64,000 nucleotides of DNA from an uncultured Bacilli bacterium (lineage in GTDB: Bacteria > Bacillota_I > Bacilli_A > RFN20 > CAG-826): the NCBI GenBank assembly GCA_905235705.1, contig CAJOML010000001.1:12118-76117 (forward strand). The letters are read 5' to 3'. The notes under the pieces were generated by a model, which saw only the letters and a program-made list of their open reading frames with translations, was not told where the DNA came from and ran no database searches. Shown piece after piece: positions 1 through 64,000 of the stretch. Both the position numbers and the translations under genes were made by a program. Numbering within the stretch: the first letter of the stretch is position 1; every line of letters begins with the position of its first letter.

Positions 1-117
1 TTCTATGTCTGCGTTAATCTTGGTTATAACTACGTCCCCCCAGAACTCGAAAACCGCTCACTCCTCATCGATGGCGATTTAGGAGAAATCATCACCAGTT
101 TGGCAAAGGCAAAATAA
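1..117 (+). CDS. 3' end of a Sir2-family (class M / SirTM-like) protein, truncated by window edge
   Basis: Frame 1 reads FYVCVNLGYNYVPPELENRSLLIDGDLGEIITSLAKAK*, resembling the Y.C.N.G....P.E...RS..I.GDI.E C-terminus of macrodomain-linked sirtuins; only 38 aa visible. Confidence 0.6.
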   Translation, partial: FYVCVNLGYNYVPPELENRSLLIDGDLGEIITSLAKAK

Positions 118-119
118 AA

Positions 120-150
120 ATCCGAACCTATTCGTATATGCGGTTCGGAT
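120..150. repeat. Inverted repeat ATCCGAACC-N13-GGTTCGGAT (terminator or element end)
   Basis: Perfect 9-bp arms at 120-128 and 142-150, right after the sirtuin stop. Confidence 0.6.
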
Positions 151-190
151 ATAAATGGCTTTTTGTCTTTATATGCCCATTTTGATACAA

Positions 191-236
191 GGAACCGATT
201 TGGCTTTGGAGGAACCGCTTTTGAATCGACGGAACC
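191..236 (+). repeat. Three GGAACC motifs at exact 20-bp spacing
   Basis: GGAACC at 191, 211 and 231. Confidence 0.65.
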
Positions 237-240
237 ACAT

Positions 241-2040
241 TTAGTAACGGTCGTCTTCATCATATGGATTATCTTCATTTTCCATATAATCATAAACCAT
301 ATAATTGACAAGCCTTCTTCTGACCTCTTCTTCAGGTAGTTCATCAACTAATTCCTCATATCTTTTACTTATTTCTTCGATTTTCTTATCGTATTCTCTT
401 TCTCTTTCTTCCAAATGTTCATAATAATGATTTCTTTCATCTATTGCTTGTTGGGCTTCATCAGGAAATATAGAAAAATACACCGCCATTTTATGCTTAC
501 AAATTGTTGATTTGCCAGCGGCATGAGGACAAGTGCAAGTGGATTTTCTAGGGTGGTTTATATTTAAATGAACATGATAATTTTCTGTTCCTTCTACTTC
601 GGCCTCATACTCATATTCATTTATTCTGTTTATTGATTTAACCCTATTGTTTTCGAAGTATTCTAGACCTCTCCAGTAAGAGTTATAACTACATATTTCT
701 CTCATTCCCATTATTGAATAATCTCCCAATACCCTGTTTTTCTCGATTCCATTCTCTTTAATATATCTTTTTTCATCACTATAAATAGTAGGTTTAGATT
801 TGCCTATTTTTTTAGATAATTCTGGAATAGTAATGTATTTGTTTTTTCTAATTTCACCTAGTATTGTTTTATCCAAATCGTTTATCTTATCGTTTATCTT
901 ATCATTTATCTTATCATTTAGAAAATTAGTATTTCTTAAAAATGTGAACGTGAAGCCAAATTCGTCGTTCTTATATTCGTAATCAACATTATTCTTAATA
1001 CACAAAGTAAAAGTTCTATCGAACCCGGTTCCAAATGCATCAATATATCCACACTTATAAAGGACTGATGCTATTAAAATATTCCGAATTTTGCTTCCAA
1101 TTTCTGATGAAGCAAATTTCATTGGATCTAAATTTTTATAAATTGATCCAGGATTATAGATGTTAATGGACGATTTAAAAATAACAATTTGATTGAAGTC
1201 GCCTTTAATATCATATTTACTATGAGCAAAACTATTAACTACTATCTCTCTAATGGCATTTAATGGAACTTCTGGCGTTTCAACTCTTTGTATGCCAATA
1301 ATATCCGATTTGTAGGAAATATGATTTTGAATATAAGAAGTTGCTTCCTTAATACACTCAAATATATTTCCTCTAAATTCTTTTATTTCACCAAACTCTG
1401 TCCTTGTATCTGTTGGATAATTAGCCTCTTTTAGCACAATTGGTTTTCCGTTTCCAAACAAATAGTAACCAGCTGTTTTTATTCTTCCGTTTTCATCAAC
1501 TAAATCCAGTTTAGTCAAAGCCTCACGAACATTTCTATATACATAATTCAGCCTGCCTTTGTCATTCGCAGTTCTAATAACATCAATAAGAAGTTCTTCA
1601 TCAATATCATCAAAAGAATAGTTAGTAGGTTTATCTTCCCATCTAGAATAATTGTCCTCTTTTTCTTCAAAATATTTTTGAAGCTGATTATTACTCATGG
1701 GAATATCGCCGTCGTCTACACGATAATAATAGCGGCCATAAGCCGAGTATGGAGTGTCGTCGCCTTCAACATAAACTCTAATGACGTCAACATTTTCATA
1801 TTTTATAGTCTTTACTTCTAGTTCAATCGGAAGAGGTTTTAAATTCGTTCTAATTTCATTAGAAATATCGGAAAGTGTTTTCTTTGAAATATCAAATCTA
1901 TAAGGCTTTTTTTCTGGAGTAATGCCAAAGAATAATTCACCTTTATGATTCTTATTCAGCATTGAGCTGAGTGAAATGACTCCTTCTTTCAATTGAGCCA
2001 AAGATTTTTTGTATTCGATAAGCGTGTTTTCGTCTTTCAT
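241..2040 (-). CDS. AlbA_2 (Schlafen-like)-HATPase_c_4-wHTH protein ('RecG-like' ATP-binding family) with C-terminal SWIM zinc finger
   Basis: N-term E...IEYKKS...SMLN...GELFFGI (AlbA_2); AIREIVVNSFAH..Y, IYNPG, RNILIA, GTGF (HATPase_c_4); ITIPELSKKIGKSKPTI (HTH); CTCPH...CKH (SWIM); GGAGGAG RBS at 2046-2052. Confidence 0.85.
   Translation of the reverse strand: MKDENTLIEYKKSLAQLKEGVISLSSMLNKNHKGELFFGITPEKKPYRFDISKKTLSDISNEIRTNLKPLPIELEVKTIKYENVDVIRVYVEGDDTPYSAYGRYYYRVDDGDIPMSNNQLQKYFEEKEDNYSRWEDKPTNYSFDDIDEELLIDVIRTANDKGRLNYVYRNVREALTKLDLVDENGRIKTAGYYLFGNGKPIVLKEANYPTDTRTEFGEIKEFRGNIFECIKEATSYIQNHISYKSDIIGIQRVETPEVPLNAIREIVVNSFAHSKYDIKGDFNQIVIFKSSINIYNPGSIYKNLDPMKFASSEIGSKIRNILIASVLYKCGYIDAFGTGFDRTFTLCIKNNVDYEYKNDEFGFTFTFLRNTNFLNDKINDKINDKINDLDKTILGEIRKNKYITIPELSKKIGKSKPTIYSDEKRYIKENGIEKNRVLGDYSIMGMREICSYNSYWRGLEYFENNRVKSINRINEYEYEAEVEGTENYHVHLNINHPRKSTCTCPHAAGKSTICKHKMAVYFSIFPDEAQQAIDERNHYYEHLEEREREYDKKIEEISKRYEELVDELPEEEVRRRLVNYMVYDYMENEDNPYDEDDRY
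877..920. repeat. 12-bp tandem repeat ATCRTTTATCTT x3.7 inside CDS (encodes NDKI repeats)
   Basis: Units at 877-888, 889-900, 901-912 and partial 913-920. Confidence 0.95.
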
Positions 2041-2059
2041 ATAAGCTCCTCCGCTTCGA

Positions 2060-2090
2060 ATTTATCTTATCATTTATCTTATCATTTATC
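2060..2090. repeat. Second copy of the same 12-bp tandem repeat, upstream of the RBS
   Basis: 2061-2088 is identical over 28 bp to 893-920. Confidence 0.95.
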
Positions 2091-2260
2091 AATAATTCCT
2101 ATGCATAAAAACGTAATTATAAGTGTAAAGAAATAGCTAGTCTGCAAAGCAAAAACGAGTCTCTTTCTAAGACTCCAAAAATGCGAAAAAGCCTTTGCAA
2201 TTTGGTTACTCCCTCTGGGTTCTGATACATACCTACTTTTTCAAAAAAATTCGATGTAAT

Positions 2261-2298
2261 AAAAGAAAAAATCCCTAATACGAATCGTATCAAGGATT
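2261..2298 (-). terminator. Intrinsic terminator downstream of tRNA-Leu
   Basis: Minus-strand stem AUCCUUGAUAC/GUAUUAGGGAU with two G-U pairs, followed by a U-rich tract. Confidence 0.7.
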
Positions 2299-2309
2299 GT
2301 GTACTTAGA

Positions 2310-2396
2310 TGGTGGCCCCCGTCGGACTCGAACCGACACCTGCTCATCACAGAGTGGATTTTGAGTCCACCGCGTCTACCATTCCACCAGGGGGCC
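2310..2396 (-). tRNA. tRNA-Leu (CAA)
   Basis: Acceptor GGCCCCC/GGGGGCC-A-CCA; anticodon arm GTGGA-CTCAAAA-TCCAC; long variable arm; GTTCGAGTC T-loop; 87 nt. Confidence 0.97.
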
Positions 2397-2522
2397 ATGC
2401 GTTAAGCCTATTGGCCTGCGCAGGGGTAAATATATCACTAAATTGAATGTTTGGGTATGCTTTTTCGCCTTCTTGCCTTTATTAGGACAGTTGTTAAACT
2501 TTTCCCTAACGGGAGGTTGCCT

Positions 2523-3761
2523 ATGGATAAGGAAATCGAAGCCTTATGGCGAAAAGAGATAAAACGCCAGAACCAAGGAATTGAATTAATCGCCTCGGAA
2601 AATTATCCCTCAATGGATGTGACGAAGACGTGCGCCAGTATTTTCATGGCCAAATATGCCGAAGGATATCCGGGGAGAAGATATTATGGCGGCTGCGAAA
2701 ATGTCGACGAAGTAGAGCGTCTTGCCATCGAAAGGGCTAAACGTCTTTTTGGGGCAGAATATGCCAATGTCCAGCCTCATTCCGGCTCACAAGCAAACTG
2801 TGCCGCCTATCATGCCTTCTTAAAGAAAGGGGATAAAATCCTATCTTTGACTTTAAATGATGGCGGTCACCTTACCCATGGGAGTCCAGTTTCATTTTCC
2901 TCTCAAGACTATGATTTCGCCTTTTATCCATTAGGCGAAGACGGGCGTCTTGATTACGAATTGATCGCCAAGCGGATGGAAGAAGAAAAGCCAAATATGC
3001 TTCTTGCTGGCTATAGCGCATATCCGTTTGAGATCGACTTTAAAAAGTTGCGCGAGATTGTCGATGATTACAATTCGAAGCATGATGTGCATTGCTATTT
3101 TATGGTCGATATGGCCCATATCGCAGGCATCGTCGCAAGCGGTCTTACCCAAAATCCTGTGACATATGCCGATGTTGTGACTTCCACCACGCATAAGACG
3201 TTGCGTGGCCCTAGGGGTGGCCTAATCCTAAGTCGCGATGCAAGTTTTGGCAAAGCCATTGATTCTGCCATCTTCCCTTATTCCCAAGGAGGCCCGCTTG
3301 AACATATCATTGCCGCGAAAGCGGTGTGCTTTGGCGAAGATCTCAAGCCCGAATTCAAAGAATATATAAGACGTGTCTTAGAAAACACCAAAGCCTGCAA
3401 CGATGAACTCGCCCGCTTAGGGTGCGTTGTCTCAGGTACGGAAAATCATCTTTTCTTGCTCAATGTCTTGGATTCATTTGGAATTAATGGCAAGCAAGCC
3501 CAGGAAAAATTAGGCCAAATCGATATTACCGTGAATAAGAACATGATCCATGGCGATACCTTAAAGCCCGCCTATACTTCGGGTTTGCGTATTGGCTTTG
3601 CCGCGATCACTTCTAGAGGCGCAAGCAAGGAAGACGCGATTGAAATCGCTAGGTTGATTTTCGATTGTCTAAAAGACCCCGAATTCGATATTATTGAAGG
3701 ACGGAAGAAAGTCACTGACATTTCTTCACGGTGGCAAGATGTCACGAATTTGACGTTTTAA
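2523..3761 (+). CDS. glyA: Serine hydroxymethyltransferase
   Basis: LIASEN, YAEGYPGRRYYGG, NVQPHSGSQAN, GGHLTHG, TTHKTLRGPRGG; GGGAGG RBS before ATG 2523. Confidence 0.97.
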   Translation: MDKEIEALWRKEIKRQNQGIELIASENYPSMDVTKTCASIFMAKYAEGYPGRRYYGGCENVDEVERLAIERAKRLFGAEYANVQPHSGSQANCAAYHAFLKKGDKILSLTLNDGGHLTHGSPVSFSSQDYDFAFYPLGEDGRLDYELIAKRMEEEKPNMLLAGYSAYPFEIDFKKLREIVDDYNSKHDVHCYFMVDMAHIAGIVASGLTQNPVTYADVVTSTTHKTLRGPRGGLILSRDASFGKAIDSAIFPYSQGGPLEHIIAAKAVCFGEDLKPEFKEYIRRVLENTKACNDELARLGCVVSGTENHLFLLNVLDSFGINGKQAQEKLGQIDITVNKNMIHGDTLKPAYTSGLRIGFAAITSRGASKEDAIEIARLIFDCLKDPEFDIIEGRKKVTDISSRWQDVTNLTF

Positions 3762-3772
3762 GGAGAACGAAG

Positions 3773-4663
3773 ATGGCCAAGCCAATTGTTTATTTTACAA
3801 AAGAAATCACCCCTGAAAGCCTAATCCGGATTTATGAGGCCTTAGGTGTGAAATTAAGAGGAAATATCGGAGTTAAAATCTCCACTGGCGAATATGGCGG
3901 ACATAATTACCTTAAGCCCGAATTCATCGGACCTCTTGTTGATTCGCTTAAAGGCATCATTGTCGAATGCTGCACCGCCTATGGCGGATCCCGTGAAGAA
4001 AAAGCCAAACACTGGGAAACGATTCGCGCCCACGGCTTCTTGCCACGATTCAACGTCGATATCATGGATGAATTCGGGGAAATCAAAATCCCTGTTTCCC
4101 GTGGCTTCCATTTGGATTATGACATTGTCGGAGAGCACCTGAATAATTACGATTCCATCCTTGTTTTGTCTCATTTTAAAGGACATATGATGGGTGGCTT
4201 TGGCGGTGCCTGCAAAAATATCTCGATCGGTATGGCTTCTACCGCCGGGAAAGCTTACATCCATTCCGAAGGACGGAGCACCGATTCGAAGAAATGCTGG
4301 GAAGAAGGAACCATCGCCGAACAAGACCATTTCCTCGAATCCATGGCCGATGCCGTTAGAGGTGTTATGGATTATGTGGGAAGGAAAAACATGGTCCATA
4401 TCAATGTCGCCAATCGCCTTTCCGTGGATTGCGATTGCGATTCTAATCCTTCCGAACCCAAAATGGGTGACTTAGGAATCTTCGCTTCCCTTGATCCGGT
4501 TGCCGTTGACCAGGCCTGCGTCGATGCAGTCAAAAACGCCAAAGACCCTGGCAAGGCCGATTTGATCGAACGTATGGCTTCACGTCATGGTGAGCATACC
4601 CTTGAAGCGGCTGAAGCGCTCGGAATCGGTAGCCGCGAATATGAATTAGTCGAATTAGCTTAA
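3773..4663 (+). CDS. DUF362 family Fe-S-related protein
   Basis: VKISTGE, ECCTAYGGSR, SHFKGH.MGGFGGA.KNISIG, DCDCD, DPVAVDQAC; AGGAG RBS. Confidence 0.85.
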   Translation: MAKPIVYFTKEITPESLIRIYEALGVKLRGNIGVKISTGEYGGHNYLKPEFIGPLVDSLKGIIVECCTAYGGSREEKAKHWETIRAHGFLPRFNVDIMDEFGEIKIPVSRGFHLDYDIVGEHLNNYDSILVLSHFKGHMMGGFGGACKNISIGMASTAGKAYIHSEGRSTDSKKCWEEGTIAEQDHFLESMADAVRGVMDYVGRKNMVHINVANRLSVDCDCDSNPSEPKMGDLGIFASLDPVAVDQACVDAVKNAKDPGKADLIERMASRHGEHTLEAAEALGIGSREYELVELA

Positions 4664-5364
4664 CGATAATTTAAGTTGGCTTCGAAACAAACCCTATCAC
4701 CACATTGGCCACGAACATATGTGGCCTTTTCGTTTGTCAAAATATCTAAGGTTTCCCCTTCGGCGACTTCGCTTTCGTAATTGATTAAAAGTGAGGCAAT
4801 AGGATGATCCTGGTAAAAAGAAGTGGGGTGGATATCGACAAGTAATTCAATATAACGGGTGTTGTTCATATGGCCGTTAAGGTCGATATCGGAAGCCCTG
4901 ATGGTCCTTGAGAATTTATAAGTCACCTTTTCATCGGCGACGACTTTCCCGGGAAGAGGAAGCTCGCCTTCTAGCGAATTTGATTCCGCTTCAGGGAGAC
5001 CGGGCTTGAAAATCAGCCGACGCGAAGATGAATCGATCAAGGCTGAAAGGGAACAAATCTGAATTAAGGTTTCGCCTTGGCTGCTTTTAATAAGCCCTTG
5101 GCGAGGGAAGGCAAATCCTTTTTGTGGGTTAGGATAAGTCAAGAATTCGATATGGTCTAATTGGGATGGCTCTTGTTTGATTTCGACTTGGACGCGGGTG
5201 AAGACCCAAAGCTTGCCGGCGTTAGTGGTGACATCATGGCCATAACCGATTTTTTCGCAATCGGCGAAGGCGATATCTTGGAATAAACCAAAAAGAGAAG
5301 GCAATTTTAATTTTTGCCTTTTGTCGACCATCGTCGATTCAATCAAAATGTCTTTGCTGATCAT
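4660..5364 (-). CDS. Acyl-ACP thioesterase (FatA/FatB-like)
   Basis: SDIDLNGHMNNTRY catalytic motif; double hot-dog size. Confidence 0.88.
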   Translation of the reverse strand: MISKDILIESTMVDKRQKLKLPSLFGLFQDIAFADCEKIGYGHDVTTNAGKLWVFTRVQVEIKQEPSQLDHIEFLTYPNPQKGFAFPRQGLIKSSQGETLIQICSLSALIDSSSRRLIFKPGLPEAESNSLEGELPLPGKVVADEKVTYKFSRTIRASDIDLNGHMNNTRYIELLVDIHPTSFYQDHPIASLLINYESEVAEGETLDILTNEKATYVRGQCGDRVCFEANLNYR

Positions 5365-5374
5365 GGAGTTTTTC

Positions 5375-6490
5375 CTATATCGATAGGGCGATATCTTGGT
5401 CGATGACGATGATAAATTTATATTGAGGGAATTTTTCGCTTAAGGCAGCGGTGATTGCTTGTTGAATTTCCTTATATTTTTCTTCATCGAAATCAAAGAC
5501 CAAATCGAAGTTAACGATACCTTTCTCTTCATCAAGATAAAACCCGTGCATTTGCAAAATGGTTGGGTATTTGCGGATTTCTTCGCTGACGGCAAGCTTG
5601 ATTTTAGAAGCGATTTCGGAGCTTGTGTTCTCCGCGTAAATGCCGACAGTCATAATGATTCCGTATTTGACGAAGAGGTGTTCTTGGATTTCCCGTTCGA
5701 CTCTTTGGATATCTTTTGCCGGCATCGTTTCATCCACCCCGATATGGACGGAGCCGATAGAGCGATGCTCGCCATAGCTGTTGACGATGAGGTCATAGAC
5801 GCCATGGACTTCGGGAAAAGAAGCGACTTCTTCTTTGATGGATTTAGCAAGGATGGGATCGATGCGTTCCCCGATGATTAAGGAGAAAGAAGAACGCAAG
5901 ACATCGATGCCGGACTTGATGATGAATAAGCCAATGAGGATACCGAGATAACCTTCGATGTGGACATCGGCAAAGGTGGCAAGCAAGGCACCGACTAAGG
6001 TTGATAAGGAGAGAAGCGAATCAAGCAATGCGTCAAGGCCTGAACCTTTTAATGGCTCTGAATTGAGCTTCTTTCCTTTATAACGGAAATAAAATCCAAG
6101 GGCGACTTTAACGGCGATAGCTACTGCGATGATAATGAAGGAGTAGGTTTGGTAGGTCGCGATTTCTTTATTCACAAGCGAAGTGATCGATTGATAAATC
6201 GCCGAGCCACCGGCGAAAAGGATGATGGCGGCGATAATGGCGGAGGTTAGATATTCAACCCTGCCATGCCCATAGGGGTGTTTTTTATCGGGGCGCTTGG
6301 TCGCTAATTTGGTGCCGATGATGGTGATGGCCGAACTTAAGGCGTCGGTTAAGTTATTAACGGCGTCTAAAATAACCGAAACCGAGGATGCTAGGAACCC
6401 AACGACCGCCTTAAAAACGACTAAAACGACGTTTGCGATGATGCCAATAACTGAGGTCTTGATGATTTCTTTTTCGCGATTAATTGCCAT
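5375..6490 (-). CDS. Cation diffusion facilitator transporter
   Basis: DAVNNLTD, PDKKHPYGHGRVEY, six TMs, duplicated cytosolic domain; start could be 6520. Confidence 0.9.
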   Translation of the reverse strand: MAINREKEIIKTSVIGIIANVVLVVFKAVVGFLASSVSVILDAVNNLTDALSSAITIIGTKLATKRPDKKHPYGHGRVEYLTSAIIAAIILFAGGSAIYQSITSLVNKEIATYQTYSFIIIAVAIAVKVALGFYFRYKGKKLNSEPLKGSGLDALLDSLLSLSTLVGALLATFADVHIEGYLGILIGLFIIKSGIDVLRSSFSLIIGERIDPILAKSIKEEVASFPEVHGVYDLIVNSYGEHRSIGSVHIGVDETMPAKDIQRVEREIQEHLFVKYGIIMTVGIYAENTSSEIASKIKLAVSEEIRKYPTILQMHGFYLDEEKGIVNFDLVFDFDEEKYKEIQQAITAALSEKFPQYKFIIVIDQDIALSI

Positions 6491-6923
6491 TGCTACATTG
6501 GTCTCCGATGATTTTTTCACAAAGGGTTTTTAAAAGAGTTGCCTCTTCAAGGCTAAGATTAACGCAGCTTGCTACCTTCGACGGGATGGTTTTTAACTGC
6601 TCGCGTAATTCTAAGCCATTTTGGGTAAGGAAAATCTTTTTTTCACGGCGGTCGGTCCCGGTTGCTTTTTTGCTGACGAGTTTTCGCTTGATCAGTTTTA
6701 AAAGCAGCGGGGATAACGTGCCTGAATCTAGGCAAACGCAGTTTCCTAGCTCTTTCACGCTCACCCCATCGTGCTCATATAAGGAAAGGAGGACGATATA
6801 TTGGGTGTAAGTTAGCTCAAGCGGCGACAAGAAAGGCTGGTATAGCCTAACGATGGCTTTCGAGGCGGCGTAGAGAGGGAAACAAAGTTGATATTTAAGC
6901 TTTAAAGGTTCGTATTCGTCCAT
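6480..6923 (-). CDS. ohrR: OhrR-type MarR regulator
   Basis: QLCFPLYAAS redox Cys motif, LTYTQY, LDSGTLSPLL; TAATG overlap with the gpx stop. Confidence 0.85.
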   Translation of the reverse strand: MDEYEPLKLKYQLCFPLYAASKAIVRLYQPFLSPLELTYTQYIVLLSLYEHDGVSVKELGNCVCLDSGTLSPLLLKLIKRKLVSKKATGTDRREKKIFLTQNGLELREQLKTIPSKVASCVNLSLEEATLLKTLCEKIIGDQCSNGN

Positions 6924-7390
6924 TATTTGCTTAACTCGGCTTTGATATCGTTTTCGATGGATTCCGGTTTTGCCATGCTTCCATAACGGGAAACGACGGT
7001 TCCATCGCGGGCAACGAGGAATTTGGCGAAGTTCCATTTGATACGGCCTTTCTTTTGGGATTTAAGATAGGCATATAAGGGGTGTTCGTTTTTTCCGTTG
7101 ACGTCGATTTTGTGGAATTGGGGGAAGCTGACATTATATTTAAGGGTGCAGAAGGAGTGAATTTCCTCGTCACTTCCAGGAGCCTGACCTAAGAATTGGT
7201 TGCAAGGGAAATCGAGGATGACAAAGCCTTGGTCTTTATATGTGTCATAAAGCTTTTGAAGCCCTTCATATTGAGGGGTGAAGCCGCATCCGGTCGCGGT
7301 ATTGACGATAAGCAGGACTTTGCCTTTGTATTCTTCTAATTTAACGTCGTTATTGGATTGATCTTTGACGACAATGTCATAAATGGTCAT
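6923..7390 (-). CDS. gpx: Glutathione peroxidase family (Cys-type) peroxidase
   Basis: VNTATGCGFTPQY, FPCNQF, IKWNFAKFL; GGAGG RBS. Confidence 0.95.
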   Translation of the reverse strand: MTIYDIVVKDQSNNDVKLEEYKGKVLLIVNTATGCGFTPQYEGLQKLYDTYKDQGFVILDFPCNQFLGQAPGSDEEIHSFCTLKYNVSFPQFHKIDVNGKNEHPLYAYLKSQKKGRIKWNFAKFLVARDGTVVSRYGSMAKPESIENDIKAELSK

Positions 7391-7411
7391 AAATAGGACC
7401 TCCTAATAAAA

Positions 7412-7430
7412 TAAATTGTATGCAATATAT
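7412..7430. promoter_or_regulatory. OhrR operator
   Basis: TAAATTGTATGCAATATAT closely matches the B. subtilis ohrA operator core TAAATTGTATACAATTAAAT; lies just upstream of gpx-ohrR. Confidence 0.75.
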
Positions 7431-7448
7431 TTTTCTTTGCAAGAGAAA

Positions 7449-8612
7449 TTACCATTTCGAAATCATCTCGGATATTTCTTTGAAATATGCGTCGTTTGCC
7501 TCTTCACGGAACTCTAGATTAGAAAGCGTTAACGAGCCCCCGTATTCGGTGTTGTTATTTAGGAGGCTTAAAGATAATGTGGCTTTGGATGGGTTTTTGT
7601 CCTCACTTCCATAATCAAGCGATAGGCTAGCTTTGGCGAGGTTTGATTCTTTGAGGAACTGCGATTCTGCGGAAAGATCATGGAGATAATCATTGGCGAT
7701 GCTAATTGCCGTCTCATCGAAAGCGATGTCATAACGGTTGAGGCTCTCTTCTTGCGTGGAGGTCACCAAGGTATGATGAAGGATGCCATTGATATCTCTT
7801 TTTTCCTCGCTTGATTTAGGGAGGATAGCTCCTTGCTTAGCAAAGGAGGCAAAGAGGTCCTGCGAGAAGAAAGAGTAGGGGTCAAAGGAGGGCAAATCGC
7901 TGGGAAGGGGTTCCTCCACCTTATGGAAATAACGAGGTTTCGTCTGTTTGCTCTTTTCGTCAACCGTCGTTAAGGCTAAGGAAACTTCCCCATCGATAAG
8001 GAAAATTTGAAGTTTCTCATCCTCTAATTTGGCTAGCCCCAAATCAACGTTAGAAAGAAGCGACTCATAAGTCTGATAAATCTCTGAAGAGGTTTCCTCT
8101 TCTTGTTTGAAGAAATCAAGGATGTTCTCTAAGACGGATTTACCTAAATCGGGATCGATGGAGAAAGACAAATGGATATTAGGAACCCCATCTTCGGTTT
8201 TTTGCCATTTTGAATCAAATAGAATCGAAGGGAGATTCAAGGAAGCTTTCGACGCGTTAACCGATAAGGCGGCACGGCCTTTTGCCCCGTGGAATAAGGG
8301 CGAATTAGAGTAGACCCTAACGGGACAAATCGAGGTTAAATTCCCGCAAGTTGCAGTGATTTTGACGTCTCCTAGGGCTTTTGCCGTCAATAATCCATTC
8401 CCGTCGACCGAAACGATATCAGGGTTGGAAGAAACATAACTAACGGGCTCGCTTCCAAAGTTAGGTTTAGCCGAAAGAGCGAAGGTTTTACCCACTTCTA
8501 AATTGACATGGTCAAGATTAAAAACCAATGCGGTAGGCTCACTTATAGAAGGGCCACAGCTAATTAGGGGAATCAGGCAAAGGGTAAGAAGAGAAAGATA
8601 ACGATGTTTCAT
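7449..8612 (-). CDS. Lipoprotein with Ig-like (Big_2) domain
   Basis: Signal MKHRYLSLLTLCLIPLISC; YVSSNPDIVSVDGNGLLTAKALGDVKITA Big_2 motif. Confidence 0.8.
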   Translation of the reverse strand: MKHRYLSLLTLCLIPLISCGPSISEPTALVFNLDHVNLEVGKTFALSAKPNFGSEPVSYVSSNPDIVSVDGNGLLTAKALGDVKITATCGNLTSICPVRVYSNSPLFHGAKGRAALSVNASKASLNLPSILFDSKWQKTEDGVPNIHLSFSIDPDLGKSVLENILDFFKQEEETSSEIYQTYESLLSNVDLGLAKLEDEKLQIFLIDGEVSLALTTVDEKSKQTKPRYFHKVEEPLPSDLPSFDPYSFFSQDLFASFAKQGAILPKSSEEKRDINGILHHTLVTSTQEESLNRYDIAFDETAISIANDYLHDLSAESQFLKESNLAKASLSLDYGSEDKNPSKATLSLSLLNNNTEYGGSLTLSNLEFREEANDAYFKEISEMISKW

Positions 8613-8622
8613 ATTCGATACC

Positions 8623-11196
8623 TCATTCAACCGATTTTAAGGACTCGACCGCCATGATGCGGCGGATCCTGAATGTTAATAGCAACGTGATAAAGACAGA
8701 AAGGAAGAAGGTAAATCCAAAGGCGATGCCATAAGTAAGGGGATATACGGTGTAGAGGAAGTCGACGATTTCAACTTGGTTGATAAATAAGACCAACTTG
8801 GTAAAGGGGAAGCCTAAAGCAAGGCCGCCTAAAATACCAACAAGGGATAATGAAATGGTTTCCACCAACAACGAGACCATAATTTCGATTTCCCTAAAGC
8901 CAAGGACTTTCATGGTGGCGATTTCCCGTGCCCTTTCTTTGAAATTGAGCAAGGCGAGGTCATTTAAAACGACGACGGCAAGTAAGAAAGCGAAGACCTT
9001 AATCGCGTTGGTCATGACCAAAACCGAACTCATGGCCGATTCGATGCGTTCGCGCCAAACTTGTTCCGAAGCGACTGAGCCAGCGCCCGGAATTGCGCGG
9101 GCGATTTCCATCGCGCTTTCTTGCTTTCCAGGCATAGCGTCCATCCAAACGGCATTAAAAGAAGTGACACGTCCGCCGAAATTGGTCGAATCGGCATGGA
9201 CAAAGATCCCATTATCGTAGAATGCCGGGATGATGGTGGAGACCCTGAAGGAAGAATCGCCTTTGCCAACGTTGAAACGGACTTCATCGCCGATTGTGAT
9301 TTGCAATGCGCGGGCGACTTTTTCGGTCACTAGGACTTCATCTAAGGGGAAATCGTATTGGAAGTGTTTTCGCGCTTCGCCTCCGCCGACAAGATGATAA
9401 TCATCTAGGATATGGACGACGCCGAAATAAGAAGTCTTTGGCGAGATGATGTTCATCGATTCGCGTTGGAAAGATTGATAGCCATAGATGAGGGAATTCC
9501 CGCTATCGTCTTTGACGGAGAAATCATTTTTTAATTTGTCTACGGCTCTAGATTCGATCAAATATAAAGTCGCATCCGCGCCGGAAGTGATCAAAGGATC
9601 GGTATCAACGCCATAACGGATCGTATCTTCGATGCCGAATCCGCAAACCAGAAGGGCCGTGCATCCTAAAACGCCAATCACGACCATCGCCGATTTGACC
9701 CAGTCGCCACGAATGCTTCTCCCTGCCATTTTGAGGGAAAGCTGCCAGAGCCTTTTATCCTTGAAGGAGCGGATCTTCTTTTCTTTTTGCGAAGGAGGCA
9801 AAGGACGCATCGATTCGACTGGCTTACGCTTAATCTCGCGTCTAGAGATGCCATAAGTCACAAGCATGGCGACGCCGATGAAAATAACGGCTGCGGCTAG
9901 GCCTGCCCAAACCGGGAAATAGTAAGTACGCGCAGGCAAAGAATAAAGTAACGAATATTTATTTCCCAGAATCGCCGGAACGATTAAAGGTCCTAAGATC
10001 TCGCCGATTAAAGTCCCCAAGCCGACAAGAAGGAACGTTTTCAAGAAGAAGTGACCATGTATCTCTTTTCCGGTGATACCTAGGGCTTTAAAGGTGCCGA
10101 TTTCAGTCCGTTCGCGCAAAATCATTTGCCGCACTGAAATCAAGATGACAAGCAAAGCCACGGCGAAGAAGACGACGGGGAAAACGTATGTTAATTGGGT
10201 TGCCTGCTCCGCCTCGGTTCGGATAGTGAGAATGGGGGTGGATTCATCTAAGGTCTGGCATAGATAAAGATTGTTTATGGGCTTAGATGCGAAATAATTT
10301 TGGATTTGTGTTTTGGCTTGTTTCGCATCGCTTCCTTGTTTTAGGCGGACAAGATATTGGTTGGCGGCAGGGAAATTGGAAGCATCCCCTTTGGGATTGC
10401 CATCCCCCCACCCAAGCAAATCTTTGAAGCCGTTTTCCCAGATTAATTTGACGCCGGCCTCGGAAAAGGTGCTGGCCATCGTTTCATACATGGAGTCTCT
10501 AAAATAGGAAGAAGAGACCATAAACATCGTCGGGGAGAATTCGCCTCTAGCGGTATCTTCGAGGTGTTTCATTGCCCCTGTGACCTTAAAATTCAATTCG
10601 ATTTTGCCATAACGGAAGGGATTCTCTTTGCCTTCGAGGAGGAATCCATCAAGCATCGCAAGGGTGGTTTCCTTGATCGAGAAACTAGAAACGTCGAAGC
10701 TCATCAAAGCCGGACCACCAAGAGTTAAGGCATCGCCTTCTTTAGCCTGATTTGCATCGACAAGATAAGAATCTACCATGAAATAATGGTCTTCTGTTTG
10801 CTCTTCTGTCTTTTCAATTAATTCATACGGCTTGGACATTGAGCCGATAGTGGGGGAGATAACGGAGATGGCATTGCGGGAAGCCATCGTGCAAAAAGAA
10901 TAAAAACGGGATTCGACGGCTTCCAGGTTATCAACATACGAAAACAAATTCACGGCATCGCTAGGATCGGCGGCTTTACGTGGATCGGCGGTGACGTAAA
11001 TATCGGGGGTATTTGACTCGGCGATCATCTTATCGATGCGAGATTCCAATGACCCGGAGTTAGCTAAAAAGCCGCTGAAAAGGGTGATGGCGATGCCACC
11101 GATCGCAATAACGGCAAGAGACTGCGCCCAATCGGCAAGATTTTGCCTCGCCGCCAAAGAAAGGAATATGGAAGTAAGGCTGCGCTTTTTCACCAT
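8623..11196 (-). CDS. ABC transporter permease, FtsX/MacB family (duplicated)
   Basis: Two ER.EI.T.K.LG motifs; 8 TMs with two extracellular domains. Confidence 0.9.
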   Translation of the reverse strand: MVKKRSLTSIFLSLAARQNLADWAQSLAVIAIGGIAITLFSGFLANSGSLESRIDKMIAESNTPDIYVTADPRKAADPSDAVNLFSYVDNLEAVESRFYSFCTMASRNAISVISPTIGSMSKPYELIEKTEEQTEDHYFMVDSYLVDANQAKEGDALTLGGPALMSFDVSSFSIKETTLAMLDGFLLEGKENPFRYGKIELNFKVTGAMKHLEDTARGEFSPTMFMVSSSYFRDSMYETMASTFSEAGVKLIWENGFKDLLGWGDGNPKGDASNFPAANQYLVRLKQGSDAKQAKTQIQNYFASKPINNLYLCQTLDESTPILTIRTEAEQATQLTYVFPVVFFAVALLVILISVRQMILRERTEIGTFKALGITGKEIHGHFFLKTFLLVGLGTLIGEILGPLIVPAILGNKYSLLYSLPARTYYFPVWAGLAAAVIFIGVAMLVTYGISRREIKRKPVESMRPLPPSQKEKKIRSFKDKRLWQLSLKMAGRSIRGDWVKSAMVVIGVLGCTALLVCGFGIEDTIRYGVDTDPLITSGADATLYLIESRAVDKLKNDFSVKDDSGNSLIYGYQSFQRESMNIISPKTSYFGVVHILDDYHLVGGGEARKHFQYDFPLDEVLVTEKVARALQITIGDEVRFNVGKGDSSFRVSTIIPAFYDNGIFVHADSTNFGGRVTSFNAVWMDAMPGKQESAMEIARAIPGAGSVASEQVWRERIESAMSSVLVMTNAIKVFAFLLAVVVLNDLALLNFKERAREIATMKVLGFREIEIMVSLLVETISLSLVGILGGLALGFPFTKLVLFINQVEIVDFLYTVYPLTYGIAFGFTFFLSVFITLLLTFRIRRIMAVESLKSVE

Positions 11197-11894
11197 TCAA
11201 CCTCTTTGGGATTCAGCGGATTCTCATTGTATTCGTTGGCTACGATATGGCCATCGCCAATACGGATGACGTGATGGGCCACTTTGGCGATTTGGGCGTT
11301 ATGGGTAACCATGATGACGGTCTTTTGGTAATCGCGGGCCAAGTTATAAAGCAAATCGATAATCGAGGCGCCGGTTTTGGAGTCGAGGGCACCGGTGGGC
11401 TCATCGCAAAGAAGGAGTTCGGGGTTTTTTACTAAAGCCCTTGCGATGGCGGTGCGCTGCTGCTCGCCACCGGAAAGTTGGCTTGGGTAATTGCCTAAGC
11501 GGGCGCCAAGGCCGACTTTTTCCAAAGTTTCTTTTGGATTAAAAGGGTTTTCGCAGACGCTGGCGGCGAGTTCGACATTTTCCAAGGACGTCAAATTGTT
11601 GATTAGGTTATAAAATTGGAAGACAAAGCCAACGTCTTTGCGACGGAACATCGTAAGTTGCTTATCTTTGAATTTGGCGACGTCTTTGCCCGAGACTTCA
11701 TAAGAACCGGAAGTAGGGGTATCCATACCGCCGAGGATATTTAGCAACGTCGACTTTCCGGCCCCGGAAGGTCCAAGGATGACGACGAATTCACCGGTTT
11801 GCAAAGAAAAAGAGACATCGTCTAAAGCGCGTACCTCGTTTTCTTGGCCTTGGTGGTAGATTTTTGATAAATGCGAAACTGTGATTTGACCCAT
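11190..11894 (-). CDS. ABC transporter ATP-binding protein (LolD/MacB-like)
   Basis: [29 protein letters not shown]. Confidence 0.95.
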
Positions 11895-11939
11895 AATGGT
11901 CAAACTATAAAACAGATTTGCGATTTTAAAAATAAATTT

Positions 11940-12356
11940 TTAGTGGTGATGGTGCTCTTCTTCTTCTTGATGACCGATTTTTAAAAGATCCTTTTCTTGA
12001 AGTGGAAACAAAGAGGGAGCGGCGTTTCCAACAAGTGAAAAACCAACCGCATATGCACCTTTGCTAACTTCCATCACAACGAGGCCGATTGATCCTTTAG
12101 GCAAGCCAGGATATTCATTTAAAGTTTGGACGATATCGCCTTGGATGAAAGCCTGATTGTCTTCCTCTTTGACATATGGAGCCAATTCTTCAGGATAAAA
12201 ATAGCCAGAAGACATCATCGCATCTTCGGTCGCATAAAAGCCAACGAGATAATGGTCTCCTTTGATGGCATCGATGACGCCGACATCGCCTTCTTTGGCT
12301 TGGCCCTTTTCGATAAGGGCAATGACTTGATCGCCGACTTTAAAGGTTTTGCTCAT
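11940..12356 (-). CDS. Hypothetical protein with two SH3/KOW-like repeats and an EEEEHHHH tail
   Basis: FKVGDQV...GDVGVI...YLVGF and FIQGDIV...GSIGLV...YAVGF; ATGA overlap with xth. Confidence 0.7.
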   Translation of the reverse strand: MSKTFKVGDQVIALIEKGQAKEGDVGVIDAIKGDHYLVGFYATEDAMMSSGYFYPEELAPYVKEEDNQAFIQGDIVQTLNEYPGLPKGSIGLVVMEVSKGAYAVGFSLVGNAAPSLFPLQEKDLLKIGHQEEEEHHHH

Positions 12357-13117
12357 AGGTCGATATCCAAGGTGATGGGGCAATGGTCTGAGCCAAAAAT
12401 CTCATTATGGATTTCCGCGTCTTTGACTTTGTCGATTAAACGTTTGGAAACGAGGAAATAGTCAATACGCCAACCGGCGTTATTTTCACGGGCATGGAAG
12501 CGATAACTCCACCACGAATATTTGACGGTGTCGGGATGAAGATAACGATATGTATCGACAAACCCTGCATCAAGAAGTTTTCCAAAGGCGGTTCTTTCTT
12601 CGATGGTGAAACCGGGATTACGTTCGTTCCCTTTTGGGTTTTTGATATCGATTTCTTTGTGGGCGACATTTAAGTCCCCGGTATAGATGACAGGCTTAGT
12701 TTGATCAAGACGGGTTAAATAGGCTTTGATGTCTTCTTCGTATTGAAGACGGAAGTCCAAGCGTTTTAAGCCATCGCCAGCATTGGGGACATATACGCCG
12801 ACAAGGTAAAAAGAAGGGTATTCGAGAGTAATCACCCGACCCTCATCATCATATTTGCCATTCTCTAAGCCATAGCTCACAGAAAGGGGTTTATAGCGCG
12901 TAAAAATGGCGACCCCGGAATAGCCTTTTCTAAGTTTGGAGATGGTGTGATAGAGGTGGTAGTTTTCTTTTTGGAAAGGGAAAGATTCAGGACCCTCGGT
13001 TGAAAATTTGGTCTCGCCGATGACTAAGAAGTCCGGATTAAGTTGGTCGAAGGAAGAAGCGAAATCTTTATTTAAAATGGCACGAATGCCATTGACGTTA
13101 AACGCGGCGAATCTCAT
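12353..13117 (-). CDS. xth: Exodeoxyribonuclease III
   Basis: NVNGIRA, GYSGVA, EGRVIT, GDLNVAH, GWRIDYFL, GSDHCP. Confidence 0.96.
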   Translation of the reverse strand: MRFAAFNVNGIRAILNKDFASSFDQLNPDFLVIGETKFSTEGPESFPFQKENYHLYHTISKLRKGYSGVAIFTRYKPLSVSYGLENGKYDDEGRVITLEYPSFYLVGVYVPNAGDGLKRLDFRLQYEEDIKAYLTRLDQTKPVIYTGDLNVAHKEIDIKNPKGNERNPGFTIEERTAFGKLLDAGFVDTYRYLHPDTVKYSWWSYRFHARENNAGWRIDYFLVSKRLIDKVKDAEIHNEIFGSDHCPITLDIDL

Positions 13118-13129
13118 GTTTTTGCTCCT

Positions 13130-13993
13130 TTAATTGGGTTTTTGCGGATTTTTATTTGTATCGCAAGTATAGGTAAGGGGAATCTTATAGAACCTTTCGT
13201 AGACCTCTTTCCAGGCTTTGTAATTGGCGTTGCGGAGGTTTTCGGCGTTTTGATATTGGTCAAGTTTTGGATCTGGCATGATGGGCTTGCAGACAAAGAT
13301 CGTCATCTCTTGGACGGGGAAGCCATCGGGACCGATGCGGTCGGAGTCGTTCATGCAAATGAAAATAGGGAGAACCGGGACGAGGGCCTTCGCGGCAAAG
13401 CTAAAGGCGCCCTTTTTCAGAGGTTTGGGCTTCCGGTAATTCCACCACATGGATTGCTCGGGATAGACCAACACAAAGTGGCCTTTCTTCAAATGGTAGT
13501 CGACCCCTTCCAAAAATTCTTTCATGGTGGCTAAATTCGAAGATAAAGGTAACGTGTTGCACGCCCTCATCAATTTGCCATAAAACCCAGGGAAGGAAGT
13601 ATAGTTGCCTTCGCGGATGACGCGGAAGAGTTTTCTCTTTTTCGACGCGGTTGATCTTTCGTAGGCCACTTGCATGGCGAAAGAATCTAGTGCCGAGAAA
13701 TGGTTGCAGGTGATGACGGCCCCGGTTTGGAGATTATCCATATTTTCGATGCCAATTACATCTTTGACGACGAGGATCCCGTTTTTAATGATTTTGTTTA
13801 GGAAGCGGCGCGCCAAGGCGAAGGTGTATTTGGCTTTGATGCGAGTGGACAGCTTCTTTTGCTGATAATCAACGGTGCCGGGTAAGATGATTCTTCCAGG
13901 CGGATCTTCTTCGACATCCAAGTCGAAAATCCCCTCGGCTTCGAGGGCTTCGTAACGTGCGATTACCTCAAGTCTTTCGGGATCTTTTTCCAT
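13130..13993 (-). CDS. Lysophospholipid acyltransferase (PlsC superfamily)
   Basis: NHFSALD (NHX4D), VYPEQ, KKGAF. Confidence 0.85.
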   Translation of the reverse strand: MEKDPERLEVIARYEALEAEGIFDLDVEEDPPGRIILPGTVDYQQKKLSTRIKAKYTFALARRFLNKIIKNGILVVKDVIGIENMDNLQTGAVITCNHFSALDSFAMQVAYERSTASKKRKLFRVIREGNYTSFPGFYGKLMRACNTLPLSSNLATMKEFLEGVDYHLKKGHFVLVYPEQSMWWNYRKPKPLKKGAFSFAAKALVPVLPIFICMNDSDRIGPDGFPVQEMTIFVCKPIMPDPKLDQYQNAENLRNANYKAWKEVYERFYKIPLTYTCDTNKNPQKPN

Positions 13994-13996
13994 TGG

Positions 13997-14830
13997 TTAT
14001 GCCTTTTGGGAAAGATATTCGTCTCGTAATTTCAGATATTCTTCATAGATATCATCGAATTGGTGATATTTGAAAACCTTATGGACTTTCTCGATATGCC
14101 ACTGCTTGATGTTATCGGTGTGGGGGTAGGGCAAATAGAATAGGCGCTTCGAGAAATGACGGACGACGGTGGACTTATGAAGGAATTTTTGGTCGTTGAA
14201 TTTTTGGGGGAGAAGTTTCTTTTTCACGCACGCCCTCTGGATGGCGGATTGGTCAGCGAAAATTAATTTCTTCTTATTAATCCATTCACGCGCTTTCTCA
14301 AATAGACCAGTCTCGCGGCATTTCTTCATATCGAATAGCAAGACCCCGGCGTTAATGTAACGAGGGTTGATGAGGTATTTCCCATAATGGTCATTGGCTC
14401 CGCCGAATTCGGCCCCTTTAAGGTCATAGTCGTAAAGAAGATGGATGTCACGGTTGAACATGATATCGGCATCTAGATAAAGAAGACGGTCGGGGATGGA
14501 TTCGACTTGATCGGCAAATAGCCTAAGCAAAGTGTAAGGGGAGCAATATGCCCCTTCATTTGGCGAATAGGAAAGCTCGCTTTCATATAGTTCGGTGACA
14601 TCGACTTTCTCGACTTTCGATTCCGGGTTGTATGATTTCATTACCTTATCTAAGAAGGCGATAAGACGGTCTGAGATAGGGGTGTATTCGGGTTTTAGCC
14701 TTGTTAAGGTCATGGTGAAAACGAAAACATGATATGCGTCATGCGAAAGGTCGCGCTTAACGACCGAGAGAAGGGAGGTTAAGATGCCGTCGAAGACCTT
14801 TTCGTTTCCGCAATATAAGAGATTAATCAT
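13997..14830 (-). CDS. Glycosyltransferase family 8
   Basis: LLRLFAD, LLYLDADI (DxD), YINAGVLL, DQSAI. Confidence 0.88.
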   Translation of the reverse strand: MINLLYCGNEKVFDGILTSLLSVVKRDLSHDAYHVFVFTMTLTRLKPEYTPISDRLIAFLDKVMKSYNPESKVEKVDVTELYESELSYSPNEGAYCSPYTLLRLFADQVESIPDRLLYLDADIMFNRDIHLLYDYDLKGAEFGGANDHYGKYLINPRYINAGVLLFDMKKCRETGLFEKAREWINKKKLIFADQSAIQRACVKKKLLPQKFNDQKFLHKSTVVRHFSKRLFYLPYPHTDNIKQWHIEKVHKVFKYHQFDDIYEEYLKLRDEYLSQKA

Positions 14831-15612
14831 TTTCCTTTTTCCACGTATTTGATTTTGGCGAAATCACTTAGCGAAGCTCTCTCGCACATTTGATTATAAA
14901 CCCGATTCCTTAAATCTTCTTGGGCTTGCTTGCCGGGAAGTTCGAAATTGGGGAAGAACGGACCATCGATGTAGGTGCGGATTCTGACTTTGTCTTTTCC
15001 CCGTTTATGATAAGTGTTGGTAAAGCAAAAGACGGGGGCGCCATAATAAACAGGATAAATAAAGGAGTCGCTCACGAAGGGGCGGATTCCCGTGTAATAA
15101 GGCCAAAGATGGGCTTCGGGATAGATGAAAATCGGCTTTTGCTGTTTGACCCTTAATTCGATTGCCTTATCAAAATTGGCCTTGGCTTCTTTGTCCCCAG
15201 GGAGCGGGAGGCCGCCTAAAAGAGGGACGTATTTGCCAATGCCGGGAATAAAGCAATTATTTGGGTGAACGATGACGTTGATGGAGCGGGGGAAGACCAT
15301 AAATGCCGGCATCAAAGCGTCCCCGATGATCTGGGTGTGGTTGCCATAAAGGAAGATGGCGTTCTTTTTATAGGCTTTTAATTTCCATTTTCCCACGATT
15401 TCATGACGGAACTTAATCTTTAGATAGAGTTTGGCAAGAGGGGTGGCGATGACACGGAAGACGAAAAAATGTGCGACTTTTCCCCAAAAGCCGTTATTCC
15501 GGATATAACGATAATCCTTGCCAATGTGGTCAGCATGGATTTCCATGGTCGAAAATTCGTCATGGAGAGGATCGGAATAATAAATTGTTTCGGGCAAATT
15601 TTCTTTTGCCAT
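14827..15612 (-). CDS. Lysophospholipid acyltransferase (PlsC superfamily)
   Basis: GNHTQIIGD, IYPEAH, PVFCFT. Confidence 0.8.
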   Translation of the reverse strand: MAKENLPETIYYSDPLHDEFSTMEIHADHIGKDYRYIRNNGFWGKVAHFFVFRVIATPLAKLYLKIKFRHEIVGKWKLKAYKKNAIFLYGNHTQIIGDALMPAFMVFPRSINVIVHPNNCFIPGIGKYVPLLGGLPLPGDKEAKANFDKAIELRVKQQKPIFIYPEAHLWPYYTGIRPFVSDSFIYPVYYGAPVFCFTNTYHKRGKDKVRIRTYIDGPFFPNFELPGKQAQEDLRNRVYNQMCERASLSDFAKIKYVEKGK

Positions 15613-15623
15613 ATGAGACTACA

Positions 15624-16634
15624 TTAAGCGATTTCGCGAAGTCTTTCAAGAAGCTCGGAGGTAATTGGGTTGGTTTCAAGGGCTTTGCTATAACGTTTGG
15701 TTTGGATGCGGCGGAGGAAATTGTCGTGACGTTGGATCTCTTCCTCACAGACGGCCATCAGGGCAGGGGCAACGTTATTTTCGGCTTCTAATTTCTCGGG
15801 GGTGATGGAAGCGAAATGGCTCTTGATTTCAAGATAATCAGGAGATTGGGATGCATATTTCCAGAAATAGGTGCTATAGTTGCAGTTGATATCGTGCCAA
15901 GGCTTGGCGGCGAAAGCGTAATGGATGATGCCATAATCGCGTTCGGAAACGTTCCAAAGGCGGATGGCTTCCATGTTCCAACGACGGGGAAGCAAATGAA
16001 CTTTGTTTTTGCAAATGACGTTGAGGTAGTCTTGGTCTTGGGCGACAACAAAGTTATAGAAGGAAACGAGTTGGATGAATTGACCAAGGACGTCTTTTTT
16101 ACGCCACATATCGCAGTTGATGATCATCATGCCGGCGTTGAAATATTTGCGTCTGCTGATGCCAAGGACCTTTTCGGTATAACGTCCGGTGGGATCCATG
16201 CTCGTCATGACGGCTTCATTGACGGCGCCGACATAGTTATGGCCGATGTTGATATCGTAAAGTTTGGCGACGTCAGCGACGATAGCGGTGTCGGAGTCAA
16301 TATAAAGAGCTTTGTCATATTGAGGGAATTTGGTCGCGATGACGAAACGATAATAGGTTGAAGCGGAATAATAATCGCGAATCGGGAGTTGATCGACGAC
16401 CTGGGCGATCTCGGATTCGATATTATGGAATTCAATCGAGGCGTTGGGTTTAGCCATTGCGATAAACTTGGCTTGGGTCTCCTCGTTAATGTCGGTATGT
16501 AAAATATGGATCTCGTAACGGCGACGAGCAGAGATATTGCTAAGCAATGAAATTAGGGCGACTCCCATAAACGGAGTGAAGCGCTGGTCGCATCCGAAGA
16601 ATACGGGGACGACGGGTTTTTTGGAATTTGCCAT
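15624..16634 (-). CDS. Glycosyltransferase family 8 (GspA/RfaJ-like)
   Basis: STYYRF, ALYIDSD, YFNAGMM, DQDYLN, IIHYAFAAKPW; AAGGAGG RBS. Confidence 0.92.
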   Translation of the reverse strand: MANSKKPVVPVFFGCDQRFTPFMGVALISLLSNISARRRYEIHILHTDINEETQAKFIAMAKPNASIEFHNIESEIAQVVDQLPIRDYYSASTYYRFVIATKFPQYDKALYIDSDTAIVADVAKLYDINIGHNYVGAVNEAVMTSMDPTGRYTEKVLGISRRKYFNAGMMIINCDMWRKKDVLGQFIQLVSFYNFVVAQDQDYLNVICKNKVHLLPRRWNMEAIRLWNVSERDYGIIHYAFAAKPWHDINCNYSTYFWKYASQSPDYLEIKSHFASITPEKLEAENNVAPALMAVCEEEIQRHDNFLRRIQTKRYSKALETNPITSELLERLREIA

Positions 16635-16956
16635 GGATGATACCTCCTTCTGGCAGGCTTATCTTACCCAAAAATATGGAAAAAACCAGTCTATTAGAAA
16701 AAACATGTCAAAAAGAGACGTAACAACCTTTAAAAGAGAGTTATTTATCGATGGGAACTTTTAAGAGAAACATAAGAAGTAGCCGAAAGAAAAAGGACTA
16801 ATTATTTTGATTTTTCCGATATGTCAATTTCTTAGGAGTTCGGAAAATTTTTTCATGGATGCGGTTGCGAAGATACGGATTTTTAATCCATTTTGAAACC
16901 TTAAATTGCATTTTTGGGCTCTTGAAGTATGCTTATTTGGACTTGGAGGAACGCCT

Positions 16957-18231
16957 ATGTCTATTAACGAAAAAATCGAAGAATTTCTCAATTTATCTCA
17001 TTCCCCTTTCCATGTGATTCACCAAATGGAGGAATACGCCGCTTCTTGCGACAACATCCAATTCGGGACTGATTTTGTCCCTGGCAAGAATGTCTGCCTA
17101 AAAAGAAATGGTTCGAGCATCGCCTTGATTAAGCTGCCAGAAGGTAAGATAAACGCGGTTAAAGTCAGCGCCACCCACAGCGATTCCCCCTCTTTCAAAA
17201 TCAAACCGAATCCCCTTTTAAGGAAAAAAGATTTGGCTTGCCTAAACGTCGAGCCCTATGGCGGGCTGATTATCTCGCCTTGGTTCGATCGTGCCTTGAG
17301 CTTTGCTGGACGTATCGTCTATGAAGAAGACGGACAAATTAAATCTTCTTTAGTCGACATTGATGATGACCTTCTTGTTATTCCGAATTTATGCATTCAC
17401 ATGAACCGGGATATTAATAACGGCCACGCCTATAACGCCGCCAAAGAAACACTTCCTTTATTTGCCTCCAATTTGCCCGAGGATTTTGATTTCGGGAAGT
17501 ACGTGATGGAGAAAGCCGGTTGCAATGGTAACTTAATTTCCCATGACCTGTTCCTTAATGTGCGTGAAAAAGCGAAACGCGTCGGCAAAGACCACGAGTT
17601 CATCATGAGCCCACGTCTAGATGATCTATCCTCGGCTTATTCTTGTTTCTTGGCTTTCCTTGATTCCGTTCCCGTTGAAGGACAAGCCGATGTCTTTGTT
17701 TGCTATGATAATGAAGAAGTCGGCTCGTTAACTAAGCAAGGCGCCTCCTCGACCTTCCTTGGCGAAATCATCGATTGTATCGCCGAAGCTTATCATCTTA
17801 GTGCCCAAGAAAAAGCCGAAGTCCTTAGACGGAGCTTCATGATGAGTGTGGATAATGCCCACGCAAATCATCCCAATTACCCTGAGATTTCTGATGCCAC
17901 GACCTCCGTAAAATTAAATGGCGGCATCGTCATCAAATACAACGCTAACCAATCCTATACCACCGATGCTTTATCCGCCTCTTATGTCAAATTGATCGCC
18001 AAAGAAGCCGGCGTCGATTTCCAAGAATATACGAACCGTTCCGATTTGAGGGGTGGATCCACTTTGGGCAATTTGTCGAATAATCAGGTCTCCTTGAACT
18101 GCGCCGATATCGGTATGCCCCAACTTGCCATGCATTCTTGCATGGAGACGCAAGGGGTGAAAGACCTTGATGCGATGTTTGAGTTCATCAAGGCTTTCTA
18201 CCAAACCAATTTATTACCCTTGGCTTTCTAA
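16957..18231 (+). CDS. apeB: M18 family aspartyl aminopeptidase
   Basis: HSDSP, VEPYGG, RLDDL, DNEEVGS, DNAHA.HPNY, GGSTLG, QLAMHS. Confidence 0.92.
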   Translation: MSINEKIEEFLNLSHSPFHVIHQMEEYAASCDNIQFGTDFVPGKNVCLKRNGSSIALIKLPEGKINAVKVSATHSDSPSFKIKPNPLLRKKDLACLNVEPYGGLIISPWFDRALSFAGRIVYEEDGQIKSSLVDIDDDLLVIPNLCIHMNRDINNGHAYNAAKETLPLFASNLPEDFDFGKYVMEKAGCNGNLISHDLFLNVREKAKRVGKDHEFIMSPRLDDLSSAYSCFLAFLDSVPVEGQADVFVCYDNEEVGSLTKQGASSTFLGEIIDCIAEAYHLSAQEKAEVLRRSFMMSVDNAHANHPNYPEISDATTSVKLNGGIVIKYNANQSYTTDALSASYVKLIAKEAGVDFQEYTNRSDLRGGSTLGNLSNNQVSLNCADIGMPQLAMHSCMETQGVKDLDAMFEFIKAFYQTNLLPLAF

Positions 18232-18310
18232 GGGGACAAGAAACGCTTAACAACAGTGGTTCACTTTATTTAAAGTGTAATCACGTCTTTTTTCCGTTAT
18301 CATATTAGCG

Positions 18311-18955
18311 ATGGAAAGACCTGCTCTGATTTTTGATTTAGACGGAACATTATGGGATGCTTGTGTCCCCGTAGGCGAAGCTTGGACGATTGTCGGGCGC
18401 CGCTATTTTGGCAAGGATTATTTAGTCAGCGCCGAGATGGCTAAATCGCAAATGGGCCGAACCATGGACGAAATCGGCAAGAATTTGTCCTACCTCGGCT
18501 TAGATGAGGACAGGATGGAAACCTTCATGAAAGAATGTTTCGATTATGAAGTGGAATATCTTAAAGACCACCCGGGCGCTTTATTCGAAGATGAAATCAT
18601 CGCCTTGAATTCATTGAAAAAGATGGGCTTCCGTTTATTCATCGTATCGAATTGCCAATGTGGCTATATCGAAAATTTCCTTCCCTTGGTCGAAGGGATT
18701 TTCGAAGACTACCTTTGTTTTGGCGATACATTATCTCCCAAGAACGTTACGATCCGTGAACTAATGAAAAAGCACCAACTTAAAGATGCCATTTATATCG
18801 GCGATACCGACCGGGATGAGGTTGCCACGCGTCTTGCTGGCCTCCGTTTCATCCATGCCGCATATGGATTTGGCAACGCGAATAATCCCGATGGAGTGGT
18901 GCGCCAATTTGGCGAATATCCAATCGTGTTAAGCGAAATTTGCAAGGATTTTTAA
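18311..18955 (+). CDS. HAD-family hydrolase (phosphoglycolate phosphatase-like)
   Basis: FDLDGTLWD, IVSNC, YIGDT..D. Confidence 0.9.
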   Translation: MERPALIFDLDGTLWDACVPVGEAWTIVGRRYFGKDYLVSAEMAKSQMGRTMDEIGKNLSYLGLDEDRMETFMKECFDYEVEYLKDHPGALFEDEIIALNSLKKMGFRLFIVSNCQCGYIENFLPLVEGIFEDYLCFGDTLSPKNVTIRELMKKHQLKDAIYIGDTDRDEVATRLAGLRFIHAAYGFGNANNPDGVVRQFGEYPIVLSEICKDF

Positions 18956-18959
18956 GATT

Positions 18960-19358
18960 ATGGATGAAGAAAACAGCGAGATAAAAGTCGTAAGCGATAC
19001 TGAATTTGTCTTAAGCGAAAGCCAAAAAGACATCATTAAAGAAGGCATCGAAAAAGTCGAGACCCTCAATGATTTCATCTCCGTTTTCGTCACCGCCGAT
19101 TCCTTTGTCCGGGCCCAAGGATCCCCCAGCGAAGAATACGAAGTTTTATTCCGCTCTACCCAAAACGCGATAAACATGATGTCTGATACTTTGAATTTCC
19201 CTGAGGATATCAAAGTCATGTCCCCGATTGTCTTCATGATGTTATTTTCAGCCTATTTGACTTTTATCCACGTCTATTCAAGCGAAGAACAAGAAAGCCT
19301 TGGGCAAGCCTTACTAGAGGCGACTGGTGTGATTAAGAAAAACACCCCTAAAGCGTGA
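18960..19358 (+). CDS. Hypothetical protein
   Basis: 132-aa ORF with host-like codon use, 4 bp after the HAD gene. Confidence 0.7.
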   Translation: MDEENSEIKVVSDTEFVLSESQKDIIKEGIEKVETLNDFISVFVTADSFVRAQGSPSEEYEVLFRSTQNAINMMSDTLNFPEDIKVMSPIVFMMLFSAYLTFIHVYSSEEQESLGQALLEATGVIKKNTPKA

Positions 19359-19408
19359 ACACTTGCGCGCTACGCGAAAGGGTTTAAAATATGCCAAGAG
19401 GTAATTTT

Positions 19409-19696
19409 ATGGAAAAAGACGCAGTTAAGTCTTTGGAACAACTTGTCCAACAAGCCAAAGAAAGAAACGCCGCCCTCAACGAAGAGGTAGACCAAGCCCT
19501 AAGCGAGTCTTTAGCTAACTATGGTGCTTCCCAAGAAGCTACTTTAAAATCGGCCGAAGAACTTTACGAGGAAACCTATCGCGACATTCAGTTGCGGGCT
19601 AAAAGAAGTATCCGCGAGCAAGATGAAAAATCGACCCAATCCCTTTTAAATGTCTATCACGGAACGAAAAAAGAGGAGGAACAGCAAGATGCCTGA
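19409..19696 (+). CDS. Small coiled-coil hypothetical protein (95 aa)
   Basis: GAGG RBS; TTGCGC...TAAAAT promoter-like sequence upstream; heptad-like E/Q/K-rich sequence. Confidence 0.7.
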   Translation: MEKDAVKSLEQLVQQAKERNAALNEEVDQALSESLANYGASQEATLKSAEELYEETYRDIQLRAKRSIREQDEKSTQSLLNVYHGTKKEEEQQDA

Positions 19697-19970
19697 GAAT
19701 ACAGTTAGCCCAGAACTTCTTGCGGCGGTGACAGAGCGCCACCTTGCCGAAGAAGAACGTGCCCGCTCCTATTCCCTCAAAAGGGAACAAATCGCCTCCT
19801 CGGTTACCTTGACGGTCGAAAAATTAAACAAAACGAGCCAAGACGTGACCGCTTCCCAAATCCAGACAATGGAACAATTTTCCGCTTGTGTCGCCTCCAT
19901 TAATGCCTCTTATGCTGACTTAGTAAGGAAGATCAAAGAGGTCGGTCCCGAAGAAAGCGAGGGTGAATAA
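19689..19970 (+). CDS. Small helical hypothetical protein (93 aa)
   Basis: GAGGAGG RBS before ATG 19689; overlaps the previous stop. Confidence 0.7.
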   Translation: MPENTVSPELLAAVTERHLAEEERARSYSLKREQIASSVTLTVEKLNKTSQDVTASQIQTMEQFSACVASINASYADLVRKIKEVGPEESEGE

Positions 19971-19971
19971 T

Positions 19972-21855
19972 ATGTCTGAACGCATCATCATTGCCCAAGG
20001 GCAGACGCCCGAAGCCATTCAAAAGGAAACCGAAGAAATCCGCAAAGAGATCGAATCCATCAAAGCCATTCGCCCTTATGCTGAAATCAATTTGGAAAAG
20101 ACCGAGGAACAAATTCACCGTGTTGGCGATAATTTAGGGAAAATCGCCGAACTCGAAGGTAAGTTCGCCGCATTAGAAGCCCTATGCGATTCTTTTATCA
20201 AAGGACGCGAAGATATTGCCCACTATGGCAAACTCTCGGAAGAGATCGTTGCTTTTGTCCGCGAACTTGTCGCCCAAAAACGTTATGGAGAAGCCCGCGA
20301 AGGCGCCAAGTTGCTTTTGAATAAATTCTTGACCCTCGATTATGGGTTCACCTTAAAACTGCAGAAAGCCATTCAGGAAATCGAAGGCCATCTCATCGCG
20401 GAAGTTTATTTCCAAGAAAACGAGAACCATATCGAAGAAAATACTCCCTTTGAAGAAGAGAATCTTAAAGCCTATGAAGAGCTTATTCCCGAATTAGGCG
20501 TTGAGCTCGATGGTGAAAAGAGCCGTTATTTCCATGCCGACCGGATCATCGGCTTCCGTTATGTCGATGCTTACCGCGCTTACGAAGAAAAAATCGATGG
20601 ACCCGAAGCCTTAATGAACGCAGTCATTCTCGATGGCGAGCTCAATAAAGGCGGTCTTGAACTGTCTGAAGTTACCCAAGATCGCAGGAAATTATTCCTT
20701 GATTTGATCCAATCCCGTTTTGATGTTCTTTCCCAAGAGGCTTTTGTCGGAGAAGTCTATGAGAACGCCCTCTTCTATTATGAACATCGCGATTGCATCG
20801 ATGTCAGTCTCTTAACCAGACAAGAATATTGTCTCCCGACCGAAGAAGAGTTCCACATGGCTTTCCTTAGCGAACGTGCCTCAAGGATGACGGCCGACGA
20901 ATTCTTTGCTTTCGCCAAGAGCTTAGAACCTTCCATTATTGCCGGGGATGCATTCACGATTTGTTTTGTCTCTTTGATGCTTTCTTCGGAAAAACTACCC
21001 GAATCCAAATTCGAATTGTTGGCCGCCTCTTTAGCGGGATGTGGCTTCGAAGCTTTGTTAATCGTCTTCGGTAAAGCGATGGATAACGGGCTTAGCGAAG
21101 AAAGACAATTCTCCTTGCTAAGTATGCTTATTCACGAGAAGAAGAAGGTTTGCACCTTGGATAAGGTCGCCCCCGCCCTTCTTGTCCTTGATCAGAAACT
21201 TGCCCCCTCGCAGCAAAAAGCATATGGGGCTTTACGCCGCGATTTGTTGCGTTCACCCCACAGCAAAAAAGCCATCGTCAAATCAAATGACGAATCTACC
21301 CATGCCTTGGTTGGCGAAACCAAAGCCACCTTCCGTGCACCGATGGGCAAGAAAATCAAAAACCCAAAAATCAAATCTTGGGATTTCATGTCGAAGCTAT
21401 TCTATGTGGCCTTTGCCATTATCCTCCCCTTGCTTTTAGCAGGTACTGCCGCAGCATTGATTTCGTTTACCCAGCTCGGTGATTCTTGGAAATACATTCT
21501 TTATATCGCTCCCTTTGCCGCTGCCATCATCGTTGCCATGATTGCCATCGATTACCGCTTCGGTCTTGATGAACGTGGATCTGGCGTGTGGGGATGGTTC
21601 TTCCTTTGGATTGGTTTGGCGCTTGGGGTTTGCGCTTTGCTGATCTTCATCTTCCCCGACTTTGCCAAGACAAATAACCTCCCAGTTTATGCCGGCTACA
21701 GTATCCTTGGTGCCTCGGCTGTCCTAGGAATCGCTTCTGCCTTCATCAAGGTGAAGAAGAAAAAATTCTATTTTGCTATCCAAGGTATCTTGCTCCTAGT
21801 CGTCATTGGCGCTTCCGTTATGCTCGCTTTGAGATTAATGAACGGCCTTATCTAA
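19972..21855 (+). CDS. Membrane protein: N-terminal coiled/helical domain plus ~5 C-terminal TMs
   Basis: Long ORF; hydrophobic segments confined to the last ~155 aa. Confidence 0.8.
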   Translation: MSERIIIAQGQTPEAIQKETEEIRKEIESIKAIRPYAEINLEKTEEQIHRVGDNLGKIAELEGKFAALEALCDSFIKGREDIAHYGKLSEEIVAFVRELVAQKRYGEAREGAKLLLNKFLTLDYGFTLKLQKAIQEIEGHLIAEVYFQENENHIEENTPFEEENLKAYEELIPELGVELDGEKSRYFHADRIIGFRYVDAYRAYEEKIDGPEALMNAVILDGELNKGGLELSEVTQDRRKLFLDLIQSRFDVLSQEAFVGEVYENALFYYEHRDCIDVSLLTRQEYCLPTEEEFHMAFLSERASRMTADEFFAFAKSLEPSIIAGDAFTICFVSLMLSSEKLPESKFELLAASLAGCGFEALLIVFGKAMDNGLSEERQFSLLSMLIHEKKKVCTLDKVAPALLVLDQKLAPSQQKAYGALRRDLLRSPHSKKAIVKSNDESTHALVGETKATFRAPMGKKIKNPKIKSWDFMSKLFYVAFAIILPLLLAGTAAALISFTQLGDSWKYILYIAPFAAAIIVAMIAIDYRFGLDERGSGVWGWFFLWIGLALGVCALLIFIFPDFAKTNNLPVYAGYSILGASAVLGIASAFIKVKKKKFYFAIQGILLLVVIGASVMLALRLMNGLI

Positions 21856-21858
21856 CCC

Positions 21859-21984
21859 TGCAAAAACGGTTTATTCTATTTGAAATTTAAAGCAAAAATC
21901 ACCTGCTAAGAAACTCCCTGTACCACAAACAAAGTTTCAATCCGCAGGTGATTTGCGCGTTTAATGGACTTTTTAGTTCTTGCA
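21859..21984. ncRNA. Candidate structured RNA (long interrupted hairpin)
   Basis: AAATCACCTGC(21896-21906)/GCAGGTGATTT(21944-21954); inner GAAACT/AGTTTC; outer TGCAAAAAC/GTTCTTGCA. Confidence 0.4.
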
Positions 21985-22007
21985 TCCGCGCGCTCGCTAT
22001 ATATAAT
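21980..22007 (+). promoter_or_regulatory. Sigma-A promoter
   Basis: TTGCAT-N16-TATAAT upstream of the AAGGAG RBS of ORF 22034. Confidence 0.7.
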
Positions 22008-22033
22008 GAGTTAAACAAAAAAGGAGATTTTGT

Positions 22034-23104
22034 ATGAAAAAAGGTCGCGTCATCGTTGCCCTTATCCTCAATGTCCTGATCCTCGGTGTTATTGGCTTTG
22101 CTTTAGTCAATCGCGCAGTTGGGTTTATGCCCAATTCCGTGCCGGTCAGCTTTGCGGAGATGGTTAAGTCTTACATCAACGATGCAAGCATCATTTTATT
22201 TGTCGCCGCTTTGCTTTCCCTTATCGGCGACATCACCATCCTTGCCGGTAAAAAGCCAAACAAGTTTGTCAATGTGTTCAAACTCATTGGCGCCACTGGT
22301 GGCTTGGTGATTACCGCTGGGGTCCTTGCCTATTGCATTCCCTTTGGCTATGGCGGGTGGACAATTAACTTCGTCACCGACTATTACTATGGATTGCTTC
22401 TTGTCCTCGTCGCCCCTGTCCTTGGCTTAATTTCCGCCATCTTGGAAGGGCAACCCAAACTCAAATGGCCCTATGCCTTCTTTGGTTTGATCGTTCCTGG
22501 TGTCTATGCCATCGCCAACTATGTCTTTGCGATGGTTAAAATCCAAGGCTTTGAATGGTATGACACCTATCATTTATTCCAGTGGCAAGATATGACCGGG
22601 CTTTGGATTAGCGTAGCTGTCCTTGGTTCGTTTGCCGTTGGTTCCTTCCTCATCGCGTACTGCATTGTCATGCTCCGCCGCATTGGCAAGAAGCAAGAAG
22701 AAGTTCCTGCTGTCGAACCCGTTGCTGAACCCGCACCTGTGGCTGAAGAAGCCAAATCCGAAGAGCCCGCTCCTACCGAGGAGTCCAAACCTGAAGAACC
22801 CAAATCCGAAGAGCCTGCTCCAGCCCAACCTCAACCCTCGAAAAAAGTTCTTGCCCGTCGTCGCCGTTCTGCTCCTGTGGCCGCCCCGCGTCGCGCCGTC
22901 CCGACTGGACGCCCTGGCCCTCGTGTTTACCACGTTGCCAAGCATCCTAGCGGCCAATGGTCGATTAAACTTGCTTCCTCCGATAAGGTTATCAAACTCT
23001 TTGATACCCAAGCCGAAGCAATCGCTTATGCCAAGGGCTTAGTCGAAAGCCGTGGCGGATCGGTCAGAATCCACTCCGTCTCCGGAAGACTTCGCAAAGA
23101 ATAA
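22034..23104 (+). CDS. 6-TM membrane protein, Pro/Glu linker, C-terminal DUF2188 domain
   Basis: VYHV....GQWSIK......IKLFDTQAEAI..A.......GSVRIH...G is the DUF2188 pattern; EP/AP-rich linker. Confidence 0.8.
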   Translation: MKKGRVIVALILNVLILGVIGFALVNRAVGFMPNSVPVSFAEMVKSYINDASIILFVAALLSLIGDITILAGKKPNKFVNVFKLIGATGGLVITAGVLAYCIPFGYGGWTINFVTDYYYGLLLVLVAPVLGLISAILEGQPKLKWPYAFFGLIVPGVYAIANYVFAMVKIQGFEWYDTYHLFQWQDMTGLWISVAVLGSFAVGSFLIAYCIVMLRRIGKKQEEVPAVEPVAEPAPVAEEAKSEEPAPTEESKPEEPKSEEPAPAQPQPSKKVLARRRRSAPVAAPRRAVPTGRPGPRVYHVAKHPSGQWSIKLASSDKVIKLFDTQAEAIAYAKGLVESRGGSVRIHSVSGRLRKE

Positions 23105-23174
23105 AATCATTTACCTCCTAAGTATTGAATTATTTTCTCAAACGGGGAAAATTTAATGCAAAGGAGGTTTTCTT

Positions 23175-23654
23175 ATGGAAAGACGACTCAATGGACGATT
23201 GGTTGCCTCCGTCTCCCTCTTCTTAGCTACATTAATCTTATTAATCGTTATTGTCGCGATTGATTATGGCGTTGGCATCCGGGCCAGCATTGGCAATGGG
23301 CCTTACGACGATTTCGTGGCGACGATGAGATTTGGCCTTGGCGGATTATATGGAATATTCGGTTCGATTATCTTCTATGGTGGAATCGTCTTATTTATCG
23401 TTTCCTTTATTTATTTCTATATTAAGAAAACCCTCCGTTATATATTCTTACCGATTATTGGCATTTCCGCTTTTGAGATTGGGGCTTATATGCTCCAGTG
23501 CGTTTCTTATAGAGACGTAGCTGGTTTGCCAAGTTGGTATGGTGGATTTGCGATATTCGCCGTCGCGGCTTCGCTAAGCTTCGGTATTGCCGCCTTTACA
23601 TTAAGTTTTGTCTTCCCAAGACTGCTCATAAAAAAAGCCAACGATCCAGATTAA
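23175..23654 (+). CDS. 4-TM hypothetical membrane protein
   Basis: AAGGAGG RBS; four hydrophobic segments. Confidence 0.75.
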   Translation: MERRLNGRLVASVSLFLATLILLIVIVAIDYGVGIRASIGNGPYDDFVATMRFGLGGLYGIFGSIIFYGGIVLFIVSFIYFYIKKTLRYIFLPIIGISAFEIGAYMLQCVSYRDVAGLPSWYGGFAIFAVAASLSFGIAAFTLSFVFPRLLIKKANDPD

Positions 23655-23678
23655 GGTCGTTGGCTTTTCGAATACAGG

Positions 23679-24665
23679 TCATTCTTCTATTATTGGGTTT
23701 TCCGGTTTTCCATATGCCTCAAACACAGAAGAAAGAGGATCATTATGGATAACGCGCTCAATGCATTCGGCGAGCATCGAAGCTAGAGAAACAACGCGAA
23801 TGTTTTTCAAGGCACTGAAGCGTTTTGGCAAAGGAATGGAATCGGTGACGATGATTTCGTCGAAGGGCTTATCTTTTAATAAGTCATAGCAAGGGTCGGA
23901 GAAGACCGGGTGAACGGCGGCGATACGAACTGATTTAGCACCAGCGGCACGTAAGGCCTTTGCCCCGATGATAGCTGAGCGCCCCGTATCGATCATATCA
24001 TCGATCATGAAGCAATCTTTGCCAGCGACAGAACCAATGATTTCCATGACTTCGGGTTCATTGTTATGCTGGCGACGTTTATCGATGATGGCGATGGGGT
24101 GCCCTCCTAAAGAAACGGCAAGGTCACGGGCGCGTTTAACCCCGCCATGGTCAGGGGAAACGACGATGGTGTTCTCCAAATCCGTGTCAGAATTTAGAAT
24201 TGCCGAACCTAGAAGCGGAACGGCGGTCAAATCATCGACAAGGCAAGAGAAGAAGCCCTGGATTTGGGCGGCGTGGAGATTGACTGTGACGACGCGGTCA
24301 ACCCCGGCAGTGGTCAAAAGATGCGCCACCAAAGCGGCGGTGATGGGTTGCCTGGGTTTGGCTTTGCGGTCTTGTCTAGCATAACCAAAATAGGGACAGA
24401 TTAGATTAATCTCTTTCGCCGAGGCGCGCTTCAAGGCATCGATGAAAATCAATACCTCAAAAATATTATCGTTAACAGGAGGGCAAGTGGGTTGGATGAT
24501 AAAGACTTGCTTGCCGCGAACGGTTTTAATTGGCTCGACGATGATTTCGCCAGAAGGGAAATGCTTAATGGAAACTTCGGAAAGCTCAGTCCCTAACTTT
24601 TTGGCAATCGCCTTAGCGAGTTCGGGGTTCCCCGAGAGGGAGAATACGGCGGCATTTTCATTCAT
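23679..24665 (-). CDS. prs: Ribose-phosphate pyrophosphokinase
   Basis: PYFGYARQDRK, LHAAQIQGFF, VSPDHGG, DDMIDTG. Confidence 0.97.
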   Translation of the reverse strand: MNENAAVFSLSGNPELAKAIAKKLGTELSEVSIKHFPSGEIIVEPIKTVRGKQVFIIQPTCPPVNDNIFEVLIFIDALKRASAKEINLICPYFGYARQDRKAKPRQPITAALVAHLLTTAGVDRVVTVNLHAAQIQGFFSCLVDDLTAVPLLGSAILNSDTDLENTIVVSPDHGGVKRARDLAVSLGGHPIAIIDKRRQHNNEPEVMEIIGSVAGKDCFMIDDMIDTGRSAIIGAKALRAAGAKSVRIAAVHPVFSDPCYDLLKDKPFDEIIVTDSIPLPKRFSALKNIRVVSLASMLAECIERVIHNDPLSSVFEAYGKPENPIIEE

Positions 24666-24765
24666 AGGTTTTCCTCGCAGACGGCTTAATTATAAATGCG
24701 CACGTGTGGAGCAGGTAATATTTTTAGATTAATCTCACCGTTCATTAGTGTATAATGCGACCAAT

Positions 24766-25326
24766 ATGAAAAAGGTCGTCCTTACAGAAAAAGAGATTTC
24801 ATCTATTTGCCAAAAGCTCGGCGAAACCATTTCTGCCCAGTATCAAAGCAATGAAAAGCCCCCTGTCTTAATCTGCGTTATGAATGGGGCGCTGAATTTC
24901 ACGGCCGATTTAATGAAACATCTAACGATTGACGTTGCCTTTGACTATGTCCAAGTCAAATCTTGGGAAGGAACGAAATCGACTGGCCAAATCCAAATGG
25001 CCAAAGAAGTGTCGACCCCATTGGACGGACGCGATGTGATCATCGTGGAAGATATCGTCGATACGGGGCTATCCATGCATTATCTTCTCCATCACCTAAA
25101 TCAAAAGTTCAAACCGAAATCAATCAGGATTTGCGCTCTTTTCGATAAACCGTTAGGAAGAAAAATACCCGTCAAAGTTGACTTCGTCGGGTATCGTCTT
25201 GATCATGATGAATTCTTAGTCGGCTATGGCCTTGATTATAAAGGCCTAGTCCGCAATGTCCCTTATGTCTTTGTTCCCAGCGAAGAGGAAATACTCCATT
25301 GGGATGAACTGACCGACAAAGATTAA
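24766..25326 (+). CDS. hpt: Hypoxanthine phosphoribosyltransferase
   Basis: IIVEDIVDTGLS, FLVGYGLDY. Confidence 0.95.
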   Translation: MKKVVLTEKEISSICQKLGETISAQYQSNEKPPVLICVMNGALNFTADLMKHLTIDVAFDYVQVKSWEGTKSTGQIQMAKEVSTPLDGRDVIIVEDIVDTGLSMHYLLHHLNQKFKPKSIRICALFDKPLGRKIPVKVDFVGYRLDHDEFLVGYGLDYKGLVRNVPYVFVPSEEEILHWDELTDKD

Positions 25327-25952
25327 TCGAGGGTTCCGTAAATACGATCGCCTGCATCGCCAAGTCCAGGAAGGATGTAGGCTTTTTCGTTTAAGCAGCG
25401 GTCTAATGCTCCGATATAGAGAACGACTTCGGGATTTTCTTGGGTGAAGCGTTTCACCCCTTCAGGAGCGGCGATGATGCAACAGAAGGCAATGACATTG
25501 GCTCCTTTTTCTTTTAATAATTTGACGGCATCTCCAGAGGAGCCCCCGGTCGCAAGCATTGGGTCAAGAAGAATGACTTTTTTATTTTCCAAGTGAGTGG
25601 GCAGTTTGGCATAAGAGAGGTGGGAGAGAAAGGTTGCTTCATCTCGGGCCATCGCGATGAAGCCTTCGCTAGCGCAAGGCAGCATTTCCCTGGCCCCGTC
25701 TCCCATCGCTAAACCCGCCCTTAAAATCGAGACGAAGCAAATTTCCTCATCTTCTAAAGTCAAGCCGGTGCAGGTTTCTAAAGGCGTTTCGACTTGGATT
25801 TGCTTTCCCTGAAAAGTTTTCAATGCTTCGTAGGTCTCAATCATTCCGATTTCTTTGACGATAGAACGGAATAGGCCAGGGCGAGTGGCTTTGTTTCTAA
25901 GGATGGAAATCTTGTGATTAATAACCGCGTTTGACAAAATGATGGGTTCCAT
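25323..25952 (-). CDS. upp: Uracil phosphoribosyltransferase
   Basis: ILRAGL, RDEAT, DPMLATGGS, YILPGLGDAGDRIYGT; GGAGG RBS. Confidence 0.96.
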   Translation of the reverse strand: MEPIILSNAVINHKISILRNKATRPGLFRSIVKEIGMIETYEALKTFQGKQIQVETPLETCTGLTLEDEEICFVSILRAGLAMGDGAREMLPCASEGFIAMARDEATFLSHLSYAKLPTHLENKKVILLDPMLATGGSSGDAVKLLKEKGANVIAFCCIIAAPEGVKRFTQENPEVVLYIGALDRCLNEKAYILPGLGDAGDRIYGTLD

Positions 25953-25980
25953 AATAGCCTCCATTAAAAAGAAATCCCCA

Positions 25981-26496
25981 TCAATGGGGATATTTGACAA
26001 GAGAGAAGAAGGGAGCGGAAACTTTGTCTTTTCCGTTAAGGTCAGTGAGCTCGATAAGAGTAACGATGCCAACAACCTCGATGCCTTCCTCTTTTAACAT
26101 AGATTCGAGGACGGCAAGGGTTCCGCCTGTTGCCATGAGGTCATCGGCGAGGACGACCCTAGTCCCTTTCTTTAAGCCAAAGGCAGGAATCTCAAGGGTG
26201 TCGGTGCCATACTCAAGTTCATAAGTTTTGGCAATTGTCTTGCCTGGCAATTTGCCTTTTTTTCTGGCCATGAGGAAGCCTTTGCCAAGAGCGTAGGCAA
26301 GGGGAGCGCCGACGACGAATCCGCGCGCCTCGGGTCCGATGATGATATCGGGATTCAAAGGGGCAACGATGTCTTTGAGCTCCGCGATTGCGGAAGAAAA
26401 GGCCTCGCCATTAGAAAGAAGGGGGGAAATATCCTTGAACGAAATCCCGGCCTTAGGGAAGTCTTCTTGGATACGAATGTGTTGTTTGTAATCCAT
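25981..26496 (-). CDS. apt: Adenine phosphoribosyltransferase
   Basis: DFPKAGISFKDI, EARGF, RKKGKLP, YELEYG, DDLMATGGT. Confidence 0.96.
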   Translation of the reverse strand: MDYKQHIRIQEDFPKAGISFKDISPLLSNGEAFSSAIAELKDIVAPLNPDIIIGPEARGFVVGAPLAYALGKGFLMARKKGKLPGKTIAKTYELEYGTDTLEIPAFGLKKGTRVVLADDLMATGGTLAVLESMLKEEGIEVVGIVTLIELTDLNGKDKVSAPFFSLVKYPH

Positions 26497-26570
26497 ACCG
26501 AGGGATATTCTACTAGGTCTTGGATAAAGTTCAATTGGCAAACTGCCCTTTGGGCATTATGATAATCACC

Positions 26571-27125
26571 ATGAACACCGAAAAAGAAAAATTATTAAAA
26601 AAAGTGAAGTTGGTCTATAGCCTTGAACTGGCTATCTTTTTTGCCATCTTCGCTGTCCTTGGGACTCTCTTCCTCACCCAAGTCATCTCCGTCGCAGACT
26701 GGAAGCGAATCGCCTTCTCCTATGTCACATTGATCGGCGGGACGTGGTTGATCATCGATTTTATTTGGATGCTGGCTTCTAAAAAAAGAAGGGCCAAAAA
26801 TTCCTTCTTCGACAAAATCATCGTCTTACCAGCCGCTATCACCGTCATCTGTTTTGATATCTATGCGTTTGCCAATGGCTTAGTCCATATTCCTGAAGGC
26901 GTCGAGACCTCCCCCTTGTTCCGTTATTTCATCGGCATCGATATCCTCTATCTCGCCTTTTGCTATCTTGCCCAGATTATCTACCACTGGTTCCGTCCGC
27001 TCCCCTCTCTTATCATTGCCGTCGAAGACGCTTTAAAAGAAGAGGAAGAAGAAGCCAAGAAAGAGATGGCGTTAGAGCAGGAAAAGGTTGAAGAAAAGCC
27101 TGAAGAACCTAAAGAAAAAGAATAA
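26571..27125 (+). CDS. 4-TM membrane protein with acidic tail
   Basis: Hydrophobic segments; TTGGCA-N17-TATGAT ends 7 nt before the ATG. Confidence 0.75.
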   Translation: MNTEKEKLLKKVKLVYSLELAIFFAIFAVLGTLFLTQVISVADWKRIAFSYVTLIGGTWLIIDFIWMLASKKRRAKNSFFDKIIVLPAAITVICFDIYAFANGLVHIPEGVETSPLFRYFIGIDILYLAFCYLAQIIYHWFRPLPSLIIAVEDALKEEEEEAKKEMALEQEKVEEKPEEPKEKE

Positions 27126-27142
27126 TAAAGCGGGGATTTGCT

Positions 27143-27832
27143 ATGATTTGTTTTGTTTTTGCCATGGATAAAGAAGCCACTTTCTTGCTTGATTCCTACC
27201 CCCATAAACAGCAGCAGATTGGCTTCGCGAAATATTATGAATGCGAAGGTCCACACGGAAAATTTGCCGTCTTGGTTAGCGGCATTGGGAAGGTGTTTGC
27301 CGGAAGTGCTTTATCTGCTTTACTTGCCTTAAAAAAGGACGAAATCGATGGGGTTATCAATCTTGGCGTCGGAGGAAGCTTAAATGGTGAGAAGGCCGGT
27401 TTGTTCTCTTGCCTAATCGGTTCCGCTTATCTCCAACACGATTTGGACACTTCCCCGATTGGCGACCCAATCGGCATGGTTTCCGGAATCAATGTCATTC
27501 GTTTCCCCGGTCATGAGAAATTGATGGAAGCGGTGGCTAAGGCATGTACTGAAAATGGCATCGGCTGCGAAAACGGAACAATTTGCTCAGGTGATCAATT
27601 CATCGCTGCGGAAAAACAAAAAGAAGAGATCCTAGCTAAATTCGAAGATGCCGTTAGCATCGATATGGAAAGTGCCGCCTTTGCTCAGGTCGCCTATGTC
27701 TATGCAGTGCCTTATGTGGCAGCTAGATTTATCTCTGACGTTAACGCACCTGAGGAATATCACAAGAATCTTCCTGTGTGCGCTCAAAAATTGGCTATCG
27801 TTGCTAAGTGGTTAATTGACCATATCTGTTAA
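27143..27832 (+). CDS. mtnN: 5'-methylthioadenosine/S-adenosylhomocysteine nucleosidase
   Basis: AMDKE, SGIGKV, INLGVGG, SGDQF, DMESAA, RFISD. Confidence 0.92.
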   Translation: MICFVFAMDKEATFLLDSYPHKQQQIGFAKYYECEGPHGKFAVLVSGIGKVFAGSALSALLALKKDEIDGVINLGVGGSLNGEKAGLFSCLIGSAYLQHDLDTSPIGDPIGMVSGINVIRFPGHEKLMEAVAKACTENGIGCENGTICSGDQFIAAEKQKEEILAKFEDAVSIDMESAAFAQVAYVYAVPYVAARFISDVNAPEEYHKNLPVCAQKLAIVAKWLIDHIC

Positions 27833-27840
27833 TGCCAGTG

Positions 27841-27874
27841 AAGAAACGGCCCTTCTTTGAGGGGTCTTTTTCTT
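27841..27874 (+). terminator. Intrinsic terminator after mtnN
   Basis: GGCCCTTC-TTT-GAGGGGTC (two G-U pairs on +) followed by TTTTT. Confidence 0.75.
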
Positions 27875-27882
27875 AAGGCAAT

Positions 27883-27968
27883 CTCGTGCCACCGCCCCAA
27901 GGAGGGGGACGGTTATCATTCCAGTAATACGGACCTCCTTGGCGGCGATCGTCTACCCCGTTACGAGG
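27883..27968 (-). ncRNA. Candidate small structured RNA, family unassigned
   Basis: GC-rich intergenic hairpin CCAAGGAGG/CCTCCTTGG with flanking stems; G-U pairs favour the minus strand; TTGCGC-N16-GAAAAT on minus just upstream. Confidence 0.55.
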
Positions 27969-28032
27969 AAGAAGAATTTTCCCATCGTCATACTCTAGCG
28001 CAAAGGAAGATTGATTTTATAATAGTCGTATT

Positions 28033-29202
28033 ATGGAACTTCCTTTTCTTGAAGACTGTCTAGGCTGCCCGCTTCCCAGGTGCCAAAAAGGTTGCCCTCT
28101 AGGTAATGGCATTCGGGATATCATCTCTTTTGTTAAACAAGGAAAGGAAATAGAAGCGGCGACTTTGCTCCATCAAACTAACCCCTTTCCTGAGTTGACT
28201 TCCCTCCTTTGCGATCACCAGCGCCAATGCCGCGGGAATTGCATCCGTCATATCAAGGGGAGTGGGGTTGATTTCCCTTCCCTCGAATATGCGATTAGCC
28301 AATCTTACCCCTATCCTTTAGAGCAAAAGCCGCTTAACGGGAAAAAGATCGCTTGTATCGGGGCTGGCATTGCCAATTTAACGGTTGCTTTGATTTTGGC
28401 TAAGGAAGGATATGAAGTCGAAGTTTATGAAAAGGAAGGATTCATCGGCGGGGCCATCTTAACCGGCATCCCTTCTTTCCGATTTGATAAATCTGTCCTT
28501 GTCGAGATTAAGAAACGTCTGGATTCTTTGGGAGTTATCTTCCATCTTAATACCGATGTCGATGAAGCCTCTTTCGAAAAGATTAAGCGCACCCATGACC
28601 ATACTTTCCTTGGGGTTGGGGCGGAAAAAGAGAATACGGCCGGGATGACTCTATCAGGAGACATTATCGGCGGACTGAAATTCCTTTATTCCCTGAACGT
28701 GGAAAACAGGGAGCAAGACTATATCGGATATAAAAAAGCATGCGTGTGGGGTGGTGGTAATGTCGCTATCGACTGCGCGAGAAGTTTAAAACGAATCATT
28801 GATGACGTCAGCATTATTTATCGCCGCGGCGAAAAAGAAATGCCCGCGAGTATCGATGAGGTAGAAGAGGCGAAGAAAGAAGGGATCGGATTTAACCTTC
28901 TTTGCAACGCCAAGAATGCGAATATCCAAGACGGAAGACTAAAGAGCCTCACTTTGGTTAACATGGAACTTGGGGCTCCCGACGAATCCGGAAGGGCCTC
29001 CTTTAAAGAAATCGAAAACAGCGAATTCGAATCGCCCTGTGATTTACTTATCCTCGCGATCGGGGAAAAACCTGACCTATCGAAATTTGGTAATGTCGAC
29101 GGAGTCACTCTTGTCGGCGATTGCGCCTATGGGGCAGCCAATGTGGCTAGGGCCATTCGTAGCGGCTTAGACGAGGCAAAATCATTTATTGAAAAAAATT
29201 AG
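28033..29202 (+). CDS. FAD/NAD(P)-dependent Fe-S oxidoreductase (GltD/NfnB/PreT-like)
   Basis: CLGC....CQKGCP, GAGIAN, GIPSFR, GGGNVAIDCAR, YRR....MPA. Confidence 0.88.
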   Translation: MELPFLEDCLGCPLPRCQKGCPLGNGIRDIISFVKQGKEIEAATLLHQTNPFPELTSLLCDHQRQCRGNCIRHIKGSGVDFPSLEYAISQSYPYPLEQKPLNGKKIACIGAGIANLTVALILAKEGYEVEVYEKEGFIGGAILTGIPSFRFDKSVLVEIKKRLDSLGVIFHLNTDVDEASFEKIKRTHDHTFLGVGAEKENTAGMTLSGDIIGGLKFLYSLNVENREQDYIGYKKACVWGGGNVAIDCARSLKRIIDDVSIIYRRGEKEMPASIDEVEEAKKEGIGFNLLCNAKNANIQDGRLKSLTLVNMELGAPDESGRASFKEIENSEFESPCDLLILAIGEKPDLSKFGNVDGVTLVGDCAYGAANVARAIRSGLDEAKSFIEKN

Positions 29203-29225
29203 CACTCAACACTTGCGAGTGCTAA
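29199..29225. promoter_or_regulatory. CIRCE element (HrcA operator)
   Basis: Perfect TTAGCACTC-N9-GAGTGCTAA overlapping a TTGCGA-N16-TATGAT promoter upstream of clpB. Confidence 0.97.
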
Positions 29226-29273
29226 AAAATGGTATATGATTATGGTGTGACCTCTAGAAAGGAGGACTTTACC

Positions 29274-31403
29274 ATGAATGAACAAATGCCACCCAATTAT
29301 GAAAACGACCCCGAGATCTTAGAGAAATTCGGACGTAATATAAACGATGCCATCCGCGATGGGAAGATTGATCCTGTTATCGGCAGAGATGAAGAAATCC
29401 GCAAAGTTATCCAGGTTTTAGCAAGGAAAACGAAGAATAACGTCGTTCTTTTAGGCGAACCTGGCGTTGGCAAAACCGCGATTGTCGAAGGCCTTGCCGA
29501 ACGTATCGTAAAAAACGATGTCCCCCAATCCTTACAAGGGAAAACCATTTATGAACTCGATATGGGCGCCCTTTTAGCAGGCGCTAAGTTCAGAGGCGAA
29601 TTCGAGGAGAGGCTCAAAGCCGTTTTGAAGAAAATCCAAGAATCCAATGGGAAGATTATTCTCTTTATCGATGAAATCCATCTTATCGTTGGCGCAGGCA
29701 AAGCCGAGGGGGCGATGGATGCCTCCAACATGCTTAAGCCCCTTTTGGCCAGAGGAGAGATCGATTGCATTGGCGCGACGACTTTAAATGAGTATCGTCA
29801 ATATATCGAAAAAGATAGGGCTCTGGAACGTCGATTCCAACCGGTTATGGTTGGTGAGCCTAGTGTCGCCGATACGATTTCAATTCTCCGCGGCATCAAA
29901 GAACATTTCGAAGGCTACCACGGCGTCGCCATTACCGATGGCGCACTTGTTGCTGCCGCGACTTTATCGAACCGTTACATTACGAACCGTTTCTTGCCGG
30001 ATAAGGCAATCGATTTGCTAGATGAAGCCTGCGCGACCATCAAAGTCGAGATTGAATCGATGCCGACCGAATTAGATGAAAGCAACCGTAAAATCCGTCA
30101 GCTTGAAATTGAACGTGTCGCTTTGAAAAAGGAAAAAGACGAATCCTCGATGAAACGTCTATTCGACTTAGAAAAAGAACTCGATGCCGAAAAAGCCAAA
30201 TTCGGATCTTTGTCGGAAAGATGGGAAAAGGAAAAGAAGGATGTTGCCAGCGCCAAAGAAGCGAAGAAACAACTAGAGAAAGCCAAATTCGATTTATCGG
30301 TTGCCTTCTCTAATGCCGACTACCGCAAAGCCAGCGAACTCCAATATAAAGTCATCCCTGACCTTGAAGAAAAGATCCGTCTTGTCGCCATGCAAGGAAA
30401 AGAGGAAGAACGCCTCGTGAATGAAGTGGTGGATGAAGAAGAAATCGCTAAGGTCGTTGCCAGGATGACCGGTATCCCTGTTTCAAAGATTTCCAAAGGC
30501 GACAAAGAAAAGGTCCTTGAACTCGAATCGACTTTGTCCCATCGCGTCATCGGCCAAGATGAAGCCATCCATTTGGTTTCGAACGCCATCCTTAGGCAAA
30601 GAGCCGGGATCAAAAACCCCAATCGCCCGATTGGCAGCTTCCTCTTCCTTGGCCCGACTGGGGTTGGGAAAACGGAAGTTTCAAAAGCCTTGGCCGAGGC
30701 CCTCTTTGATAACGAAAACAACATCATCCGCATCGACATGTCCGAATACATGGAAAAATATAGCGTCTCGCGTTTACTTGGCGCGGCGCCAGGATATGTT
30801 GGCTATGAAGAAGGCGGGCAGCTAACCGAGAAGGTGCGCCGTAACCCCTATTCAATTGTCTTGTTTGATGAAATCGAGAAAGCCGACCCCGAAGTGTTCA
30901 ATCTCTTACTCCAAGTTTTGGATGAGGGTCGTCTAACCGATAGCCAAGGCCATGTCGTTGACTTTAAAAACACCGTCATCATTATGACGAGCAACCTTGG
31001 CTCGGAATTCCTTCTAAACAATGACAGAAAGTCAGTCGATGTCTTATTAAGGAAGACATTCAAACCCGAATTCCTTAACCGCATCGATGAAATCATCTAT
31101 TTCAACGCTTTAAACGAAACCGTCCAAAAACAGATTGTCCGCAAACTTCTCAATGAATTAAGCGACCGTCTCAAAGAACTTTATTACAGCATCGATTTCG
31201 ATGAATCGGTGGTCGATGAAGTCATCGCCAAAGCCTATTCCGAAATCTATGGGGCAAGGCCTCTCAAACATTTCATTCAAGATGAAATCGAGACCTTAAT
31301 CGCCGAAAAGACAATCCGCGGTGAAGTGGATACTTCAAGTAAATATAAAGTTGAATATACCCCTGAAAAAGGCTTCACCATCGATAAGGTCAAGATGGCC
31401 TAA
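29274..31403 (+). CDS. clpB: ClpB disaggregase, short form without N-terminal domain
   Basis: Two AAA+ modules ([16 protein letters not shown]), long coiled M-domain, GAAPGYVGY; AAGGAGG RBS. Confidence 0.93.
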
Positions 31404-31465
31404 ATAACGAGGTTTTGCAAAGAAAAACGCTGGATTTCCCAGCGTTTTTTGTTGGGACGTTGGAG

Positions 31466-32014
31466 TTATTCGACAATCTCTTTGTTCTCGTTAAGCCATT
31501 CTTCGATGACATAAGGGGCGGCATTGATATAGGGGGCGGCAATGGCGAATCCCTTGGCAAAATTGGCACGCGGGGCTTCCTTTTGGATTGTCTCTAAAGA
31601 ATAGAGAAAGATTTGTCCGCCATGGGTGACGAATGGGACAATTGTTTTCCCTTCGAAATCATGATCGCGGAGGAAAGAAAGGATAGGTGCGGGAATCGTT
31701 CCCCACCAGTTAGGATAGCCAAGGAAAACGATGTCGTAGGCTTCAAATCCATTCGGACCATCGTTGATTAACGGGGCCGAACCGTTTTCATATTCTTCTT
31801 TGGAACGAGCTAAGGTTTCGCTATAACTTGTGGGATAAGGAATCAAAGGTTCAATCTCGAAAAGATTGGCTTTGATATTGCGTTTAGCAAGGGCTTCGGA
31901 TAAGGCGGTCGCGGCAATTTTGGTGTTGCCTTGCCCTTTTAAGTCGATGATTTGGTCATCGATGAGATTCTCACCTCCGTGAGAGAAATAAGCGATTAAG
32001 ATACGTTTTGCCAT
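31466..32014 (-). CDS. Flavodoxin (Flavodoxin_4 type)
   Basis: ILIAYFS, GNT, LGYPNWWGT.P, PFVTHGG. Confidence 0.9.
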   Translation of the reverse strand: MAKRILIAYFSHGGENLIDDQIIDLKGQGNTKIAATALSEALAKRNIKANLFEIEPLIPYPTSYSETLARSKEEYENGSAPLINDGPNGFEAYDIVFLGYPNWWGTIPAPILSFLRDHDFEGKTIVPFVTHGGQIFLYSLETIQKEAPRANFAKGFAIAAPYINAAPYVIEEWLNENKEIVE

Positions 32015-32056
32015 GGGTTATCCTTTCTGCTGCAACATTGTATCGCATTTAACGAT

Positions 32057-33559
32057 TTATTTGGAATGGTATAGACGTTTGGTTTCATAAACCGGATCAG
32101 AGGTATGCTCAATTCCAAGTTTACGGAGAATCCCTTCCTCGAATTGTGACAAGATATGGGTGGTGTGGAGTTGTGAGCCGCGTAATTTCGGTAATTGTTC
32201 CATTGCTAGTTCGGCCAGGGGATTGGTAACGGCGGAGATAGAAAGGGCGACGAGAACCTCGTCAAGATGAAGACGGGGGTTATGGCCACCGAAGTCACGT
32301 GTCTTTAATTGGCATACCGGTTCGATAATCGCCTTAGGAAGGAGCAAGACATTATCGGAGATTCCGGCAAGTTTCTTTAGGGTATTCAAAACCATCGCGG
32401 ACGTGCATTTAAGAAGTGGGGTGGCTTTGCCTGTGATAAGGGTTCCATCAGGAAGCTCGATAGCCGCTGCCGGGCCACCGGTTTTTAAGCCTTTTTCCCT
32501 GGCCGCTTCGACGCAGCGACGTTGTTTGACTTCGATGCCGTTATTTTTCATGATGGCGTCGATTTTGGCGACGACCGAATCGGCGGAAGGATCATCGCGC
32601 CTAGAAGTGAGGGCTTTTAGGTAACGGCGAATAATCTCTTGGTAGGAGGCTTCGCGGCAAACTTCATCATCGATAATGCAATTACCGGCCATATTGACGC
32701 CCATGTCTGTCGGGGATTTGTAAGGAGATTGGCCATAGATCCTTTCGAACATACGGTTGAGGACCGGGAAGATTTCGATGTCGCGGTTATAATTGACCGT
32801 TGTCACCCCATAAGCTTCTAAGTGGTAGGGGTCAATCATGTTGATATCATCCAAATCCGCGGTGGCCGCTTCATAGGCAAGGTTAACGGGATGCTTTAAC
32901 GGCAAATTCCAAATCGGGAAGGTCTCGAATTTGGCATAGCCGGACTTAAGTCCTTTTTTGTTGTCATGGTAAAGTTGCGAGATACATGTCGCCATTTTTC
33001 CTGATCCTGGTCCAGGGGCGGTGACAACGATTAATGAGCGGCTGGTTTCGATATAGTCATTCTTCCCTAATCCCTCATCGGATACGATGGTATCGATGTC
33101 ATAGGGATAATTGGGAATGACGTAATGATGGTAGGTTTTGATGCCTTGGCGGTTTAAGACGCGTTCAAATTGCTTCGCCGCTTTTTGATTATTGAAATGG
33201 GTGAGACAAACCGAGCCAACAAATAATTCGGCTTCACGGAAAGCGTCGATTAAGCGGAGAACGTCTTGGTCATAAGTGATACCGAGATCTTGTCTGACTT
33301 TGGCTTGTTCGATGGTTTCGGAATTAATGACGATGACGATTTCGGCCTGCTCTTTCATTTTAAAGAGCATCTGCAATTTGGAATCGGCCTTGAATCCAGG
33401 CAAGACGCGTGAAGCGTGGTAGTCATCGAATAGCTTGCCTCCGAACTCCAAATAAAGCTTGCCGCCAAATTGGGCGATGCGTTTTTGGATTTGCGTCGAT
33501 TGCATCAAAAGGTATTTTTCATTATCAAAGCCGATTTTGTTCATAAGTGGTTCCGCCAT
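32057..33559 (-). CDS. DUF1846 / UPF0371 family protein
   Basis: KLYLEFGGKLFDDYHASRVLPGF, TAPGPGSGKMATC, YAKFETFP, NYNRD. Confidence 0.93.
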   Translation of the reverse strand: MAEPLMNKIGFDNEKYLLMQSTQIQKRIAQFGGKLYLEFGGKLFDDYHASRVLPGFKADSKLQMLFKMKEQAEIVIVINSETIEQAKVRQDLGITYDQDVLRLIDAFREAELFVGSVCLTHFNNQKAAKQFERVLNRQGIKTYHHYVIPNYPYDIDTIVSDEGLGKNDYIETSRSLIVVTAPGPGSGKMATCISQLYHDNKKGLKSGYAKFETFPIWNLPLKHPVNLAYEAATADLDDINMIDPYHLEAYGVTTVNYNRDIEIFPVLNRMFERIYGQSPYKSPTDMGVNMAGNCIIDDEVCREASYQEIIRRYLKALTSRRDDPSADSVVAKIDAIMKNNGIEVKQRRCVEAAREKGLKTGGPAAAIELPDGTLITGKATPLLKCTSAMVLNTLKKLAGISDNVLLLPKAIIEPVCQLKTRDFGGHNPRLHLDEVLVALSISAVTNPLAELAMEQLPKLRGSQLHTTHILSQFEEGILRKLGIEHTSDPVYETKRLYHSK

Positions 33560-33657
33560 ACAGTTTGATATTTTGAACGAGGATAGAAAAATGGGAAGAA
33601 AAAATGAAATTATTTTTCTTTGTTCCAGTTATATTTTCCTCCTCTTATAATAAGAGA

Positions 33658-34668
33658 GTGGTAACCCTTGAGATCTTAGAACGTTCACAAAGAACCAGGC
33701 CTCGGAAATGGATCCGTAACATGGGCTGGATTTTCATTTTCCCGCTTCTTTTGATTTCGCTGTTGCTATTGAATCAGTTTTGGACCGATTCGCCGATCAC
33801 ATCTTGGCTAAACGAAACAATCCTCTCTCTTGGTACTTCCTCGTATCCTCTTTATACCTTGATGACTTTCCTCTTTTTGCCAGTCGCAACTTGGGTATTG
33901 GCAATCCCCATCATTATCATGTCGCAATGCATGGGGTCTTACCGCCACCCTTATTTGTTCCTTTCTATCCCTGGCGTTATCGTGGTCTTCGTTTGGCCTT
34001 TATTGATGGCCTTCGTCTATGTGGTTACCTATGTCCCTGCTGTCGCCAGTGCGGTCGGACGTTTCCTCCCCGCCGATATCCTTGCCTTGCTCAAGGACAT
34101 CAACGGTTATGTTGCAATCGGATATTCGATTTTCCTTGTTTTGATGTGCTTCTTGGCCATCATCTATAACGTCAATTACCCGGCTAAATACGAAGAGATT
34201 TATGCTAAGCGGAAAAAACGTCTCCTCGCGTATGATGATTTGGACAAACGAGCCGAATATAAACAACGTTTCTACGATGACTATAAACACGGGAATTTCA
34301 TTTCCATGATGTATGATCTCCATTTCGACGTCCTCGAAGGCGAAAGTAATGAACCCATCCCTGAGGATGCCTATGGATTCATTCGTTTCGTCAATGGCAA
34401 AAATAGGACTCAAATCTCTTCCGCCATCTTAGACGAATATATGAAAGACAAGCGTTATTGGGAAATCCGCAAAGTCTTCCATGATAACGAAACGCTTCGT
34501 CAATCCCTTGAAGGCGGGGCATCCATCAATTTGCCACCGCGAGTGAAATCTCGTAAGAAAAAACCTGCCCCTGCCGAAAAGCCGCCCTTTATTCCGCCTT
34601 TATCAAGTGACTTACGGAAGCCCCTTGATGAGAAGTCAAAATCCTGGTCGCCTGAAGATATTCGATAA
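33658..34668 (+). CDS. Membrane protein (4 TMs plus cytosolic domain)
   Basis: Long ORF; GTG 33658 lies 6 nt after TATAAT; start uncertain. Confidence 0.75.
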   Translation: MVTLEILERSQRTRPRKWIRNMGWIFIFPLLLISLLLLNQFWTDSPITSWLNETILSLGTSSYPLYTLMTFLFLPVATWVLAIPIIIMSQCMGSYRHPYLFLSIPGVIVVFVWPLLMAFVYVVTYVPAVASAVGRFLPADILALLKDINGYVAIGYSIFLVLMCFLAIIYNVNYPAKYEEIYAKRKKRLLAYDDLDKRAEYKQRFYDDYKHGNFISMMYDLHFDVLEGESNEPIPEDAYGFIRFVNGKNRTQISSAILDEYMKDKRYWEIRKVFHDNETLRQSLEGGASINLPPRVKSRKKKPAPAEKPPFIPPLSSDLRKPLDEKSKSWSPEDIR

Positions 34669-34697
34669 AAAATAGCATGCACGTGGCATGCTATTTT
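34669..34697. terminator. Bidirectional intrinsic terminator
   Basis: AAAATAGCATGC-acgtg-GCATGCTATTTT between convergent genes. Confidence 0.85.
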
Positions 34698-34708
34698 CTT
34701 TGGTAAGT

Positions 34709-36487
34709 CTATTCTTTGAGTAGTTTTTCTAACTCATCAACGAGGTAGGTCATACGCCTAACGACGGCTTCGAATGGGGTTTTTGTCGTTAGGTCAACGC
34801 CGGCTTCTTTAACCTGATCGACAGGATAATCCGAACCGCCGGAACGAAGTAAGCCAAGATATTGTTCAAAGGCTCCTTCTTCGTCGTTATTGACGCGTTC
34901 ATAAATTAACATCGAAGAGGTAAACGATGTGGCGTATTGATAGACATAGAAAGGCGTGTAGAAAAGATGGGGGATATAAGCCCAAACAAGGGGTTTTAGT
35001 TTTTCTTCGGCGATTTCAATGCCATAGTAATCACGATAAAGGTCTTCCATGACTTTCGAGGCGACTTGATAGTTAATGGGTTCGCCGTTTTCGACTTTCT
35101 TGGCCATCTCATATTCATAATGGCCGAATAGGGTTTGGCGGTAGAAAGTGCCGACGATTTCATCGATGGCTTTTTGCAAAAGGAAGATGCGATCGTTTTT
35201 ATCAAGGTCGCCCTCTTTTAGAAGGTAGTCTAATAAGTTGTGTTCATTGAAAGTAGAGGCGATTTCGGCGACGAAGATGGTGTAATCTTGGGCTAAGGTG
35301 GGCTGGGATTCTTCGCTAAAGAGGGTGTGGATGGAATGGCCGGCTTCATGGGCAAGAGTGAAGACATCGTCTAATTTGCCAACGAAGTTGAGGAGAATGA
35401 AAGGGTGAAGGTCATAGCCGCCATTAGAATAAGCGCCAGTCCGTTTGCCTTCGCTAGGATAGACATCGACATAGCCATCGGCTAATACCTCGTGGGCTTT
35501 ATCTTGGAAGGTCTTGGGGAAGCGTTTGATGGAAGCGAAAAAGGTTTCTTTGGCTTGCTCATAAGTATATTCTTTGTCGCTTTGGGCAAGCTGGAGGAAA
35601 CGGTCATAGGAACGGTGCTTTTCTAAACCTAAGGCTTTCGCGCGTAAACGAATATATTTCTTTAAGGGCTCCGAGCCGTGGCTTGCCACATCGATTAGAT
35701 TCTCCAAGACGGAGACGGGGATGTTGTTATGCTTAAGATGAGTCTCGACGATAGATTTATAGCCGCGGCTTTTTTTCGTGGCTAGCTGGGCTTGCAAAAC
35801 AAGATTATAGATTTCCCCATAGGTGTTCTTGTGGAGGTCATAATGAGAATAAAGGGTCTCAAAGATCCTTTGCCTATCTTCGGCTGTCTTGGCTTTTTCG
35901 ATGAGCAACGTCCAATTTGCTTGGGAGACATTGACTTTGGATCCGTCGCTTAAGGTGCATTCTTTGCTCATCCCATCGGCAACGGAAAGTTGGGAATATA
36001 AAGTCCCGCCTTCACGAAGCAAAGGAGAATAGGCGGAAAGGAGGCTTTCCTTCTCGGCATCTAGAACGTGTTCTTGCTGGGCGAAGATTTTACGGAAGGT
36101 GAATGATAATTCCGCAAATTCTGGATATTTAGCCAAGAATTGCTTAATTTTTTCTTCGCCAATGGCGATGATTTCGGGCTGGAAGAAGGAATTCGCGGCG
36201 CTATATTCGTGATTGGCTAATTCAATTTTGGAAAGCAATGCGGCGTTTTCGACGTTCTTCTTGTTTAGGTCAGAAAGCATCTCCGCATAATAATAAAGAC
36301 GGACCAATTTCAAGGTCGCCTCTTTATCTAAACGGAGATAGGCGGCAAGACTACTTTCGCTAGAAAGTTTACCTTCATAGGCTTTAGAAAGAGGGATATA
36401 GGTCTTGAATTCGGCTAGGGCCTTTTCGGCAGCCTCATTGTTTTCAAATAGGACGCTTAAGTCCCAGGAAGTGTTATTTTTGGGCAT
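34709..36487 (-). CDS. pepF: Oligoendopeptidase F (M3B)
   Basis: WDLS, GKRTGAYS, TLAHEAGHSIH, AEIAST.NE, IPHLFY..FYVYQYA. Confidence 0.96.
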   Translation of the reverse strand: MPKNNTSWDLSVLFENNEAAEKALAEFKTYIPLSKAYEGKLSSESSLAAYLRLDKEATLKLVRLYYYAEMLSDLNKKNVENAALLSKIELANHEYSAANSFFQPEIIAIGEEKIKQFLAKYPEFAELSFTFRKIFAQQEHVLDAEKESLLSAYSPLLREGGTLYSQLSVADGMSKECTLSDGSKVNVSQANWTLLIEKAKTAEDRQRIFETLYSHYDLHKNTYGEIYNLVLQAQLATKKSRGYKSIVETHLKHNNIPVSVLENLIDVASHGSEPLKKYIRLRAKALGLEKHRSYDRFLQLAQSDKEYTYEQAKETFFASIKRFPKTFQDKAHEVLADGYVDVYPSEGKRTGAYSNGGYDLHPFILLNFVGKLDDVFTLAHEAGHSIHTLFSEESQPTLAQDYTIFVAEIASTFNEHNLLDYLLKEGDLDKNDRIFLLQKAIDEIVGTFYRQTLFGHYEYEMAKKVENGEPINYQVASKVMEDLYRDYYGIEIAEEKLKPLVWAYIPHLFYTPFYVYQYATSFTSSMLIYERVNNDEEGAFEQYLGLLRSGGSDYPVDQVKEAGVDLTTKTPFEAVVRRMTYLVDELEKLLKE

Positions 36488-36527
36488 AAAAAATTCCTTT
36501 CTGAGAAAGGATATACCCAAAACGGGT

Positions 36528-37685
36528 TTATTTTAATAAGGAAGCGAAGTATTTAAGCTCTTTGTGAGCGATCACGCGGGCGGATTTGTCTTCGTTAAGA
36601 TAAGAAAGGAACCGTTCTTGGTATCGATCTAAACGGGTTTCGGTTTTTGTCTTTTCTTTTATTTGCGCGATCAATTCGGATGCCTTATAAGTCTTACGAT
36701 AATCGTAATCAAACATATCCATGATTCTTTCCAAGGAAAGGATAAAGGCTTTTTCCACCGGGTCCTTGATTTTTAAGACTGCTCTTTTGGTTTGGATTTT
36801 TTGCAAATCTAAGAAGCCACGCGGATCGTTTCTCATCCAGATATTGAAATATTCCCTAGCAAGAGAAGAGAAATAGAAATCGTTTTCTAAGGTAACGCGG
36901 TTCCCTTTCAATGAGCCAAAACTCTTCGCCGCGTCGATATAGCCAAGGCGAATATTATCTTCAATGCGGTTATGGGTGAAACTTAAAAACGAGCCTTGGC
37001 CAAGAGAAGGGGTAATCATGGTGACGTTAGGAAGGTCAAAAAGTTCTTGGTGCTGGGCTACCGGCAATGAATTTAGCTTCACGGCCACGACTTCTTCCGC
37101 CCCTAAGGATAAAGCAAAATCGATCGGCAGGTTATTTCGCCAACCCCCATCAACATAATCGCGTCCTTTTATTTCATATACGGGAAATACCGGCCAGCAA
37201 GCGCTGGAAGCCATTAAATAATCCACGACCTCTTCATCTTTCAATTGATTGACGACAACATCTTCTTCCTTGAATGAAGGGAAGTGGCAAATGACGATTC
37301 CGAGTGTTTTCGGGCCCCGATTGACATGAAGCGGCTCGATCACGTCCTTGAGCATTTTCTTTAAAGGAGCGGTGTTCGCGCCTTTATTCTTCTTATAAGA
37401 GTCAATGGCTTTCGAAAAAGAAGAATCCTTATTAAGATCAACCTTCCTTAGAAAGTTCCTATCGATATCGATGCCATCGGCCATGACCGAATTGACATCG
37501 ACGTTTTTCCACATATTTAACGCTTCTTCGTAGGCGTTAGATGCCACCATCGCCCCATTAATCGCGCCGATGGAAGTGCCGGTGATAATATCAAAATCCA
37601 TGCCATGTTCGCGGAAGTATTGCCATACCCCGATTTCATAGGCCCCTAAAGATCCGCCGCCACATAAGGCTAACCCACGTTTCAT
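36528..37685 (-). CDS. Patatin-like phospholipase
   Basis: GGGSLG, GTSIG, DGG. Confidence 0.92.
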   Translation of the reverse strand: MKRGLALCGGGSLGAYEIGVWQYFREHGMDFDIITGTSIGAINGAMVASNAYEEALNMWKNVDVNSVMADGIDIDRNFLRKVDLNKDSSFSKAIDSYKKNKGANTAPLKKMLKDVIEPLHVNRGPKTLGIVICHFPSFKEEDVVVNQLKDEEVVDYLMASSACWPVFPVYEIKGRDYVDGGWRNNLPIDFALSLGAEEVVAVKLNSLPVAQHQELFDLPNVTMITPSLGQGSFLSFTHNRIEDNIRLGYIDAAKSFGSLKGNRVTLENDFYFSSLAREYFNIWMRNDPRGFLDLQKIQTKRAVLKIKDPVEKAFILSLERIMDMFDYDYRKTYKASELIAQIKEKTKTETRLDRYQERFLSYLNEDKSARVIAHKELKYFASLLK

Positions 37686-37767
37686 GGGACTATTATGAGG
37701 GGAAGGAAAAATTTGTGAATGCTTTCTTTTCCTTTATCTAAGAAATAGAAGAGTCTAAAATCTCGTC

Positions 37768-38199
37768 ATGATCAAAAACATCTTGGCCTTAGATTTAGGA
37801 AAAGGGAGCCTAGGTATGGCTTTATCTAGGAGCGGCATGTTCGTCACGCCGCTAAATAATCTGCGTTTCCCGGCTGGCCAATACCAGTATGCGATTGACG
37901 GTATCAAAGAAGTGATGTTGACCGAAGATGTCGATTTGATGGTCATCGGCTTGCCTTTGTTTCCTAGTGGCGATCCCTGCGAGATGACGCCCATCGTTAT
38001 TTCCTTTATTGACCGTCTCCACGAAGCCTTCCCTTCCGTTCCGGTGATGCAGCAAGATGAACGTAATTCCACCGTTGAAGCGGCTGAAATGCTTCACGCG
38101 AATGGCAAAAACGCGAAAGCCCAACGGAAAAACATTGATTCGGCTGCCGCCACTATCATCTTAGAACGCTTCTTAAAAAGTATTGGCCAAATGGATTAA
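37768..38199 (+). CDS. yqgF: YqgF/RuvX family nuclease (pre-16S rRNA maturation)
   Basis: LALDLG, VIGLP, DERNST, IDSAAATIILE. Confidence 0.92.
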   Translation: MIKNILALDLGKGSLGMALSRSGMFVTPLNNLRFPAGQYQYAIDGIKEVMLTEDVDLMVIGLPLFPSGDPCEMTPIVISFIDRLHEAFPSVPVMQQDERNSTVEAAEMLHANGKNAKAQRKNIDSAAATIILERFLKSIGQMD

Positions 38200-38203
38200 G
38201 CCA

Positions 38204-41200
38204 TCACGGGGTAACCGAATATCCCGTGTTTTTATAACGACTATTCGAATTTGTTTTGCCATAAGTTGAGTTATACATCGCGTTGCTGGCGGTCATGGCG
38301 TTGCTGTTAATGTTGTAATGGGTATATTTAATAAGCCAGCCGCTCGTGTATGACGAATAAGAATACATATTTACTTTGTGCGAGGAACTAGTCCAAGCAT
38401 TGGTATAAGCCCCAGAAGAAGCGATGTTGGAAATTGATAAATTGAAAGAGGCAGTCGCGGCTTGGATGCCGATTAATGAAAGACCGAAACTGCCGCTTGC
38501 TGAATACAAAGATTTCTTTGAATATCCGCTATATGTGGCGGTTTTGCCGGAGATATTGATGACAAAGTCGGTTAATATGCTGGTCCCAGTCAATCCCTCC
38601 ATCCCGATGGTTAATCGCCAAGATGGATTGGTGGTGTTTCCGCTTGAGGTAACGCCTTTGACGATGTCTTCGCCATGTAATGCTCGGTCGGAGGAAATGT
38701 CGTCTAGGCTAGAGGTAAGACTGCTTTTCATGCCTAAAATGTAGTTCAATAACCATTTCAATATGTTATCCATGAAATTTTCCCCGGTGACACGTTTATA
38801 ACTCTCACTAAAGTCATCGGAGAATACGGTGCTTGGTTCATGAACGTAACGCCGGAAGAATAAGTCTCCTCCAGTTTGGTTATCCCCATCGTTTTCATAA
38901 AATAGGTTAACGTAAGTATTTCCATCGTTTACCAAAGTTATTTTGGGGGTATAGATTGCCCCTACCATCTTGATCTCGGTTCCATCAAGGTAGACGACTA
39001 AATTTATTGTGATGGTCGTTTTTATACCAACGATCGACAAGACGACATTTCCTGAAATGTGGTAGGTGGTTAAGGTCGAAGAATCGGTTACGCCCAAGGT
39101 AATTGTCCCTAGCAAGAAGTCGATTAATTGTTTTAAACACGAATATGAGGTGAAAGAGGAAATGGATGGATTTTCACCCCAATTAAAATCGCTAGCCCTA
39201 GATAAACTGGTTTTGGCCAATTCGATCTTGACGTAGATTTCGCTTCCTTCCGAAGAGGATAAAGAAGGCATATAGAGCTCAATATATTTAGGGAGCCCCT
39301 TCTTTACGTTTCCTTCAACGATGCGGTCTTCACCATAGGTGATACGTAAAGAAGTGGGGACGTTTTCTTTGATTAAGGACGGCTTTAAGACAAACGTGTC
39401 GACGTTGGTCACATTATTGATATCGACGGAAGATAAAATGCCCGAAGAAACGACTTCGAGATATTGTCCCTTCATAATGGCGCCGAAGGTGGTCTTGGTT
39501 TTTAAATCGGTGAAAGCGGAAGTCAAACGTTTAAAACGTGGATCGGTGGAGGTCAATAACTCGGTGAGGGCGTCGAGAACACCGTTCATCGAATGGATGG
39601 AGAAGCGTCCATTCAACCCGTTTTTATTGGTAGGATCAGTAGGTGAATAGTTGCGATTGGTTGAAGTGTTATATCCGTTTTTGGCTTGGCTAGTGTTCAC
39701 CGAGGAATAGGAGAAAAGCATCATTCCGCCGGCACTAGTGTCATTACCCGAGAAATCGCCATTGGTCCAATTTGTCTCTTCCTCATCTGAAGAGGCTTCT
39801 AATGGGGCTCCGGTGACGTCGATTGCGAGGGTATGGTCGTTGATGTAATTCTCTTTACGGTCGGTGAAAATGACCTTCCCAGTCCCGATTTTGTTATACA
39901 AATCGAATCCGAGGCTACCGTTAAAAAGCATGCCCTGTTCATTTAGGTTCTTCGTCCCATCCCAGCTTGAGACGCTTTGGCGGATGTTGCTATGGTTATC
40001 GCTACCTTTTTTGGAAATATAGCCGCTGATATTGGCCTGAACCTGGGTGTTAGGAGATTCTTTTGTGCCGGCAGCATCGGCAATATATTCGTCCCAGCTT
40101 GGTAAATGGGCCATTTCCTGATAGGAAGAAAGGTCCAGGGCATCGATTTTGGCATTAGAAAAGGGTCTTAAGGTCAATAGACCGTCTAAGGTGAAAGTCA
40201 AATTGGGAGAATTTGTCGTGACTATGCCGACTTGATCAAGATCAATCGAAAGGAGGCTGGTGGCCGAATCGGTGGCGTCTAAAGTCGCCGATACCTTCCC
40301 TACCATTTTGGCTTGGAAACCTGTGCCATTTAACTTATCGAGGTCAACTCTCACAATCAATTTGTTTTGGCTCACCCTTAGCGTTGAAATCGCCTCGACG
40401 GCGGTGTGATATTGGCCTGAATCGATGACATTATAGATAGCCGAACCGGTTACGGCGTCAAGAGCGTTAGTGATGGAATCCATGGAAGCCACAACACCGG
40501 CAATGAGGTTTTTGATGGTGTCGTTTTGGATTCCTTCCATGCCTAAGGCTTCTTTTAATGTGGTGGCAAGGGAGGAAAGAGTGGACATTCCGGTCGAGGC
40601 CTTCATCACGCTTTCGTTTAAGGCGATGTAGGCTTTGGTATCTTCTGTTTCTTCTTGAAGAAGAAGGGATATCTTTTCTTGATTGCCGTTCATCGATAAA
40701 GCGGCCTCGCCGAATACTTTTTCAAATGCCCCACCTTCAAAAGAGGCGTCGGCAGATAGGCTTAAGGTCGCGTTTTCGGTGACGGCGTCACGCGAGAAAG
40801 CGGTGGAAGAACCTTCAACCGCCTCTTCGTGGTGGTAGATATTAAACGAGGCATCAATGCCAAACCGTTTGCTAGAAACATAGTCGCCCACATCTTTGAT
40901 GAGATCGATGGAAGAGGAGATTTCAACATAAGACTCGGGATCTTCAGGGGTAAGGTTTTTGATGGTGGTGGCAGGACTTATGGAGGCGGAGAAAGATATC
41001 TCTAAGCCGTCTTCGCTTTGATAGGGGCTTTCTCCTTTTAAGGGAAAATCGATGCCAGATAAAACGGCGGAAGAATTGGCGATTAGGCCAAAGGATAAGG
41101 TCTTCTCGCCTAGAGGCAGGTCATAACGGAAGTAGCCGGATTCGATTTCCTCGATTTGGTCAAAGGAGGCTTTGATTTTGTCCCCGTCAATGGTAATGCC

Positions 41201-41782
41201 ACCGTGTTTAGGCGAAGTTAAAGAAATAGCGGGCAGGTTCCAGGCGTCGAAAAGGGAGTAAAGGAAATAATCGAAGAGGCCATATTCGTAATATTCGATG
41301 CCCCTTGTGGAACTATCTTGCGAGGTAATAGCCTCGACTTGGCTGGGTTCAAGTCTGCTTTTTAGGCGAATCCCATTATTTTCCCCAGGCCAGCTTAGAC
41401 CGACATAGATTTCGTCATCTTCTAGCGACAGCCCAAAGCTACGTTCGACTTGACGGTTATAACTTAGCGTAGCCGCCATGCCGAAAGTGAGTTGATGGAG
41501 GGAAAGCCCATCAAGACGGACATATCCGTGCCCTTCATCGGCCAAAGAAAGGATGTTGTCTCCCTTCCCTTCTTTCCCGGGGATATTAAGCGAAAACGAA
41601 TTGAAATTCAGATCTAGCCCTTTATTTAGCCCCTCTTCAAATTGCTTGGAAATCGGGGCGCTAGGGGCTTCAAGAACCGGGGTGATTTCAGAATGCTCAG
41701 GCGTGGTGTTGACGCAGCTACACAAAAGTAGGCCAATTAGGCCTAGGAGGAGGTAGGGTTTAAACAAGGAAGAGCCACGCAT
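38204..41782 (-). CDS. Large uncharacterised lipoprotein (1192 aa)
   Basis: Lipobox LLCSC after a hydrophobic signal; GGAG RBS; colinear similarity to ORF 42638-46696. Confidence 0.85.
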   Translation of the reverse strand: MRGSSLFKPYLLLGLIGLLLCSCVNTTPEHSEITPVLEAPSAPISKQFEEGLNKGLDLNFNSFSLNIPGKEGKGDNILSLADEGHGYVRLDGLSLHQLTFGMAATLSYNRQVERSFGLSLEDDEIYVGLSWPGENNGIRLKSRLEPSQVEAITSQDSSTRGIEYYEYGLFDYFLYSLFDAWNLPAISLTSPKHGGITIDGDKIKASFDQIEEIESGYFRYDLPLGEKTLSFGLIANSSAVLSGIDFPLKGESPYQSEDGLEISFSASISPATTIKNLTPEDPESYVEISSSIDLIKDVGDYVSSKRFGIDASFNIYHHEEAVEGSSTAFSRDAVTENATLSLSADASFEGGAFEKVFGEAALSMNGNQEKISLLLQEETEDTKAYIALNESVMKASTGMSTLSSLATTLKEALGMEGIQNDTIKNLIAGVVASMDSITNALDAVTGSAIYNVIDSGQYHTAVEAISTLRVSQNKLIVRVDLDKLNGTGFQAKMVGKVSATLDATDSATSLLSIDLDQVGIVTTNSPNLTFTLDGLLTLRPFSNAKIDALDLSSYQEMAHLPSWDEYIADAAGTKESPNTQVQANISGYISKKGSDNHSNIRQSVSSWDGTKNLNEQGMLFNGSLGFDLYNKIGTGKVIFTDRKENYINDHTLAIDVTGAPLEASSDEEETNWTNGDFSGNDTSAGGMMLFSYSSVNTSQAKNGYNTSTNRNYSPTDPTNKNGLNGRFSIHSMNGVLDALTELLTSTDPRFKRLTSAFTDLKTKTTFGAIMKGQYLEVVSSGILSSVDINNVTNVDTFVLKPSLIKENVPTSLRITYGEDRIVEGNVKKGLPKYIELYMPSLSSSEGSEIYVKIELAKTSLSRASDFNWGENPSISSFTSYSCLKQLIDFLLGTITLGVTDSSTLTTYHISGNVVLSIVGIKTTITINLVVYLDGTEIKMVGAIYTPKITLVNDGNTYVNLFYENDGDNQTGGDLFFRRYVHEPSTVFSDDFSESYKRVTGENFMDNILKWLLNYILGMKSSLTSSLDDISSDRALHGEDIVKGVTSSGNTTNPSWRLTIGMEGLTGTSILTDFVINISGKTATYSGYSKKSLYSASGSFGLSLIGIQAATASFNLSISNIASSGAYTNAWTSSSHKVNMYSYSSYTSGWLIKYTHYNINSNAMTASNAMYNSTYGKTNSNSRYKNTGYSVTP

Positions 41783-41797
41783 CTGTCTTTTTCTCCG

Positions 41798-41814
41798 TTT
41801 GCATTATATGCAAA
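41798..41814. promoter_or_regulatory. Palindromic operator candidate overlapping a -10 box
   Basis: TTTGCAT-N3-ATGCAAA overlaps minus-strand TATAAT (41803-41808) upstream of the 1192-aa gene. Confidence 0.5.
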
Positions 41815-41870
41815 ACTTTTCAAGGTGGCATATCGAATATAGAAAGCCTCCATTCTCCTGTTTTGAGAAT

Positions 41871-41900
41871 AAAAAAACGCACCACGTGGATGCGTTTTTC
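41871..41900 (-). terminator. Intrinsic terminator after the XRE gene
   Basis: AAAAACGCA-N9-TGCGTTTTT. Confidence 0.7.
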
Positions 41901-41907
41901 CTTATTT

Positions 41908-42552
41908 TTAGGCTTTTGGCTTGCGTCTGTAATTCGCCCAAAGAACGATGATGACTTGGATGGGGATGCCGACGATTAGGATATACCAAACGTTCTCCGG
42001 TGGGTCCATAAAATAGGCAAATTGGATTGAGAAGGCGATTAAGACAGTCCAAATAAAGACCGATACCAAGACGGTCGCGGCAATCTTATTGTGATAGAGG
42101 AATTTGACCTCTAAATAAGCGACAAGCAGGGCCACAGGCACCATCCAGATAAAGACGGCCCAGGAACGGAATTTAGAGGCAGGATCGACGTTGCCACCAT
42201 GGAAAGGATTGAAATATTCGGAGAAGAAAATCGAAAGGGCGACCAGCACGATAAAAGTCATCGACATGGCTAAAGTCAGGCCATAATTGATATTCCTTGC
42301 CCTGCCTTCTTTCTTGGCGATGGCTTCGAGTTTTTCTTGGTCTTGCGGTTTGAGGAAATAATCGACCGTAACGCCATAAAACTCGGCGAAGTCAACAAGA
42401 ACGTCGACCCCGGGAATGGTATAACCAAGTTCCCATTTGGAAATGGACTTATCCGAATAATTAATTTCTTTGGCAAGTTGCTGTTGGGTGAGGCCACGAG
42501 ACTTCCTTAAGGCCGCCAAGTTTTTCCCAACGATCGAGGCTAAATCTTCCAT
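41908..42552 (-). CDS. XRE-family HTH regulator with 4 C-terminal TMs
   Basis: LRKSRGLTQQQLA..INYSDKSISKWE.G..P; hydrophobic C-terminal half. Confidence 0.9.
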   Translation of the reverse strand: MEDLASIVGKNLAALRKSRGLTQQQLAKEINYSDKSISKWELGYTIPGVDVLVDFAEFYGVTVDYFLKPQDQEKLEAIAKKEGRARNINYGLTLAMSMTFIVLVALSIFFSEYFNPFHGGNVDPASKFRSWAVFIWMVPVALLVAYLEVKFLYHNKIAATVLVSVFIWTVLIAFSIQFAYFMDPPENVWYILIVGIPIQVIIVLWANYRRKPKA

Positions 42553-42637
42553 GCCTTAAGTTTAAACTTAGAGCGAAATGAAGAAAAGAAAAAGCGACGG
42601 AGACATAGCCTCCGCCGCAAATAATTTAGAGTCGTTT

Positions 42638-45600
42638 TTAGTCGTTCTCTAAGACTTTGGCGATGATGGTTTTTCCTTCCTTTTCGCCAAGGACGATGGT
42701 GTAGCTCTTCCCGGCTTTGAAAGCGAAGGAATATTCGTCAGTGGTCTCCTCGCCGATAGTGACCTTAACGGCATTTAGGCTGCCTTTATATTCAAGAGTA
42801 ACTTCTTCGGCATAGTCAGCCACTTCCCCTTCGACGGTAGCAACTCCTTCGACCAAGACGATGCTAGCGTCATTGGTTAAGCTAGAAGCATCGATGGTGA
42901 AGGTGACGGATTTGGTCGGGTAGATGTAGTGGTTGAATCCGCTTTCGGGGGCGGTAGCATTTTCGAGGGTGTAGTTATAACCATAGTAGTTATTCAACGT
43001 TCCTTCGCTGGTGTCGAGTTCGCCCTGGAATCCGTTTTTGAGTTCAAATAAGCTGCCACGAGCATCTGCGATAACTTCTTCATCGGTTGCATCGTTATCG
43101 TAGAGTAAGCCAGAATCATGGACATTGCCAACGTAAATCTGCGCAAAACGGCTATTTTCTCCGCAAACTGCTTCGATTTGGTTCGATCCAGAGATGTTGG
43201 TCAAATTGAGGGAGACCTTGGCGGAAGCGATGTAGAGCTGGTTGGGTTTTTCGTTGCCTTCAAGAATGTTGGAAGCGGTGGCCTTGACATTTAATTCGGC
43301 GTCAAGACCGGTGAGGATCTTTTCGCTGTAGTTGGTCGAGGTCACCTTTCTTGAATGGATGGTGACGACGATTTCATCAAGAATGCCAACGCCGACTAAC
43401 TCGCCGAGGTCAAGCGAGATGATGTAATCGCGTCCATCGGTGGTTTCGACGGACTTAAATCCGGTCCAAGCATCATCAATATGGATGCCTTTGGCAGAAG
43501 CGGATTCTTCATTTGAAGTTGTGGTCGTCGCTTCTTCGGAAGGAGTAAACAAGGATTCATTTAAGCCGATAGCATATTCGCCAATGTAGCCTAAGAGGTT
43601 GGAAAGGAGATCCTTGCCACCGACTTTAACGGCGTCTTGGACGTTGCGGAGACGGCCATAGGAGGAGTCGCGTAAGATGAGGGCGCTACCTTCGGGATCG
43701 ACACCGTTGGCATAGAAGAAGATTTCGCTGTTGCGCTTACCTTCGATCTCGTTAGGACGGAAGTAATGTTCATCATCAGGCCCGTTGATGCCACGGATGA
43801 CAGGAAGGTTGGGGAAGGAAGCGTAGATCTTAGTTTCTGCCCCTTCGACAGAAGCATCGGCGTTAAATTGATAAACGTTCATGCCATAGCCGGCGATATC
43901 AAGGCCGATGCTGCCTTCGATACCATAGTTGGAAACACCGCCGAAGGTGCCATTATCCATGTAGGTGCCGACGGTTAAGGTGTTGATGAGGTCGCGGCCC
44001 ATTTCGGCAAGAGGGCTGTAATCATCGAACCCTTCATAAGAGGAGATGAAGGAAATTTCTTCGTTTTCAGCGACGGCTTCAATGCCGGAAACGGTGAAGC
44101 TGATAACGGTGGATTCGCCTTCTTCAGGAGCTTTGGTGATGGTGACTTTCAAAGTATCGATGCCACCTTCTTCTTCCCCGCTACTAGGAAGATAGGTGAT
44201 ATCTAAAGCAATGGTGGTGTCTTTCAAGCCAATGGCAGGTCCGTTGATGATAACGGAGGTGGAGGAGCCTAAGGAGACGGTTTTAAGGATGCCTCTAGCT
44301 TCAAGCAAACCGAAGTATTCGCCATTGAGGATATCCCCGATGAGGGAGGATTCGCTCATTAAGGCGGTGCCTAAGCGGGAGAAACGGTCGTCGTTTTTGA
44401 AGAAATCGATGAGGAAGTCAAAGTCAAAGTTGTCCGAATTGAAGACTTTTTTGGCGGCTTCGACATTGATGAAGCCGTTGATGCCTTTGCTAGTTTTGGC
44501 TGAGGATTCAGCGGTGGTGGAATAAGAATCGTAATGGAAGAAGATGTCGGTGAAGCCTTCTTGGAAATCCAAGGCGATGTTGTGGTCTTGGGTGTTGGCT
44601 TCATTTTTCATTTGCTTCAAGGTGAGCTTAGCCCCGCCTTTGCCATTGCTAGTTTCGCCATTGAATTTCACGGCGATATCGCCGCCGATGGCTAGGGTTT
44701 GTTTGTCGCCTTTGGCAATAGAACCAGCTAAATTGGCTTTGAAGGATTTGGAATCGACGAGGCTCTTGATTTGGCCGCCGATGCCTTTAAGGTGGGAGAT
44801 GGTCTCGTAGTTTTTGGCGACGCTTGCGTCAAAAACAGGGGCCTTGGGCTGATCGAAAGCGACGGACTTAACGGAACCATTTAAGGTTAAGGAGGCGAAT
44901 CGGACGTTATTGAAGGTGAGGTTTAAAAGGTTTTCGTCTACCCCATCAAGGGTCAAGCTGACCGTGCCAGTTAAGCCTAAGGGGGAGAGGCCAAGTTCAA
45001 TAAGGATTTGGTTATCCGCGTTTTTGAATAGGGTTAATAAATCAAGTAGTCCGTTATAGGCTCCTTTGTCGATGGCCTTTAGAACTTTGGAGTTTTTGAT
45101 GGCATTAATGGAGTCGCCAATCGAGCCAAGAAGTTTTTCGAATTGATCAAGCGATAGCGAATCGCCAACGCCGGTGAAGGTTTCGGCGATGGTATTGGTA
45201 TAGAATTCGTGGAGATAAGTCCAACCGGATTTGGCTTTGATGACGTCATTGACGTTGAGGTAGCCATTGAAGACTTCGTTTCCTTCTTCGACTTCCTTTA
45301 AGTAAGCGACGCCGATTTTGTTGGCTTTGGTGGAATCGTGAGTTTGAATTGTGCCTTCCCCGATTTCAATGTTGGCATCAAGGCCTTCAAGGGAACGGGT
45401 CGAGGTGGAAAGGGGGTTTCCTTTTACGAAAGCATCAAGATTTGCGTCGATTTTGATATAAGCATCTTCATTGACGCTTTGTTTCTTAAGGTGAGTTCTA
45501 TCGGCTTCTCTATTGTTGCTAGTCGCATGCTTTAGATCTAAGCCGACGGAGACGCCGACTTCGGGTTTGGCGATGACTTTGGCGATCCCTTCAAAGAGCT

Positions 45601-46696
45601 CACGGGAGTTCTTTAATTCTTTGTATGAGGATGCTTCGCCTCTAACTTGCTGATTCCAGTTGATGTCGCTAGTTCCATCAACGGTAATCTCGGCTTGCAA
45701 GGTCATGCCATCTTGAATATTCCAAACAGCGGAATCGGGGGAACCGCCATTAATATCCAATTTGGCGGGGAGGTCGATGCCAGTCAGATTGTAGTCAGAG
45801 CTGCTAGCGAAGCCTAAAGGAATCGTTTTATTATCAGAAATCGGGAGATTCCAAACAAAATATGGCTTAGATGAAACTTCATATTCCTTCATTTCGTCCA
45901 TCGAGGCGAGGATTTTGTCGGTAAGCGAGGTGTCGCTGGTGCTATCATCGCTGGTGGAAGAGGAACCGGTAAGGTTATTTAGCCATCCTTCCAAAGAGAC
46001 GGAGATGCCACCTTCGGATAAGGTTTCGAGGATGACTTCAATCAACCAGTCAAGTTCGCCATATTCATAATAGTATGCGCCACGGGTGAGGGAATCGATG
46101 GAATTAACGGAAGGGTTCACCTGCGAAGCGGCGGCACTAACATGATATTTGAAATCCCAAGTGGATGTGGTGCGAGCGGGAATCTCCCCGTTTTCTTCTA
46201 AATCGGGCACGACATAAGCGGCATCGCCATTATCGAAGAGATCTAAATAGATGTCGTCATTAATCAAAGAAGCATAGATGCCTCTATTTTTGGCCTCGTA
46301 GCCATTATCGCTATAGGAAATAGGTAAATCCAAAGCGAAGTTTATGCCGTGAAGAGAAAGCTCGTTCATGGCAAAATAGATGCGGCCAGGGTTGCTTTCG
46401 GTGACTTCGATCGTGTTATGACCGGCTTTGGCGTTTTCACCGGTATAGAATTGGTCGAATTTCAAGTGCTTAACGTCAAGCTTTAAGCCCGCGGTTGCTC
46501 CTTCGGCGAGGTTTCCGATGAATCTCTCGCGTCCGGTTAAAGCGGCTAGGCCATCGCCATCATCAGGTCCGGCGACGTGCTCGATGCTCACTTTCTGCGG
46601 GATGGCAAAGAAAGTGGTCGCGGCAGCAACGCCAAATAAGGCGAACGCGCTCAAACCTAGAAGGAGACGTTTCTTTCCACTTAATTTTTGTTTCAT
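42638..46696 (-). CDS. Large N-terminally anchored/secreted protein (1352 aa), paralog of the 1192-aa lipoprotein
   Basis: Basic-hydrophobic N-terminus; AAGGAG RBS; shared motif blocks. Confidence 0.85.
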   Translation of the reverse strand: MKQKLSGKKRLLLGLSAFALFGVAAATTFFAIPQKVSIEHVAGPDDGDGLAALTGRERFIGNLAEGATAGLKLDVKHLKFDQFYTGENAKAGHNTIEVTESNPGRIYFAMNELSLHGINFALDLPISYSDNGYEAKNRGIYASLINDDIYLDLFDNGDAAYVVPDLEENGEIPARTTSTWDFKYHVSAAASQVNPSVNSIDSLTRGAYYYEYGELDWLIEVILETLSEGGISVSLEGWLNNLTGSSSTSDDSTSDTSLTDKILASMDEMKEYEVSSKPYFVWNLPISDNKTIPLGFASSSDYNLTGIDLPAKLDINGGSPDSAVWNIQDGMTLQAEITVDGTSDINWNQQVRGEASSYKELKNSRELFEGIAKVIAKPEVGVSVGLDLKHATSNNREADRTHLKKQSVNEDAYIKIDANLDAFVKGNPLSTSTRSLEGLDANIEIGEGTIQTHDSTKANKIGVAYLKEVEEGNEVFNGYLNVNDVIKAKSGWTYLHEFYTNTIAETFTGVGDSLSLDQFEKLLGSIGDSINAIKNSKVLKAIDKGAYNGLLDLLTLFKNADNQILIELGLSPLGLTGTVSLTLDGVDENLLNLTFNNVRFASLTLNGSVKSVAFDQPKAPVFDASVAKNYETISHLKGIGGQIKSLVDSKSFKANLAGSIAKGDKQTLAIGGDIAVKFNGETSNGKGGAKLTLKQMKNEANTQDHNIALDFQEGFTDIFFHYDSYSTTAESSAKTSKGINGFINVEAAKKVFNSDNFDFDFLIDFFKNDDRFSRLGTALMSESSLIGDILNGEYFGLLEARGILKTVSLGSSTSVIINGPAIGLKDTTIALDITYLPSSGEEEGGIDTLKVTITKAPEEGESTVISFTVSGIEAVAENEEISFISSYEGFDDYSPLAEMGRDLINTLTVGTYMDNGTFGGVSNYGIEGSIGLDIAGYGMNVYQFNADASVEGAETKIYASFPNLPVIRGINGPDDEHYFRPNEIEGKRNSEIFFYANGVDPEGSALILRDSSYGRLRNVQDAVKVGGKDLLSNLLGYIGEYAIGLNESLFTPSEEATTTTSNEESASAKGIHIDDAWTGFKSVETTDGRDYIISLDLGELVGVGILDEIVVTIHSRKVTSTNYSEKILTGLDAELNVKATASNILEGNEKPNQLYIASAKVSLNLTNISGSNQIEAVCGENSRFAQIYVGNVHDSGLLYDNDATDEEVIADARGSLFELKNGFQGELDTSEGTLNNYYGYNYTLENATAPESGFNHYIYPTKSVTFTIDASSLTNDASIVLVEGVATVEGEVADYAEEVTLEYKGSLNAVKVTIGEETTDEYSFAFKAGKSYTIVLGEKEGKTIIAKVLEND

Positions 46697-46711
46697 AAGT
46701 TTTACTCCTTT

Positions 46712-47650
46712 TTATAGACTTTTGGGGAATGCTTCCAAGACGCTGCCGGGATTTGGATATCCGCCAGGCATCGGCACGTGGAAGTAGACGTTAGTGAGTT
46801 CGCCAGTGCATGAACTTCCGACGCCGGCGGAAGTGGTGGCGAAGTAACGTTCGTGGCTTTTCATGCGAACGAGGTTGAGGTCCTTGTCTAGGGTAACCGT
46901 GAGGTGTACCCAATCGAAGGTGGGCCTGTTTTTGAGGTTGGAGATGCTTTGCATCTGCTTTTGATAACGGGCCGTCGAGGTCTTAGGGTCTAATTCCACT
47001 TCGACACGGTATCCGCCGTTTTCCTCATAAATCCCAGTCGGGGGATCCCCAGAAGGGCTGCTCCCTTGTAAGAGGGTTTTCTCCGATACGATGTAGGAGA
47101 GTCCGACCGAGACATATCGCCCCATCTTCTCCTTGTATTGCTCGTTAGTGATGGTTTCGGGCGTGTGGGAAGCGTAGTCAGGGTTATCGCCCCAATACAA
47201 AGTGGTGTTATCGCCTTCTTGGAACATTCGGTCGTATAGATTAACTAGACCGCTGGAATTGGATTCCTCGAAATAGCGATTTCCTTCTTTTGCGGTGCGT
47301 GCGGTAATGACTTGCTTGACCATCGCGGCTTGGGTGAAACCGACACCCATTGAGTAATTGCTTTCCTCTTGTCCGAATAACTCGAACCCGATGTTGATCA
47401 TTTCAGGGGCGGAAAGGGAGGAATAATCGCCTTTTGATTTTGCCGCCTGATATTTCTTCATCGTCGTCTCGATGTCGATAACATAGGCATCTTCGTCAAC
47501 CACATATTGAGTGGTATCGGGCTTGAGGACTTTGGCCAAGACGAAACCGCCGACCACTCCTAGCACCGCAGCGGAGGCTAGGACAATCGGCCAGACCAGG
47601 GCGATGCCATGGTGAGAACGGGTTTTATTCACTGATTCAACGGTTTTCAT
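46712..47650 (-). CDS. Single-TM anchored extracellular protein (312 aa)
   Basis: N-terminal TM followed by a beta-rich domain; 15 bp upstream of the 1352-aa gene. Confidence 0.8.
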   Translation of the reverse strand: MKTVESVNKTRSHHGIALVWPIVLASAAVLGVVGGFVLAKVLKPDTTQYVVDEDAYVIDIETTMKKYQAAKSKGDYSSLSAPEMINIGFELFGQEESNYSMGVGFTQAAMVKQVITARTAKEGNRYFEESNSSGLVNLYDRMFQEGDNTTLYWGDNPDYASHTPETITNEQYKEKMGRYVSVGLSYIVSEKTLLQGSSPSGDPPTGIYEENGGYRVEVELDPKTSTARYQKQMQSISNLKNRPTFDWVHLTVTLDKDLNLVRMKSHERYFATTSAGVGSSCTGELTNVYFHVPMPGGYPNPGSVLEAFPKSL

Positions 47651-47940
47651 CTTTGGACCGGCAAGAATTTACTATGCGTGCGAGGCTGGTGCACTCTATA
47701 CGTGTTTCCCTAATTTAAAGGAAACCATTTCTCTAAAATAGAGAGTTATTTTAGATAGGACGTGACACAAAAAATTAATGAAATAAGGAAGGAAGGGCTC
47801 GTGATTTTAAAATGAGTGAACTTTTGGGGGAGACGAGTTTCTTTCATGTCTTAAAGCGGGCTTTTTTAATGTGATATTCCCCTTTTTCTTTCGAAAAATT
47901 GTGGTTTTTGATATAATTAACCAAAATAAGGAGGGGTCCT

Positions 47941-48465
47941 ATGGCAAATCACAAGATTGGCGATCATGTTTATCATACTTTTTGTGGTGTCTGCCAAATC
48001 AAGGACATCGCCAAACTCGATGGCGACCCCAGCGGAAACGAATACTATGTTTTATCACCTCTATATGGGGATGATCAGCGTAACATCATCCGCGTTCCCG
48101 TAAGCAATTCTTCCTCCTTACGTAGGCCTCTTGACCGCGAAGGCGCGATTGCCTTGATCAAGAGCTGGCCTTCCCCTGACCAAGACTTATATATCTTGGA
48201 TTCAAAGCAGCGAAAACTTGCTTATGAGAGAGCCCTCAATAGCGGCATGATTGAAGATCTAGCCACTTTGCTTGAAGGGGCATTGCAAAGGAAAAGACGC
48301 GATACCCATTTAAATTCAATGGATGGTCAATTCGTGAATCGCGCTTCCCCGATTGTCTATGGAGAATTATCCTTCGCCCTCGGGATTCCTTATGATGAAG
48401 TCGTCCCTTATTTAGACAAACTAACGGGCAAAGACAAACTTACGGGCAAAGATAAACTTGGCTAA
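47941..48465 (+). CDS. carD: CarD family transcription regulator
   Basis: IGDHVYH...GVCQI..I, YYVL.P, IRVPV (RNAP-interaction domain); AAGGAGG RBS; TATAAT upstream. Confidence 0.85.
   Translation: MANHKIGDHVYHTFCGVCQIKDIAKLDGDPSGNEYYVLSPLYGDDQRNIIRVPVSNSSSLRRPLDREGAIALIKSWPSPDQDLYILDSKQRKLAYERALNSGMIEDLATLLEGALQRKRRDTHLNSMDGQFVNRASPIVYGELSFALGIPYDEVVPYLDKLTGKDKLTGKDKLG
48415..48459 (+). repeat. 18-bp tandem repeat x2.5 (DKLTGK)
   Basis: GACAAACTAACGGGCAAA / GACAAACTTACGGGCAAA / GATAAACTT. Confidence 0.9.
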
Positions 48466-48471
48466 GCAAGC

Positions 48472-48500
48472 AAAAAACTCGTCGCGAAGACGAGTTTTTT
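48472..48500. terminator. Bidirectional intrinsic terminator
   Basis: AAAAAACTCGTC-gcgaa-GACGAGTTTTTT. Confidence 0.9.
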
Positions 48501-48519
48501 CATCAATGTGGAATTTGTT

Positions 48520-48990
48520 TTAGGCCTTGAAGGCGCGATATCCAGCGTATAAGCCAACAACGCCGCCGACAATGGAGAAGATGCCGGTAAGAAGGGTACC
48601 GGTTCCGTTAGTGATGGTTTGTCCTTCGATGGGGGCAATGGTTCCGGCGTTGGCGCTTTGATAGAATTGCGGGGCAAGCAAGAAGAGAATGCCGGCAACG
48701 ATAAGAAGTAAAGCGGCGATGCCGAAGTTGATACCACCGATACGTCCGGGGATAATCGCGGCGATAAGAGCGAACACCGCGGCGACGATCTGGAGAATAA
48801 AGGCAACGATTAAGACTGGGATGGCGACTTTGTTTTGATAGCCAAACATGATTTGGAAGACATTTCCACGGGTGTCGCCATAGCTTTGATAGTCGGCACC
48901 GAAGGCCGGGGCAAAGCAAACAAGGATGGCGGTGACGGCCAATATGGCGAGGAAGATGCCGATGATAATTGAGACTTTACGATTGTTCAT
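48520..48990 (-). CDS. 4-TM hypothetical membrane protein
   Basis: Four hydrophobic segments; biased codon use. Confidence 0.8.
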   Translation of the reverse strand: MNNRKVSIIIGIFLAILAVTAILVCFAPAFGADYQSYGDTRGNVFQIMFGYQNKVAIPVLIVAFILQIVAAVFALIAAIIPGRIGGINFGIAALLLIVAGILFLLAPQFYQSANAGTIAPIEGQTITNGTGTLLTGIFSIVGGVVGLYAGYRAFKA

Positions 48991-49097
48991 AATAAAAACC
49001 TACCGCGCATAGTTTACTCATCCAAACTCAAATGGGCAATATAGAGTTTTACTCTAGATTATTCCCTTTTTGTCCCGTTCCTGTGATAATTATGGCG

Positions 49098-50960
49098 ATG
49101 AAAAAATCTTTTGGTTTTGTCATGGCCGCCTCCTTGGCCTCGATTGTCCTCGCAGGGTGCGATTTATCCCCAGGCGAGGCGGGGGATTATTTCCGTGTCG
49201 ATCTTTATTCCGATTATGAAGGAATCGACAGCGATTTGGCCAAGCAATCGCTAAAACCAACCAATGCCAAGCATCTTGGATATTGCTATGCCAAAAAGGG
49301 CGGCAAAGCCAATATTGATGGGTTAATCGTTATCGATTCATGGGAATACCATAAATCCACCCGCACAGCTCCAAGTGGATACACATATCAATTCGCTTCG
49401 TGGAACGGGTTTTATGAAGACGGCAAAAAAATCGATCTTAACGTCGTCACCGCCGCATGTTCGGTTTACGCAACTTTCGATAAAGTCGAGAAGTCTTATG
49501 CGATTGCCTTAGAGAATTCTTATCAAGTGGCGAAAAAGGGTAATGGCAAATACCAAAGCGCCCTTGGCGATGTCGAAGGTTTCGCCTTGACTTCCGATGA
49601 ATTTAAGCACGATCCTCTTAATTTTGATTACGACCCCTATTATAAAAACTACACCTTCGATGGCTATACCATCACCACCGTGGACGATGCAAACGTTTCG
49701 ACTTCCGTCAAAGTCAGCGCGAAAGAAGGCTTTTCGAAAGTAAATGAACATCTTATCGGCGGGAAGACCACGGTTGAAGTCAATTATATTGAATCGCTTA
49801 AGGATTATACGGTTACCATAAACCCCGTTTTCCGCGATGAGGATGATAATGAAACTAGCCTTGTTTCCCTTTTCGGCGAAGAAGAATTAAAACAAACCAT
49901 CACTTACGATGAAGCTTTGGCCCCGACCAAAAACCTTTCTGGTTATGTTTTCTTGGGATATGAAGGAACTTACGGGGAAGATGCCGATAGCCATGTCAAA
50001 GGGCATGTCATTGACCCGACCCATATCCGTTATCATGGCGAGGTGAAGGCGGTTTATGTTGAAGAAGTTCCTTCTCGCGAAGTCTTGTTCCATCTTGGTG
50101 CCACCTCGACTAAGAAGACGACTTTCCATCAAGGCGGGATGCCTATTCTTCCTGACCGCAACGTCGAAGTCCCCGATAAATATGCCTTTACCGGATATTA
50201 TGCAAAGACCGAGGGAAGCTATGAGGCTATCGATTTCTCATCCATCTTTGATGAAGAAACGACTCTTGACGCCTATCCGATTTTCGTGCCCTTAAGGCTT
50301 GCTTATATAAATACAAAGAAGATTGGCGGCGAGACCTATGATCAACAATTCACTTATCGTTTCGATCGCTCCTATGGCGGATATATGCTTGAAAACTATT
50401 GCTTAAGCAAAGGCGGGGTTTTCGCCGAAAGGCTCGAACCCTCCATCAAATTAAGCGCCGAAGATTTCTGGGATAAGGATAATTCTTCCGGATACGAGGC
50501 AATTGGTATCGCCGGTTATAGTGATATGGCAACGATTTTATCCGCCTATGAATTCGTTGGCGTCTCTAGTTTTACTTCCTCCTCGGCATCTAATGCCTTA
50601 GGAAGTGCCGCCTATGCCATTGAAGAACTCGCTTTGCCAAATTCAGTTAAAACGATTTCCTCGAATGGCTTTGCCTTGCTTAGCGGCTTAGGATATGGTG
50701 GCCATCAACTCGATTTAAGTGGCTTGGATTTAGAATATATCGGACCTGCCGCTTTCCGTTCTTGCATCAATTTAAAGAACATCACGTTGCCTAAATTATC
50801 CCAAGTCGATGCTCGGCTTTTTGCTGAATGTGATTGGCTTAGCGGCGTCGAAGTGGGCAATACCGAAGATGAATTATCTACCCTTATCGGCGAGGGCAAA
50901 GTCCATGCCGATTGGAATAAAAACGGAGATGTTACCATCCCCGTGACTTATGCTGCTTGA
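49098..50960 (+). CDS. Lipoprotein with InlB B-repeat-like units and C-terminal BspA-type LRRs
   Basis: Lipobox LAGC; repeated GY.F.(G/S)(W/Y) units; LPNSVKTISSNGF, LEYIGPAAFRSCINLKNITLP. Confidence 0.8.
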   Translation: MKKSFGFVMAASLASIVLAGCDLSPGEAGDYFRVDLYSDYEGIDSDLAKQSLKPTNAKHLGYCYAKKGGKANIDGLIVIDSWEYHKSTRTAPSGYTYQFASWNGFYEDGKKIDLNVVTAACSVYATFDKVEKSYAIALENSYQVAKKGNGKYQSALGDVEGFALTSDEFKHDPLNFDYDPYYKNYTFDGYTITTVDDANVSTSVKVSAKEGFSKVNEHLIGGKTTVEVNYIESLKDYTVTINPVFRDEDDNETSLVSLFGEEELKQTITYDEALAPTKNLSGYVFLGYEGTYGEDADSHVKGHVIDPTHIRYHGEVKAVYVEEVPSREVLFHLGATSTKKTTFHQGGMPILPDRNVEVPDKYAFTGYYAKTEGSYEAIDFSSIFDEETTLDAYPIFVPLRLAYINTKKIGGETYDQQFTYRFDRSYGGYMLENYCLSKGGVFAERLEPSIKLSAEDFWDKDNSSGYEAIGIAGYSDMATILSAYEFVGVSSFTSSSASNALGSAAYAIEELALPNSVKTISSNGFALLSGLGYGGHQLDLSGLDLEYIGPAAFRSCINLKNITLPKLSQVDARLFAECDWLSGVEVGNTEDELSTLIGEGKVHADWNKNGDVTIPVTYAA

Positions 50961-50987
50961 TTTAATTTCCATCAGTAATGGATGAGG

Positions 50988-52343
50988 TCATGTCTTTGAC
51001 CTTTTTCTTTGGAAATATAACCATATCGAAGGAATCAAAGCCAAGAAGGCGGCGATGGCAACGACGAGGAACATATTGGCATCGGGGGCTTTTTCGGTTT
51101 GCCCAAATTCATTGACGGTGGAATTGACGAAAGTGGCGGAGGCGATATTCGAACCAACGACCATCGGGATCATGACCACGAAAACCATTCTAACGGCTTG
51201 GAATGAGCCGGCTTCCTTTTCTGGTGTATTGTCGCGGATTTCCGCCCCGAGAACGGTTGTGCCGCATAAATAGCCAAGCATCAATAAAGTAGCGAAAACA
51301 ATGCAAATCTCGAGGCTTTCCTTCACAAAATATAGCCCAATCGCACCGGCGATGACTAGCGAAATGGCCGGGAATAAGGTTTTGAACCTGCCGATTTTAT
51401 TCATGAATAAGCCAATAAGAATAACCCCGATAGAAGCAACCCCGATGACCGTTCCCACGACGATATAGAAGCCTCCGGAGGTAGAAACGATGACGGGGAG
51501 ATTTTGCATATAGACCATGAAATAAGGCATGAAGGCGTCGATGGCGATATTGAAGAACATGAAGGCTAGCAAAGCGATATAGAAGACGGGGTTGGATTTG
51601 ACCGATTTCGGGGTGAAACCTTTAACCATATGCTTGAAATAGGCTTCATCTCTACTTGCCTCAATATGGTCTTTCGGCAATAAGAAGAAGGAAATGATGC
51701 CGATGAGGGTTGTTAAAATCCCAAAGACAAGGAAAAAGATGAACCATGGCTTAGCGATTTGGTTAGCCCAGGTTATGTTATCAAGATCTCCTTGATTGCC
51801 AGGGACACCTAAAATAATGCCTAAGGCAAGCATAATACCCATCGCAAGCAGGGGCATAATCGATAAAACGGATTCGACGAAAGGCCGATTTTTGGGATTG
51901 GTTTCGTCGGTGACAAAGGCATTGAAACAAGCGTCGTTGGAAGTGGAACCAAAGAAAGTCATGACGCAGTCGACGATGACGTTCATGACACCAACAAGTA
52001 ACAAAGCGGTGCCCATATTACCTCCGGCAAGGGAGGTCATATTCGATAAAGAAGCGAGACCGAACCCGAAGACGCTGACGCCCCAAATGGTATAACCGGC
52101 CGCGATAAAGATTTTCCTTTTCCCGAGTTTATCCGATAACGCGCCCATGAAGAAGGTGGTGATTGTCGCAACTACGGCCGAAGCGGTGGTCATCCAGGCG
52201 ATGTGATTTGCATCGTGACTTTGGGAATAGACCCATAAGTTGATGTAATTGTTTTCGATCGCCCAAGCGATTTGACCAATCAGGCCAATTAAGATAATGG
52301 CTAGCCAGCGACGGTAGCCGAGTTTTGATTGTTTGCTTTCCAT
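50988..52343 (-). CDS. MFS transporter
   Basis: GALSDKLGKRK motif A; ~12 TMs. Confidence 0.92.
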   Translation of the reverse strand: MESKQSKLGYRRWLAIILIGLIGQIAWAIENNYINLWVYSQSHDANHIAWMTTASAVVATITTFFMGALSDKLGKRKIFIAAGYTIWGVSVFGFGLASLSNMTSLAGGNMGTALLLVGVMNVIVDCVMTFFGSTSNDACFNAFVTDETNPKNRPFVESVLSIMPLLAMGIMLALGIILGVPGNQGDLDNITWANQIAKPWFIFFLVFGILTTLIGIISFFLLPKDHIEASRDEAYFKHMVKGFTPKSVKSNPVFYIALLAFMFFNIAIDAFMPYFMVYMQNLPVIVSTSGGFYIVVGTVIGVASIGVILIGLFMNKIGRFKTLFPAISLVIAGAIGLYFVKESLEICIVFATLLMLGYLCGTTVLGAEIRDNTPEKEAGSFQAVRMVFVVMIPMVVGSNIASATFVNSTVNEFGQTEKAPDANMFLVVAIAAFLALIPSIWLYFQRKRSKT

Positions 52344-52446
52344 ATTTTGATTATAGGGAGATTAAAGAAGAAAAGTGATAACAAACATCTTGCTTCCTTA
52401 ATAAAGTAGAAGAAGCAATAATTAATTAAACCAAGGAGCTTTCGTT

Positions 52447-53130
52447 ATGGTGGATTTCTCCTCTATCCCGGTCGTCAGTTACGTCTTTTTCGCGATTTTC
52501 ATTCTCGTGAGTCTGATTCATTTGCTTTTCTGCTATGAAGAGAATGAATTATGGCGAAAGATCACCAAGCCCATGTGCGTGGGTTCGTTGCTTGTGGCGG
52601 TGATTTGCTATATTCCCCAATATCCCCTTGTCTATATTGGCCTCGCTTTTGGGCTGCTGGGAGATATCTTCTTATTAAAGAAGCACAAAGTCTGGCCTTT
52701 CGTTTTGGGGATGATTTCCTTCTTAATCAACCATATTCTCAATATCATCCAATACATCATCCTTTCCGGGGCAACGCATTATTCTTATTATGTTGCAACC
52801 GGGGTTGGGGTTGCCTTGCTTATCCTATTTGGGTATCGTGTCTGCAATAAGATTGTCAGAACAAAGCCCCTGGCTTTTGGCGGGGACGTGTATCTAGGTT
52901 CGCTTGTTTATGAATTGACTTGGGCCATTATTTGTTGCGCTAAGGGAAGATTTGATTTCCTCTTCCTTGGCGTCCTTGGCGGGATTTGCTTTATCATCTC
53001 CGACATCTACCTTGCCTATACCTCTTTCGTATCGAATAAGAAAAGGCGCGACTTCTATATCATGGCTACATATTTACTAGCCCAGACATTAATCGCGCTT
53101 GGATTCTGCTTTACGCTAATGGCCGCTTAA
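52447..53130 (+). CDS. yhhN: YhhN family lysoplasmalogenase-like protein
   Basis: TKP, GLLGDIFL, SFLINH, FIISD, IMATY.LAQ. Confidence 0.85.
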   Translation: MVDFSSIPVVSYVFFAIFILVSLIHLLFCYEENELWRKITKPMCVGSLLVAVICYIPQYPLVYIGLAFGLLGDIFLLKKHKVWPFVLGMISFLINHILNIIQYIILSGATHYSYYVATGVGVALLILFGYRVCNKIVRTKPLAFGGDVYLGSLVYELTWAIICCAKGRFDFLFLGVLGGICFIISDIYLAYTSFVSNKKRRDFYIMATYLLAQTLIALGFCFTLMAA

Positions 53131-53714
53131 AGAATCAGGAAGAGCTTTAGTTTTCGCGAAGCGATGCCACGGTGGCTATATTGGTTTTTGATTTCCTTGC
53201 TGGCGGTGCCAAAATCGCAATTCCCTTCTTCGCAATGGAAGATGGGGTCATAGCCAAATCCTTGTTCGCCAACCGGTTCGAATAAGATATGTCCTTTGCA
53301 AATGCCTTCGAAATACAAAGGCTTGGCATCTTTATTTTGCAAATAGCAAATGCAGCAAATAAATTCGGCTGAGCGATCTTGCTTATGCTCAAGTTCTTTG
53401 ATGATATTGGCCATCGCTTGCGGATAGCCTCCATATTTTTGGGCATAACGGGAAGTATGGACACCAGGGATGTGGTTTAGGGCATCGACTTCCAAGCCCG
53501 AATCATCGGCGATGACGGGAAAAGGGGAGACCGCGGCCAAGGCTTTGGCTTTTAAATAGGCGTTTTCGCGATATGTTGACCCGGTCTCGTCGACTTCGAT
53601 ATCGAGATTTAAATCGGCAGGGGAATACACCAAAAAGCCGAGCGGAAATAAAAGAGAACGATATTCTTCGAGTTTGTGCTTGTTGTTAGTCGCAAGGAGG
53701 ATCTCTTTTTTCAT
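53127..53714 (-). CDS. rdgB: Non-canonical purine NTP pyrophosphatase
   Basis: ATNNKHKLEE, ENA..KA, ADDSGL, GFGYDPIF, KNQYSHRG. Confidence 0.96.
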   Translation of the reverse strand: MKKEILLATNNKHKLEEYRSLLFPLGFLVYSPADLNLDIEVDETGSTYRENAYLKAKALAAVSPFPVIADDSGLEVDALNHIPGVHTSRYAQKYGGYPQAMANIIKELEHKQDRSAEFICCICYLQNKDAKPLYFEGICKGHILFEPVGEQGFGYDPIFHCEEGNCDFGTASKEIKNQYSHRGIASRKLKLFLIL

Positions 53715-53755
53715 ATTTATTTATAAGAAAACCCTCATTCGAGGGTAACTGGCTC

Positions 53756-53829
53756 TGGAGCAGGTGACGGGAATCGGACCCGCATAACCAGCTTGGAAGG
53801 CTGGTGTTCTACCACTGAACTACACCTGC
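53756..53829 (-). tRNA. tRNA-Gly (TCC)
   Basis: GCAGGTG/CACCTGC-T-CCA; anticodon arm CCAGC-CTTCCAA-GCTGG; T-loop TCCGATT. Confidence 0.95.
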
Positions 53830-53831
53830 GC

Positions 53832-53908
53832 TGGCGGACCATACGAGATTCGAACTCGTGATCTCTTCCGTGACAGGGAAGCATGTTAGGCCGCTACACC
53901 AATGGTCC
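53832..53908 (-). tRNA. tRNA-Asp (GTC)
   Basis: GGACCAT/ATGGTCC-G-CCA; anticodon arm CTTCC-CTGTCAC-GGAAG; GTTCGAATC. Confidence 0.97.
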
Positions 53909-54004
53909 GAGCGAGGGTAATATATCACAACTTGGCCGGACGTGAAATAAAAAATGACTTCAAGAAGAAAAAACCCGCGGTTTGTATCCGCGGGGGAAGC
54001 TTTC

Positions 54005-54307
54005 TTAAGCAATCAAGGCTTCGACGCCAGGCTTGGGAAGAAGACCGACTTGCTCTTTGACTTTTTCGCCGTTTTTGAAGACGATGAGGGTCGGGATAGA
54101 GAAGACGTTGTATCTTCTGGCGATGTCACCGAGTTCATCGACATCGACTTTGATGAATTTGACTTCAGGATGTTCTTTTTCGACTTGATCGATGGTGGGG
54201 GCTAACATCTTGCAGGGTCCGCACCAGGTGGCGAAGAGATCGACAAGGACGGTGCCTTCCGCGATTTCTTTATCGAATTCTTCTACGGATTGAATTTGCT
54301 TTGGCAT
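54005..54307 (-). CDS. trxA: Thioredoxin
   Basis: WCGPC, SIPTL; GGAGG RBS. Confidence 0.97.
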   Translation of the reverse strand: MPKQIQSVEEFDKEIAEGTVLVDLFATWCGPCKMLAPTIDQVEKEHPEVKFIKVDVDELGDIARRYNVFSIPTLIVFKNGEKVKEQVGLLPKPGVEALIA

Positions 54308-54319
54308 AGTGAATACCTC

Positions 54320-55228
54320 CTAGATATGTCCAAATGATACAAAGAAAATCAAAATTAAGATACCTAAATGCACCGGGAAATATGCATAAGAGATGATGCG
54401 GAAGGTTTTTGAATCATACCCGCGCTTACCGCTATAAAGATAATAAAGGGGGATGGAGAGCAAACAATAGGTTTGCAATGGCATCGAATAGGGGTCATAG
54501 GTGGTGTAACTGATGGCCCAGAAAATTAATGTCACGACGAATAAGGCGGTGACTGAACCGATATTGAGGACCTTTTGATATTCGGGTTCTTGTTTGAATG
54601 TATCGAAATCGAGTTCAAGTTTTTTGCAATAGTTACTAGTAATAAGGTTGGAGATGGGACGCACCAAATAGAAGCTTAGGGCCAAGAACATGCCATAAAT
54701 CCCATAGGCAGGGCGGAACATCAAAGGGAACCAATAGATGGTTGAGGCGTTACGTGTCTCGATAATGACAAGGATATAGGAAAGAATCTCGATGCCAATA
54801 GGAAGCAAGGCAAAAAGCTTTTGGGCCTTCGGGCGATAAAGGAAAAATAGCATCAAGGCGATGAGCAATAAATCCGTGATGGGACTAGGTCCGGGATAAG
54901 TGGTGTTTGCAAAATCGGGTTGCCGCAAGATGGCATAGACAAAAATGATTTCCGCCACCGTGACAAGCAAATAAAGCGAAGCGATTCTTAGAAGATATTT
55001 CCCCCGGCTATGACTATAAAACATACCCTCAACCATCATGAAGACAAATAGAGGGAAAGCAAACCTGCCGATGATATAAAAGATACGGGCGATATCGGGG
55101 GCAGCCCCACCGATATCACTAGAATAAAGTCCGATAAAGGTCCCGATATGGGAAAAAGTCATCGTGATGATGGCGATGATACGTAACCAGAATTGGTCAA
55201 GGATTTGCAGGTTTTTCTTTTCGTTCAT
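54320..55228 (-). CDS. TraX family membrane protein (putative acyltransferase)
   Basis: LRIIAIITMTFSHIG, IGRFAFPLF.F..VEG..YS, YSGKRG, YAYFPVHL. Confidence 0.85.
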   Translation of the reverse strand: MNEKKNLQILDQFWLRIIAIITMTFSHIGTFIGLYSSDIGGAAPDIARIFYIIGRFAFPLFVFMMVEGMFYSHSRGKYLLRIASLYLLVTVAEIIFVYAILRQPDFANTTYPGPSPITDLLLIALMLFFLYRPKAQKLFALLPIGIEILSYILVIIETRNASTIYWFPLMFRPAYGIYGMFLALSFYLVRPISNLITSNYCKKLELDFDTFKQEPEYQKVLNIGSVTALFVVTLIFWAISYTTYDPYSMPLQTYCLLSIPLYYLYSGKRGYDSKTFRIISYAYFPVHLGILILIFFVSFGHI

Positions 55229-56103
55229 TAGGGAATTAAGGCTATTACGATACCAATGATATTATTCATCGCATGGGCTAGGAAGGAAGCGCCAAACCCG
55301 AAACGATCATAGACAAAACAAAGCAAGGCGCCGGCTCCGACATAAGGCGGAAGATTGATTAATTCGATAATCAGTCGCTGACTGTCCCCGAAAGCGTTCC
55401 AATCGAAATGAATTAGTCCGAAGACGAGCATGCCTAGGATATAAGCGGCGACTTTGTTGATACGTCCAAGGAAACCAAAGAGTCCGACGCGATAAGCGAT
55501 TTCTTCAACCAAAGGCCCCAAGATCCCAAATACGAAGACGCTGACAACAGGATAAGAGGCAATCATCGTGTTGATGCGAGACTGATTGCCGTTGGCTGAG
55601 GGAGCGATGCCGGCAAGTCGCATCAATGGACTAGCGATAAGATTGTTGTAGAACATATCCATCCCGATGATGAAAGCGACAGCAACGATAGCGGCGACAT
55701 AAGGGAGCCATCCTTTAAAAGATCTTCCGATTTGCTTTAATAGGGGACGTGCAACGAAAAATAAGGCGATGGACACAGCAAGATAGGCAATTCCGTTGAT
55801 CGCCAAAGAAACGCCGGCTGAAGAGGAGATTTCGTTTAGCTGGTCAGGACTTGCCCCCGGATTTGCCATGCCAACGATTGCCCCGGCAAAAACAGAGACG
55901 ATGAGGCTAGCGATTTGAAGTCCGAGGATGCCGATAAGGAAAAGGACGATTTGGCGCCACGGCTCGGCGTGGACTTGATGGAGATAGCCGCGCGCAAAAG
56001 CTTCGGTTTCGGTGACCTCCCCACAACGTGGGCATTTTCCTTCGATGGGGTCATATTGACCACCGCAATGGGAACATGTTCTTCGGGCGAAATGATTTTC
56101 CAT
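55228..56103 (-). CDS. CPBP (Abi/CAAX protease) family metalloprotease with N-terminal zinc ribbon
   Basis: CSHC..CPRC; PLVEEIAYR, FGLIH, HAMNN. Confidence 0.9.
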   Translation of the reverse strand: MENHFARRTCSHCGGQYDPIEGKCPRCGEVTETEAFARGYLHQVHAEPWRQIVLFLIGILGLQIASLIVSVFAGAIVGMANPGASPDQLNEISSSAGVSLAINGIAYLAVSIALFFVARPLLKQIGRSFKGWLPYVAAIVAVAFIIGMDMFYNNLIASPLMRLAGIAPSANGNQSRINTMIASYPVVSVFVFGILGPLVEEIAYRVGLFGFLGRINKVAAYILGMLVFGLIHFDWNAFGDSQRLIIELINLPPYVGAGALLCFVYDRFGFGASFLAHAMNNIIGIVIALIP

Positions 56104-56202
56104 GGCGAAAGTATACCATTTTGGGGAAAACGAGGTTATGAGAAAACATCTCGCGGAGGCTAGCGCGTTGCAACGCGCCCTCATTTACGCGATAATATGC
56201 GC

Positions 56203-59200
56203 ATGATACTCGCGAGCGGATTTGACATCAGTGGCCTCATTGATAATTTGGATTTGATTTGGTCAATCGTCTTCTGGTCTATTCTTGGCCTTTTGCTTAT
56301 TTCGTTTTTCATTGGCTTACTTCGTGGCTGGAAAAGCGGGACATATCGCCTGATTTTCCTTTCCGTCTTGGCCGTAACGTTGCTTGCTTTTCTTGGCGTT
56401 TTTGCCGATGTTATCGGCAAAATAGATTTACGTTCCTTTACACAGAATCCGATTAGCTTCACTTTGAATGAGGTAGAGATCAGCGCCAACCCAGGACCTG
56501 TTTTCGAAACGGTTCGGGAACTGACCTATAAGGTCCTCAAAGACGCCTTGAAAATCAAGGGCTCGGTTGAGACGCTTCAAAACTATGCCGTCGCATTGAC
56601 CGCTTCAATGATTCGCCTTGCTCTTATCGCCATAATCGGCATAACGGTTGCTACCGTCGGCTCGTTGCTTTGCTGGATATTGTGGCACATTGCCTTTAAA
56701 TTCATCATCCCCAAGCCCAAACGTAAGCCGAAATTACGTTGGGTTTCAGGCATTGAGGAAGTGGTTGTCACAGCCTTATGTGGCGTTTTGATGCTCACCC
56801 CATTCTCGGCCATTAGCAACTCCACTATTTCTAACATCAATCCCAATTCGATTTCCAGCACAGACGAAACGGTCGTGATGTTTAAAAAAGTGGCCTCAAC
56901 TTACAACGAATCAATTTTAAATAAAGCTTTCTTTGCTTGGACAAAAGGGGATGGCAGCAGGACCCTTGATGCCCAGTTTGTCGAATTCCTTTGCCAAGTT
57001 GACACTGAAACGATGTCGGCAAACATCATCTCCGATTTGGCCAATATCAGCTATGCGGCAGGAAAGATCTTGGATGCGGCTTCGGGGGGAGAAAACGCCA
57101 ATGGCGAGCTTTCGGGCTTTGCCTTTGCCCCGATTAATTATGCCGGTCACCTGTTGGTAGAGACCCTTACTTTCGCTGGCAATGACGGCATTGGACTAGT
57201 CAACGGGCTTGCTTCTTTTGCCTCCGACCTCGCGGTTCATTCAGACCAAGTCGTCTCTTATTTAGGCAACGATATCCAAGACCAACTTGTCACGAAAGAA
57301 AAGACCCCTGAGGCTTATCTAAAGAAAGCGGCCCGTTCTTATCGCGCTTTAGCGCAGGCCGAATTCCTTCCGACTATAGTCGATCCCTTCTTTGAAGCGG
57401 AGACGCCATATCCTTCTTATGATGACCCCTATGCCTTATTGACCTCGGATTATACCTTGGATTGCTTGCTCGAATTAAAGAAAGACCAGGAGAGCCGTTC
57501 CTTTTATGACGGCTTGATAAAAGGTTATATCTATGACCATGGTTCACATGCTTCCTTAAAGACGCTTGCGCCGCTGAAAGAAGATGGCTCTGCCGATGTA
57601 AAGGCGATGAATGACATCTCTTATCTTGATGAAGCGGTCACGGTCGTCACCTTCCTTAACCGGGCCAACCACATCGATGCCGATTTCACAAAACAGTTGA
57701 TTCGCTACGCTTCCGAAGGAGGCAGCAACCAAAGCTCTTCCACCGATCTTAGTAGCCTCCTTGCTATGGCGATGAGGGCATTAGCCAATAATAGCGAGGC
57801 TTTAGCCGATGCTTTGATTGGGCCTCGCGACGAACAAGGCGAACCAATCACCGGATATCGTGGACTTTCTAGTAAAGGCTGCTTAATGGATTCAGGCTTA
57901 ATCAATGCCGCTTTCCCCGCTCTTTTGGAATTGGCTGGCAACGTCCTTTCTAATGCCACCGACTCTACCGTCGATATCTCCGAAGTGGCGAATGCTCTTT
58001 CTGATCCAAACTGGGAGATTTTAGTTAAGAATAACAAACGCGAACTTGGGGCTACCTTAGATGTTTTGCTACGTCTAACCCAAAACCCCTATGCCGGTAG
58101 CTCTAACCAAGAAAAAGTCACCTATGGCCAGTCGATTGCCGATACCGGGAAAGCTTTCCTCCGTGATTTCAGCAAACACCCCGGCGTTGACCTTGATCCT
58201 GAAAAGCACCTTTATGATTTCGATGGCAAATTAGGCAGTAGTTTGATGTATGCCATTTCGGGCTTAGACAAATCTAAAGCCCTTGCCGCTTTGGTCCCTG
58301 CCTTTGCCGAAAACGCGATTAACAATATCGACCTATTTAAGGGCGATAATCCGCTTACTTTCGATTTCCATCCCATTGATAGTCAAGGTAATTCGATTCT
58401 TGGTATTGAACTTGCTAAGATTCTTTCAATTGTCGCTCAAGCTCCTCACGTCTTCCCAATTTTCCTTAGAAGCGGGACTTTCAGCGTCAATTCCATCTCC
58501 ACCGCGATGATGAATCACGAACAGGAATTCGTCAAAATTTTAGATGCCTTTGCCGGGTCTAAAATCGCTAACCCCGTGATCAATGGCAATAAAAACGTGA
58601 ACATGATTCGCCTATTCAATAGCCTATTTAAGGGGCTTGAAATCGAATCATCCTTAACCGAAAACGACCTTAACGACGTCGCCCTTGTCAATACCTATGA
58701 TGGGGAAGACGGCAATATCGTGTCCTATTTAAGCGGCAACATCGTAGCAGGCAAGGAAACCGAGGATTATTATCTCATCAATGCCGTCGCCGGCGTCATG
58801 AATAGCGGCGTTCTTAACGCTTTACAAACGATTACCAATACCAATGAAATCCTTGCCAATTTGGGCGAAGCCGATATGGAAGGTATCTTCTCCTCACTTG
58901 GCGGGTCGGTCATTTTACGCAAAGTCATGCCAGCTTATTTAGATGCCAAGATTTTAGATGACATGCTCAATTCCGCGGGTGACGTGAGCTTGAAGAAAAT
59001 GGGCGTTAGCTTCACTAACCTTACCACCAAACAGCAATGGGCTAGTGAAGGGGCTCGTTTCCAATCGATGATCGATCTTATCACCAAAGGTATCGATTTA
59101 TCCGATTTCGATTTATTCAAAGACGGCGTCAACCTTGTCGATTTGATGGATACATTATGCGATAGCCGCATGTTTATGCCCCTTGCCTCCTCCATCGAAA

Positions 59201-62200
59201 ACCCTGACCCGAGGTTGGTGTTTACCGATGAATCCGGAACCCAATATTATTATGTCTTCCCCTCTTATTTCTCGCAGAAGATTCTTTCCGCAGCCGGCAA
59301 AAGCAATCTTTATATCTTCCAAGATGAAAACCCCAATGGGACGACTTCGGAAGAAAAATGCTCTGCCTTTGTTTCGTCTTGTTTGGATCTTAACGAACCC
59401 GCGAAATGGAAATTAAACGATGCTGGCACGGGCGAGCTCGATTATTTGAAGACCATCTTCATCGATTTGAAGGCGCTTGGTAGTTTCGATGCCCTTAGCG
59501 AACTCGATGATCAATCCATCCCGAAGATGCGTTCTGCCTTGAAGCACATGGAGGAATCCTATTGCTTCTCAACCGTCTCCGTTGCCAATGCCTTAGGCAA
59601 GGCAATGGAAAAAGTCGGTGGGAGTGGGGATATCGATTTCTCCGCCGCCCATACCGCTTATTTCTATGACACCAATCGCGGCGAAGGTTATAACCGCGAG
59701 GCTACTGTCACCGAGAAGAAGGCTCAAATCGACCATTTGATGGGTGTCATGTCGATTCTTTATGACCCCCAATATGGATTTGCCAAAGATGGTAAAATCG
59801 ATCTTTCTAATATTAGCCTAGGCAAACTTTCCACTGAATATTTCCTCCGTCCTTTCCTCGAAAATTCATTTGAATCGGAAGTTCTCCATAGCCGTGACGA
59901 GACTTTCTTAGCGACGATTGAAGCGACCGTGTTTGAACAAATCATGGGCTCGCTTGCCGTCAATTCCTCCATCTATGGCATGGATACTTCTCGTTTCAAT
60001 TGGAAGAGCCCCCTTTCGTTAATGGAAGACACATCCCATAAGAACCTCGGGTATCAATCCACCTCCTCCATCTTTAGCATCATTAAATCGACTTCCGATG
60101 CCGAATGGCCAAGTGAAATCGACGATTTATGCGATCTTATCGATTTCCTCCAAAAGAGTGAATTTATCAATGACAAAGGCGATTTCAGCGCCTCTGCCTT
60201 AAATGATATCGGCTCTTATTTTGGCTCAGATCCCAAAATAAAAGAACAAAAGAAAGAAAACCTTAACACGATGATGAGCGGCGTCAATAATGTCGAATTA
60301 TTCCGTCGCGCCTTACCCCGTTACCTCCAAAATGCCATTAATGACGGTAAGTTCAGCGGCAGCTTAGGCAATGACCTAAAATGCACCGATTTCTATTACC
60401 ACGTGAAGCATTATGGAAGCGATATGGATTATGGCGCCTATCCGCAGAACGAAATCGATAGCCTCATCACCATCTTCTCCGAGTTAGGTAGCTCCACCGA
60501 TATCGATATGAACGACACCCGTTCTTTAGATGGCGAGGCTTTATCTAAGGCCTTAGCCGAGATGGAACATACCGGTTCATTTAATGGCAACAAGGAGAAA
60601 GCGGCGAGCATCTTCGCTTCTGGCGATCCCCATGTTGGCCATACCGCCTTTGCCAATATTCTTGCTGATGTCTTAAATGCCGATGCATTAAAGGATTATT
60701 TCTTCTATGCGAGTAGCCCCAAAGACCAACACCACGTCTCCAATAGCGATTATTCTTCCTCTTTAACCAAAGCCATTTATATGGTCGATACCTATTGCGC
60801 GAACAATTATTCGGAGCCTGCAAAAGGCAGCGAAAAGATTGCAGAACTTGGCCGTTTCATTAATTTTATCGCTTCTGAAGAGATGGCTATGTATATGGGT
60901 TCTAGCGGCACTTCCTTCGACCAAATGGATGGTGTCACTTTAGGGGATTTACTCCATGCCTTAAACGAGACCACCTTCTATCGCGATTGCGTCCCCGCCG
61001 CCTTAGATAAGAGCATCAATGCGGATGGAACTTATAACATCGATGGCATTGACCTCTCTTTAACCAATCTTTATTTCTCTTATTATTGGGTGAATGAAGA
61101 TGGCTCGATTAAGGCTGCGGCTTCGACCCGGCCCGATTATGAAGTTCCTTTCTATGATCCTGAAATCGATCAGCTTTCTTACATCATCGGAACCTTAAAA
61201 GACAACAAGGATGCCATGTCTTCCTTTGATGTCTCCTCCTTTGACCCGATGGTCTTAAGGAACTTGCTCCGCGAAATGGTCGATTCTTATTGTTTCCATG
61301 AAGCCGGCGTTAACCTTTCCAGCCCATCTTATAAGACGGCTTGGTTCAAATTTGACGATTCGTATCAATTCGTTGCTTCCGGGAATGTTGATTTACGCCG
61401 TAACGATTTAACCGTCTTTGAGCAATTCGTGCAGAAGATTTATCTTGATTCCAAGCTTTATGAGAAGAATTTCTCCTTGAGTTCAAGCGAAGCTGACCTC
61501 GCCTTATATCTAGAAGCCGCCAAAGGAACATCCGGATCCTATGGTATTGGTTTAGGAAGCGACGAAGAAAGCATCATCGCCTCCGCTTCAAAGATTAAAC
61601 TCCATGACAATATCGTCGCCTTTAACGAGCATACGCTGACCGATGTCAAAAACGCTCTTATCACAACTAGGTGGGGCGATGAAATCGATGCCCTTACTAC
61701 CGACGGGCACCCTCATACTCCGAGGATTGACCAAAGCGAGCCTGACGATTCTTTCGTTGGCTTAATCGAAATCATCCAAAAGCTTGGCATCGCTTCATCT
61801 GGAACAATCGAACTTGGCAACTCCAACTTAAATGGATATGAGCCCAATGAGCTTTATTATCTCTTTAATTCCATCAACGACCTCTCCATCGTTAACGAAG
61901 TATTGCCCAATTCTTTTGCCGGCTTCATTTCGGGTAAGGGTAGCTCTAGCGATGGGTTTGGCTTAGACAAATATAGTAAGGACGAAGTTTCCTATGGAAG
62001 TGGGGCGATTTCTTCGATCGCTTATGACGTGAACGATTATGGCTTGGCCAATACGTTATCCTTTACTTATTCGGGTGCCGATTTGAGTGATGCTTCATTA
62101 GGGTTGCTTCACGTTAATTATGGAGGCGAAGACGTCACTTCTTTGACTTCCATTAGCAAAGACGGGTCGGTTTACACTTTGAATGTTGAGAAGATTCCTG

Positions 62201-63612
62201 GCTCGTTCACCGTTTCTGCCGAAAGCGGTGAGACTTTTGATGATGTCAAGGTAACTTTCGACCGTGCCGATTATCGCCAAGACCAGAAGACATATGAACT
62301 GTTCGGTATCCGTTCCTTGTATTATTTCTTCGCCTCGACCTTCCGCGGCATGAAAGTCGGTGATTCTTACTACTATTCCTTCGATAGCGATTCCGAACTT
62401 GGCGAATTCTTGGAAGAGAATCCCACCAATACACCCGAAAAGACCAAGTTCAAGCATTCGACTTTCGGGTTGCTCAATTTGGTCATCGGTTCGGGTTTAT
62501 ATGAACGTGAATTCCTTAATGCCAGTGATTCTTACCGCGCCAAGGACTACTTCTTATATAATTTGCTCACGGTTAACGCCAACGTTGCCTATATCGGTGA
62601 CTTCAAATATTCCTTTGTTTCTGATTTTGGAACCTTTGGGCTACAAGATGTTTATGATTCGGCGGTTGGACTAAATCAATTGACCGAAGTCTTGAAGAAT
62701 GCCGACCCCGATATCGAAATCGCCAACGAGAAGCGCTTCTGCTTCGAGCAAGCCGCCTATTTGGATCAATTCTGTTCCGATTTGGGCTTTGCCGGTGCCT
62801 TCGCCGAAAACGTCTATTACCGTAATTATCTTGGACAGCGTCCTGATGCTTATGCTGCGACTAGCCCGACTGATTTCATGATGTTAGTCGAAGATGGAAC
62901 GATCGCCTCAGATGCTACCGGTTATAGCCATATCGTTGGCTTTACCAAGACCCATGATTCCTTCGTTGGTTCTGGGTATCAAATCCACCTTTATGGCACC
63001 AAAGAAGGTGCAGCCAACACCAATTTCGTGACTTCCAGCGACCCGATTAATGAGCCTGGCGAAATGATTAAAGGCATTGAAAGCGGCATCGTTAAGAAAT
63101 TTGCCTATGGCTATGCTAACGCGGTGAATGAGACGAACCGTAATTATAAGGTTCCGACCTTCAGCCCGACGATTTCTTCGACGACTTATTATATGGATGC
63201 TTCCCGTAGCGCTTATATCGCTCCCGTTAGCGATGCCTTGGATTACCTTGGCACTTATGAAGAGGCCTTCTCACCCGATAGTGGCTATAGCGTCCTAGGC
63301 GCGTTAAACCGCGTTTGGACATTCCTTGAAGAATCTTCCCGTAGCGGCAGCGGGCTTGATAAAGAGGCCCTTGCTGATGCCATTGCCAATTTTGCAGGTG
63401 CAAGCACCTATGCTAGCGAACTCGTCAATCGCTTCTATCTTGGCGAAGGGTATGACCGACTTTGTCGCACCAATAGCTCTTATATCCCGAACTTCTTCGA
63501 TAACAACAATGTCTACTTCGACTTTGTGGGTAACCATAACATCGCCGCTGGAACTGGCGATTTGCCCTTTAGCTATACCGGACTCGCTAATATTGTGAGG
63601 TCCCATCTTTGA
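56203..63612 (+). CDS. Giant (~2470 aa) membrane-anchored protein with CvpA-like N-terminal TMs and degenerate internal repeats
   Basis: IGLLRGWKSG CvpA-like motif and 4 TMs; recurring EID.L and P..L...I motifs; TTGCAA-N17-GATAAT ends 6 nt before ATG 56203 (ORF track start 56197). Confidence 0.85.
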   Translation: MILASGFDISGLIDNLDLIWSIVFWSILGLLLISFFIGLLRGWKSGTYRLIFLSVLAVTLLAFLGVFADVIGKIDLRSFTQNPISFTLNEVEISANPGPVFETVRELTYKVLKDALKIKGSVETLQNYAVALTASMIRLALIAIIGITVATVGSLLCWILWHIAFKFIIPKPKRKPKLRWVSGIEEVVVTALCGVLMLTPFSAISNSTISNINPNSISSTDETVVMFKKVASTYNESILNKAFFAWTKGDGSRTLDAQFVEFLCQVDTETMSANIISDLANISYAAGKILDAASGGENANGELSGFAFAPINYAGHLLVETLTFAGNDGIGLVNGLASFASDLAVHSDQVVSYLGNDIQDQLVTKEKTPEAYLKKAARSYRALAQAEFLPTIVDPFFEAETPYPSYDDPYALLTSDYTLDCLLELKKDQESRSFYDGLIKGYIYDHGSHASLKTLAPLKEDGSADVKAMNDISYLDEAVTVVTFLNRANHIDADFTKQLIRYASEGGSNQSSSTDLSSLLAMAMRALANNSEALADALIGPRDEQGEPITGYRGLSSKGCLMDSGLINAAFPALLELAGNVLSNATDSTVDISEVANALSDPNWEILVKNNKRELGATLDVLLRLTQNPYAGSSNQEKVTYGQSIADTGKAFLRDFSKHPGVDLDPEKHLYDFDGKLGSSLMYAISGLDKSKALAALVPAFAENAINNIDLFKGDNPLTFDFHPIDSQGNSILGIELAKILSIVAQAPHVFPIFLRSGTFSVNSISTAMMNHEQEFVKILDAFAGSKIANPVINGNKNVNMIRLFNSLFKGLEIESSLTENDLNDVALVNTYDGEDGNIVSYLSGNIVAGKETEDYYLINAVAGVMNSGVLNALQTITNTNEILANLGEADMEGIFSSLGGSVILRKVMPAYLDAKILDDMLNSAGDVSLKKMGVSFTNLTTKQQWASEGARFQSMIDLITKGIDLSDFDLFKDGVNLVDLMDTLCDSRMFMPLASSIENPDPRLVFTDESGTQYYYVFPSYFSQKILSAAGKSNLYIFQDENPNGTTSEEKCSAFVSSCLDLNEPAKWKLNDAGTGELDYLKTIFIDLKALGSFDALSELDDQSIPKMRSALKHMEESYCFSTVSVANALGKAMEKVGGSGDIDFSAAHTAYFYDTNRGEGYNREATVTEKKAQIDHLMGVMSILYDPQYGFAKDGKIDLSNISLGKLSTEYFLRPFLENSFESEVLHSRDETFLATIEATVFEQIMGSLAVNSSIYGMDTSRFNWKSPLSLMEDTSHKNLGYQSTSSIFSIIKSTSDAEWPSEIDDLCDLIDFLQKSEFINDKGDFSASALNDIGSYFGSDPKIKEQKKENLNTMMSGVNNVELFRRALPRYLQNAINDGKFSGSLGNDLKCTDFYYHVKHYGSDMDYGAYPQNEIDSLITIFSELGSSTDIDMNDTRSLDGEALSKALAEMEHTGSFNGNKEKAASIFASGDPHVGHTAFANILADVLNADALKDYFFYASSPKDQHHVSNSDYSSSLTKAIYMVDTYCANNYSEPAKGSEKIAELGRFINFIASEEMAMYMGSSGTSFDQMDGVTLGDLLHALNETTFYRDCVPAALDKSINADGTYNIDGIDLSLTNLYFSYYWVNEDGSIKAAASTRPDYEVPFYDPEIDQLSYIIGTLKDNKDAMSSFDVSSFDPMVLRNLLREMVDSYCFHEAGVNLSSPSYKTAWFKFDDSYQFVASGNVDLRRNDLTVFEQFVQKIYLDSKLYEKNFSLSSSEADLALYLEAAKGTSGSYGIGLGSDEESIIASASKIKLHDNIVAFNEHTLTDVKNALITTRWGDEIDALTTDGHPHTPRIDQSEPDDSFVGLIEIIQKLGIASSGTIELGNSNLNGYEPNELYYLFNSINDLSIVNEVLPNSFAGFISGKGSSSDGFGLDKYSKDEVSYGSGAISSIAYDVNDYGLANTLSFTYSGADLSDASLGLLHVNYGGEDVTSLTSISKDGSVYTLNVEKIPGSFTVSAESGETFDDVKVTFDRADYRQDQKTYELFGIRSLYYFFASTFRGMKVGDSYYYSFDSDSELGEFLEENPTNTPEKTKFKHSTFGLLNLVIGSGLYEREFLNASDSYRAKDYFLYNLLTVNANVAYIGDFKYSFVSDFGTFGLQDVYDSAVGLNQLTEVLKNADPDIEIANEKRFCFEQAAYLDQFCSDLGFAGAFAENVYYRNYLGQRPDAYAATSPTDFMMLVEDGTIASDATGYSHIVGFTKTHDSFVGSGYQIHLYGTKEGAANTNFVTSSDPINEPGEMIKGIESGIVKKFAYGYANAVNETNRNYKVPTFSPTISSTTYYMDASRSAYIAPVSDALDYLGTYEEAFSPDSGYSVLGALNRVWTFLEESSRSGSGLDKEALADAIANFAGASTYASELVNRFYLGEGYDRLCRTNSSYIPNFFDNNNVYFDFVGNHNIAAGTGDLPFSYTGLANIVRSHL

Positions 63613-63613
63613 T

Positions 63614-64000
63614 ATGGCGTTTATCCCACTTGCTAAGAGCTATGGGCAATACAAATGCCTTGGCTCGGAATTTGATTGCGAATTAGGACCCCTTTTTCGC
63701 GAAGAAGATTTCAAGGCGATTTATGATGCCTTTAAGAAGAAATTTCCTAAGGCCGATCATTATCCTTACGGTTTTGTTATCGGCTCCTATAGCAAAAGCA
63801 GCGACGATGGTGAACCTGGGTCTTCGGCCGGGAGGCCTTTAGCTTCTTTGCTTGAAGAACGTAAAATCGACGGTTATCTCATCGTGGCTCGTTATTTTGG
63901 CGGGACAAAGTTAGGCATTCCCCGTTTAAGACGGTCGATTTTAGAATCGGCTGAAGCGGCGATTAAAGAGGCTAAATTAGGGGAAGAAGCAGGAGCTTTC
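63614..64000 (+). CDS. yigZ: YigZ/IMPACT family protein, truncated by window edge
   Basis: Translation from ATG 63614 gives SSDDGEPGSSAGRPL and ARYFGGTKLG. Confidence 0.9.
   Translation, partial: MAFIPLAKSYGQYKCLGSEFDCELGPLFREEDFKAIYDAFKKKFPKADHYPYGFVIGSYSKSSDDGEPGSSAGRPLASLLEERKIDGYLIVARYFGGTKLGIPRLRRSILESAEAAIKEAKLGEEAGAF

Follow-up and report, generated by a model that had tools for sequence, protein, structure and literature searches.

A 12-bp repeat shared by the linker and the upstream region of a prokaryotic Schlafen gene is likely an operator for the gene's own winged helix

The window analysed here is a 64,000-nucleotide stretch of the draft genome of an uncultured Bacilli bacterium (contig CAJOML010000001.1). 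Near one end of it, just 3' of tRNA-Leu(CAA), begins an insert with a GC content of 27-33% against 46% for the genome, and this insert carries a Schlafen gene followed by a small SWIM zinc-finger gene (Table 1). The Schlafen gene has the domain order Schlafen/AlbA_2, HATPase-like, HTH (Pfam; the winged helix-turn-helix, or wHTH, is intact in contigs of the sequencing runs), and its AlbA_2 domain contains an Ex4ExK motif (E4, E9 and K11). The motif in its broader form, Ex4(E/D)xK, is present in 80 of 91 and in 104 of 120 homologs, several of the misses being miscalled starts. No full-length PADLOC or NCBIfam model was found for the window's Schlafen, and the stand-alone SWIM protein matches the N-terminus of the PADLOC candidate PDC-S62 (E 7e-17). 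An AlphaFold model of a homolog (L003; pLDDT 64, pTM 0.34) served for domain boundaries and fold search only, and its linker region is predicted with low confidence (residues 369-385, pLDDT < 50). With this model Foldseek returned fold matches to SLFN11/12/13; the structures that the predicted fold most resembles are Corynebacterium DIP2311 (PDB 3LMM) and the N-terminal domain 2KYY (E 1e-12 and 2e-4), structural-genomics entries with no function listed and about 15-23% identity to the homolog. In the window's clade the AlbA_2 domain (1850-1930) reads FGITP where most relatives have G(V/I)xD, and the acidic residue after the glycine is absent.

Table 1. Features of the Schlafen locus (window positions)
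Feature	Positions	Strand	Remarks
tRNA-Leu(CAA)	2310..2396	-	
Upstream array, 2.6 direct copies	2060..2090	-	Between likely promoter and RBS; putative operator
RBS GGAGGAG	2046..2052	-	Sequence
Schlafen/AlbA_2 domain, aa 4-115, predicted RNase	1696..2040	-	PF04326, E 1e-13
RBS + AlbA_2 + HATPase_c_4 segment	921..2059	-	Absent between arrays in G017, same locus
HATPase_c_4 ("RecG C-terminal") domain, aa 283-362	955..1194	-	PF13749, E 1e-10
In-gene array, (NDKI)n linker, 3.7 copies	877..920	-	Putative second operator; observed deletion endpoint
Winged helix-turn-helix	711..882	-	PF13412, aa 387-419; frameshifted in assembly, intact in 4 runs
SWIM zinc-finger gene, 156 aa	241..711	-	PF04434; start overlaps upstream gene's stop; local passenger

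As assembled, positions 241-2040 form a single 599-aa open reading frame; its wHTH is cut short within the recognition helix, and the frame continues into the SWIM gene. Fourteen extra bases behind position 778 are present in contigs of all four runs, in the related locus L010 and at the same locus in another genome of the genus (G017); the best run contig with these bases covers 1-920 and otherwise shows no difference, at a depth of 17.6 of 20.8. Because all of these sources carry the 14 bases, the fused frame likely reflects a fault of assembly or a minority variant, probably the former, and the usual allele would therefore be a 447-aa gene ending at 711 with a separate SWIM gene. An earlier reading of this DNA from its letters alone (the sequence-only reading) overlooked the frameshift, and its assumption of a separate SWIM gene holds for the common allele.

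Two arrays of one 12-bp unit mark the Schlafen gene, one encoding the linker in front of the wHTH and the other standing 7 nt from the RBS. Tandem Repeats Finder (TRF) detects both, with a period of 12, and sequence comparison confirms what the sequence-only reading had pointed out, namely that 893-920 and 2061-2088 are identical over 28 bp and 1168 bp apart. Allowing at most one mismatch, the 12-mer occurs six times in the window against 0.75 expected, five times inside the arrays and once in isolation at 40328. A two-unit 24-mer with at most five mismatches finds the two window arrays and nothing else within the 1.26-Mb, 77% complete draft genome. A promoter scan at the window was at chance level (7 found, 11 expected), and an RNA-run contig (X15) spans 239-2097, which is not proof of transcription.

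It had been proposed from the sequence that gene-specific matches between upstream region and linker be compared with shuffled pairings. We ran this comparison on HATPase_c_4 genes drawn from relatives, other Bacillota, Bacteroidota and metagenomes: 266 ORFs were reduced to 200 complete ones by dropping those that were incomplete, shorter than 380 aa or preceded by less than 150 bp, near-duplicates also being removed, and dereplication at 90% left 151 genes, 57 of them with a linker array. For 25 of the 57 arrays, the 200 bp upstream of the same gene contain a match of at least 11 bp, compared with 11 of 7625 unrelated pairs, which is far above the shuffled expectation (10,000 permutations; mean 2.9, maximum 10). 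Under the same strict rule the match was seen in 19 of 41 arrays at 70% dereplication and in 8 of 23 at 50% (permutation mean 0.34), and the control regions gave low but nonzero counts (mid-CDS 3/57, downstream 2/57). By orientation, 6 of the 25 upstream matches are direct, 8 inverted only and 11 both. A softer rule applied to a larger set (187 genes, 73 arrays) found matches in 41 of the 66 genes that have an intergenic region to themselves and in none of seven operon-internal genes (Fisher p 0.002), against a background of 156/4175. The pairing is far from universal: 32 of the 57 arrays lack a strict upstream match, 25 of the 66 genes with their own intergenic region (about 40%) fail the softer rule, Bacteroidota examples mostly have the linker array with no upstream twin, and 114 of the 187 genes, close NDKI-group homologs among them, have no linker array. 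Where arrays exist they range from 2 to 10 units. De novo picking of upstream motifs was noisy and was kept out of the statistics.

Among close homologs of the window's gene we found 11 related loci, nine with a visible start region, and in seven of these nine the upstream word is the same; L007 has a variant word and L006, whose gene is frameshifted, has none. Three loci (L001, L004 and L005) carry the upstream word without a linker repeat, in both orientations in the latter two, and 120 close proteins either have an NDKI linker or a variant of it such as NDRI, or lack one. Because close homologs keep the upstream word even when the linker repeat is missing, we regard the upstream element as conserved and the linker copy as optional. 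Other members use other units. In Mycoplasmopsis arginini (WP_129694532.1) the upstream sites match that gene's own, different linker unit, and three paralogs in the window's genome differ from each other: L503 (G000:C58) has a DPIT linker and a matching inverted/direct pair around TATAAT, L015 (G000:C37) has an upstream-only array with a 21-bp period, and L292/L505 (G000:C28) is a 5'-truncated gene with a (VGNK)n linker. Fic-wHTH genes of the genus (L296-L300) have conserved direct and inverted TGCACTTTAA words just upstream; neither they nor the Fic-wHTH gene L464 has a linker array, and Fic genes therefore contribute one supporting case (L458, below) and no upstream/linker match. Phage and plasmid homologs are distant only, and a scan of viral contigs with the NDKI alignment turned up no relative in any of 290 candidate stretches.

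Two homologs (L073 and L074) have two wHTH domains each, each flanked by (NDTI/NDTV)-type repeats, which suggests that array and wHTH duplicate as a module. Six genomes of the genus (G055, G011, G031, G032, G005 and G007; 1.8-2.4 Mb) hold 15-25 HATPase_c_4 matches apiece, a large expansion of a little-studied family.

Codon choice in the linker points to constraint on the DNA as well as on the protein. Across the NDKI units of seven genes K is AAG and I is ATA in 18 of 18 cases, compared with 19% and 32% elsewhere; D is GAC in all 47 DQIN units of 14 genes, compared with 31% elsewhere, and in 15 of 15 DPI(N/T/K) units (these counts omit L111 and L007, a false pattern match). Outside the linker, one codon is kept in only 24 of 134 invariant-residue columns of the seven NDKI genes. 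The linker's minority codons spell the upstream word, and an identical DNA unit is kept across genes that are ~57-78% identical in protein and have diverged at their other synonymous sites. These data support the earlier suggestion that the linker is under selection at the DNA level. In the DQIN subfamily (35 representatives; L160 and L216 have miscalled starts) a TATAAT-like box usually stands between inverted half-sites, and this pair changes in step with the linker unit of the same gene, as could be tracked gene by gene through DQIN, DPVN, DPIN, DSIN, DPIT, DAAN and SPNK; by inspection, sites flank such boxes in many relatives. The inverted half-sites match over 11-14 bp without flanking identity. 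In L186/L187 the array, the upstream sites and the basic residues of the helix are all lost together, and there are exceptions to the tracking: L176 has a changed linker unit with an unchanged upstream site, and L167 is another. The same site is found at the likely promoter and in coding DNA, where it is constrained as DNA.

The identity of the protein that reads the unit can be approached by covariation. Similarity of the motif between genes correlates with similarity in eight recognition-helix columns (partial r 0.25-0.27, 0/2000 permutations, 42-49 genes that include non-independent kin) after correction for N-terminal and remaining-wHTH similarity. The remaining wHTH gives a partial r of 0.00-0.07 and N-terminal relatedness 0.17-0.19, and in a sliding window the correlation with the motif peaks on the recognition helix. 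Because kin are not independent we take this as support, not proof, that the site changes with the recognition helix of its binder, a modest effect. The Fic-wHTH protein L458 shares both unit core and helix with the HATPase-type L137, L262 and L466. Finally, the two-unit pattern is present in 17 of 58 genus genomes, each time at an intact copy, a broken copy or the vacated site of a Schlafen gene, with 0 control hits, and this restriction to Schlafen loci argues against a host regulator.

Altogether the gene-specific match, the constraint on the linker and the covariation with the helix support the first proposal of the sequence-only reading, in which the gene would carry its own operator and its two arrays would co-evolve; looping between them, like the RNase and anti-phage activity of the Schlafen, is a prediction from sequence. 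We favor a model in which the 12-bp unit is the operator of the gene's own wHTH at both the upstream and the in-gene array, and in which arrays of the same direction are deletion endpoints, and we consider this model as a whole likely. Binding of the unit by the gene's own wHTH is its firmest element and highly probable; we are fairly confident that the upstream site represses, and the in-gene array probably works as a second site, the least secure of these claims. On the simplest account the Schlafen would be autorepressing, its wHTH binding the array between promoter and RBS and lowering its own transcription. Either the linker or the region behind the stop would provide a second site, which could act as a loop partner, a roadblock or a sink (titration) and so tighten control of a predicted toxic RNase. 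Where the arrays point in the same direction, ordinary repeat recombination would drop the segment between them, and such alleles reach fixation. At the window's locus, deletion would leave the SWIM gene under a promoter without its repressor.

Natural alleles lacking precisely the segment between the repeats exist in the genus. Among 17 array-bearing genomes, 9 are intact (2 broken by contig ends) and 8 have array-bounded deletions: five run from upstream to linker array (G015, G014, G017, G035 and G005), two remove the whole gene (G012 and G026, compared with G054/G037) and one removes the wHTH only (G003, compared with G032/G020). After a tRNA-Lys, the deleted G015 and the intact G053 have flanks that are 98.8% identical over 1459 bp and 98.4% over 1712 bp, and in G015, known from assembly alone, the upstream array is joined to the linker array. 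G017 is the window's own locus in deleted form (tRNA-Leu flank 90% over 172 bp; wHTH and SWIM 91.5% over 729 bp): AlbA and HATPase are gone between the arrays, the wHTH has decayed by frameshifts and SWIM is intact. A wHTH profile search, by which G007, G008 and G078 were found, recovered orphan array-plus-wHTH pieces without an in-frame start codon; for these three genomes, as for G035 and G005, we infer deletion from the anatomy of the locus, no intact allele of the same site having been seen. Because the remnants in G017, G005, G008 and G003 are decayed, assembly error is unlikely there. Twelve of the 26 short wHTH ORFs that do not lie at a contig end start at an array and have no N-terminal blastx match, two or three of them retaining a few N-terminal residues by eye. 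Contigs of the four runs contain no joint of a 1168-bp deletion or circle, an absence that carries no weight, since the contigs are interrupted at the arrays and rare forms are lost from them.

These alleles divide the second proposal of the sequence-only reading, a switch in which recombination between the direct repeats excises a 1168-bp circle and leaves the SWIM gene behind. The deletion exists, at the window's locus included, and SWIM is intact there; a dedicated switch with a persistent circle is unsupported. A more modest version is a selected one-way off-switch, with direct arrays kept mainly since recombination usefully often drops RBS, Schlafen and HATPase. Deletions in 8 of 17 array-bearing genomes and the 12 short ORFs that begin at an array are what it would leave behind, but upstream copies that are inverted only (8 of 25) offer no route to deletion, genes that have no linker array still keep upstream motifs, the covariation of codons and helix requires a reader protein, the decay of remnants indicates that the change is not reversed, and the run contigs hold no joint; we judge this version unlikely. 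Because arrays can be inverted, remnants decay and no shared recombinase was found among the ORFs inspected, we favor a by-product, or an escape in one direction, and not a programmed switch: the deletions would follow from having two identical arrays, and may be favored as the gene is costly.

In many relatives there is a third copy, after the stop codon, that the sequence-only reading overlooked. The upstream element is repeated within 250 bp after the stop in 23 of 178 genes, compared with 10 of 2796 unrelated pairs; these copies occur mostly in genes without a linker array, are mostly 35-104 bp and often abut the stop. In 11 of 12 ortholog pairs (judged on spacer letters; the pairs are not independent) an upstream copy resembles the downstream copy of its own locus more than the copies of the other locus, and the two therefore exchange sequence. 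A more far-reaching reading is that a widespread class of immune nuclease genes is framed by its own operator and that the site does double duty, a protein-held loop both setting expression and bringing the copies into register for recombination. The operator could then act as an att site that needs no recombinase, at which the toxic module is dropped or swapped or the whole gene moved, and helix and operator would diversify together, insulating up to about 25 paralogs per genome. We regard this extension as speculative, with a small chance of being right. In L036, L048 and L333 the stop codon of the gene seems to be provided by the post-stop copy of the putative operator or to overlap with it.

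The post-stop copies, their likeness within loci and the solitary position of NDKI genes in differing housekeeping neighbourhoods could also be explained by an operator-framed mobile cassette, in which the gene or its N-terminal module exits as a circle and re-enters at a matching operator while loops align the sites. We consider this quite improbable. No circle was seen in the contigs of the four runs, which drop rare forms, and at gene-free apt loci no unit lies within about 1.5 kb in 15 of 15 genomes examined (of 17; relatives ~70% identical; a single locus), which argues that no target site lies waiting. Nor was a dedicated recombinase found: of 12 neighbourhoods one has an integrase gene nearby (29 of the 72 ORFs listed were scanned, the rest read by eye). 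Loss explains empty sites equally well. When vacant sites of the TGAAGT subfamily were sought by pattern, hits came from 4 of 58 genomes, all adjoining the gene.

Neutral local duplication or slippage, with a low-complexity linker repeat and an upstream twin that is a recent functionless copy, would account for the variable copy number (2-10 units), for a linker that most genes do without (114/187) and for copies homogenised within loci, which recombination too can keep alike. It is very unlikely to be correct, given that the unit is kept at protein identities where synonymous sites have diverged, that inverted half-sites match between unlike flanks and that the unit covaries with the recognition helix. 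It is hardly credible that the repeats act as RNA, as the arrays of type III toxin-antitoxin systems do, or that they are bound by a host regulator such as Fur, whose sites the GATAA-rich unit resembles: they do precede a predicted RNase, and those of the window probably fall in the 5' leader, but either orientation is used, copies stand on both sides of a -10-like box, the array occurs nowhere else in the window's genome nor away from Schlafen loci in the 58 genomes, and paralogs in the same genome (L503, L015) use different units.

Several known systems come close. The lac O2 operator in lacZ and gal OI in galE are auxiliary operators inside coding DNA, and the window gene is like them in having a main operator at the promoter and a second site in coding sequence, here both putative. 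It is unlike them in that the second site is a deletion endpoint, is tandemly amplified, lies as a linker in the predicted binder's own gene and differs from gene to gene with the helix. Lambda O has the iterons of the origin inside its gene, and plasmid Rep proteins autorepress through iterons; there, as in the window gene, a winged-helix protein has direct-repeat sites in or beside its own gene, whereas the window family consists of chromosomal single-gene inserts with a nuclease domain. Among defence regulators, the wHTH of the BrxR/CapW wHTH-WYL proteins binds a site overlapping the promoter of the defence locus, according to passages of the report describing them (PMC9122589). As presented there these are separate regulators with one inverted repeat, whereas in the window gene regulator and effector are fused and the site recurs in or after the gene.

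The architecture itself has been catalogued. In the main-text passages of a survey, pSlfn-HisKinase-HTH makes up 19.2% of 5,930 prokaryotic Schlafens, fused domains are treated as probable sensors, and the two Schlafen systems shown to defend are other fusions, the tested HisKinase-type not being among them (PMC13056530). This class, as described in those passages, shares its domain order and the Ex4(E/D)xK motif with the window gene; operators, linker repeats and deletions are not discussed in them. We found no description of such arrays in the literature, of which subscription papers were largely outside our scope. What is new, in our view, is the occurrence of putative self-operator arrays as linker/upstream pairs in HATPase_c_4 Schlafens; the architecture, auxiliary operators inside genes and iterons were known.

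Tetrapeptide linkers, usually dismissed as low complexity, thereby gain a testable meaning at the DNA level, and one of the largest and still uncharacterised prokaryotic Schlafen classes gains a regulatory model. Since each gene displays its own site, the family offers dozens of naturally occurring helix/operator pairs built on a single wHTH scaffold, a library that could be used to derive a recognition code and orthogonal repressors. The deletions also reveal a defined route of loss for a costly gene, with three deletion types set by its own sites. If autorepression is indeed tight, it may matter for how Schlafens are assayed for defence.

The far end of the insert has features of its own. 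Just left of the window (G000:C1 10407-12234) the translations contain, by eye, macro-domain-like and Sir2-like genes. In contigs of runs X1 and X3, position 2311 is linked to 164-181, joining the 3' flank of tRNA-Leu to the insert's far end (depth 33 in X1, with a short side of only 33-45 letters); this joint could reflect a duplication of the island's end, a tandem cassette, a circle or DNA of another organism. At 191-237, in the gap where the Sir2-like and SWIM genes converge, stand three GGAACC(G/A) words at an exact 20-bp spacing, a triplet that is unique in the genome and may be what remains of the operator of a different gene since lost.
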